Of a stretch of 64,000 nt of DNA, positions 1-64,000 are shown piece by piece; the first letter of the stretch is position 1; each line of letters begins with the position of its first letter. The position numbers and the translations under genes are program-made. Under the pieces are notes generated by a model. The model did not search any database. It was not told where the DNA came from and worked only from the letters and a program-made list of their open reading frames with translations. Source of the stretch: Azolla caroliniana (lineage: Eukaryota > Plantae > Polypodiophyta); assembly GCA_043228905.1 (NCBI GenBank), contig JBHGNT010000021.1, positions 3,100,001 through 3,164,000 on the forward strand, read 5' to 3'.

Positions 1-7
1 GAACGGG

Positions 8-1489
8 ATGTCATTTGATAACTCCCAGATCTCACAGGAACATCATTTGGTACAGCCTTCTCATCCAAATTCTAGACTTCGAGTGGCTGAGGAGGCAATG
101 CCTCCTGTACTTGGCTCTCCAAGATCAACCGGTGTGGTCGTTAGTGGTAAATCATTAATATATCCAACATCTGCTAATTCGCCAGAGCTAAAGGTTTATG
201 TAAAGAAGTTTAATGGCAAATCAAGGAAGTCAAAAGGTAAAAACCACACTAATGACAAAGATAGATCGAGTACAATTCCAGCACCAAGTTTATGCAATAA
301 TTGTGGGCTTGACGGAAGTGAAGATTGGATTGTCTGCAAAAAGTGCAATGCAGGATTCCATGTTCATTGTGTTGATCCTGCTTTGAATGACATTCTTCCT
401 GATAATCAATGGTGTTGTCCTGAGTGTATCACAAAAAATGTTGTGGAGCATTCATCCGAATTGGGTCATGATAAAGAGGTTGTTTTTGAGGAAATCAGAC
501 AAGAATCATGTGTGCTAGATTCTGATGTAATCAATAAATCAGGCAGAACATTAAAGATATCAGGCAAACCACATGGAGGTGGTGCTTGTAAGAAAGTGGA
601 TAATAATGTGCTTCTGAGCAATGGTTGTGATACAGCTTATTGTATGGCTCGCATGAATACGTCTATTTTGAGCAAACCGGAGGAATTTCATAATTGTTCT
701 GTATATGATGATCGAATTTCCAACGACTCCATTTGCCCACTTTTAAAAGAGACCATCAAACATGCATCTTTTCATGAGGCTTCCATTGGACGTATCATGA
801 AGAAGACATTACTGAAGCATAGCAATATCAGGTCTCCAGACCATGGCATTGATCATGCATCTATCAAACCTCTTAATCATGGAGTTCCTGAGCATGCTGA
901 TGTTAATGTATCTATGGAGCATCTTAATCATGGGTCTCCAGAGCATGGCATTGAACATGGATCTATAGAGCGTCTTATGGAATGTGGAATTGAGACAGAT
1001 GATTTTGAGCGTCGATCACCAGATCCAAGTGTGGAAAATTTATCTCCTGACCATGCCTTTCTAATAGAAAACGAGAACGAGAACGAGAACGAGAATGAGA
1101 AGAATGAGAACGAGAATGAGAATGCATGTAAGATTTGTGGAGTTGAAAACAAGAGGCCTTGTGTTTCTTGTGCGGGATGTCCAAGACGCTATCATCTATC
1201 TTGCCTTCAGCCAACTCTAAAAAGAGTACCACGAAAGACTTGGTTTTGCCCCTCTTGTCTGTGCAGGGCATGCAAAATTGATGCAGATGATGACCAGATA
1301 CTCTTATGTGATGGGTGTGATGAGGGCTATCACACATATTGCCTCAACCCCCCACTTCCAGAGATACCTGAAGGCACATGGTTTTGTCCAACTTGTGCAG
1401 GGTCCAAAAATATTGCACTCAATTCACCTAGCAAATTCGAAGTGCTGAAAAGAAAGCGGAAAAGCACAGAGCCAAGAAGATCTATTTGA
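8..1489 (+). CDS. PHD-finger chromatin reader, EHD3-like (three PHD fingers); may be the last exon of a gene that begins upstream of the window
   Basis: 493-aa ORF with one C4HC3 PHD near the N-terminus (CNNC...CKKC...HVHC...WCCPEC). Two adjacent PHDs at the C-terminus (CKIC..CAGC..YHLSC..WFCPSC and CRAC..LLCDGCDEGYHTYC..WFCPTC) are followed by a basic NLS-like KRKRK. The frame is open back to the window edge, so the true start is uncertain. Confidence 0.85.
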   Translation: MSFDNSQISQEHHLVQPSHPNSRLRVAEEAMPPVLGSPRSTGVVVSGKSLIYPTSANSPELKVYVKKFNGKSRKSKGKNHTNDKDRSSTIPAPSLCNNCGLDGSEDWIVCKKCNAGFHVHCVDPALNDILPDNQWCCPECITKNVVEHSSELGHDKEVVFEEIRQESCVLDSDVINKSGRTLKISGKPHGGGACKKVDNNVLLSNGCDTAYCMARMNTSILSKPEEFHNCSVYDDRISNDSICPLLKETIKHASFHEASIGRIMKKTLLKHSNIRSPDHGIDHASIKPLNHGVPEHADVNVSMEHLNHGSPEHGIEHGSIERLMECGIETDDFERRSPDPSVENLSPDHAFLIENENENENENEKNENENENACKICGVENKRPCVSCAGCPRRYHLSCLQPTLKRVPRKTWFCPSCLCRACKIDADDDQILLCDGCDEGYHTYCLNPPLPEIPEGTWFCPTCAGSKNIALNSPSKFEVLKRKRKSTEPRRSI

Positions 1490-1558
1490 TGGGTGCATCT
1501 TTTTGTTGTTCCTAACAGTCTATTTGATGGGTGCATGGTTTTGTTGTTCCTAACGGTC
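1481..1558. repeat. 38-bp tandem duplication spanning the PHD gene stop codon
   Basis: TCTATTTGATGGGTGCAT..TTTTGTTGTTCCTAAC.GTC begins at 1481 and again at 1519. Confidence 0.85.
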
Positions 1559-2489
1559 ACTACATTTTCTTGTATATTTAGTTACAAACATGTATCTCAT
1601 CGGGTATTGTTATTGCTTAAAGAACAAAATGCAAATGTTGCACTAACATTAGAGTGAAGGCTTAGAATGCAAATGCATGTGACATGTAGTGAGCAAGCTC
1701 ATATGCTAGGCCACACCTGAGATGCATCACTGGCATATGGCTATACCCCAAGGATAAAAATGGATTCATATTAACTAGCTATTTTCATGTCTATGAAATG
1801 TGTTCAAATTGATGTCGTGTAACTAAGAAGACCACTTGAAGGTGACAGTAAACTAAAGGCTGAGGTTGATTCCTCTGTTCAATCATAATTGATTATTGTG
1901 GTTTGATGTAATATAGACATGCAAATTTGAATACGTATGTCTTCTGATATTCCTATGGAAAATGGCTAACTACAATATTGTTTATTAATCCCAACAAATT
2001 TAGGGACTGAGTTATGATTGCATACTGTTTTGTTCTTAGATTTAAATCTACGAGTACACTGTTACACAATGAGCACAAATGACTCTCTTATTGCAGGTGC
2101 AGGCTTGAGATCTCTTACCAAGAAGCTTCAAAATGATCCTTGTGTTTTTAAAAATAGAGAAGGAAGCTGCGTCAAATTTGTGCACAGCTCCTTCGTAGAT
2201 AAAACAAGATGCATTTTTTCTCAACCTATGGCTTCATTGAAACTGTTTTGCTCACATCTTTTTGAGTTAAGTGGAGATTGTCAACAAAGCTGTCTTATTT
2301 AATACCTTTGAATTGTCAAGTGTGACACTTGACATAGCGTGGCTAGCATGACAGCCATTTTTTTGGTGAAAATTTGCCAATATTCTAATGTCAATATCTT
2401 CTTTATTATCTTAGCTAGACGAATGTCAATCAACACAACAATAGGAATATGTGAAATTATAACAAAATAAGCAATTGTACATCATGGAA

Positions 2490-3160
2490 GTAAAACAAGA
2501 AAGGGGATGTGCCAATTCATTACAAATAGAGGTTTTGGTGACATCAAGATGGTTGAGGCAAGAAACCTTCAATTTAATTTGATGGCTAGATTAAGTTTAA
2601 TAATAGTGAAGGATAGTATGTTGGTGCCACAAAGAAGATTAATGGCCTTTTGAACAACCAGATCAACATTTCGTATTCTAAAAGGTTATACCTTTATTTG
2701 GGATAACTTGCAAGGATTATTATCATTGTATGAGCCAATGCTTGATTTAGATGGGGGATCTCATAAGGTTGATTGGACATTTATTGGAAATAAGAGATTG
2801 TCAATGATATCAACAAATGATGTTTATCACAACTTGATTGACAAACGTAAGTGGACGGAAGAAAGGGTTATAAAGATATGGGGTTTTCGTAAGCCCATTA
2901 CCTAGTGGTTTCATGTGACCAAGGTAGGTTGGTGTTCTCGTTTGATGTTGTGAGCTAAGGTATTCATTTGGAGAGTTATGGCTGGAGCTTCACCATTGGA
3001 AAGAGTAAGACTGTCTTCCTTCAGTTGGGTTTTTTGCATATAAGGAGAACAGTGAACTGATGCCTCATTTCCAAATTATTTGTGAGTTCTTGAGGTATCG
3101 TGGGCCATGGTTCAATTGGAATATGTAAGACGTCTTCACATTTGCTTCACACGTTGGGAT
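2490..3160 (+). mobile_element. Degenerate non-LTR retrotransposon (LINE ORF2 distal / zf-RVT-like) fragment
   Basis: The stop-interrupted frame reads ...KIWGFRKPIT*WF...W.S.L..*AKVFIWRVMAG, resembling the 'W...K.K.F.W' zf-RVT region. The peptide WDNLQGLLSLYEPMLDLDGG resembles MLKPLYESLRLGFDGG in the LINE relic near 47040-47110. Confidence 0.5.
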
Positions 3161-3383
3161 GAGAAAACTTAAAAAGGGCTAGGGAAGTCACGAAATCTCA
3201 ATAGCAAAGAAGAGGGACCTTTTGCAGCGTCACACATCATTAGATTCGACAATTGAATTGGTGTGAAGGGTGGCATTGAGTTTGCAGTCGTCGTCGTCGT
3301 CGTCGTAGTATGTAGTTCCCTAGAAGGGTTCTATACTTTTGTTGTAAGTTACTAGTCATGTTGGTGTTCTTTTTCCTTTCATA

Positions 3384-3714
3384 ATGAAAGCCAAAGAGAG
3401 AGAGAGAGAGAGATGACATACCACAACAACGCAATGTGGCGTGACACATGGTGTGATGACATGGTAGGACACGACACGACACGACATGATGACATGGCAG
3501 GACACGACACGACATGATGACATGGCAGGACACGACACGACATGAAAACCAGAGAGAGAGAGAGAGAGATGACATGCCACAACAACGCAATGCGGCATGA
3601 CACATGGTGTGATGACATGGCATGGCACGACACAACACGACATGATGACATGGCAGCATGACACGATGATGGCAGGACACGACATAATGACATGGCACGA
3701 CACGACACGACATG
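3384..3714. repeat. Compound repeat: two ~158-bp units, each (GA)n plus CACGA/CATGA pentamer arrays, just upstream of the ANKZF1 gene
   Basis: Units start at 3384 and 3542 (ATGAAARCCARAGAGAG...TGACATRCCACAACAACGCAATGYGGCRTGACACATGGTGTGATGACATGG) and are followed by GACACGACAC/GACATGATGA arrays. Confidence 0.85.
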
Positions 3715-3824
3715 ATTTTTGCAGGTGTAGACTTAATAACCTCAAAAAGTCTGATGAGTGAAGTGGAAGGAAGCCCATCATTTTATGAGGCTTCTCCTCC
3801 TCCTCCTCCTCCTCCTCCATCATC

Positions 3825-6800
3825 ATGTCCATGTCCATGTCCATGTCCTCTGACGCAGCAGCCATGGCTTCTTCTTCTTCTTCTTCCTCTGCAGTCCCAC
3901 CTTCGTCCTCCTCCTCTACCAGCAGACCAAAGTCCCTCCTCGACGCATCCATCTCCTTCTTTGACTCGGCAGCTCTCCTCCTCGACCATCACCCCTCGGC
4001 CGATGGAACCTCACGAAGAAGGTACCAGACTTCTTTGGCTTCGTCGTCTTCGTCTTCTTCTTCTGCTTCTCCTTCACAGTATCTTCCTCCGTGTGATCTT
4101 TCGCAGAACCAAACCCTGACCCGATGGTCTTGTAGCACTTGCCGCACAATGGATTTCTCCTCTCTCGATGATCAGAGGTCTCACTTCAAGTCTGATTTCC
4201 ATCGTTTGAATGTAAGTGTAGCTTCAAATCTTTATTTTATTTTCACTGTGGATTCTTTTTTGTTGCATTTTCACCGTGGATTTCTTGATTTCGTTTGCTG
4301 GAATGTAAACTGAGTTCAGATTTTATTCGACTTCTTTACTATAGATTACATTTGATTTCTGCAAGATTGTTTTCGTTATGATGTGTAATATGTGTAGATC
4401 TCTTGATTTCCACCATTTCAAAATTTTATTCAACTTTTTTTTTTCATCACTTTTTTTCATTGTGATGTGTAATTGAACATTTTCCACAAATTTTGCTCAG
4501 TTTCCTTCAGTTGAATGTTAGTCAGTTACTATTTGTATTCATCGTGATATTTGATTGGATGAGTTTCACTATAGATTTCTTAATTTTCCTTATTTGTTTG
4601 TAAAATTCAGTGTTTTTCTTTATTTCAAGCATTTTCATCCTATATTGCTTCAAGTTTGTTGTCAGTAGAGTTTTGATTTTGTTTTTGATAGGACATTTTC
4701 ACTCTACAGCACATATTTTTCTTCCTTCTTTCTTCTTTCAGGTAAAACGCAAGTTTTCTGGGAAGGAAGCTGTTTCTGAAGAGGAGTTTGAGATGCTTGT
4801 AGAGGGACAATATCAGAGAGATGATGACATCTCCAGCATCTCTGGTTCTGAGGACGAGGAAAGTAATAGCAGTGAAGATGAGAATGTGCAAACGGTTGCC
4901 AAACCTTCGCCTCCACGAAAACACAATCAAATTTTCTTGTCATTAAAAAACTCAGATGAAATAGCTTCTTTGTGGAAGTGTGTCATTTTACGAGAAAATG
5001 AAAAGTTATGCAAAGATCATCAGGTTGAGCCAAACAGTGAAGGTGGGGGTCTGGTTACAGGGGATGAAATATTGCAAAGGTTGAAGAGATTTGCATCTGG
5101 TAGGGGTTGCGCAGAAAAACATTTGTGGGTTGTCTTGCTGTCAACGGGTGGGCACTTTGCAGGGTCTGTATTTGATGCAAGAAATGGTTCAATTCTAGCA
5201 CATAAAACACATCACAGGTGAGTAATCATGCAATATGAACATTGTTAATGATTGAAATATGGGCTCTTGAACAGTGTTCAGAATTTTCAGTGAGCAATTT
5301 CCATTTTGGCTAAAAAATAGAATTATTATGTAGGGTTTAACTATTGCTCAAACTTGAGAACTATACATAATCACCATCCATGCTCTTATGTACCATAGAA
5401 ACATTGTAATCACAATTCTTTTTTATCTTAGCTGTGGAATTTATAAGTTTAATTACGAATTTATGCTAATTAACACAATGACACGAATATGTTAAAGTTT
5501 TAGTTTACTCACCAAATTCACGAGCATCCAAACAAGGAGGGGTATCCACACAAATTGCATTGCTATCATAGAATGCATGATTACTTGTATCTTGATTTGA
5601 CATTGGAAAAAGAAGACATTGAAGCTTTTACAGGTTTTCAGGTATGTTGTGCGTGCTAAAGCTGGTGGAAGACAATCAACCAGAGACGCAACTGGTAGAG
5701 CTCCCAAATCTGCAGGTGCCTCTCTCCGCCGCCACAATGAAGCAGCTCTACAAAGGGTAAATCTATCATTTTCTTTCATCATAACCATATAATTTGTAAA
5801 CGCATGATTATTTTCATGGATCAAGTAGGATTTTGCAGTCCTATCATGAAGACATCAGGTGACACAGATTTCTTTTGGTTTACATCCGTAGTTCCTGTTT
5901 CACTGAAAATCACTTTTAGATTTGAAACTAATAATTCGCTGTTTAGGAGTGGATTTGAACCACTGACCCAAGGATTTTCAGTCCTTTGCTCTAACCAACT
6001 GAGGTACCTAAACCATGAGAGGAGTCACTACCAACTATTACTGCGTTGTCATTGCCCTCTTTGGTCAGAGAAGTAGCCAATTTCTTTTGCATCTCTTAGT
6101 GATTGCAGATCGTATGAAGGTCTGTAATGATATCACGTGGCTTCCATGCCCAGGAAAATATGTACATATGCACATTAAACCTATGAACATTTAAATGTTC
6201 TATTCAAGTCTCTCCTGCAAGATTATGGACCCTGCCCCTGGCCTTACTGAAGAAAAAATCTTCTTTTATGGAAATGAACAGCAAGGGTTTGGTTCTATAT
6301 GTGCGTCATGGAACTGAGTTCTTTGTATGCAGGAAATAAGAGATCTCTTAATCTCTTGGAACAGCTACCTTGAAGTAGCTTCTCGTATATTTTTACATGC
6401 TCCTTCCAGAAATAGTCGAGCCTTTTTTGGTGGTGATGGTGGACCTCTAAAACAGAATGACGAGCGAATTTGCAGCGTTCCTGTCACAACACGTCGTCCC
6501 ACTTTCAAGGAAACGAAACGTATTTTTTATGAATTGACAAGCATTTGTTATGAAAAACATGACTGCATAAAGATGGATGCTGTTATTGTAAGTGATATGA
6601 ATCCTTTGATGGGATCATCTGCAAATAAAGAAATTGATGGAATCGATAAAGATGATAACTTGATTCAAGTTTCTCCTCCTTACATTGAAACTTTGTCAAA
6701 TGAGTCAAGTCACGGGAAAAATATTGTAACGGCCGATACAAAAATGCCGGGTACATCAACCCCACTTCATGTTGCCGCTCAGATGGGAGATGTGCATTTG

Positions 6801-9800
6801 GTTTTGGAATTATTGGAGAATGCTTCCAATCCATGTGTAAGAGATGAGCGAGGACGAACACCTTACAGTGTTGCTGTTGATAAAGAGACGAGAAACATAT
6901 TTCGCAAATTCATGGCTCAACACATGGATATGTGGGATTGGCATGCAGCAAATGTACCAAGTGCTCTGACAGAAGAAATGGAAGCAGCACAAGCAGCAAA
7001 ACAGGTATGGTTTAGTGATTTGTGGCTTATTTTTATTTTAACGTGAATACTTGCATGCATACCACATACGTTGCACATTGTATGTTAAACTTTTATTTAA
7101 AGTGAATTCTTACATGCATACGACATAAGATGCACATTACGTACTAAACTAAGTTCAATTATTCTATAGGCAACCAATTCCATCAAAATAGCATAACTTG
7201 CTAATTGGAATGGATTCTTATATGTATTTGGAAAGTTCACCCTAGAATGTGATTTTTAATCATGGTCATATGTGTGTTCAAATTCTAGAATGGACACAGT
7301 TGAAGAAAAGGTTAATATCTAGTATCATGAAGATGTGAAGGTAACTTCTCTTTTGCAAATGCTGTAATGTTTCTGCTGATCATAAAGCCTTGTCTTGCAT
7401 ACAAAAGTTTTTTTTCTTTTGCTGATGATTAAAGCTTTAGGTGAAAAGATTCATCTCTAGAGAAATTGGAATATCTGATGCCCTGATCCTTGTTCCAAGA
7501 TTCCGTGACATCTTCCTGTGGGTTTCCTGTTTCAGCCCACACAGTCGGTACATGTAATGCTCAAGTTTTCATTTTGGCTTCTTCGAATGTTGCATTCATC
7601 TATCCCAGCTTATCCACGGGTGCTGTGTTTTGCTTTTATAACTAAATCTATCCAGGAACATTTCCACATTTCTTTTTGAGCTTGCTGAGCTTGAGCTTTG
7701 GCATCTATAGCTCCTGCCTATGATTGCATTTCCTTTTCTTCATTGTCTTTTACCATGAAGATGCAATGATAACAAAAAACTTGGGTTTAAATGTTATTGC
7801 TTCTTTATATAGTACGTCCTATTGATTTAAAATCAAGGAACTAAACAGGGAGCTATCAGCTTTAATTAGTGATGTGCCTCTTATTAATCTATACAACGAG
7901 ATTTATGGTAATTAATCCATGTAATTAGATTTACATAGATCAAATTTCACATGTAGCACTGCTATGTAGTTTTCCTACACTAATGTCATGGTTATTTTTA
8001 CATGTTTTTGTTTTTGTTATATTCCTAATTTTAAGCTTATGTTTCTGGCAATATTTTTAAGAGGACAACTGTTTTAACTTCTGGTAGGCGGAAAAGGAGG
8101 CAAAACGGAAATCTAAGGCTAAGGAACTGAAGAAACTTAGGAAGGAAAAGCAGAGATCTCAGGTATGCTTTCATCTAGATTTGCTTTTTAAGTATCTTCA
8201 TTTAAGGCACTTCTATGGATCCTTCTATGTCAAATAAGTATTTCTGCCATGATTTAATCATTGAAAGAAAAAAATCAAAACAGAACTGCATCAAAGAACT
8301 AAAATAAAATATTAAACGGATGCAGTGGAATGACCAAAGGTTCCCCATCGATCTGGAAGATTGATTGTATTTTCTGCTGTTTCAATATTTAAAATAGGGA
8401 TGTTATCTTGGGTAAACCATATTTATTACACAATTCAAACAGATCACAATCAGGTTTATTTGTTCCTTGTCTTTCACGTCTCAGCTGGATACATCATACC
8501 ATATGAATAACATGCCCCATCATTCTCTTTTGTAGTCTTTGAATGATAATAAATCCTTTTTGTTACAGGTGCAGGAACTAGCAACAGCCACATCCAAAGT
8601 TGTAATCAGTCAAAAGAAAACATTGGCACAGGAATTCGTAAAGCTAAAGCAAAACGTACCTCCTTCAGCATTTGATGATGTAAGTACACTTTGTTGTAAA
8701 AAGAGCCCGTTAATCAATTGCGGTATTGTTTATTTAACACAAATAGGCTTCATAATGTGAAGTACTGATTAATACTCTTGGGGGATAAACGTACACTATC
8801 CTCCTTGCTCATTTGATGTTTATACACCAACGAAAAATCCATTATGCCTATTAAAAGTACTGACTACTACAAAAGAGAACATACCCAAAAATACAGAAAC
8901 ATCAATTCCCATAAAGTAGAAAGTACATAAGTCTGACAAGATTTATGACAAGAACACTCTATGACAGAAGATCAGTGTCATGCTTCAAGCTGCCTTTTTC
9001 TATATTTTGTTTCTAGAGGTTTCAATGTGATTCCAACTATGAAAATCAAGGGTGCTTTACTAAACCACAAAGAGGAGGTAAATATAATAGACTGCAATAC
9101 ATAATTATATCTGGAAGATTTACAAGAGCCCAAGGATCAAGGCACTAAATATGCATGATGGATCTAAGTGAGCCTAAATGTAAGCTTATCGGGCTTGAGA
9201 GCTGCTCAATTTGAACATGGTAGCTATAGCATATTGATAGACACTATTGTTTAAAGTGACCAGCTCACAAAGAAATTCTGATAGTTCTCGAATTTAAGCA
9301 TGTTTAATCTCTATCTCCTGAAATAAGTAAGGCCCAAGTTATCACTATAAATACTCTAGTGTTGGCTGCCATAGTGTAAGCTCTAGCCAGGCTATGTCTT
9401 TTCCTGGCATGTGCTTGTAAAAGTAATATTCATTTCTTTTAATAGAAAATTCCTTGGAGAAGGCATACCAAAATGCTTTCTTTCCTCCACGTTCACTTGT
9501 CCATATGAAACTGTTACCTATGATCAGTATTAATTTGCTATATAGCTAATTTTCTCCTCCCCTCTTGTACACTGCTGTTAATTACAAGTTATGTTTGGGG
9601 TGAATGAAACTTTAAATTTCTCCTTGAAATTAATGTCAATAGTATGCTTGCAGGCTGCACAACGAGCAAAAGAACGAGAAATGCGTGCAGCTGCAGCTGA
9701 GAAAAGAATATCGGCAGTTTCAAGTGTATTAGAATCGAGCTCTAGGAACATCACCAGTTCTTTGAATACATCTTCTTCCAGGTCTTGTTCTTTCTGTGGA

Positions 9801-9899
9801 ATGTCTCTGCTCAATATGACTCCGTTCTATCGGTTTTCTTATCAGTATTGCAGTACAAGATGTGTAAATGCCCATAGGTTAGTTCTAGAGAGCTCATAA
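3825..9899 (+). CDS. ANKZF1: ANKZF1/Vms1 homologue (zinc finger, VLRF1 peptidyl-tRNA release/tRNA-cleavage domain, ankyrin repeats, coiled coil, C-terminal treble-clef zinc finger); 7 exons
   Basis: Exons ~3825-4211, 4742-5217, 5642-5756, 6333-7004, 8088-8162, 8569-8679 and 9654-9899 join in frame at GT-AG sites. Motifs: WSCSTC...QRSHFKSDFHRLN; GGHFAG...HKTHHRYVVRAKAGGRQS...KSAGASLRRHNE; TPLHVAA ankyrin; CSFCG...YQYCSTRCVNAH. The start Met is ambiguous (MSMSMSMS..AAAMA). Confidence 0.92.
5940..6013 (-). tRNA. trnF: tRNA-Phe(GAA), plant-mitochondrial type; probable NUMT or pseudogene in intron 3 of the ANKZF1 gene
   Basis: Minus strand reads GTTTAGG TA CCTC AGTTGGTTA GAGC A AAGGA CT GAA AA TCCTT GGGTC AGTGG TTCAAAT CCACT CCTAAAC A. 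Acceptor (7 bp), anticodon (5 bp) and T (5 bp) stems pair perfectly; the D-stem has one C10:C25 mismatch. Confidence 0.88.
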
Positions 9900-12800
9900 T
9901 GACGCTCTGGATGGTTGGTCATCTGTCGCAGAAAGTACAGATGGATTAGTTTAATAGTCGTTACAAACAATTGTTATCCTACATTGTTATATTTGTTTGA
10001 GAGTGTGGGCTAATTATTGAAATCGGCATGGCATGATTATTGAAGGCCATCTGTCCAGCTTTAAGGTTCAAATCAAATCAAAGAACAAATTTTTGCCTGA
10101 AAAGTCATGAATGTTTAAGAGGTTCTTATGAACTGAACATTCTCAGAGCATTGAAGTAAATAAAGTAATTGCTTTTTTGATCCAAAGCAGAGACAGCTTT
10201 CTCATTATATTTAAGAGGGTCTAAGATATGATCATACACACTTTTTGTTTTCTGAACAATGAGGTAAGCATATCTCTAAGCTGTGATGATTAAGTCAACG
10301 TTTTGTTTGAAACTATTTCTCTTTTAGCAGGGTCAGAATGCAAAGGCAAATTTTAATCAGAAGGCTATGAAATATTGGAATATTATGATCTAGAGTTTCA
10401 TAAGACCAGATTTAATACAGATGGAAGTTCTCTGGCATCATTCGATTGCATATTAGTACTTGAGCTAAGTTCTATGCATTTCTATCCTATAATTTGCTTG
10501 GAAAGGAAATCAAGTTTGTGATACCATTTACATGGTTAAATTGGATACATATTCTATTGTTTGTCTTAGATGAGGTTAGAAAATAAGTAACATACCATGT
10601 AATGGTTATTGCTAAAAGACCATACTTGGTAGGAGAATAGTTTGAGAATGAGATATATATAGAGTATGAAATATTCGAGATGCTTTTTGTTTAGGAACAT
10701 TGGTATGGAGAGGAGACAATAATATTATTGTCTCATGAAACCTCTATTATTAACTCAAAAGATTGTATAAGTGCTCTATTTAATGGCGCAAACATATACA
10801 CTTCAAATTTACTTCGTCAAATCTAGTAGAAAGTGTAAGCGTGCAAATTGTCATGTTATATGACGAAGTTAATTTTGTAGTGGAAGGTTTTGTAAAGGCT
10901 TTTGTGCAATGGTTAGTTGTGTTGGAACTCCAAGACATTCACTTACAAAGTTAAGCCTCATAGCTCCATCTCAATGAAATTCAATGCTCAAAACCATAAA
11001 CACTAATGTTGAATTGGCACATAAAAGTGAAAGGAGAAAACCTTTGGCAATGCTGAAAAGGAAGAGTTGTGGGTTGTAATCGAGTAACTTATAATTAAAC
11101 TCTATATTGCTACAAATAGGGAAGAACATTGTAATCCAATTTATATAATTTTAATATGGTATGTATCTTGGAGTGTTGCTATTATGGCATATGTAGTTTA
11201 TGCCTAAATATATTTATGGTAAAACCTCGGTGCTCATTTGGAGTTAAATTATTCTTGGTAATAATCAATATAAATACACATTTGCAATGGTTACTTTAGA
11301 TCATATTTCATTTGCGTGTGTGTGAAATATGGTTGGTTTTCTAATATACTGTGAAGACTTTAGATAAAAAATGTCATTGAATATCATAATAAATGAATTT
11401 AGTTGAAGAGAAGGCAAGCTAAAAAGTGATATTTGTTCCATTACAACCTGAAAGTAATTTGTTCCCTTAGATTATTCAGTAAACAAACAATGAGCCACTT
11501 TATATGTACGTTACTTGGATTGTGGTTTCAAAACATCAGCCCATGATTTCAATATCATGATTAAAATATTAATGTATGCAAAGATCATGAACAAAAGTTC
11601 GCCATGAGATAACATTGAACCATTAAAGCATACAAGTCATTTTATTAGTTTGCCAACTACTATAGGTTGAAAAAGAGAACATGTACATATACTTGGTCTA
11701 AGCACAAACCAATCACTTTTGTTTGTAACAGAAATGAATTCTTTATGTGATTATTCAAAATTTTCATGTGTTAATTTGTATGATTTAGCATTGCAATATT
11801 CAAACAACATATAACTTTGCAATATAACAACCTTGTGCGTGCGTAAAAGTACAACTATCATGTGCAAAGTTTATTATTCTATAAGAAACATGCTTGGAGA
11901 GGCATTTTACTACATTGATCCAATATATGAGGTTAGCACATGTAATCTATCCCCCAAACTTCTAGTTGGATAATTAGGCTCATAGAGACCCCTTACATTT
12001 GGATACATCTAAGAGTTTGGTTTGATAATTAGGTTTGAATTGACCCCATACTTTTGCAAACATCTAAAAATCTCATGATGGTGTTGCTTGTGGATAAACA
12101 CTAAGCATGGTAATCATGAGTCAAAATATTGCTGAAATGTCGACGTGAAAGGAATCAAAACAATTGTGCATAAGTATTTGAAGTGTTTTTGTTTATGATG
12201 ATGATGATAATACATAAGTCAGTTTTAAGTGTCAATGCTCAATTGAGTTTTTCCGTGTTTTATGATGAATATTCAAGGTTCAAATCTTTATTCAACAAAG
12301 TAGAGCAAATAGTCTTCTTGATATTCCCATTATTTGGTACTAGTGTCCTGAATCATTCGACATGCCACTAGGGTCATGTCTCTATTGTGACTATATGTCT
12401 TTATGTCACTTTGTGTGGACAACCATGCCCTTTAAATTATCCCCCCTCCTCCCCCAATTCTCCAAAGAGAAAGAGGGAGCATATCCATGTACGAAAAATC
12501 ATATGTTTAGATCTCAAGGAAATATCACTTTCACACTTTGGTGACCACAGAAATGCTTCTCTATAGGGTAAAATTATGGGGTGTGTAGCATATCTAAACC
12601 CACGCAAAAAAAGTTTGGAAATGTCTAAATCTATTTTTGTTTGAAGTTTCATCCTGTCAAGATGCAAAAGCCACAATTGTTAGAAAAAATGTGTGTGGGT
12701 CAATTGTGTTTAACCTACTTAGTAAATATTGAGAATCGACTAGATGTATGTGACAATGTAGACTTTTTGTTACATATGAGAGTAGCTTACAATGGTAGTC

Positions 12801-15800
12801 CTCCCATGAGCTCACACCCTAGAGGTTAGATTGTATATGGACTAGTTTATTATAGAGTTAGATGACACCGATAATATTCACGACTCACGACTCACAACAT
12901 GTGAACATGTGAATGTAAGAAAGAGGGTGGATATTTATATTTTGTTTTTAGTCTTATTTTCGTGCTACTAAGTTTATAGTAGTGTGAATATTTCTTTTCT
13001 ATCAATGAACTTGTCATTGAATATGACCTAGATCCCTAGATACAAGCTTGTGCACTATAGTACTTGTCTTAAAGTCATTGGCACATACTTCAAGACTAAG
13101 TACATCTTTACGTGCCAAAAAAAGTCGACCTGGCTAGCCAATCCCATTACCCTACTTCCTTGTTTCCTAAATACGTTCTATCCAACTCTTTGACACCTCA
13201 TCAAGGAAGGATAAATGGCCTAAACTTTTAACAATAACACAAAACTAAAGTCCTATAACCTCAAATAAACGGCAAGTTCTAGACGCTATTTGGTCTATAG
13301 AAATTGGGGTACGAAAACATCTAAAAAGTTCATCTAGACTTGTGCATGCATCATCACATTGATAAACCATTTTGGCAAATGCTATATTCACATTTTACAA
13401 CGTTTTTTGAAGAATGTGTAATTGCCTCATAGAGGATAAACTTGATATAAAAGCAATGAAAAGATAAATGCATCTCAAACTAACAAAATATATTTACAAA
13501 GTGAATAAACATTAGAAATTTGAATCAATGACCGTTTCCCTTATACGAGATACCAAATAGATTATAATGCACTTCTTTTTCTATCTATTCTTCACATTGC
13601 CATGTCAATGTTCTTCCTTAAAACAAGAGGAGAATCACTAGCTAACACGAATTCCATGTTTTTATGTGGATAATGTTTAATCTTCCCATCCACAATTTAT
13701 TGTACATACAACATAGGTAGAATAATTTTTAATTTCACAATATAATTGTGTTTTGATGCAATGCAATAATTTGCGTTGGCATTCAACAACAATTTTGTTA
13801 GGGTTAATAACATAAAGAAAAGGAGAATTATTAGGTTTCACATTGTGAAATGCCGGGAATGTTCAAAGCGAATCATAGATAAAGAGGCCTAACCCATTAG
13901 TTCAAAAGCACTTTCCAAATTTCTCGTCCTCACTGTGAAAGAGATTTCTATAATGCATCTAATTATCGTGAGTAAACATGAAAATCGAATGGACAATATA
14001 CAGGTTGTCATTTTTAAACCAATTTTTAATATCACCCCAAGATGTATGATTATGGTTAGAGAAGCATGATGGGTAATGATTGTTAGGCTTCTTGCATGAA
14101 TACGACATAGTCCATCCAATTAATTAATTCAAATCAAGATACTTGAAATATGTTCCAGTAATCTTTCCTTCATGTTTGATTGGCCAAAAAACTCATCACA
14201 TTTAATTGAGACAGTTGTCATCAACCACCCTAGGATTTCTTATCTCGTTTTCTATCTGTTCGTCACTAATGACAAAAAAATGACATTTTTAGCCTCCAAT
14301 TTGTTTTCTTTCTTTGTAAGATATGATTCGAAAAGACAAACTGGTGAAGCCGCATGCTGAAAAAACATAAATTCTTTGCTACTTTCTCTAGAAAGGGCAA
14401 GTTTTTTGAAAGAAATGCCACATGAAAGGTAAGTGTTGAAAGGTTACATGGTCATGTAGGTAGGATAAGGCCACCTCTTCCACGCCTCTAGATCCTCAAG
14501 ATAAACCTACATTGTGCTAAGAAACTAATTTTGTGAGATCTATAGATAGCAAGATGAAGGTGGAAAGAACAATGCCTCTCGCAAGTAGAGATATTCAAAA
14601 CGTGAGAAACCCAAATATTGTGACACATTATAACAACAATAATGATTAGTATGGATACAATTGTTTTTGTCATTCTTTACCTTGCTCTTTTGTGGTTTGC
14701 ACAAATACAAATTCGAATGCACTCTATATCTAGTTTCTGTGACCTCCAAAGATGACGTTGCGATGTAACACAATACCCCACCTAAAGCAATAGGTGCCAG
14801 AGGACAACCACGAATTATTGTTGGATTGTGCATAGAAGTATAACATGCTTCCAAAGCACAAAGATGTGGCCAATCATTTTTTACTTCTTTGCAATCGAGA
14901 ACTATGCAAGGGAGGGTGCAATATATTACGATTGCCCAATGGAGACCAAGAGGTCATGGGTTCAACCCGTACATTCCACAGTTGCATTTAGTGAATTAAC
15001 AAATATGTATGAAGCCATAATGCTTGTAGTGTAACACCTTACCACAAGGGTAAGTTAATTATGAGAGAGAGCATGTATTTGAAGTCACAATCTAGGCCAT
15101 TTCTTGTTCCCCTGAAGGTTAGACAATGCATTATGGAGCCCATGATATTATATTATTGGCCATTGCTACTATGGGCAAAGAAAGAGGGATAATTTGGGAA
15201 TCACGTGAGTTTTGTGTAGCCTACTAACAACCCCTAAGTGCTTGAGGGGAGTTGTAGTAATGGCTCATAAATATGTGTTCATACTCACAACCATTGATAT
15301 CTATTGTCCAATCTTTCATTGAGGATAAGGGCATAACTGTCACAAATGAGTAGAACAAAGCTAACACATGGGTGGACAATGATTAATGCATCATGATGAC
15401 AATTACTAAACGGAAGTATTCCACATATAAATTCTCGTTATTTGTATGGGCTCCATGATCTATAGTAAAGATGGACATTATTCACACAAGTCGACCAAAA
15501 TATCAAAGACAAAGATCGTTTTCCGATTTCTAAGCTATTAAGGATTGCATCTTGATTGGGATATATGCACAATGCTTTTGCGTTTAATCGTAGGCATGGA
15601 GTCAAAGCATCTAGGTGGAAAGTGAACGTAGTACGAATGTGGAAAACTTCAGAGCAAGTGGAACTCCTTTCACTGTAGGAGTGTTCTCTATGTCGCCAAT
15701 TGACAATTCAACATGTCACACTACCCACCTATGTATAAGGGCGATCGCATTAAATTGTGGTATCCATTGTAAGTAGTGTTTTTCACACACATTTATCAAT

Positions 15801-15811
15801 ATAAATGTGTG

Positions 15812-15817
<6 letters not shown>

Positions 15818-15879
<62 letters not shown>
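15818..15879. repeat. (GA)n microsatellite, about 31 units
   Basis: Uninterrupted GA run. Similar shorter runs lie near 16975, 38555 and 44548. Confidence 0.95.
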
Positions 15880-15882
<3 letters not shown>

Positions 15883-16418
15883 AGTGTCCATAAAGAGGCC
15901 GATATTGACCCATAGGACCGAAGTACAAAAGTTATCTTGATGTGTGTCTCCCTCATAAGGAGGGATATTCATACTTTGAAGCGCCAAGTCTCATTGTGTG
16001 AATAAGGCATACACGAGTTCAACCTTCTAGGTGTTCTCTTTAGTGTGATACTACAATCATCACCCCCTCTTAATATATCATCATAGCTTATACAATTTGC
16101 ACTATATGCAGGCAGAGCATGTAAAAAGCAATTGATATTCATCCTCTATTGGCCCTTCCTTACATAACCTTACATGCCTTTATATGTGGCCGATTTCGAT
16201 TCCAAAATGCAAGTTCAATACCTAGGTTTGTGTATCGAGGGCGACGGAGTGTTAAGGCTCTACGAGAGTTAATTTACCTCATATTAGCAATGAGGTAAAG
16301 GTTGAATGCGATCAAGAGGCCTTCTTGCATGATATAGGAACCCAACATTAAGGATAGATGTATGCAATGTAATATTTTAATCTTGTCCCTTTTGTTTTAG
16401 CATTTTTTCCACACCTTC

Positions 16419-16600
16419 TTCCTTAGTGGGTCCATTAATCTTTCCTCAATAACTATACATTTCCATTAGCATCTTTCGATTTTTATTCATCCTTAGTGGG
16501 TCCATTCAACTTTCGTCAATAACAATAACGACATACTTCCATTGGCATCTTTCCACTTCTTCTTCCTCAATGGGTCGATTAATCTTTCCACAATAACAAC
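16419..16600. repeat. Degenerate tandem repeat, ~70-74-bp unit, about 2.5 copies, upstream of the ANKRD13-like gene
   Basis: CCTTAGTGGGTCCATT.A.CTTTC.TCAATAAC occurs at 16421 and 16491, with a degenerate third copy at ~16565. Confidence 0.7.
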
Positions 16601-16973
16601 ATATTTTCATAGTATGATTCTATTTGAAAGCTCTAGGAGATCTTCCACATCCTCATCCTTTGATACATAATTATATATATATATACATATATATACATAT
16701 ATATAATATATGTATATAAAGAGAGAGGGGCATTTCAGGAGATAAAGCAAAAATCTCAGGGGCATCGGTGGAAATAAAGAAAATGTGAAGGTTAGGCTAT
16801 GGTGGGGGCGATATTCCTTCCTGTAATGACGAGCCTGGCGATGGTGATGAGGAGGTGGAGGAGGAGGAGGAAGAACATGGCGATGGTGATGGATCATACG
16901 GCATAAAGTAGCACAGATCAAGGCAATACCTTCTCCTCTTCCTCTTCCTCCTTCTCCTCCTCCTATTCTGAGT

Positions 16974-17009
<36 letters not shown>

Positions 17010-17578
17010 AGATATGGAAGTCTTTCTCCGCGAAAACGAAGAAGGAAAGAAAAATAAAGAGAAAGGAAAAGAAACAGAGGAGGACATGGCTGCGGCCTCT
17101 TCCTAGGTATGGACAGCTCACTCTTCCCCCCCCCCCCCCCCCCCCCCCGACATAAGACGTTTGCCTTAGCTGCCCTCTGTTTGTTAATGTGGGTTTGATC
17201 AGACCTCCTCCTCCTCCTCCTGTCTGTGCTTCAGATCTTTTTTTTTTTTAACTCAGAAGCCCAAGCAACACCCACTATCGGCAAGGATTCGTGTCTCTCT
17301 GATACGTTTCTCTTTTTCTACTCCTCTCTTGCTATTTTCGTCTGATCTTTAGGCTTCAAAAAGTGTAGGGTTTGGCTCGATCCAGTTTTCTAAAGTTTCT
17401 AGATTCCAAGAATTTGGTTTCTGTTTTGGTTTTGCGTTTTCTGGTTTCATTTGCTTTAGTTTTCTAGGTTTTCAGGAACCCTCCGATTTTTTTCTTCCTT
17501 GATCTAACGAAAGCAGGTCGTTTTAATTTGTTTGAAGATATAGTGTTCCCTCTACCACATCTGTCTGCAACATCTTCC

Positions 17579-20500
17579 ATGGCTTCTTTCTCAAAAGAAG
17601 AGTTATTAAAATACGTCCACAGCCCTGTTCATCATGCTGTGGCATCAAGAGACTACATGGCGCTACGAAGGATTGTGTCCTCTCTTCCAAAACTTGCAAA
17701 AGCAGAGGACATTGGAACCGAAAGCAGTGCTATTGCGGAGGAAGTGAAGGCAGAGAAAGTTTCGTTGGTATTAGATAGAAGAGATGTTCCTGGAAGAGAA
17801 ACCGCACTACATTTAGCTGTTAGAATGAGTGATGCTGTGGCTGCAGAAATCTTAATGGCCTCAGGCATTGATTGGAGTTTGCAGAATGAGCAAGGATGGA
17901 GTGCTTTGCAAGAAGCTGTTTGTTCTCGTGAAGATGCCATAGCTATGGTCATCATGAGATATTATCAACCCATGGCTTGGGCAAAATGGTGTAGGAGAGT
18001 CCCTAGAGTTATATCCGCAATGAATACAATGAGAGACTTCTATATGGAGCTCACATTCCATTTTGAGAGCTCAGTCATTCCGTTTATAGGCAGGATTGCG
18101 CCCTCTGATACCTATCGTATATGGAAACGTGGGTCTAATCTGAGGGCTGATATGACTCTAGCTGGATTTGATGGGTTACGTATACAAAGGTCAGACCAGA
18201 GCTTCTTGTTTCTTGGTGAAGGTAGCCCTGATGGGAAGATTCCACCAGGATCTCTATGTATGTTGAATCACAAGGAGAAAGAAATCATGAATGCGTTGGC
18301 AAGGGCAGGTACGCAACCCACCGATGCAGAAATAGCTCAGGAAGTTGCGGCTATGTCGCAAACGAATATGTATAGGCCTGGAATAGATGTTACTCAAGCA
18401 GAGGTTTTGCCTCAATTGACATGGAGGAGACAAGAGAAGTCAGAGATGGTTGGACAGTGGAAAGCTAAACTATATGATATGCATCATGTTATGGTCAGTG
18501 TAAAATCAAGGAGAGTTCCGGGTGCCATGAGTGATGAAGAGCTCTTTGGCACTTCAGACAATGATGTTAAAGAAGATGAGGGAGTGGAAGGTTTTGCTGA
18601 ACTCTTAACAGAGGAAGAAAAGAAACAGTTAGAAACAGCTCTCAAAATGGAGTATGTAGATGGAGAGGAGGATGTTTATGGTGATGGCGATGGTGATGGT
18701 GATGATGATGGAAATAGTAAGTCCTACTTGGGGATATCTAATAGCTGCCGTGGCATTGATGGTTTCAAAGATGAGAAATCTCGGCTCAGTCTATCTAGGT
18801 TGGATCTGAATGTTGATAGAAAGGAGGATAAGAAAGGATGGTTTTCATGGGGAAAACGTAGCTTCAAACAAGATGGATCGAAGCGAATAGAACCTCCGAG
18901 AAACTCTTTCTCCAGTGATGCTAAAGTTAGTGATTTTCTAGAGAACAATTCGAGAGGAGATCATGTAACAAAGGTTGCAAAGAAACAAGATGGGGCTCGC
19001 AGATCTTCTGACAGACATCTTTCAGGTTTTAAGCTAGAGCATGGGAGCCCAAAGCACAAGAGAGATAAAGATACTAGAAAGTTCACCTGTTCTAAAGAAC
19101 ATGCAAGGAAGAGGAAGGTTACTCCAAGCACTGATGCAGGCGATGAAAATGTGTATAGGAAGGGTCTTAGACCTGTTCTTTGGTTAACACAAACTTTTCC
19201 TCTGGATATCGAGGAACTTTTGCCCTTACTGGATATTCTTGCGAATAAGGTGAAAGCTGTACGTCGGCTTCGGGAGCTACTCACCACAAAGCTGCCTGTG
19301 GGAACATTTCCTGTTAAGGTATTATTTCTATATTCTCCCTAGTTTTGAATGTTGTCCTTGTAAAATATACATCTGAGATTTTTCTTTTATTTCTCTTAAT
19401 CGTTTGGTGGTTCGGCCCTTGCAAACAAAGATACATATGCTGTTTGAGATTTATATGCTCAGTTCATTCCCTTTTTGTCTGTTTCAAGGGCTATGTGGGG
19501 CCATCTTGGGAAATAATGAAAATTTCAGAGCATTTGAAGAAATAAAGAAAAAATGATTAGGAGTTTCTCCCTACAGTAATTGGATAGTCATTTTGTAATT
19601 CTGTAAACTGAGCAATGTTCTGGGATTACTTATTCTTGGATTTAAACAAATAGAATTGGTTTGTTTATGCCCCTCTTTATGAGAAACTTGATCAAACAGT
19701 AGGCTCTGCAAGGCTGCATGTTGTTTGCTTGCTTGTTATAAATTTCTAGTACTGAATTGTAAGATAGATTAAAATCAAATATAGTGTTATATTTAAATAA
19801 AGTTTATTTAGGATCCTCATTTTGGCAGATTAGTTCAACCATATTCTGGTTTTATGCAGGTATTTTCATTTGTCATTCCCACTGGGTTCTGCAATGTACA
19901 TGGTCTTTCATAGGAAAAGGACAGTATAATCTAGCAACTATGACTAACTGCCATCTTCTTCCCTGATTGATTTACTTTCCATTATGGCACCTTATTGTTT
20001 GTTTGGGAATATAAATTTTCTATAGATATACAAATCAACAATACTAAAAGATGTGGGGTGTATTTTGCTCTGTATATTAATTTGTATTCAACAATATGTA
20101 TTTTAGCATAAGAATCATTCTTTTTTTGTTATACAATTGTTTGCTTGTTTTCTTTTATACATTCTGCCTTCTTTTGGATGTATTTGAATTCTTATGTTTT
20201 TTTTTAGACTTCCTATTTTATATTGCAGTATTTAGGATATTTATTACTTACATTTATGTTTGTAGCATTTTCTAACCTTATATATTTAGAGCATTTGATT
20301 TTAATCTTCAAAATGGACTTACTACAGATTCCTGTAGATATAACATAAAGGCATATAATAATAAAATCCCTTTATATATTATCTTGTTAATATGAATAAT
20401 TCTTTCATCTGATTTGATTATCTGGATATATGATTTGTTAGATCATAAAAGAATTTTTGTTCACAGGTTGCGATACCCATAGTGCCTACCATTCGAGTGC

Positions 20501-20853
20501 TAGTCACCTTCAGCAAATTTGAGGAGTTGATCCCAAAGGACGAGTTCACAACTCCTCCGAGTAGTCCAGACCAACTCATTACTATGGATGATAGCGTTAA
20601 TCGTGTTAATGGTGATCTTACTCATTCTTCAAGTTCATGGTTATCATGGATAAAAAATTCTGCTAATAAAGCAAGCAAGATGTCCACTACCAATTCTGAA
20701 AACAACAGCTCGGAAGCGGTCATCGATCCATTCCTGATTCCGGCTGATTATGCATGGACTAGTGTAGATCTGAAGAAGCATAAAAGCAAGGAAAAGCATT
20801 TGAAGAGGGGATGCAGGCCTATCCAGAATGGTTCTGAACATAACGATAAGTGA
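17579..20853 (+). CDS. Ankyrin repeat domain-containing protein 13-like (ankyrin repeats plus GPCR-chaperone/DUF3424 domain); 2 coding exons
   Basis: Exon 17579-19318 (MASFSKEE...SPVHHAV...ETALHLAV...GWSALQEA...FYMELTFHFESSVIPFI..IAPSDTYRIWKRGSNLRADMTLAGFDG...LPVGTFPVK) splices to 20467-20853 (VAIPIVPTIRVLVTFSKFEEL...DPFLIPADY). A 5'-UTR donor TAG|GTATGG lies at 17107. Confidence 0.92.
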
Positions 20854-22522
20854 TAGATGCAACTGTTCCTACATCTTCTTTGTGGGCCTTATCTCTATCA
20901 CCACTGTTTCTTAAGTATTTTAAAGAAGATAAAGTTGATTATGTACAACTGCTGCAAATGTTATACATACATTATGGTTGAACAAATGAACGAATACTTG
21001 GCATGAGCCATTCAGTCTGACATTTTTCATAACTCATGAAGTACTAAAGGAGGAACAGAAGTGCCCTCTGGGAATAGCCTTTAACCTGGCTTTATGTTAT
21101 TCTCAAAACAGAGCTTTTGTGCTCTATTTTGCAAAGGAAGTTATAGAAAGAATAGAAAGGATTAAAATCATAACCAAAAAAATCATTTTTCAGTTGTAAG
21201 CAAAGGCTCAAAAGGTGAGATGTAAAACTACTACATTTTATGTGGGATTATAATAATGCATATAATCCTATTTTATCATTTGTTTTTGCCTCGCCTCTTT
21301 ACGAGTTTTGCTAATCCAATTTTTATGCTGGTTATATTATCATGCAAACAATAATCATTGGTGCAAATGACCCCCAAATATTTGTATGGATTAGCTTAGC
21401 AGTGAGGAACCTGTTGACCTTGAAACATAAAAATGCTAGTGAACAATGAGCGTGATGACTCAAGAGGATATTGAAGACTTTTATCAACTCATTCATCACT
21501 AGCAAAAAACGTTATGGATACATAGACTTGCATTCATATATGAATCATCGCAAAAAACAGGGAAAAAATGGGTATCTAGAAGGGGAATAGATTCTCTTTC
21601 CAATGCAAGTTGGGAGTCCATGATATTAAAGTTCAGAAAACTTGTTTCTAAAACGAATTTTGGATTACTCTGAATGTAGAAAGACGAGACTAAGGAAGAG
21701 AATTTCTATGTTAATAGTGAAGTACTTTGGAGCATTTCCATCAACCCAAAAGAATTGTAAGTTTAGTGTTAGGTAAACTTCAGATGCTTTAAAATGAAAT
21801 TTGGATTATGTTGGTATGGTACACACTCAGAAAACAACCAAAGCTGCATGGAGAAAAGATATTGTTTACAAAAGCAGCAAATGGTATGTTTGCTCACCAG
21901 TATTCCGTTTGGGTTGTAAGTAAATACTACATAACATGATAATCTATTTAGTCTATACACCACATAAAGAGAACAAATTTCAGTCGAGGAATGTGGCTCT
22001 ATATATACGTATATAAAGTCAAATGAACCTCATGCTTAACAAATTCAAAATCTATTTTCATAACATATGTAATTTTATTGATGGAATATGATTCCTAGTT
22101 ACTGGAGACCTTTCGGTAAATATTTCCAAGCTATTATGGACTCATATTCTTCATCCTGTATTACATGTTTTTCAAACAGACTTCAAGTTCTCAAACAAGT
22201 ACTGGGGCACATGACAAAAATTAATAAGGCATCGATTCTCTGGTATAAAACAACCATGCACCGATTGATTGCCATCAAAATAAGAGTACAAAATTATACA
22301 TATCCTCTGTGGGAAACATGATCCCAGAACGCACAAACATGTATTATGGCTTGATGATTTGTTTGATGACGTTATGGGTCTCTTATTCAGGCATTATCAC
22401 GAAGTCGCATGCAAATTTGAAGTTAATTTATTCACCGACTAAATCAATAACTCTTTCCCCATCTCAGTTATGCCAGTATTTGAACTCATGAATGTAAGAG
22501 CAAATTCTCCATGAATTCAATG

Positions 22523-26522
<4,000 letters not shown>

Positions 26523-26889
26523 ATCTATTATAGATAAAATCTGTGTCTGTGTGAAAATGTAAATTCCTTTCCTCAAATAGTTCTTCTGAATAGATAGATA
26601 TTCGCGATTCGCCGAAGCGATGGCGATGGCGATGGCGATGGTCTTCTGCTTCTGCTTCTTTCTTTCTGCGTCGGCCAAAATTGTAAATTTATGGAATTTT
26701 AGTTTTTATCAAGAGGCCTTCAACGCTTTCACACCTTCTTCTTCTTCTTTTATATTCTAAAATGTTTTGTCCCTTCGACCACACCAAAGGAGTCACTCAC
26801 TCTATTTGTCCAAAACTTATTATATGCTCTTCACCGATACAATATATCGGTATATACAATACATATATGTTCCTTAACATATCTGTATA

Positions 26890-26925
<36 letters not shown>

Positions 26926-29126
26926 TGTATATTAATACATGTACATGTATGTGTACATATATCATGCTTGATTCAGCTTCCGCATCTCTCTGCCTTTATG
27001 ACTTTGGTCAGAAAAAGTCCCTCGCTCCAGCTTTTGCAGTTGGCAATTCCGGTTGGCTCACAAACATTTGATTGATTGCCTACATATAAACAAAACTGTG
27101 GGGTCGGATCAATCCCTTGGAGAGGGGGTTATGTCGATGGCTAGAAAGTTTTATAATTATTATTTTTTAACTTGCCCATTCAATTTTCATAGGTCAAGAA
27201 CTACTTATCTTAGCCGCTGCGAACAATTGAATAGGCCCAATTCTGACTTTTTAGTTGGCCACAACATCTCTGATGTTTTTGGTTAAGGTCATCAAGTTGG
27301 GAAAAGGTAACATCCGTCGACAAACATGCTCTCGGATATTGCATTACATCGAATATTGTAACACTTGAACCTTGTGCAATCAATTTTCTTCTTAGGACAT
27401 TGCCTGACTGTTTTCTTAAGGAATCTAAATGGGTTGCTACTCTCTTTTCATCTCTCACCCCAATTAGAGAATGAAGTTAGTCCAACCATCACCATGAGTT
27501 TCAAAACCCCGAGACAACCATCCTACCCCAATCTACTACCACATATCAAGTTCCAATTTAACAATTCCACCTCTTTAGTAACACACACCCCCTTTGGGCA
27601 CACTATTTCCAGTCCTACCACATATTAGGTTATCAACCAAGGATCATTGTGCATGCATTTATCGGTAAACACACCATTCATGATTACAAAGAGAAACAAT
27701 GTTTAGAATTGTCACTTCTCACTATTTCTCCCTTCTTAGTCCTTACACTCTCTTTCCCACTCTCGTCATTTCACATTCTCTAACATACAAAGAGTAGCAG
27801 AAGATTACCTATTTATAAAACATAAGCATGTGGAAATCATTTATATCAGCTAGCAAAACAGAATCGCCAAGACAACAAGCCAACAAGGGGACATCTTTCT
27901 AGATAGGTGCTACCCATGATAACTAGTACGTCTATAGCACAACCATGTTAATGGGGTCCACTTATGTGTAGCACGGGAGCATTCATTGCATATCAACATG
28001 TCAACAAGACATGCACACATGTATGAAAGTAAGGAAGGAAATGAAAAATAAAAAGACAACGAAAATGAAAAGGAATAAAAAATAAACAAGGTGCAACAAA
28101 ACTTGGAAGATGAGGAGGAAGAGAAAGCAAATAATAGCTATTAAAAATAACAAGTATATATATATTTTTAAAAACAACAGAAGCAACTAGCTAAATGTTT
28201 GACAAACGACAAAGGATTAAATTGAAATGAACTTTCCAAGAAATCCCAATCGAAGGAACGATCTTATCAATCAAATGATATCGAAGAGGAAGTGATATAA
28301 AGGCACTGAACGATACATGATAGAATCATAAGGAAAAACACAAAAGTGACTGGAATTAAGAATGTATGTACAGATTCTTTCACTACAACCATATAATCTT
28401 TTTCATTCTGATTTTTGAACAATGAATGTATTCCAACCCGGATTAATTTTGGCAACTAGCAATGAGAAATATCATAATGTATACATAATCTTCTAGCAAG
28501 CAAACATTTTATAGCTTACTCAACTGAATGTTGAGAATGAATATATAATAATGGTGGTAGTATGTCAAATGTTTCTTGAGGATTTCATGCTTTTACAATG
28601 GAGGGATATAAAGGCATCAAGCATCATAAATGAATCGAAACTGGAGAGTAATCCTTCTTCGTTTTATCTTGAGAGACTTGTCTCTTCTATGAATTGAGAG
28701 AATTTCAAAAAAATGAGTACATACCTGAAAAAGGAATAGAAAGCACAAAGTATGCCATATGTTTAGAACGATGGAAGAACGCATGACGTCACATGTTTAG
28801 AATGATATGAGGTTCACAAGACCATATAAAACAAATAAGAAAAGAAGATGGAAAAGTAGAAGCATGATATGAACATGGTTATGATTGGGGACCATTGTAT
28901 GTAGTATGTATGGTAACAAGCATGGTAAACAAGGTAGTATGATCATATGCATAGTAAGCATAATAATGTGTATTGTTCAACATGCATAGTATATTATGTA
29001 TAGTAAACATGAAAGAATCTATGACAGACATACAATATTGAGTAAGCTCAAAAAAAAACTCATGCTTACATTACAACTATATATTTAACATTGACTTATA
29101 ATTATACATACCAGAAAAAATGTTGT

Positions 29127-32100
29127 TTATTCCCTTGAATCATCTTTATCTGCTTCCTCGAGCCGTTCTTGGAACAAATCGAATTCATAACTGCATCTCT
29201 CACTAACCTGTATCAATCAATATGAATTACCTCAAAAGCTTTTGATATCATGGATTACAACATCTCATTGTGGATAACAATCGGCAACGGTTCGGTTCGG
29301 TTTGAGAGGGTCCAAACGGAACCGAACAATGAAACTGTTTTTCAAACCAAACCGTAAAAACGGCGGTTTCGTGGTTTGGTTTCGGTTTTCAACTTAGGTC
29401 AATTTTTAATTTTTAAAATTTTAAAATTTATAATATTTCATTTTTTAAAATTTTAAAGATGTTCCTAAAATGTGAGAATAAGGTCTTAAAATGAAAAGAT
29501 TGTTTAAAAACAATTTTTTTTAAAATAAAAAAAAACCCATTAAACCATTTAACCACAGTTTTTGAAGGTTGAAACCGTAAGCCGCGGTTTGGTTCGGTTG
29601 TTAATTGTGGATATAAGATGTGATCTATCCAATGAGTGGTCTATATGATAAATATACAATTAGAGAGAGAAAGGAGAAAGAGAAATATACCCCTTCCCAA
29701 GGAGCTCTACCATCGATGGATTCTCCCTACAAGAACAATCATAACTGTCTTTTTTACATAATAGTCACATCTCTTCAACTAACCCAACAGATTTTAGTGT
29801 GTTCCCTGTTACTCGTGTTTTTTTCATATAAATTCATTTTGTTTTCTAAAACAAACACAATTCTTCTACCTGAGAACCTAAAGAAGGAAGAGATTTGTGA
29901 ACGATCCATTGGGCATCAACAACCCCAACTTTCATATATTCAGGCTGTTTAAAAAACAAAGTTAGAAACAATGGCCACAAAAAGAGAAACAAACCCAATG
30001 TAAGAAAATTAACACATTAGTTGTTACATCACCATGCAAAATACGTTATAGAAATTATTATAATCTCGATGTAGTAGTTGTTACATTCAAATGTGAAGTA
30101 CAATGTAGCAATCATAATAATCCCAATGGTTTAGAGATGAAGCTTGTGTCTTCCAACCTTAAGTTCGTGGGTTCATTTCAAAGCCCAAGACAATTGGGAG
30201 TAATGTTAGATTTATTGTAAAATAGCATTAATCTTTTGAAGTGTTTGAGTTTGAGTGTCAATACTGACAGTTTCAAGAACAAAAATTCTCCTATAATCTA
30301 CAAAAACTTAAAAAAGGATGAGAATGAAAACATTGTTCTTATAAAAGAATGAATAGACAAAAGAACACATACCCTAACACATCTGCCAAGGACGAAATCA
30401 AGTCCCCAACCATGAATCAAATCATTCTGAAAAATTTCATGATTCAATTAAGAGTTGACGTTTTTAGCTTTTAGTAATAAAAAAAACGTGTAAGGATATA
30501 TAATGTGAGAGTTAGCTATTTATAGAAACTTCCTACATATAGCTAACAAAAAGAAGATAATTATGCAGAGCAAGATTACTTGAATGAGATGCCAAACACA
30601 TTTCCATGCAGTTTTCGAAAAGACAGGTGCCATGATCTCCACAAAACTGTAAAAAATACCAACAATTGTCAAAAGAAGCTCACAAAAATACATAAGGTCC
30701 TGCACACAAGATTGAAAATTTTACATTTAAACCCTAATATTCATGAGCCTGCTCAAAGTGGTAGAATAACACTTACAGAATTATGATGTAGCATAACTAT
30801 GGTTATGTTACGAATCTCATAAATCTTATCGCCAACGGTAATGAATATATAAAACAAGCATAAAATGCATTAAAAGAAAGACTGTGAGAATATACCCAGT
30901 ACATGGTGGTTTGTTCGGGTCCTTGCATCGTCCTGATGTCTCACTGCTTTTCCTGGCAATCAGAATTCAATAGTTTAGTTAGTTCCAGCACATTTCTTCA
31001 TAATTATAATTTATGACTCAGAAATTCTTTCGTTTATTAGTCCTCAAAGTTGATAGAAACTGAAAACCAAAACAAAAAAATTGATATGAGATAGCAGCTG
31101 CATATCACAGCTCTTAACATATTTCCTTTTACCTATGTACTTCTGAGTTTGGACGACGCATTGTCATTCTCCAAGTTACTTTTCTATTCGGGTCCAAGGC
31201 CGGTTGAGAGATTTCAAGTTCATGTTTTTTCACCAATGCTATATACCTGAAAACAGGAGACCATGAAAAACGAGTCTAACAATCTCATGGTGATCTTACT
31301 AATGACATATACTATCAACACATGTAGTCTCAGCCGCTCACGGTCTTTTACTAAAAAACACTTAGGATTAGGCAGTAATATGTTGCCTTTTACTTATATA
31401 TTTAGATGCACTTTTGAAAACTCACAAATCTGCATCAAAGTTATCAAGGCCAAGGTCTTCATCCCATACAAAAATATACTCATATGGTGCCACAACATCA
31501 GGATGCAAGAAGCGTTTTGCAAACCACCTGAAAATATTGCATTATAATATGAATCAACATACATAATATAATATTGTTTGAGTATTACTCAATTAAGAAG
31601 AAAGAGATTATAGAGAAGAATTTGCCGACCACTTTGATTGCTTCCGTGCACTAATGTGTATGGCCTTTTGAGCCCACTCATATTGCTCCCATTCACTTTC
31701 TCGGCCATCGTAGTGGAACAGAAGTATTGTCCAGTTTTTGGAGAACTACAACATGAAATAAATAACAGATAAAGAGCAACCAACACTAAAACTAGATCTA
31801 ATAGAAATGAAATACTATGCCTTTGTATCAAGGTCTTGCTGACCTTTGATACTGCTGCATTAATGATTTCCCTTTGCTCAAATCCAACAGTGAAGGTCAC
31901 AAGATATTGAGATTTGAATGGTAAATCCTGAAAAGAGCATGTTTTTATTTACTATAGCCCTGTCCCATCACATATTTTCTAGAAGCCACATTTTGAGCTT
32001 TGGATATGAGTTTCGTGTTATCAATTCAAATCATGCAAATGTAGTGAAATTCAATAGAAAGAATCATTCATGATCCTAAACTAAATAAATAGATGTTCAG

Positions 32101-34319
32101 ATGATAAATGCGATTGAATATGAGGTTGGAATTGGTTGGCAAACACACAGTGAACAGCAGGCAAGAGAAATCCTATTTTCAGCATGAATATATACTGTTC
32201 ACCATCATATCTCGACCTAAACAAATCCTGCGCCATGCAAGCATTTAAGCAAACCACGTTATTATATGATATATCAACCACAGATTTCTCTTGACCAAAG
32301 CAAGAGTACTCCTTTTTAAGACAACAAAATGCAACAACAACAACAAAAAAACATGCATACGCATACGCATATGTTAAGAACCCACAACAAATTAGAAGTT
32401 CTCTACCATGTAAATATCAATGATAAGAGGGAGATGCATGTTTTCCATCATACTCATGCTGACTAGCACAAGGAACCATACTAAGGTCACAAGCTTACAA
32501 TGATGATCATTTGCTATAAGAAGAGGAGAGAGAAAATCTACAAATTGTCATACATTTTTCTGATTACATGTGGACTAACTTCACCACACTTTTCCATGAC
32601 ATAGTGCAGTCCAAACTAAGATAATTCCAAATGTCCATCATGATTTGAGTTAAACAATTTCTTTTGTCTCCTAACTATATCTCCGAGCGGAGAACCGCCT
32701 ATCCCCATTTATCAATAGCCTAGAAACTAAGATAATTCCAAATGTCCATCATGATTTGAGTTAAACAATTTCTTTTGTCTCCTAACTATATCTCCGAGCG
32801 GAGAACTGCCTATCCCCATTTATCAATAGCCTAGAAACTAAGATAATTCCAAATGCCCATCATGATTTGAGTTAAACAATGTCTTTTATGTCGCCTAACA
32901 ATATCACCAAGCGAAGAAGAACCGTATATCCCCATTTATCAATAGCCTAGAAACTAAGATAATTCCAAATGTCCATCATGATTTGAGTAATGTCTTTTAT
33001 GTCGCCTAACAATATCACCAAGCGAAGAAGAACCATATATCCCCATTTATCAATCGCCTAGAAACATTCTCCATAGCGCATGATAACATTTGCAATTCTC
33101 TCACAAATCATAATCAAAGAATATAAGCACCAAACCCACATATCAGAATGTAATGTTTCAATAGCCCTTCATTGTGTCTCGTTCAAGAACTCAATGGTCA
33201 AAAGCAAAGGAAGTTGGAACAAGTTGCTACTAGAGAACGCATGTTGATACCAACATAGTTTCTCATGACAGTGCAATCAGCATTTGGGCCTTATGCATGA
33301 ATCTGAGTTTTTTTTTTATCAAAAATGGATCAAATTCATGCAGCTGATAAGTGCTCCAAAGGGTAGAAAATTCAGAATTCCTGGTGAGAACAAATTATTT
33401 GAAAGTTCTCTATTGATCATTATAAAATAGACTATCATTACACCCACAAAAGCTTATTCTCGTATGCCCTCCTCTTGTGATTCGTTATTCACCATTCCTT
33501 TAACTGCTATCTATTAATAAAGATCTACAGCGTGACATGAAAAAATCCTTGAAAGGGCTATCAATATTCACTTCCTAAGGTTAACTTGACAATAACAATA
33601 ATAATAGATATGGATTATTCAAAAGTCCAAAACCTCTTCTGGCTTTCCCCACAACCTTCGCATGTATAAATCTGTCTCAGGGACAATTATCTTTGGGGGT
33701 AGAAGCTCTGCTCCACGTGTATAGTTTTGATAAACAACCTGCAATGGATTGGATTATGGGAGAAACGTTATCCTATTATTAGTGCAATGGAAATGTGTGT
33801 GTGCCTCCATAACCTTATTGATTATGATGAAGAAATTCCAAATAAGCACAAACCACAGGAGGAGGGCATATTGAGTGGTGTTTTTTGGAGGCTTCCATTT
33901 GAATTGCATTCTTTCTAAACAAATTAAACAGGCCATGCTGCAAATGCCCAAAACAAAAAAACAGAAGGCACAAATCAATTTCTTGCTGAAATAAAAAGGC
34001 AGGTGTCATATATTCATTGATATCAGCCACTGCATTAATAGTAGAAGTGGGTGCCATTATTGTTCATTTGTGTTGTTTTGCAAAAAGGTTTTGATTTGTG
34101 AAGGGTTTCCAAAGTTTTACTCTTGTGTATGCAATTCCAATATACACGCCAAATGATATTCCAAGGACTGTGGTAACAAGAAGCTTTATCATTTCATTGG
34201 TCTTCTTACAACAAGCTCTGCAGATCATTCAAGAAATACATACTTTTAACTTTTACAATCTTCAGCATCTCAGAAAGTTTGTGAATAGAAGAAAATACTT
34301 ATGTATGTGTAAGCATGTA

Positions 34320-34361
<42 letters not shown>

Positions 34362-34527
34362 GTGTATGAGTCTATGCATGCGTGTAATGTAAGTATGTAT
34401 GGGTAACACATCTTTTTATTAGGATTGCATTGCATTCACGAGGAGCTAATTCTAAGCATGAGAACAGAAGCAGATGAAGGCTTAACCTTGAACCAAATTT
34501 GTCACATTTCATGCCCCTGCAGAGCAT
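29127..34527 (-). CDS. DUF707 family type-II membrane protein (putative glycosyltransferase-like); 14 short coding exons
   Basis: Manually spliced exons give MLCRGMKCDKFGSR/ACCKKTNEMIKLLVTTVLGISFGVYIGIAYTR (TM)/.../GAELLPPKIIVPETDLYMRRLWGKPEE/DLPFKSQYLVTFTVG.../FSKNWTILLFHYDG...KQSKW/WFAKRFLHPDVVAPYEYIFVWDEDLG.../...EISQPALD.../...PPCTG/FVEIMAPVFSKTAWKCVWHLIQ/NDLIHGWGLDF.../...VGVVDAQWIVH..PSLGSQ/GESIDGRAPWEG/VSERCSYEFDLFQERLEEADKDDSRE*. All junctions are GT-AG and in frame. Confidence 0.9.
29275..29603. mobile_element. hAT-type MITE (329 bp) in the last coding intron of the DUF707 gene
   Basis: Perfect 8-bp TSD ATTGTGGA at 29267-29274 and 29604-29611. The ends read TAACAATCG... and ...CGGTTGTTA. 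Subterminal CGGTT/AACCG arrays flank an AT-rich core. Confidence 0.85.
32613..33065. repeat. Minisatellite, 4 x ~111 bp, in the long intron of the DUF707 gene
   Basis: AAACTAAGATAATTCCAAATG units start at 32613, 32724, 32835 and 32951. Units 1-2 are near-identical; units 3-4 share a variant core. Confidence 0.95.
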
Positions 34528-37500
34528 TTTACCTCCATCAAACTCCTTTTCCTTGTGATTCTAGAGAGAGGAAGAATAGAAAATCAGGAGCACATAAAAG
34601 GTCAGAGGGGGTAGGATCGAGGGTCCCACGTGAATGAATGAATGAATTAGTGAATGAAGGTAAAAGCGAAGTTTGTGTTACTCAGACATAACGGAATTGT
34701 CGGCCTCAGGCAGAAGCAGAACAAAACAAAAACAGAAAAAAACAAACAAACATGGAAACAGAACAGAACAGGACATAGTAAGGGAAAATTACAAAAGTAG
34801 GCCTCTTCATATACATACAAACACAAAATGTATGTATAATTATATATATATCTATTTTTTATCATGCCCCTCTTTGTGTAAAATGTGAATGCATTCAAAT
34901 TCAATGTGGCCTCTCATCAAATTTGGGCTCCTTGTAGATGATAAGCATTCTATTTTACTCTTCGAAGTGTGTCATATTTTGACTCAATTTTTCTGTAAAT
35001 ATATTATCTGTACAGTGAAGGAGATTATATGTTTAATTAGTGTCCCGGATATATCTTTGATTGATGGTTCTTTGTCATGACCGTGTGTATAACGTTAGGG
35101 AGTCATCGATAGAGGCACCAATTTCTTGGGCAACCATATGGCTTCTTACATTCTCCACAACTATGGCATTGACATTGTGCATTAGGGCCTCGTTGTATAT
35201 ATATTACTACCTATACTTTGTAAAGTTCAAACATCCCAATCAACAATCCGATATACTTGTTACATTCAATCAAAACAGATTTCATAAATATCCTCGACTC
35301 AGATATTTGATGGAAATTGATTAAACTTGATCAAAGGAACTTGTGAATCACATCATACCTTATTGCTGGCATTGCCTAAACATAATTAGGTTAGATTGAT
35401 CCATTTCATTGTTAAAATCATAGAGAACTTAACTCATCAATTAGAAGCTTATGAAAGTTGTAAGCTCGATCAAGTCTTAGGATTGTACTAGTCCATCATC
35501 AATTTATGTGAACTAGCTCTTCATCATAACAGATTAAATAAAGCTTTTCGATGCAATTAACTACTTTTAGCATACTAGTAATGATCACAAATGATTGGAC
35601 ATATCATGCCACCTTAATGTTTAAATAAGGTCACATCTCATTACCACATATTAATTAGCTTTGTCAATTCATAAATTTCATTGCTCACTTAGAAATTCAA
35701 TTAGATAGGAGAAGATTATGTTTTTGAGAGGAAAGCGAGCTTAATGTCGCATAAATGAACCTTCACAACAAGATATCGTACAATGTGATGAAGTGCCACT
35801 TTCTGATGAACTATGATTTTATTCATAAAGACATGAATGAAAAGTGGGGGAAATACTTAGTTATACATAAGCTTGTGATGAAGTTCTATATCAAATCCAT
35901 TACCTTGGGAATATGAAATAATTGTATATATTTTCTTTTTATAAGAAGACTCAAGCACGTATGTAAACAAACAAAAAGCAAAAAATGAAACATAGGCTCC
36001 TATATCTACAATAAATTCTCTTCTCCAAACACTAGATCTTCACGATTTGAGATTTAGTCAATTAAAAATGATATTTGCGTTCGCCAATTGGGGAAGTACT
36101 ATTGACTTATTGAAGAACTTATTTTGGCATGTATGGGCTCAAAGCCCCACTTTTTCAATCACATTTTCCTTGCTTGTAATGTTGTCTGACATGATGGTGT
36201 GGGCAAGAAATTGTGATGCAATCTTTGGATATAAATTTGGTTTGCCTACACTTGGAGCTAGATTGATTTGCATGCAATTGGGTTAGGGTTCAACATAAAT
36301 TTCATTGGTTACAATTTCTATCCGATTGCCACAGCATGTTGATTAGTTGTTTGATCCACATGTTTTGTGACATAACGAAGAAAACTTGATATACTTTATT
36401 TATCTCATGAACAATGAAGCTTGATTGGTTTTTTTACCACATAAAGAACAAGAATTCAATGCATTTTTACCACATATGGCAACACATGAACCTATATCCA
36501 CATGAAGATTTAAACCAAATCCTCTACATTGTCTCTATCTTGCATATATGTATCTACTATGAAAGATGCTGTTATGAATTCATGGCCAGTGTTGAAGACT
36601 GCTGGGTATAAATTTAACAATTTTTTGCTCCAAATGATAAAGTACACTTCCATCCACATTGTGTCGAAAATTCCTGACTATACATTTTAACCCTTAGTTC
36701 TAGCCATGGGTTTGTTCCCCTATTTCTTGCTTGGGATTATGTTATCATATTCATTGTCTTAAAGATAGTCGCTTATGTATACATTTTGTGGATGATGTTA
36801 TGATTGCATGCTTATTATGTTGAAGTTTACTAAGCATACATATTGTGCTTAAGCCTAAGGGGTGTTTCCTGTGTTTTCTTGTTTGGGATGTATTAGCCAA
36901 TAGTAGATTCACAATCTCAGCAAACTGCTGCTGTCTCTGCCCCCATCCCCTTCACATTGCCCATAGATCATGAAATGATGATGAAAATCGAAGCAAATCC
37001 AGGACTCCCCAAGGAAATTCTTATTATGTTGAAGTTTACTGAGCATACATATTATGAAATGTTGAAGCAAATGAAACAAATTCCACACTCCCCAATGAGA
37101 CTTTAAGATTCAAAGCTCCTGAAATGATGAAACAAATCGAGAGCTTTTAATGCGTACCTAGTGCAGAATAATCCACAAGCTGAAAGTCTATCATGTCAAA
37201 AAAAAACAAGGAAACAACACTGAAGTTGCTTTCATTGTCGAGGGCAATGCAGATCCTGAGACCACAGATTTTCATGAATCCGACAAATGGAAGAAACAAA
37301 GTTTGCGGCTTCAATCACAGTCAAAAGCTATGAATGATTCACATACAAGTTGTGAATCTGGGAAGCCTGATAAATTTTTTGGACAAAGCTACGATGATCC
37401 ATATGGTCGCCGTCATGATGTTTCAAATCAGGTAGTACCCTGCTCTTGTGAAAGGATGATGGTTGCCTAAAGATTCAAACATCAAAATATAATATAGAGT

Positions 37501-37685
37501 AATGTGTTGTTTGTTATATTACTGACAATAATGTCATCTTTTGAAGCAATGCCCCAATGATATTGAAATGTTATCATATACATCAATGCCCCAATGCTAC
37601 AAATTCACAAAGCAGTGAAAAGAGATTGGATGAAAGGAAACAAATTAGAGCAAGTTACATTTATAGGGATCTCAGATTTCCCCTC

Positions 37686-38551
37686 TTAAAGTATGTGTTT
37701 TCTGAACAAAGAGCTTACACTAGTTAGTAGAAAAAGCAAGGAAAAAGAGAGCGAGATCCTTGTTGAAGATGATGTGAAACTCTTATGTTTGTCGGAATGT
37801 ACAAATGGGCTGTTTCCGGAAACTGCAATTTGATTTGAACCTTCAAATAAAAGAAACTAGTCAGAATGTACTTGAAAGAATGACAAGGAAAGATGCGACA
37901 TCTCTTGATTGGCCACGAGTTTTTAGCACACTAACCCAGGCAGGATTAGTTACTCTAGAGGAAATTTTGTGTCATCAGGCATCATTATACGATGAAAGCA
38001 TTCATGGATTGACCCACTCTCATTCTACCTCTCGCAGATGTACACTGTATCATCCACATATTGCTTGTACCAATGGTCCCTATAAAATCTACTTTTGATC
38101 ACATCCCAATTACATGGCGTAGAGCTACTGGTTTAGGTACAATTTAATTTTTCCTTTATTTTATCATATATTCTATATGATTCTCACCTACATGTTAACT
38201 TTCAGTATCATAGGTCACCTGGCCTTTTTGAGACATCAATATATAGTATTATGGGTGCAATAAAAGTATATACAAGTGTGGGCACTATAAATACACAGCA
38301 TTACGGGTCTATAGCACCTGCACAATCTATTTTAAGAAAACTACAAATTATGCTTATGTATGTATGTATTAGACATTTAAAACATGCTTGTAGCAATCAA
38401 AATGTAAATTTTGTTAGAATTTTAAAGAACATTCACATTATTGGAAACTTACAATCATAATCAACCCAGCCTATTCTTTGATTTTCAAGGTCATAAACAA
38501 CAATTTTATCCTTCAATACTATATCTGCACAGCAACAAAATTGGCATCGTG

Positions 38552-38587
<36 letters not shown>

Positions 38588-41500
38588 ACGTCTTTTAAAA
38601 TGCCAGAATGACCTATAAGATCAAAAAGTAGATTACTCATTTACCTCCAAGTATTGTTAAAATTGAATTGCTATTCTCCGCTGTACTATGCCACCCGATG
38701 CACCACGTGTGAACATTCACCTGAAATGTTTTTCATGACAAAGAAAAAACGATAGTTGAGATAAAGACTAAATGGTGTGCAAAAAAGGGTTCACATTTCG
38801 AGATTGGGTAAAAGTTTTTCGAATAAATCTTTTTAACCCTGAAATGTTTATTTTGTCATTATCTGTTTTTCATTGATTGTTTACACATCGCACATGCGAC
38901 GTAGACTTACCCTTTCTGCTTTCCGGATGAGATAATGGCTGCCCTTAAGTTTCATATCTGCCCCCTCAAAATGGAGAGTTATTATAGGAAAGTCATCATC
39001 AACACTGTCCAAAAAGAGGGGGAAGAAGATTTCTTTTAATAGTGCATACATTTTTTTCTTTAAAATTTAGATTTATCATCGCTCTGTAGATGCTCTTCTT
39101 TCATTTTTTAGGGGCCTTCAAAAGCATTTCTCAAGACTTTGTATGTGTTTTCTGGACCCAAAAATGTTCAAAATATCACTTGATGAAAGGGGTCAAGAGG
39201 AAATAGGTAATGTAGAAAAATAACCTATGAAAAATAAAGAATCAAAAACAAAAGAAACTAGCCCAAGGTCTAGTAAGGACAAAGAAAATGGATGTTGTGT
39301 CAGACAGCAGAGAACAGCATGGCCATCAATCGAAGAATTCAGAATATCTAAAGGATCAATCAAAAGCTGATATTAATAATCTATCATATGTACACTATGA
39401 TTCTCATATCTGAACTACAATAAAATTTTCGTTCTTTCTTTTTCTTGTAGTGAGTGATGCTGATACTCATCCTCAATCTACTGATCTCCTTGATCTTTGC
39501 TTTTAATTGGCATTAGGCTGATGGCATGTGATTGGGTGAGTCCCATCATTTCCTTAGAAGGGCACTAACATATTGGTTGGGTTTGTGTAAGAGTGCAATA
39601 ATTATTACTGCAATTCTTTGTTCCATTTGGCTATTGTAGTCACTGATAAGATTTATAGAGCTCAAGAGGAATGGACTAGATTTCTACTATCAGATGTTGA
39701 ATTGCAGGATATTTTCCAACCTTTTCCAGAAGTAACTGTGTATCATAAAACTTCATATGACCTCCATAATGATGATGATAGTGAGGCTGGTGAATGTATG
39801 CGAGTATTGACCAAGACAATATTACTGTCTTGAATTGTTTTATAGACGAAGTTATGTGTGTATGTACGCACTCACATGCATATCCATTTCATTATGACGC
39901 ATAAATTTGCTTTTTTCACCTGCCAGAATAAATAAAGCATGTTTCTCCTGGCTGAGAGACCTGATAAGCCTCAGAAGGCGCCCCTTTGATTATCTATCAA
40001 ACAAAATTATTGGTTTAGTGTCAAAAAACACAATGATAAAAGAATGTGTACTTGTTTAACTAAAGTTTTGATCACAACACATCCAGCAATTACATAAACC
40101 ATGATTAGTTCAGTGAACATTCAAAAAACACAGCTATAAGAGAATATGTACTTTTTATATAAAATTTTAGATCACAACACATACAGCGGATACAACTGAG
40201 GTGTACACTGGCTCCATAAGGTATGCAAGTGATGTCCCACTATCGAAGATCGTTCCGTGTACATTTGTAGTAGCATATGCTGAAGACTTTAACATAAATT
40301 CCACACCATTTACAGATATTCCTTTTAAATTGACATTGTAATGTGTCCTGTAATATTACGATGACTCAAAAAAGATCATTTAATTAATATCATGAACTTT
40401 GTAGTAAGTAAAAGCCTTTAAAAGTGAAGTATAGTTGGCTTTGATGAGATGCAATATTTCAACTCACCGTGAAGAAATTATAGGAGTAAACACCAACTGA
40501 GGATCCATAACATTGCCCAATACAAGAACACCACCTCCTTTTTCAGATCCTTGTAGACAATGTGCAAATACTCCAGGGGTCAGTCCTTGCATATAGAGTT
40601 GAGAAATAATTGATAGCTTACTCTGCCCAAAACCCATTATTCCATCCACTACACTCTGCCCCGTTAATAAGTTCCCAGATTGATTGAATCCACAACTGGA
40701 AGAAGCAGCATCGATTCCAGCACAAACCAACAAAATAACAAAATAATAATTAGAAATCATTTTTGTTACAAAAATTTAAGATCTGCACATGCACCATTTT
40801 AGATAATCCAGCACGTATAAAGTTTTAGATTTTCATTTATATGTGAAGGATTTTCTACATGGGGTTCTAAAAATCACTAGTATCAAATATTTGAATTTTG
40901 CAATAAAGCTACTTAAAGAAGATAATGTCTTTACCCAAACACTATTTTTGCATCTGTATTGACCTGTGACTTGTTTGATTGAAGTGCTCTATACATGAAA
41001 GTGTCTTCAATTAAATAGCCAGTCGTACTACTTTTATCCCCATACTGAAAACTATAGCCACAATAGTTCTCATAACAACGAGTATTCACAATTTTTGATC
41101 CACTATCACAAATCGGATCATCGCATGATATTGGAGAGCTTGTTTGAGAGTGGGGATCATAAGATACTATGATCATCTGTAAACAAAAGAGGACAACTCA
41201 GCTATATAACAATAAAACCTCATTAAAAGGGACACTAGTATCATTAAATTGATTCATTACTGAGATTCTCTTACCCCAAGATTATTTGATATCGCGCATG
41301 CAGTACAGGGATTGCAGTTTAGCCATAATAAATCACTACCGGTGTCCACTTGGACATGATATTCCTTTGCTGGAGTTCCCATACTTATTCGTGTATAGTA
41401 AATCCTGCTTAACACAAACAAATTCAAGCATGTTTGATAATTTCTTTCTAAGAATCTTTGTACGGTAGAATTCATGGAACATAAAAGTAAAATCCATTGC

Positions 41501-42769
41501 TATGTCAACTTAATAGAATCTTGATTCTATGTCCTAAGATGGTGAATTAATAAAACATTATGGGTAAATTCATTGGTAATATTAATGGAGTACTTTTGTT
41601 TATACATGCTAAGAATGTTAATGATGATGAATTTATGGAGCATACAAGTAACTTCGTTGGCATATCAAAATTAATGGAAATTTTCTGTCCTACACCCTAT
41701 GTTTATTTATGAAGGAGACTACATTACGAAAGTTGTGATTAAGGGAATTCATTAAATTGCCACACACCCTGTTAATGAATTCCTTCAAATAGCATACAAC
41801 ATACATCATCGAGACATATGCATGTATGTGATGAAGCATATCCATCAATTCAAGTAGTTATCAGTAAATCCTGATTTAACAAACAATTTTCTTACACATG
41901 CATATGTGATGAAGCATTCAGGATATCAATGATAAACTAATAATTAGCTGAATTGATGGGTTGTAATTAACCTTCTGCAATGGAGATGGGGAGAAGTTTC
42001 CTTAGATCATTAAATTAAGTCATGTTAATGGCCACTGATGCACCTTTCAAGGGATCTATTTGTACAGGAGACCATCCAGGTATAGTTTCACTCAGAACAC
42101 TTTTATCAAAAACTATGTACATTGATTTATGATTAAATGAAGTAGTACCATGGGACTTTTAAATTTGAACCCCAACCAGGAGCTGCAGCGCAAGAGTAAT
42201 TAAGTAAATGACTATTCTCTCAGTGACATTCTAAAGCTTTACCCAACATAAAAGAAACAACCATGGGGACTAAAATAGGATGTCCATCACTGAGAAAGAT
42301 AGCTAGTTAAATTAATGCATTTATACATATGCGATGAAATACGCATATTTATGTCATTCAGGGTGTCAAAAGAGTAACTATCAAACACAATGCTTTTACA
42401 GCTGAAGGATAACCAGCAGAATTTATGGATTTAATCATTCATGTGATACATGAATATGTTGTGAAACGTGCATATTGATGTCATTGGTCATGTCAAAAGC
42501 TAAACTAACAACTAGTTGAACTGATGGATTTAATCATACATGTGATAAATGCATGCATTTCTGATGATACATGCATGGGCATGTGATGATGCTTACATGT
42601 TTTATGATACATCGATACATTTGTGATGATACATGCATGCATACATGATGATGCAGGCAGTTTTATTATACATCTATACATTTGTGATGATACGTGCATG
42701 CATACATGACATGCAAATGTATCGCATTCAGGATTCAATCTTCATACTTGCATAAGTGATGATTATACA

Positions 42770-42801
<32 letters not shown>

Positions 42802-43184
42802 ATGGATGGATAGTATATGCATATGTGATGGATGCATAATATATTTATATATGTATTTCATTCAGGATGTCAAAAATAAACTAACCCTGCTAAATAAGGG
42901 TTGTAGTTTCCTCCAAGAGAGAACTGAACCGCATTCGTGAGGACTCGTCCATGTCTTGCCCTGTCATGTGCCTTAAAGAGCTCTATATGCTCCTCACTTA
43001 TCCCCTTATCAAGGCTCTTCTTAGAAGAAGCTATGAGGTCTGCATATGCATGCTGGAGTTTGATGATTCCAACATGTCCTTTGGCATGACACACAAGATT
43101 GATGTACCCAAATATGATGTAGAATGTGATGACAAGAAGAGGAAAACGCTTTGTCCCAGAATGTAAAGTGGGCATAGATTTCAT
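37686..43184 (-). CDS. A1-family aspartic protease (atypical, A36/A39-like), with signal peptide and probable C-terminal GPI signal; about 10 coding exons
   Basis: N-terminal hydrophobic segment and propeptide HDRARHGR; first catalytic motif [11 protein letters not shown] (~41340); [14 protein letters not shown]; DGIMGFGQ; FAHCL; second catalytic motif [12 protein letters not shown] (~40240); [28 protein letters not shown] (~38455-38650). The last exon 37840-37686 ends in the hydrophobic tail [19 protein letters not shown] non-coding 5' exon probably lies near 44410-44600. Confidence 0.9.
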
Positions 43185-43224
43185 CACTCTGAATGATTAT
43201 ATGTGATGAGATTTAGTGCTTCCC

Positions 43225-43705
43225 ACTTCAAATTTGAGGTAAAAGTAATTTATAAGCAAGAACCAACTAAAGGCCACAAATTGAACTTCATGTAATCAGG
43301 TTTATTAGTAATACCCAAATTGTGTATTAAAAAGGCCAAATTTTGAAGAAATATTGATTTAAAAGCGAGACCCAGTTTGTGTCTCAAATTGAAGTAATAT
43401 TGGTTCATAGCAAGACACAATTTGTGTAAATACGGTGTCAATTTGAAGAAAAGATTATCTGTAGCAAGACTCGATACTGTATAAAGGCCCCAGAACTGTG
43501 TAAAAAGCCATAAATCGTGTATAGAATGGCCTCAAATTCACGTAAATACCAATGTATAAGCAAGACCCAAGGTGTGTATAAAAAGGCGTTAATGTTGAAG
43601 TAAAATACCCAACTGTAAACAAGACACAAGTTGTGTAAAAAGCCTCAAATATAGTGTAAAAAATATCTCGAAATTGAAGCAAATACTGATTTATAAGCAA
43701 GATGC
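43225..43705. repeat. Degenerate tandem repeat in the putative 5'-UTR intron of the aspartic protease gene
   Basis: Recurrent AAATTGAAG(T/C)AA..., AAGCAAGAC(A/C)CAA..TGTGTA(T)AAAA.G motifs about every 60-80 bp. Confidence 0.65.
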
Positions 43706-44544
43706 AAAAAGGAAATCAATTCAAAAAAGTAAATTTGAATTATTTTTCCCCCACTTGAATGTTGGTGGTAACAGAGATATTTATACACAAGCTATAAATT
43801 TAAGAAAGTCTTGAAATACTTATAAGATTCATTTCAGATATAAGGAAACAGAGAAAACATATTACTAAAGAAATAGGTTCAGATGTTTTAGCCTAAAAAA
43901 TCGATGGAAGAAAAATCAAAATCAATTAATTCGAATTGTTTTGACCAGGCACTGAGACAGACAAAACAGATCTAAAACAACAGAGAATTAATGAGCTCAA
44001 ATGATAAATAAATCAATGGGTTTTAGAATTTAGCTATAAAATTTTGACTAAGGTTCATATAAAGAAACAGGCCTATATATATAGGATTTGAATGTAGAAA
44101 AAAAAAGATTATTTATTTGGTTTTTGATTCAGTAAACAATTTGGGCGGAAAGAAAAAGGAAGAAGATAAATTGAAGTCAATAAAGAAGAAGAGGAAGAAG
44201 GTAGCAAAAATATAGAATGGATTTAAAAAACAGATGAGTAAAATAATTACTTTATAGTCAGAAGAAGAAAATGATGAGCTTAATCAAGAAAAAAAAGAAT
44301 GAATTTCTCAACGAAAGAAGGAGAAAAAGGGTGAAGAAATGAAGAATTAAGGAGCAGAGAAGGATGATGAAGAATAAGAAAGAAGAGACGACAAGAAGAA
44401 GGGACTACCTGATGATCGATGGTGGATTCGATTCCGAATTGGATCACATGGGTCGCAAGAATGAACAGAAATCGATGAAGAGTTTGATGAAAAATTCTGT
44501 TAATGAAGAAGAAAGAACTACCTGATGATCGATGATGAAGAATT

Positions 44545-44593
<49 letters not shown>

Positions 44594-44845
44594 AGAGAGA
44601 ACCAAACACACGCAGAGCAGAGCAGAACAGAGCAAAAGCAGAATCAGAATTGCTTCAAACCAAAGCCCCAAAAGAAAAGAAGAAGAAATGTTGGAGCTAA
44701 ATTTGGAGGGAGAGAATAATGGGAAATAAATAAAGAGAAATTAGAAGCAAGTTTAGTATACATATCAAAATGGTTTCTTAATCCAAAGCCTTTTGATTAG
44801 AAGTGCTAAATTACACCACAATTAGTAGGTGATTAGCAGATGCTT

Positions 44846-44950
44846 CATCTCTAGACCACTGGAAGAGTCTTATCTGGGTGCATCTCTAGTCCACTAGAAG
44901 AGTCTTATTTGGGTACATCTCTAGTCCATTGGAAGAGTCTTATTTGAGTA
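44846..44950. repeat. 35-bp tandem repeat x3 upstream of the aspartic protease gene
   Basis: CATCTCTAG.CCA.T.GAAGAGTCTTAT.TG.GT. starts at 44846, 44881 and 44916. Confidence 0.9.
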
Positions 44951-46249
44951 ATTTCTAGGAAGCCTCCCATAAAACTTGTCAATGTATGTGCCGCGCATGT
45001 GTATTATAGATACATAGTATGTATATAGATATTTGTGTGTCTCGATGAATCAAGATTTCAATAAGCCGTTACAACATTTACAAGGGGCTTTTTCTGGTGC
45101 GTTTCTTCATTCTCCTAGGAAACATGATGTATGTCTCGAATGCGGGAAATTAAACATGTGTACAAATTACAATCATTGGATTATTAATGTTCGATTCGCA
45201 ACAGTTTGAAGAGTAGTAGGGGGGTATTCGTGTAATTTCCAGAAAACCTTAGCTTTTTTATCAAATGTGGGGGGGGGGGGTATATTCCGATAAAAAAATA
45301 TCAGCTCAAGTTCGAAAGTAGCGGAAATGGCGACAAAAAGGATGGTAATTACCAGATAATTGTCGTTTGATGTGTGTGTGTACATAAAAATACACACACT
45401 TCCCGTGCATCCACGCACACACATAAACGTGCTCCACACACCATTATGTATGGGTTTTGGTGGGTTATCGATGGCTTTTAATTACCCACATGTGGTCTCA
45501 CCTGATTGTATGTATATATTAATCTTAGCTCGAGTATACAAAGGTGTACCCATATGCGGGTTTTGAGCGTCTTTTTAGCATGAATCTAGTTTTGATTCCT
45601 TCCAACCCGATTTTTAATTGTATGCCATTGAGATGCAACATGAATCACACTCCTTTTTAATACGTTATCATTTCTCTTTTACTCAAGAATTGTTGAGACT
45701 AGCTTTATGAGTACCCTTGAAGGTTTTTTTATATTCGTGTTATCTCTCTTAGTATAAGTGGATTTGGAAAGATTTATGGTGATTTTTTATGAGATATCAC
45801 AAGTGGGGATATGACTATATACCTCTGTTAAGGTCGAAAATCTCGTACATTTTTAGTGTCATTTTTACTCTTCAAAACGATTCGTTGAAGTTTGAACATT
45901 AATTGATGCAAGATGCTCAATGCAATCCATAGCCTGTAGAAGTATATGTTCCCCAAATGAAGCATAGTCCAAGTAATGGTGAAAGCATGATAACAATTTG
46001 CGACTAAATATGTCATCAATTATAGTTGTAATTTGGCATCTTTGTATATTCACGAACTTATAACAATGGGACAAACACAAATACTAAACCTAGAGTAACG
46101 TGGTTTGGATATGTATAGATGTTTCATTGTCAAAGGATAAGTTTTCTTTTCCAAAATAATTACTACTTCCATTAGTTAAGTCAATGTACCTAGGATAATA
46201 TACAAATCATATCTTACAAGCCAACTTGCATGGCTACAAAGAAACGAAC

Positions 46250-47200
46250 ATGTATAAATCAATCAACAAAAAACTCATAATCACCCCATCATCCGATGAG
46301 CACAATATTACTTGACTGCATACCCTCAACGTGAGCCTCATACAACCCTATTTCAGCATAGACATCCTCCAATCTCTTCACGTGGTAGCACCCACCTATA
46401 TGTTTGGTACCCTCGGAGGGAACATCCACTGTGGTGGCTGATAAATCCACTTAGCATTGCCATCCACCATCAGCGGCATCGGAGAACCTCTCCATTTTAG
46501 AAGGAAACTGTCTCTACCTTCTTCACTCACGTCCGAGGGCCTCTAAAGGCTTTCAAACTCTCATTTGTAATGTAGAAATAAGATTAAACCAGATCATCGT
46601 TAAACTCTCAGCTGGTGGGGTTCGCTTACCTGTGAAATACTCCTTGCACCTAGATACCCACACTTGCCAAACTGTAAGGCCAGCCACTAATAACCAAATG
46701 TCCACGTATTGTTCTTGTATGTAGAATGAACCTCCTTGTGTTGAAGGTTTACTCTCCTTTCATAGTTATTTTTGTTAACTATCTACCTTCTTTGAACTTA
46801 TGAATACCTTAATTTATCCTCAAATGAAATAAATGAGTACTTACTTCCTCACATCTAAATAAAGGAAGTTCTAGTTTGAAAACTTCTCTTAATATATGTT
46901 ATGGTTATATTAAAACTATGAATTTGACCACCATCTCAAGATCTCTCCTATCACACATTCAATATGCCAACATATCCGATGAATTCCAATGTTTTTTGAC
47001 AAAACCATGCATATCAATGTCCCTTGTCAAACCCACGTACCACCACCATCAAAGCCAAGGCGGAGAGATTCATACAATGGCTTAAGCATGGATAGTTATC
47101 CAACTAAAGTTAACTACAAGATCAATAACTCATACCCACAACCAAAATACTTGTGGTTACCCTCACACACATGTTCAATGGGCCTTGTTCACTTTCCAAC
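46250..47200 (-). mobile_element. LINE relic: 3' end of ORF2 plus 3' UTR
   Basis: Minus strand encodes QYVDIWLLVAGLTVWQVWVSRCKEYFTGKRTPPAESLTMIWFNLISTL, then after a frameshift FLLKWRGSP...KWIYQPPQWMFPPRVPNI* (stop ~46396). The 'W.(I/V)W..R...F' pattern is typical of plant LINE ORF2 C-termini. Confidence 0.65.
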
Positions 47201-47639
47201 ACAATGGTCATAGACACCATGGTGTTGAGTCATAAGTCATACTAAGAAAAATGTTACGGAGTGTTGTTTGAAACATAATTCAACACTTACTTTCTAGTGC
47301 ATCTTACCTAGCATTGAACACTTATTACACTGTGTTGATTGGGGAAGAGAGAGTGTGTGAGAGAGAAACCCTAACCCGAGATGATAAAGTGACCAAGAAG
47401 CTCAAAAGTATTTTTTATAGTCTTTAGTCATTAATTGTGTCCTTCCATACTATAATGGTTATAGGCCTTTGTTTCTCTTTCTTTTTTACCACGGTGTTGA
47501 ATAACCATAAATCGGTGCAAGGTTCTTTGAAGTGTGAGTTTTTGGGTTGTTCTAGCATGGCGAGATTTGCTTACTTGAATGACTCAATCCTTGGCCACTT
47601 GCGTCATGTAGAAACACTCATTCATACTTGTAGATAGAT

Positions 47640-48700
47640 ATTGGAGCCCACTCCTTTGATTTTTCCTGTTGGTAGGATGATGTCAAGTTATCAACAAATT
47701 GACATTGATATTTGGAAGATCACAACCTTCATTCTCCCTAGGTTTATTGTGAGCCCATTCTTTTTCCACAAAATCTATCAAGGGCATTGAGATGACATCA
47801 TAGAAATAAATGAGCCTCAAAGATTATGCTAGGTCATTCAAAATAAGAAGAATGTGGACAAGTGTGCACAAGATTTTGTTTCCCTTTGTTGCCTCCATGT
47901 GTGATGTAGTTCATGACCTCATTGACGTAGAGTTTGCCGAGGATAAGGTAGAGCGAGCACCCTTGCTTCACATAAATGGTGATTAAGATGACCTCCTATA
48001 GACCCCATAGACACCTAAATTGTCTCATCATGTAATGCATGTATCATCCAAATCATGTCAAAGGAAGTTTTTAATGCACAAAGCCCTTTTAGGAGACATT
48101 CCCTTCGTATAATACCAAATGCTTTGGGCAAAATGAAAAAACATCCTTACAATCATTTCTTTTGTACCGTTGCTTGGTCCACCAACTTACAATCCTACTT
48201 GAGCAGGGATGTGCATCTTGTCAACCTTGATGTGATTGTTGTGTTTCACTTAATGCATCACTTCATAGAGTTTGGTGAGCATGTGGACAATCATGACAAA
48301 TTGTTAGTTTGTTGTTTCGACGAGCTTTGCAGCTAACGTATGGAGGGATGTACTTTGTGTCGATGTGCATGGTCCATGTTGTGTTGTTAAGGCCCTATAC
48401 CAATGGCTTATTGAATAAGCGTGTTTATCATATATATGAGAAGTTCACCTTTGTCCATGTTAAAGGCTTCATATAACCTTATCAACCTTGTACGAGGTAA
48501 AGAATGTGGTGATCATGGGGGAAGAACCTAATAGTTGCTGGTACAACTGATTGGTGAGGGACGTTATACAAGCTTTGTTGCAGAAGAATGCAATAGTTAT
48601 GGCTCCTCGATTGGGGTCAAGGATCTCAAAGGCTGATTCTTTTCTCATGGGTGTAAGAGAGAACAAAATAAATTTTTACTGTCCACAAGGAGACTAATTT
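47640..48700 (-). mobile_element. Degenerate RTE-like LINE reverse-transcriptase relic
   Basis: Frameshifted minus-strand peptides LFNK.., MIVHMLTKLYE (RT domain-2-like) and LNALDRFC...GLTINLGRMKVVIF (resembling the 'L..FC...GL.VNL.KTKVM.F' region after YADD) occur in the expected order. Confidence 0.5.
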
Positions 48701-48814
48701 TGACGAATGTGACCAAATCAACACACCATCTTGCTTATGCCTTGGGTTTATTACTTTATAGTGAAAAATCTCTATATATAGATATAAATAGAGAGATAGA
48801 CATATAGATATAGA

Positions 48815-49352
48815 TAGCAATGGGCACGGTTCGGTTTCAATGCCTTGAAACCGAACCGTTTATATAAAACAAAAACCAAACCAAACCGTTTAGGGAAAAG
48901 TTGAAACCAAACCGAACCATTTAATAAAAAATTTAAACCAAACCGTTCAAGAAAAAGTTGAAACCAAACCAAACCATTTAATAAAAAATTTACGCCTAAC
49001 CATTTAAATCAAACTAATTAAACATCCAAATAAACAAAAATACATTAAATTATATAAGTATTTAAGTTAAATTTATTAAATTAATAAAAGAAACTTTAAT
49101 TGAACCATTAAATTAAATAAACATTTAAGTTAAATTAATTAAATCAATAAAAAATCATTAAGATAAAAAAAAGTTAAACAAAAACTATAAACCTTTAAAC
49201 CAAACCTATAAACCCGAGTTTTAGAACCGAACCGAACCGTTTATCGAAAATCTAAACCAATCCAAACCATTAAAATGTTTTGGAACCAATAAATCGTTAA
49301 ACCACGGCTTAACGGTTCGGTTCGGTTCGAGCCAAAACCATGCCCATTGCTA
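48815..49352. mobile_element. hAT-type MITE (538 bp) upstream of the PPR gene
   Basis: TIRs TAGCAATGGGCA(C/T)GGTT match at 16 of 17 positions. Many AAACCG/AAACCA subterminal repeats and an AT-rich core. It sits in a GATA/TA-rich simple repeat, so no clean TSD is visible. Confidence 0.85.
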
Positions 49353-49644
49353 GATGATATAGATAGATAGATCGATAGATAAATAGAAGGGCATTTTTGG
49401 GAATTTCCCAAAAGTTGGTTTAAGCCAAGCAAGGACTTCCTTCTCCATGCTTTTGCTTTTTTGCTTTTTGCGTTTTGCTTTCTCTGCTTTCTCTGCTTTT
49501 AAGCTTTTTTGGCGTAGGGTGTATGTGTGGATAGCCTTTGGCTGCGATTTACGAGTCCCACTCCCCCATCCCTTCCCTCCATCTGATTCCTGCCTGATAT
49601 GGCAACTTGATCGAAGAACGAAGAACGAAGAAATCGCCATCGCC

Positions 49645-52600
49645 ATGGCTGAAGTTCTCGTTCCTGAGGTGCGCCAAAATATCTCGTCTCCTCCCCCCCC
49701 CCCCCCCCCCCCCCTTCTTCAGAAACTCTTGTCGAATTTCTTCCTGTCTCTCTCTCTCCGTGATTCTCTGAATGCCGTTTCCCTTCTTTGATTGTATTGT
49801 TTTTCTTCGCTCTATGAACACCAGTATCGCTATTATTAATTGTGTGATCGAAACAGGTTGTATCTGCAAACTGTGTCAAGGCTGTCGTTGTTGCTCATGA
49901 AGATCAGAAGACCAATCAAGTTGCCTCGCTCAAACAGAGAACACTCTCAGAATTCGACCTTCCATTGCAAATCGAAACCCGTTTTGCAATCACTGAGACC
50001 AAGTCTTTCAGGTTAACCTCTCTCTTTTCTTTTCTTTCTAGTTCCACTGTGTATAATATATCTAAAACGTAAGGTCGTGAAAAGATAATGTACATTGGCC
50101 TAAGCAAGCAAATATAAATGGAAATGTAGTTTCTCACAGGAAGTTTTTTTCTTTGCCTAATCAAGCAAAATATAAGGCAGAGAGTATATCGAAAATGAGG
50201 AAGCTTTTCTCCCTACCATATATCAGTATAAGAAAGCTTTTATTAACCCAATCAATCGTATTTCAAGATGCATTTTTGTACGATAATGTAGAATATATCT
50301 GAAATGTAGCTTCTCAAGAGCAGATTTTTGCCTAATAAAACGAAAAAAAATGTAGAGTATTTCTAAAAGAACAAAAGGTTTCTTCGGAATCAAGCAACAG
50401 ATAATGTAGAATATATCTAGAAATGGATGCCTTTTTGCAAATCAAGCAGAATATATCTAGCATTTAGCTTCTCAAAAGATTTTTTCTGCCTAATCCAGCA
50501 AAACAAATGGTAGATTTTATCTAAAAGAAGAATCCTTTTGTCTAACCCAGTAAAACATGATGAGATTATATCTAGACAATGAAGCTTTTGCCCGTTCAGT
50601 CATGTGGCTGTGGATTCTTCAGTAATCTTTCTAAGCTTTCCGTATCAATCACATTTCAAAAACGGAATCCATTTTAGCTAATCAAGTACCATTGTCCAGA
50701 ATATATCCAAAATATAACTTCTTCAAAAAAGCTTGTTGCTTAAACAAGCACCATGACCAGCATTTTTACCATCTTTCTTTGCCTAACCAAGGATCATGTA
50801 CAGTGCATATCTGTTTGAAATAATGTAGAGTATTATCTTAAATATAGCCTCTGAAGGAATCCTTTTGCCTATATTTACATGGGACATATTTCAGGGATGG
50901 GATCAAAATAGCGATATAATGAGAAGAGGATTGATGAATGGAATGGAGTAAGGGATTGGAAACAATGTAAAGCTAGAAATTCGCTGCTGTGTGTGACTAT
51001 TGTGGAAAGATGAACTATTCAACTCACTTATAAAGAATCTCCATTTTTCTTGTTGTGCTTTTACAGAACTATGCAATTTGTTCCAGGTGAGAGTCTTCTG
51101 GATGGAAAACCTAGCATCGAACATCAGGCGGAAGAATACAGCATTTCATCCTTTAACACACGCCAACTTTATCATCTTTTGAAAAAGTGCATCCATGAGA
51201 AAGATCTGAAATTAGGAAGAAAGCTCTATTCTCAGGTCGTACAGAGCGGATTAGAATCAGACTCATTCTTAGGATGCCACCTGATCCGAATGTTCACTGC
51301 CTTTGAGGATCTGGGAAAAGCAAATGAAGTATTTTGTAAGATACTGGAACCAAGCATCTTTGTATGGGGTGCCATTCTAATGGCAAATGTAAATCTTGGA
51401 CGCAGTGACATTGCAGTGGATTTATACTTTTATATGAGGAAATCAGCTTTAGAACCTGATGGACATGTCTATGTTGCTGCGCTTCAAGCATGTGCATCCT
51501 TGCCTTCCTTTATTCAAGCTATGGAAGTGCATGATCATATCATTGAATCTGGTCTAGAATGTAATGTATATGTGGGAAATGCCCTCATTGACATGTATTC
51601 TAAATGTGGAAAACACGAAGATGCACATTTTGTATTTAATAGATTGCCAAACCAAGATGCAGTGAGCTGGAATTCTCTAATTACAGGGTATGGTCAATAT
51701 GGGCACACGTTCAAGGTTATGGAACTCTTTACTGGAATGTTGAAGGAAGGTTTCCGGCCAACTAATGTGTCATTTATGTGCTGTCTTAATGCTTGTTCAA
51801 GCAGTATGAGAGTAGAGCAGGGAAGGGAAATACATTTTTACTTCATCACCTATGGTTTTGATGCAGAGGTAGAGGTAGGCGTTGCTCTGATTGAGATGTA
51901 TGTCAAATGTGGGAGCCTTGTTGATGCAAGAATGATTTTTGATAGCCTAGATTATGACATTAGAGCATGTGAGTCCATCACTATGGCATATTTTCAACAT
52001 GAGCATGATGAAGAGGTGCTAAAAATTTTCCATGGTCTGAGGCAGAAAGGTATTTTTCCTAATGTGAAGACATTCATTTGTATCCTCAGGGCCTGTGCAT
52101 CGATGTCTGACGTAGAACAAGGATGGCAGGTCCATTCAGAGATAGTAGCAAGTGGTTTTGAGCATGACATGTTTGTGGGGAATACGCTAGTTGACTTGTA
52201 TGGCAAATGTGGAAGCCTTTGTGATGCTGAAGTAGTTTTTGAAAGATTACAAAATCGTGATGTGGTGTCATGGAGTGCTCTAATCTCAGGTTTCTCTCTA
52301 CATGAACATCGTACAGAGGCCATTGCAATTTTGCGTAAGATGCATGCAGAAGGGCTGAAGCCCAACGAGATCACATTTGCCTCTGTCTTGAAAGCATGTT
52401 GTGTTGTCGCTTGCTTGGAAGATGGCAGATGGATTCACAGTCTCATTATAGACAGTGGGCTTGGGAGTGATGTATTCGTAGGAAGTGGCCTGATTGATAT
52501 GTATGCCAAATGCGGGAATCTTGAGGATGCGTGTGTGGTTATGGAGTCGTTGCCTGAACAAGATTTGGTGACATGGAATGCATTAATTTCTAGTTATGCT

Positions 52601-53791
52601 CACCATGGCTATGGTTTAGAGGCTCTGCAATGCTTCCAGAAGATGCAAGAAAATGGAAAAGAGCCAAGTTTGGGTATACTTGTCAGTGTCCTGAAAGCAT
52701 GTTCAACTGTGGCAGCCTTGGAGCAGGGCAAACAAGTACACAAACAAGTTGTGCATAAAGGACTTGAAGCAGACACCTTCATTGGCACAGCTTTGATTGA
52801 CATGTATGCCAAGTGTGGGTCTATTGAAGATGCATCCACTGTTTTTAGAGCCTTGCCAAACCCAGACATTGTTACATGGAGTACAATCATAACATGTTTT
52901 GCACAAAATAATGACTACAAATCAGCGTTAAAGTTCTTTGATGATATGCAAATAGCTGGCTTTCAACCTAATGAAGTGACTTTTACATGTCTTCTCTCTG
53001 CATGCAGCCATTCTGGTAGGCTAAAGGAAGGGTGTGAGCATTTCAAGTCCATGAAAGAGAAGTACAATATAGCACCAACACTGGAACATCATTATGTTCT
53101 GATGGAGATTTTTGGGCATGAAGCCCTCTTTGATGAAGCAGAAGACTTGATTGAGTGTGTTCCATTCTGTTCTAACATTGTTGGGTGGATGTCGTTGCTT
53201 ACTTTGTGTGGGCAACATGGTAACGTAAATCTTGGTAGAAGATGTTTTGACCGTGCTATTGGAATCAAGCCTGGATATTCTTCTGGGTATGCACTCATGT
53301 GGAATTTATATAACCAAGCTGGAATGTGTGATGAGGCAAGAAGGATTGATGACCTAAGGATTATTGCCAATGCATGGAAAAAGCCAGCAAAGGCTTTCAT
53401 AGAGGTTGACAATCAAGTGCATAGCTTTATTGTGGCAGATAAGTCCCACCCACAGAGTGATCGGATATATACAAAACTTAAAGATTTAACCAAGAAGATT
53501 AAAAGTGAAGGATACAGTCCTTCCCTTGGTGCTGTGCCTGACTGGAGCTCTGATAGGGACAAAGAAGTTTCCCTTTGCAGGCATTCTGAAAAATTAGCTA
53601 TTGCATTTGGACTAATCTCTACTGCGAAAGGTGCTACCATCCGATTGTCGAAGAATCTTCGTGTATGTGCAGATTGTCATTCTGCTGCTAAAGTAATCTC
53701 AAAGGTTGAAATGAGAGAGATCATTATCACAGATGCTTATCAGATTCATCGCTTCAAGGATGGAACGTGCTCATGTCAAAATTTTGGGTAA
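49645..53791 (+). CDS. PLS-class PPR protein with E1/E2 and a DYW deaminase domain of the KPAxA (DYW:KP) type; candidate organellar RNA-editing factor; 3 exons, ~967 aa
   Basis: Exons 49645-49668, 49857-50011 and 51067-53791 join in frame. Repeated P-L-S triplets (..VGNALIDMYSKCG.., ..SWNSLI..), then WKKPAKAFIEV, SHP, HSEKLA, KNLRVCADCH and a terminal HRFKDGTCSCQNFG*. Confidence 0.95.
50050..50875. repeat. Degenerate ~55-65-bp tandem array filling intron 2 of the PPR gene
   Basis: About a dozen copies of TTTGCCTAATCAAGCA....TAGAATATATCT.AAA..TAGCTTCTC-like motifs. Confidence 0.7.
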
Positions 53792-54430
53792 GAGGATCCA
53801 GAAATTATGTAGAGATGCGAAACTGGGTTATTATGATACGGCTCAACATTTTTCACCAAACTGTTGTATTTTATGTACAGTCAAAGACAGTATTGAGTGT
53901 CAACTTGATTATTGATGGATCACCCAGTATCAAGAGCTTGTTTGATACTACTACCAAAGAGAAGGCCTGAATTATTTCACCTAAAATGTATAAAGGGCAG
54001 AGAAAAATGGTGGTTTTAATGGGTGGGATCTTGTGATGTATCTCATATTACAAATGGAAGGTTTGGATCATGCTTGCTAACTGTTAATTCACTAGCTGAT
54101 TAAACCAACAAACATGTTTACCTGTACTTATAAACTATTTCATCCCTTGTAACATTATTGGCGTAAATTATTTTTGCAAGTAGACACATCACTCAGAGGA
54201 TTGTACTCCGTGGAATAGAAATCTTGAAAATCAATCGAGATTTGGATCCTAAAACTTGAATCTCAGGTTGCAGAAATGTAAGCTTTAACATGTAGTAACT
54301 TACAGTTGAGTGGAAAGTGTTTTGAGGAATGTTATACATGAGAGAATACATGGGATAACATTAAGGCAGCCATGAAATTTCTTCAACTGAAAGAATTGAT
54401 CCTTTTGCATGTTCTGAAAAATTCCAAAAA

Positions 54431-54561
54431 CATGATAAGGTAACATTGTAATAATACTATTTCATTTTTGTGAACCACAAATAACTGCACTAGCTCTACA
54501 TGATATAGTAAGATTGTAATAATACTATTTCATTTTTGTGATCCACAAATAACTGCTCTAG
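54431..54561. repeat. 68-bp tandem duplication between the convergent PPR and phytocyanin genes
   Basis: ATTGTAATAATACTATTTCATTTTTGTGA.CCACAAATAACTGC.CTAG at 54445 and 54513. Confidence 0.9.
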
Positions 54562-55158
54562 TCAATGAAGAATTTCTAGGCTTAAGAGAACTTGATTTTA
54601 TATTAATGTAAAGTCGGATCCAAAATAAACCTTCATGTTATTGACATAAATTTTAGGCTAGAATACAAACATATTTTTAATGTGGAATTCAACGCTTCGA
54701 GGAAAGCCTCCCATTGTGTATTTTCTTTTTCAAGCATTCCACATATTATTTTGGATGGGGTAGTTGGGCCATGTATAAATAATGCCAACAAGGCAAGTTC
54801 TATAATGAACTTTCATGTGAAGTGTAATATTTATTGTTATGATTCCAAACATTGATAAACTTTTGCTACCTTTTGTCATGCCCCACTCAAGGATATCATA
54901 TTACGTTTTTCCATCACGTAGTATTTCACTTATAGATTAGCTTCCCATAAGAAAACAATATTTGGATTACCCACTATTTACTCTCATACTATAAATGTTT
55001 ATTTGTGAAGAAGGCATCATATTTTCTTATTGAAACAAGAACAAAATGGCATAACATATACATGATTGAGGACCAAGAAACCATATTGTATGCATTGTTT
55101 GGTGAGGATCATTGGAATATCACTTGTTTAAGATGTATTAAATATTAATATAGTGATC

Positions 55159-56398
55159 TTAGGTGAAGGAGATGAAGGAGAAGGCAAGCAAAAGAATGGC
55201 AACCAAACTAAATGTGGGCAATTGTAAGGAGGCAGACGAGTTTGGTGTTGAAGATGACGGGGAAATTGTTCCAATAAAAGAAGATGAGTTGGAGGACGGT
55301 ACTGTAGTAGAAGAAGAGGAATCAAAGGAAGTTGATGGAGCAATAGCTGTCACTAACAACTTCATGCCATTCGAACAATGGTTAGGAACCGAGCAAATGT
55401 AGTAGGTTGTCCCAATTTGAGTCAATGTTATGTTTGTTGGACCCATGCTATATGTATTGTCACTACTTGCTAAAGTGCATGATTCATACTCTGATTGGGT
55501 CACTTGTACAACATCATGGGTACTCCCATAATTAAAAACTACAAAAGAAACTGGATGATTAGATAATAGAACAGCTATTCTACAATCAATTTGAAAATGT
55601 ACTATGCATTCATAGAATATTTTCAATGTTTGCATGGCCTTTCAATCATATGTTTATATACATATCTTGAGTGTATGCCATTACAAACATAAATCTTAAC
55701 AAATATTTTTGTTCATGGGATCAATGTCATTATTTTTAAAAGACAACAACGAATGTTGAATAGGGCATACACTACATCGTGCTTTGTAACCTTAGCATTG
55801 TGGTTGAAGTTATGTGTAATGCCTTCTATGTGTTGTGCTCATAAAAAAACCCTCCTTTTGTTTTTACTCAAGGATCGTGCACCAAGTATAAAAATAGTTT
55901 TACAAATTCACTTTCCATAACCCATGGCTGTTTCAAATTTGATAACATTGCTTGACAAATGCTATTATTATTAGAAGGCCACACCAATAACAAGGTTGGA
56001 TCATAAACTACATATTATGTATATGTATAACAGTATATGTATATCTATACTATCCCTATGTTTGGCTATTCAATTTCTTATACTTACTCGTACATGCACA
56101 CACACAATCTACATTGTCATTATCTTGATCTACTTGGAAGTTCATGAGAGTTTAAATGGATGTCAATGATGGTGGAGAGAAAGGGATATGTAGATATAAA
56201 CTCACTGAGATTATCGCCCACATAGAAAGTTTTGGCAGCCACCCAAGTATCGTAATCAACACCCAAATTCCATCCATTAGTAGTGTCTCCCACGATGTGA
56301 TCATTGGCAATAGGCATCTCCATGAGTACAGATATCAACACCATTTGCACCAAGCATATGATAGCAATCCATGATGTGTAGTGTCTCGTTGGTTTCAT
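55159..56398 (-). CDS. Phytocyanin (uclacyanin-like blue copper protein) with signal peptide, Ser/Thr/Pro-rich stalk and GPI-like tail; 2 exons
   Basis: Exon 56398-56206 (signal peptide, HIVGDTTNGW..DYDTW...FYVGDNL) plus exon 55538-55159 (IFNY..HDVVQV....Y.SC...YYICSVPNHCSNGMKL). The His/Cys/His/Met type-1 copper ligands are intact and the C-terminus is hydrophobic. Confidence 0.92.
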
Positions 56399-57660
56399 TG
56401 CAATTCTTGTGAATGGATAAGTTTAATTTAATTCAATAGTTTGCATCCTTCATATGATCAATCTATTATTACTCCTATTACCTTCTTTAGTGCCCAATCC
56501 TTCCTCTCTAGCACCTACTATAGGTTTTGAGGCTTTCAAATTCTCTCTCCCATCTCACCTCCCCTCCACACCCTTTTTATTTGTATCTCGACGCTCAAGT
56601 CCTTTCTACCAACCTTCCCCTAACAAGTTTTAAACAATGTTTTCAACCATCCCCTCTTACAATCCAAATTACTATAATTTAGAATATAGAATTTATCTTA
56701 GCTCCATATCATATTTTTTGTTTATGAATCAAAAAATGAAGAAAAAACAACAAACTCTAGGGATTTGATATCAAAATGACATATATTATTCAAATTGTTT
56801 TTCGCCATTAATAATACGTTTTATCAACAAGCAAAATTTGAAATTTATATACGTCATTTTTGTGAATGGGAGCACCTTTTCTTTGAGCACACTAGCTCAC
56901 TTCTACCAACAAGGTCAGAAGTTGTTAGAATAATGTTAAAGCACTGAAACGGTATCAATAGTAACGTGTTTGTGTAGATTGTTACCTTCTCCCACCCACA
57001 CTTTTTCATGCTTTTCACTTCATTTAGCTTCCCCATGCACATTTAAAAAGCCTTTTGGCTCCACGATAATGGTGTCTTTCCTCATGTGTCTAATATACAT
57101 TTATTCTTCTACTTATGGTCTGACTATTCGAAAAGGAAATACTATCCTCTCCTTGTTAAGGATGCATTTGATATTGTTCACACATTTTTATGTACACCAA
57201 CTTAGATCATTATAAAATTATTCATAGACCACAAATTGTACTCAAACATTCACATCAACATGCTTCATAAGATATGCCAGATATAATGCTTTGGGGATGA
57301 ACATCCTCGTACATTTCTGAAAGAAAAAATAAACATCGTTGCTAAGATAATCCTAAACATGAAAGTCACATGTGAGAACTTGAGATCTATCAATTTGGCA
57401 TGATAATATCAGATTATGGGTGGTAATGAACTGTTTATATAATCTTTTATATTTTTTATGGTCTCGTATTTGTGTGTAAGTGAGCTTACAGGAGTTATCC
57501 CATGGTAGGTTATTGTAAAAGTACTTTTTCAAAGGAAATGGCTAACGTATAAGATACTCTTGTCTTTAAGAAAAATTAACAGGATTTTACATGTGTCATA
57601 CCAAACATCATGCTTTCTTGAAAAGTAAATATTTCTAAATTATGAGTAAAACTCCTAATG

Positions 57661-57987
57661 GTTGTTTCCACTGATGGCTCCCAATATTGTACATGGGTTG
57701 TAATTATGTATGTATAGCTGACACAAACGTGCATTAGTATAGTCATGTTACCTGGATAATGTTGTTAGAAAAGAGTTAGTTGGGTAGAGTCGGGGTAAAA
57801 TAGGGTTTATTTCAATTTTGCTTGAGTTAAGGATCGGTTGAGTTTTTTTGCTGTTTTTGTTTGATAGGTTTGGAGTTGTTTCTCCAAGTTGTATATGTTG
57901 ATCCCATTGTGGATTTGGACAAACTTTGTTGTATTCTATTTGCTAACTAATGTGAAGTAGTGGTTTTTGGAAGAAAAAAAAAAGAGA
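57661..57987 (+). mobile_element. 5'-truncated LINE insertion (327 bp) with A-rich tail and 17-bp TSD
   Basis: GAGTAAAACTCCTAATG at 57644-57660 and 57988-58004. The insert ends in an A-run followed by GAGA, and its 5' end reads (W)LFPLMAPNI. Confidence 0.8.
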
Positions 57988-59820
57988 GAGTAAAACTCCT
58001 AATGATATTGTCACCTTCAAAAACTCATACTTATAATTATTTTCCATTACCTACATTGTATTAGAGTCAAGAAAATATTATTCTAACTAGAGCGCAAGTT
58101 ACAACCTTTATGAAGTTGATTAGAGATTAGCCACATCCGCAAGTTATCGACATTCTGATGATACTTTCAATTGCCTACATCGGAATTATTTGTTGTGTCA
58201 CCCACTGCGTTCCATACATCATGTTCTTCATAAATTATTATCATATCAATATGTTTGAAGTTTTATTTGTATTATTAGTACATATACATTTAGTGCATTG
58301 TTTAATTTTTAGTCATAGTAAAGTATCCAAAGTATTTTTTATGACAAATGTCATAAAAATCTAAGGTTAGTTACTATATTTCCTAAGCTTAGCAGCCTTT
58401 CAACTGAAGTTTCACTATCACACATTGTTGTATAAAAGATGGGCAAAGGAAATAACTACCATGATGAAAGTAAAGTTTGGTGAGAACTTTCGAATAACTT
58501 CATGGACAAGATACCAAAAATTTTAGATCCAAGGTGTTGAGACAAGGTAGAAATGCAAAACAACAATGCACATTGTTTTCTTTGTACGAAGCTTAATTAT
58601 ACTATGACATTAACCTTTTTCGATCAAGCTAAAATTAAATTCTCTTTCAAGGGTTTTATATGACTATTTCTGTGGATTAGCTAGCAAATATCTCTTCTGG
58701 ATGAAATATCGGTTGGGTGGCTGGGCGGGGAGCGGGGTTACTTCACATGTTCATATTCAACACATCAATTTTGTGAAATTAAGGCCATCCAACACATCAA
58801 TTATTTAGTGATGATTAGCTTTTCCATATTCTCAATAGTTTCCCAAGTATGCTATAGCATCATTGAAGGGGAAGCAACAAGATAAAGTTCCCCAAGAGGC
58901 AATAACTTCTTCCTCAAGCAACAAGATCCCATTGTCCATTTGGGATCAACAATTGTGGTATAAACATGTCATTTGTTGTCAAGTTCGTAAGTTCAGCATC
59001 TAAACATAGCAAATTGGGCATTCCATTTGTCAGTGAATTTTTTTTCACAATGTTTAACATTTGTCAGCCTTCATCCCTCCCAGATCTTGTTAAATAAAAT
59101 ACTAAAGATTACACCAAAAGAGGAAGGATCACAATCCTCTGGAACATAAACATCAAACAACTTGGATTCAACAATGACACGTCATCTCTGAAGACAGCTA
59201 AATTCCATCACTTATCAAAACTCTCACTGAAAAGCACTGTAATTCAGGAGTAATGATTTGACAAAAATTTCAATTCTGAAGAGATAATCAATTATGTTTG
59301 AAAGTGCCATTTTAAAATATAGATGACAATGAACACTAATAGTAGAGTATCCTAAACACAACATATTTATCAATCAGCCAGGTGAAGCAAAATCTACCAA
59401 CAAGTCTATCAAGTGGAGAGAAATCTCAGAAAAGAAGTGCATTTACCAAATGGCACCACAAATACTTTTGTTAGAAATCATCATCATCATTCATGGAAAT
59501 AAAAAGAGACCCAAAAAATGCAACCTTGCAGTGACCTTGGTTGAAAAACTTGACAAATGCATTTAAACCATTCCAACTAACTGTGAGAACAATTATACAC
59601 AGGGATAGGATATATACCTATATATATGAGCTTTTTACCTAGCATCTTGATGTTAATCATATATATTCTTCCTCCCTGAAAGAATCCATAGCTGGTGCAG
59701 AGAAAACACCAGCATTCATGGCACAAAAGCTTCCATAATTGTAAATTTGATCAAATTCATAAGCTTTTTATTGTATATTAACTGTTAGTGAGGATTAAAC
59801 TACAATAAATGGCTAAAACC

Positions 59821-62689
59821 TTAAGGTCCAGAAGGCTTGACTGCTGTCGATTCTCTTGCATCTGCTTCATCTTTATTGTCTCTAGAACTTCCAACTCCTT
59901 TCTCTGCCGGTAGCTTCTTCTGCTTATTCTTCTTCAATTTCTTGAAAGACTTTGGTCCTTGATAGCGGTTGCTTGAACGATCTCCCAATTGGGTATTGTT
60001 TGGGGTAGTTTTACCTATCGGTTGATTATTTACCAATGATTGTCGATTCAGCATCTGTGGACGAACCATATGTGATCCTTGCAAGGGATGAAACGGTACA
60101 TGAGATCCACCCAAGTCAGGTTTAACACCATATAGAACACCTTGCTGAGGTGGCATCCCATGTGGCGCGATCTGATGGTGCATTATAGGAACTGGTAGCA
60201 ATCCTCTCTCGCTAGGATTTGAACCAGATACAATATCATTTGGCATCTTTCCTCTATCATTCAATGTCTGTTCAATATTACCCTTCTTAGCTGAATCAGA
60301 TAAAGTGCTTCCAGGATGACCCATCCCACTTGGGAAATGTCCAACTTGCAAACCATGTGGCTGCATCACACTAGATGGCATACTGGGTTGACCATGATTG
60401 AATGAATGATTTCTCATAGAGGTAGATAGCAAGTATGTATTAACTGGCTCTAGACGAATACCACTGTATCCTGGATCATTTTTCAAGTACTTAAATGCCA
60501 ATTGATCCACTTCCTCTATCACATCTTGGGCTAATACCGATGCCGGATCAGCCTGAACAGCATCAGCAACAGACTTATTCAAGTTATTTATAAGAAGGTG
60601 AGGATCAGGAAACATATTGTTCTCATGTAAATAAGGTGCTTGTGGCAAGCGCAATGCATCTGAACCAAGAGCATTGGATCCACGTGCTACATTCCTGTTT
60701 TCCTGAACACCTGTATTACCCCAACCCCGACCTTGTGGAGGTCGGATTTCTGTATGCGAAAATAGTTGTAGGATTTTGACCACCTGTACATAAATATCCG
60801 AATAAAAGACCAAACCTGATCATAGTAAGTTGAACCTAGTCCAATCCAGGCAAAAATCCATGCAGTGGAACCAATTTTGGTACCTGATTAGGAGACAGCT
60901 CACAATCAAACTTGCCCTTCTGACTAAAATTATCTCTAAGTACATCTCTGGTTTTGTCATCTCCTAGGGGTAGACAATCCAAAACGAGTGTAAAGCGCAC
61001 CTGCCACAAAAATAAAAATGGTCACGTGTCATAAAACATTTTATATGGACCCCTCTCTTGCTCCTGAAATTGATGCTGGACAAGGACAGAAAAAAAAATG
61101 TTTCTCATACTATTTACAGGAAAGATCAGAAGACATCTGTATTTCAGCATATCAAATGTCAAATGACAACTGGTGTGTGTATTAGCACCAGCCCTCACAA
61201 AAAATAGGCAACCTTGATTGAAGTAAATACACCTTAGCTGCTATACAGGTTAAGAGCTTGGTCCTCTTGTGCCAAAGTTACTTATATCCAATAATGAACC
61301 TTTTGTAGCGGGGGTAGAAAGAAAGATATCTCTAACGATCCATAACTGTTATAATTGTATTATCATATAATTTAAGCTCTGTGAGCTGACCTATAAATTA
61401 CAAAATATAGTAAGAAAATGAGAAGTTACCCTGGTTGAAGGTACCGAACAAGAGTATCAAAATCTGTCTGATAGAACACAAGGCTAGAGACTGTAGTAAT
61501 GCTAGTGCATTCCATAATGTAACACATCAGTCTCTGCATCATGTTAAGTATCTCTGTCCCATTGAAGGAGACAAAGGGGAAAAGAGGAAGAGAAGAGAGA
61601 CACGGAGAGATTGTGACAATAAATTCTCATACTCTTGAGAAATAGAAACGTGAAAGCCCTTGCTTTTACAAAAGAGAGATTGTCAGGAGACCAGAGGTGA
61701 TCTATGGGATGTGGCAGAAGTCATTGCAAGGATGGAACTTCAGTTCACTCAGTTTGTATGAGTTTGATGCTATGGTGTAAACTGCCAAGACAACAGCTGG
61801 ACAAACTCATTGAAATATACAAAAAATGAGAACTGCTATATAATCAACCAGATTCTTCTGTTTGTAAAACTCGCCTATGAGTCCCAAAGATAATAATCTG
61901 TAGTGAGATGCGATTATGCCTCATTTGCCCAAACATTCCTATTGAGCATGAGTATTTTATCGTTTAACAATGGTTCTGCATGTATAAAATCTTCATCAAT
62001 GCAGACTCAAGTGACATGGGATGTCACATCTACATATAAAGGGGGACTGACAAAAACAATGCTATATTAAAATAGGAAATTAAACAGACCTGGGCAGCAT
62101 ATGCCCCTTTGGAATCTTGAAAAGCCTCAGGAACAAGATTTAATCCACCGCATGAGGCGGCCTCAAACACGCCATATAGCTCCTTTGTCTCAACATTAAA
62201 CAAAAACAATTTTGTTCCGGGAATGACTCGTTCCACGACATCTCTTTGAGCTACTGGAAGGCCCAAAACATGATAATGGAAACAATCCCTCATCGTTGCC
62301 AAATTGCACAGGAAGACCAATCCCGAAGGCCTGGATCCTTCTCTGTTTACACCTTCTTGCCGAATAGTAGCATGGAATCGATACTCATCATCAGTCCTTT
62401 GATGATGATGTTCAACATCAAAGTTTCTCCTTGATTTTGGTGAGCCCAAGTCTCTTCTTCCTGCTCTTTGAGGAGACTCAAAACCCCTTCTGTGTGTCCA
62501 ACTTGGCGACCCGACACGGTTCCTTGATGGTGATTCCCATTTTCCTCTCTTTGATCTTCCAGGAGAGCCTATATCCCTTCGACGGAAATGCTCTATTGGC
62601 GGAGACCCTCTTCCTCCGCCCAGTCGCCTTCTACCAGGAGAACCTCTTTCCCATGCCCGAGATGGTTTGGAGTGCATTCTCGAAGACAT
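59821..62689 (-). CDS. DCD (development and cell death) domain protein with Arg/Ser-Pro-rich N-terminus and low-complexity C-terminus; 3 coding exons
   Basis: Exons 62689-62090, 61000-60884 and 60783-59821 join in frame. DCD signature: GLVFLCNLATMRDCFHYHVLGLP...V..VIPGTKLFLFN...ELYGVFEAASCGGLNLVPEAF.....YAAQ|VRF...CLPL...F..ELSPNQ|VVKILQLF. An in-frame TGA lies two codons upstream of the ATG. Confidence 0.9.
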
Positions 62690-64000
62690 GCTTCAAATGT
62701 TCAAAGTTATATCACTAAATCCTGTAAAGCCAAACATAACATCAGATAAAAATCATGCAGACACGCTGATACTTTCCAGGCAATCTGGTCAAAACTGTAT
62801 TAGATGTCAGTGGTATAGACCACATGACATTAAACTGTGTTGGATAGCCACTACTAATAACTATACACAGTTCAGTGGCCATAGCAAGCTCTCTGGAGAC
62901 ATGGGGAATTTCGGACTATCTTATCTGTTTGAACAGCCCAGATAGAGAAAAGTGGACGAACACCATGGAAAACTAAAGGTCTCCTTGTTGAAAGTACCAT
63001 CTTCATCCAGTGGCAAAACGTGTGCACAACTGAGGACATGATTTTGTTGAATTAATTGAGTTGAATCAGATCCAGAATAAACCTTCCTTACTGGTCTCCC
63101 TTTTAATAAGATCGCAAAAGTGGTATCAGATTACATGACCTTACGATCCATCCATATGAAGTGAGCTATATTTTCCATCATTAAATGATCTCAAGAAAAT
63201 CATATTCATATAAGAACTGGCATTTCCTGTCTTTATAGCATGCCAATCATTAAGCAGAGGATCTTACATAAAGAGGGCCCTCCATGGGAGAACAGTTGAA
63301 GCACACTGAAGAAGAAATTGATCGAATCTATATAATATAAACAGAGGAAACCAGATAAATGTTCACATATAGACTTCTTCATGCTGTGTGAAAGGAATCT
63401 CCTTAAACATTTACCCAGGACCTGCTGAGAATGCAATCTGAGAGCAAAGAATTTATCTTTCTACTAGAGAAAAGAAAAGAAAATTTGAGAAACCAATAGG
63501 AACCACCTATTCTTCAATCCACTGAATCCTTATGATCCACAAATCTACAAAATGAAGAATACATTGAAGCATAATCTTTCGACCACAAGAAATGCTTGGA
63601 ATTCCTTTGCAAGCACTTATCTTTATCCAGTGAATAATGAATGGATCAAGAAATATATCTTCGTATGTAGAGAAAACAAAAAAAAACAATAATTCACATC
63701 TTGACCCTTTAAACACGCAGAAAGCTGCAAAAATCCATAGCAAGGACACCTATTCATTGCATTCACTGAGACTACAATTTTTAATGGAAAGATCAAATAT
63801 GTGCAAGAGAACTCTTCTTCCTCAGTGAAGTAACTCTTTTGAAAAGCTGTAGCACAAATGAAAACACCTTATTAGGGCATCCCCTCTGGTGCACTACCAT
63901 AGCAAATCAGAAACCATATGATAACATCAAAGAACTTCAGATCAAAGAAGAGATCGATGTGCAACAAAATTCTTCTTCTATTTTCTGCAAAAGTATTGGT

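What the first reader, a model, noticed from the sequence alone, without database searches (positions are those of the whole stretch)
53375..53791. DYW:KP (KPAxA) deaminase domain with a non-standard NFG terminus: candidate U-to-C RNA editing factor
Seen: the PG box reads WKKPAKAFIEV instead of the usual KKPGxSWIE. The zinc/catalytic motifs HSEK and CADCH and the terminal H..CSC are intact, but the canonical RD.NRFHHF..CSC.DYW has become TDAYQIHRF..CSCQNFG. Established: KPAxA/DYW:KP domains are restricted to hornworts, ferns and some lycophytes, the lineages with reverse U-to-C editing, and engineered KP domains have shown U-to-C activity; the termini I know for this class are DYW-, GRP- and DRH-like. 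Inference: this is a native reverse-editing factor, possibly of an uncharacterised terminal subtype. HSE rather than HAE leaves the direction of editing open.
Basis: partly seen in the sequence, partly recalled or inferred. Interest (0 to 1): 0.8.

Follow-up and report, generated by a model that had tools for sequence, protein, structure and literature searches.

The report
Fern KP-type RNA-editing protein, ordinary terminus
This fern gene encodes an organelle RNA-editing protein of the known KP class, likely one that turns U into C, and its odd last three residues are a one-letter decay of the ending its fern counterparts carry, not a new subtype.

Summary
The motifs are as described. They end an intact fern PPR gene with 20 PLS repeats, E1, E2 and a DYW:KP domain. 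The domain groups with KP, not PG, proteins (SH-aLRT 100).

NFG is real: it is unchanged in four related runs. It is not a subtype. All seven orthologs end in NFW or NSW, one base away at the last codon, and 111 long-type KP proteins show 85 different last triplets. Variable KP ends are already in print (PMC11845758).

The direction of editing is less settled than the KP label implies. The protein meets only one of three published KP hallmarks: it keeps the xHP segment and HSE. It sits in a long-type group (HCE 60, HSE 44, HAE 6 of 111), apart from the short HAE type on which the active designer enzymes were built. Both zinc sites, the catalytic Glu and the donor Lys are intact, but that Lys is also in C-to-U enzymes.

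Verdict: a new member of a known class. U-to-C editor about 0.55; target and organelle unknown. The scan's index held nothing similar.

The parts
49645..49668 (+). Candidate first coding exon (ATG in a GCCATGG context, GT donor); gene model A only
   Evidence: Predicted by hand; open frame when joined to exon 2 and the acceptor at 51066 (967 aa). Not confirmed by reads.
49857..50011 (+). Candidate second exon; two frames are open. From ATG 49897 it would give a basic, Ser-rich N-terminus like an organelle presequence (model B)
   Evidence: 38 residues with 9 K/R, 7 S and 1 acidic residue; model B gives 939 aa against 940-944 aa for four full-length orthologs. Its acceptor at 51085-51086 is changed in runs X2, X8, X9 and X15, so the model is uncertain.
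51067..53791 (+). Main exon: whole PPR array, E1, E2 and DYW:KP domain, no introns
   Evidence: Open frame. A contig of run X15 (RNA is a guess) lies on 51064-54178 and has 200 further bases at its start that do not lie on 50700-51063, as expected of a splice at the AG ending 51066.
51158..52867 (+). 17 PLS repeats: L1-S1 followed by five P1-L1-S1 triplets
   Evidence: Motif boundaries and 5th/last residues; paired helices at pLDDT above 85 in the model
52868..53176 (+). P2-L2-S2 triplet
   Evidence: Lengths 35, 36 and 32 aa
53177..53377 (+). E1 and E2 motifs; E2 ends in the W that precedes KKP
   Evidence: model
53378..53788 (+). DYW:KP deaminase-fold domain, long type (no deletion against the PG domain of PDB 9kfx)
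   Evidence: Gap-free alignment to 9kfx_A 476-611, E 2.1e-43; trees
53378..53404 (+). KP box (KKPAKAFIE) in place of the PG box
   Evidence: Sequence; KKPAKA in 36 of 68 KP-type proteins
53444..53452 (+). xHP segment, kept here but missing in most KP domains
   Evidence: Sequence; PMC9478123
53582..53593 (+). HSEK: zinc-ligand His, Ser, catalytic Glu and the Lys matching KP6 K693
53651..53680 (+). KNLRVCADCH: active-site Lys (KP Lys88 equivalent), base-stacking Leu, two catalytic-zinc Cys and a second-zinc His
   Evidence: Mapped on the consensus PPR-DYW numbering; roles from PMC11845758 and PMC13324415; second-zinc ligand identity recalled
53729..53752 (+). TDAYQIHR: PPR-docking surface, changed against PG (R591>T, R595>Q, F596>I, H598>R), with the second-zinc His kept
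53768..53791 (+). CSC (second zinc site), Q, NFG terminus and stop
   Evidence: Sequence; unchanged in 4 of 4 runs; last codon GGG, one base from TGG

Best explanation
The gene encodes a full-length fern PLS-E1-E2-DYW:KP protein whose NFG end is a one-base decay of the NFW end of its fern orthologs, and which likely works as a site-specific U-to-C RNA editor in mitochondria or plastids. Shown: architecture, KP-clade membership, an ortholog group across ferns, two intact zinc sites, catalytic Glu and active-site Lys, and purifying selection. Inferred: the protein is imported into an organelle; the 20 repeats read the RNA upstream of the site (by the recalled PPR code roughly U-13, A-12, G-10, C-9, G-7, A-6); E1-E2 place the domain four bases past S2; the Lys attacks C4 of the uridine and gives the nitrogen, as proposed for designer KP enzymes. 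The domain may also lend catalysis in trans to PLS proteins that lack one, as proposed for ferns. Most U-to-C sites in the water ferns studied are mitochondrial, so a mitochondrial target is the better guess.
For: KP versus PG split with support 100 and the window protein on the KP side (58 rows; 64 rows). Profile built from 70 long-type KP domains without the ortholog group: 223.2 bits, against 183.4 for a PG profile of 132. Ortholog group with support 100 that includes Adiantum and Ceratopteris proteins, 52-58% identical over the whole length for five of them, with the same code residues at -19, -13 and -12 and like ones at -10, -7 and -6. All zinc ligands, E544, K545, K565, L567 and R568 equivalents kept. 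11 synonymous against 6 non-synonymous differences in the domain, on 88.7 and 322.3 sites, ratio about 0.15. Confident model, pLDDT 92.4, best match 9kfx, E 1.2e-41. Literature: KP domains are confined to lineages with U-to-C editing and 3 of 7 designer KP domains edit U to C (PMC9478123); Lys88 is essential (PMC11845758, PMC11713852). Five water ferns have 33-47 and 500-889 U-to-C sites in the two blocks of Table S2 of PMC12548569, read as plastid and mitochondrial.
Against: Only one of the three KP hallmarks listed in PMC11332814 is met: KP box yes; HAE no; 3-4 residue deletion no. The active designers KP2, KP3 and KP6 are of the short type; KP4, the one designer that keeps xHP, showed no editing, though three short-type designers were inactive too. 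HAE-to-HSE abolished KP3 and cut KP6 to about 7% in E. coli (it raised KP2 in human cells). The Lys is equally conserved in C-to-U enzymes (130 of 132 PG), so it does not show direction. Position 569 is V as in most PG, not the M noted for KP. The window domain scores lower on a short-KP profile (168.6, only 4 sequences) than on PG (183.4). D608 and W610, whose loss cripples PG enzymes, are both changed. No target, no organelle and no host editome were identified; the start of the protein is unresolved.
Confidence: 0.55

Rival explanations
1. The long-type fern KP proteins, this one included, are C-to-U (or two-way) editors: they left the PG group in sequence but kept its chemistry, and only the short HAE type does U-to-C in plants.
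For: HSE, V569, xHP and full PG length are kept. Short-type KP are HAE in 12 of 12 and form their own branch (support 97), while long-type are HAE in 6 of 111. KP6 also edits C to U, and a few substitutions away from the active site switch its direction (PMC9478123, PMC11845758). This ortholog group holds all 5 W-ending proteins among the 82 KP proteins.
Against: It lies firmly outside the PG branch (support 100). Every named long-type hit is from a fern or lycophyte. KP4, of this length class, showed no C-to-U activity either.
Confidence: 0.22
2. The domain folds and binds zinc but no longer edits in cis; the protein acts as an RNA-binding or scaffolding factor, or lends its domain only in trans.
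For: Four of the five residues that anchor the DYW domain on the PPR array in the consensus structure are changed (R591, R595, F596, H598), as are D608, W610 and the S2 arginine that contacts the C-terminus; alanine at 591, 595 and 596 leaves about 50, 30 and 10% activity in the PG enzyme (PMC13324415). The window lineage also lost the W kept by 7 of 7 orthologs. Ferns have far fewer DYW/KP domains than editing sites, which suggests trans action (PMC12548569, PMC13263110).
Against: Every catalytic and zinc residue is invariant in 75 of 75 long-type proteins, and F596 is non-aromatic in the short-type KP too. The domain is under purifying selection. The PPR code residues near the domain are conserved across orthologs, as expected for a cis target.
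Confidence: 0.15
3. NFG marks a separate terminal subtype of KP editors, like hornwort GRP and DRH.
For: NFG is fixed across four related runs; the N-F/S-W/G ending is shared by one well-supported ortholog group.
Against: NFG occurs only in the window protein and two near-copies (3 of 111); the group is a single ortholog lineage among dozens; 85 different last triplets occur in 111 long-type proteins; the change is one base.
Confidence: 0.04

Closest known systems
DYW:KP PPR editing factors of ferns and lycophytes (Gutmann et al. 2020 and Gerke et al. 2020, known here only through citing papers)
   Same: PLS-E1-E2-DYW layout, KP box, HxE..CxxC, active-site Lys, variable terminus, fern host.
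   Different: Long type: keeps xHP; HSE rather than HAE; V rather than M before the first Cys.
Designer KP4 (lycophyte 136-aa KP; PMC9478123)
   Same: Only designer with xHP and PG length; its E2 also appears to end in W (supplementary Fig. 2 text).
   Different: A lycophyte consensus, inactive in the assays; its DYW sequence is in a figure I could not see, so identity was not measured.
Designer KP6, KP2, KP3 (active U-to-C enzymes)
   Same: KP class; Lys88 and K693 equivalents present.
   Different: Short type with HAE; KP2/KP3 are hornwort GRP types. The window protein lies on another branch from short-type natural proteins.
Ceratopteris richardii KP509_34G039000 (KAH7284086.1), Adiantum nelumboides L7F22_039930 (MCO5585993.1), A. 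capillus-veneris GOP47_0028192
   Same: Orthologs by tree (support 100); same repeat count; 52-54% identity for the first two.
   Different: End in NSW or NFW; HSE or HAE; uncharacterised hypothetical proteins.
DYW:PG C-to-U editors (consensus PPR-DYW PDB 9kfx, OTP86 7o4e, DYW1 7w86)
   Same: Same fold, length, zinc sites, HSE, V569, K578.
   Different: PG box, RD..RFHH docking surface and DYW terminus are replaced; separate branch with support 100.

Membership tests
PLS-class PPR-DYW editing factor | (P1-L1-S1)n-P2-L2-S2-E1-E2-DYW architecture | tested here: met
PLS-class PPR-DYW editing factor | HxE(x)nCxxC catalytic zinc site and second zinc site | tested here: met
   All ligands kept
PLS-class PPR-DYW editing factor | Organelle targeting peptide | tested here: inconclusive
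   Model B gives a presequence-like N-terminus, model A does not; acceptors conflict between runs
DYW:KP class | KP pair in place of the PG box | tested here: met
   KKPAKAFIE
DYW:KP class | Groups with KP, apart from PG, in a tree of C-terminal domains | tested here: met
   Support 100; 81 on the DYW domain alone with 121 rows
DYW:KP class | Scores best on the published DYW:KP HMM | not testable with these tools
   HMM not held; own profiles give 223 (long KP), 183 (PG), 169 (short KP) bits
DYW:KP class | Host lineage with U-to-C editing | tested here: inconclusive
   Nearest named relatives are ferns; host species and its editome not identified, no genome held
DYW:KP class | Active-site Lys88 | tested here: met
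   Present, but not diagnostic: 130 of 132 PG have it
Short-type KP (KP2/3/6-like, shown U-to-C) | HAE | tested here: not met
   HSE; short type is HAE in 12 of 12
Short-type KP (KP2/3/6-like, shown U-to-C) | 3-4 residue deletion removing xHP | tested here: not met
   SHP kept; gap-free alignment to 9kfx
Short-type KP (KP2/3/6-like, shown U-to-C) | U-to-C activity | not testable with these tools
   Needs an assay
DYW:PG class | PG box (PGxSWI) and DYW terminus | tested here: not met
DYW:WW class | Groups with the hornwort WW subclade | not tested
   No identified WW sequence among my hits; WW is a non-KP hornwort subclade (PMC12684383)
Hornwort GRP / DRH subgroups | GRP or DRH terminus, hornwort host | tested here: not met
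   NFG terminus; fern relatives

The most novel reading that the evidence does not exclude
The long-type fern KP proteins (xHP kept, HCE/HSE, rebuilt PPR-docking surface, free terminus) are a functional class of their own, untested so far, that edits C to U or both ways or serves as trans-acting catalytic donors; this ortholog group, whose members differ naturally at HSE/HAE and W/G, would then be a ready-made series for finding what sets the direction of DYW chemistry.
Probability: 0.25. Interest if true: 0.6.

Novelty: new member of a known kind. Interest (0 to 1): 0.3.

Why it matters
A 2025 paper states that the activity of natural KP proteins is unknown (PMC11845758), and my searches listed no later test. 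A full-length native KP gene with orthologs in Ceratopteris and Adiantum is therefore a usable test subject, but it is one of thousands of KP domains on record (3,761 among 68 plants, PMC13386178) and nothing marks it out except its terminus, which is uninformative. The more useful point is that KP is being equated with U-to-C on the strength of short-type designers, while this protein and most fern KP proteins near it are of a long type that meets only one of the three hallmarks.

Tried and rejected
No whole genome is held, so paralogs, KP gene count and organelle contigs of the host could not be searched.

Target prediction against real editing sites was not done. The A. filiculoides plastome with editing notes is in the supplement of PMC12548569 but could not be scanned by script, and the host is not identified.

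No run on record as RNA was listed. X7, X15 and X20 are guessed to be RNA and are contigs, so expression level and transcript ends are not shown.

The careful tree did not finish; all three trees are quick IQ-TREE searches with SH-aLRT only, and branching among long-type KP groups is unresolved (support 97 for 31 rows, 81 for 29 rows). Trees used subsets: 121, 58 and 64 rows of 472 proteins fetched.

The tally classes 469 of 472 proteins by profiles built partly from the same rows, drops six cluster near-duplicates, keeps a few with broken ends, and is biased to relatives of the query, so long-to-short ratios say nothing about nature.

Rejected: sequencing error at the last codon; pseudogene (open frame, purifying selection); NFG as a subtype; HSE as a marker of direction; Lys88 as a marker of direction.

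The term KPAxA occurred in none of the papers listed. Gutmann 2020 and Gerke 2020 were not read. Fig. 2 of PMC9478123 (KP1-7 DYW alignment) and its zip supplement could not be seen and bear on how close KP4 is. No complex prediction was run. Earlier scan notes e1-7304186 and e1-7304346 concern another PPR-DYW fusion and were not used.

Full report
Observation. The finding lies at the end of one open + strand frame, 51014-53791, of 925 codons. Pfam finds PPR repeats, an E+ motif and DYW_deaminase. Parsing by hand gives L1-S1, five P1-L1-S1 triplets, P2-L2-S2, E1, E2 and the DYW domain at 53378-53788. The domain aligns without a gap to the consensus PG domain of PDB 9kfx (E 2.1e-43). An AlphaFold2 model on a 56-row alignment has mean pLDDT 92.4 and matches 9kfx best (E 1.2e-41, 47% identity).

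The terminus is real and the gene is alive. Contigs of 4 of 4 runs laid on 53300-53900 (four organism labels) span the stretch and show no difference in HSEK residues, the KNLRVCADCH stretch, CSC, NFG or the stop. Of 17 differences listed within the domain (16, one from the cut table), 11 are synonymous and 6 are not, on 88.7 and 322.3 sites: a ratio near 0.15.

Host and gene model. No genome is held. The best named hits are Adiantum and Ceratopteris proteins, so the host is a fern; the gene-dense window would suit a small-genome fern such as a water fern, which is my inference and untested. The main exon probably starts at 51067: a contig of X15 lies on 51064-54178 with 200 further bases at its start. 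Two 5' models are open. Model A joins 49645-49668 and 49857-50011 to that acceptor (967 aa, acidic N-terminus). Model B starts at ATG 49897 and uses the acceptor at 51085-51086 (939 aa, presequence-like, the length of the orthologs), but that AG is changed in all four runs. Organelle targeting is thus inferred, not shown.

Class. In trees of the C-terminal region the PG proteins form one side of a branch with support 100 and the window protein is on the KP side (58 rows; 64 rows; support 81 on the domain alone with 121 rows). A profile of 70 long-type KP domains that leaves out the ortholog group scores it 223.2 bits, a PG profile of 132 gives 183.4 and a short-KP profile of 4 gives 168.6. WW could not be tested.

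NFG is not a subtype. The window protein belongs to an ortholog group (support 100) with P0003, P0004, P0005, P0007, P0009, P0223 and P0224. Six end in NFW and one in NSW. The window's last codon is GGG, one base from TGG. Among 469 of 472 fetched proteins with the HxE motif, less six near-duplicates, 111 class as long-type KP with 85 different last triplets, 12 as short-type KP with 11, and 340 as PG, of which 256 end in DYW and 42 in DFW. NFG occurs three times: the window protein and two near-copies. PMC11845758 (parts 1-2 of 4 read) already says that KP termini are more diverse than PG, and PMC9478123 (parts 1-4 of 6 and part of supplement 2 read) places GRP and DRH in hornworts.

What is informative instead. 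PMC11332814 (passages) lists three KP hallmarks: the KP sequence, HAE, and a 3-4 residue deletion. The window protein has only the first. In my set the short type is HAE in 12 of 12 and forms a branch with support 97-99; the long type is HCE 60, HSE 44, HAE 6, HVE 1 of 111. KP4, the only designer that keeps xHP, was inactive; so were KP1, KP5 and KP7, which weakens that negative. Within the ortholog group HSE (5) and HAE (2) alternate, even between two Adiantum species, in line with the paper's conclusion that this residue does not set the direction.

Active site and docking surface. Mapped on the numbering of the consensus PPR-DYW structure (PMC13324415, sections 10-11 and passages read), the window keeps H542, E544, K545, K565, L567, R568, C570, C573, H574, K578, H597, C604 and C606. 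K565 is the Lys88 needed for U-to-C by designer enzymes (PMC11845758; PMC11713852, part 1 of 3), but 130 of 132 PG proteins have it too. The residues that dock the domain on the repeats are changed: R591>T, R595>Q, F596>I, H598>R, D608>N, W610>G, and the S2 arginine that contacts the C-terminus is H. Most of these vary throughout the long type (R591 is not among its five commonest residues in 75 rows; R387 is H in 32, R in 25), which explains a free terminus as the loss of a structural contact rather than a new function. That link is my inference.

Mechanism. Most likely (0.55) the protein enters an organelle, reads an upstream RNA element with its repeats and converts a uridine to cytidine through attack by the active-site lysine, the model proposed for designer KP enzymes; how plants release the crosslink is unknown. 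The conserved code residues suggest, by the recalled PPR code, U-13, A-12, G-10, C-9 (A-like in orthologs), G-7, A-6; this is too loose to name a target here. Ferns have few DYW and KP domains for many sites, so trans action is proposed (PMC12548569 and PMC13263110, passages) and may apply as well. Rivals: C-to-U or two-way editor (0.22); folded but non-editing in cis (0.15); true NFG subtype (0.04).

Novelty and verdict. DYW:KP proteins are a described class, with 3,761 domains counted among 68 plants (PMC13386178, passages). This is a new member with known, uncharacterised orthologs. Five literature searches listed no assay of a native KP protein and no treatment of the long fern type as a class, but the library lacks most subscription papers and I did not read Gutmann 2020 or Gerke 2020. 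The scan's own index held no look-alike. Interest 0.3: ordinary as a gene, modestly useful as a test subject. The one reading worth pursuing is that the long-type KP group differs in function from the short type (probability 0.25).

Noticed in passing
P0002 (ENA contig of 2,483 bases) against window 52622-53788: P0002 matches the window protein from residue 537 to the end with 6 differences but has a different PLS N-terminal part that is not encoded in the window. It is either an assembly chimera or a recombinant gene in which another PLS array took over this KP module.
   Followed up: partly
window 51071-51087: The first in-frame ATG of the main exon (51071) and the alternative acceptor AG (51085-51086) are both changed in related runs, so the N-terminus and targeting may differ between close relatives or by alternative splicing.
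   Followed up: partly
P0069: An unnamed protein with a PG-like box (KKPGRSWIE) and HSE but a KP-like end; it falls on the KP side of the longer-region trees, a possible intermediate form.
   Followed up: no
window 55159-56422 (-): Convergent neighbour: a plastocyanin-like (phytocyanin) gene, Pfam Cu_bind_like E 2.4e-16.
   Followed up: partly
window 3789-7046 (+), 17468-20853 (+), 26265-26705 (-), 62030-62692 (-): Ordinary plant genes: VLRF1/ankyrin (ANKZF1-like), ANKRD13-like and a DCD-domain gene, and an exon that looks like isocitrate dehydrogenase (recalled motif, no Pfam hit). No other PPR gene piece was found in the window.
   Followed up: partly
window 3240-3800: A short degenerate tandem repeat region upstream of the ANKZF1-like gene gives Cys/His/Val-rich spurious frames on the - strand.
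   Followed up: no
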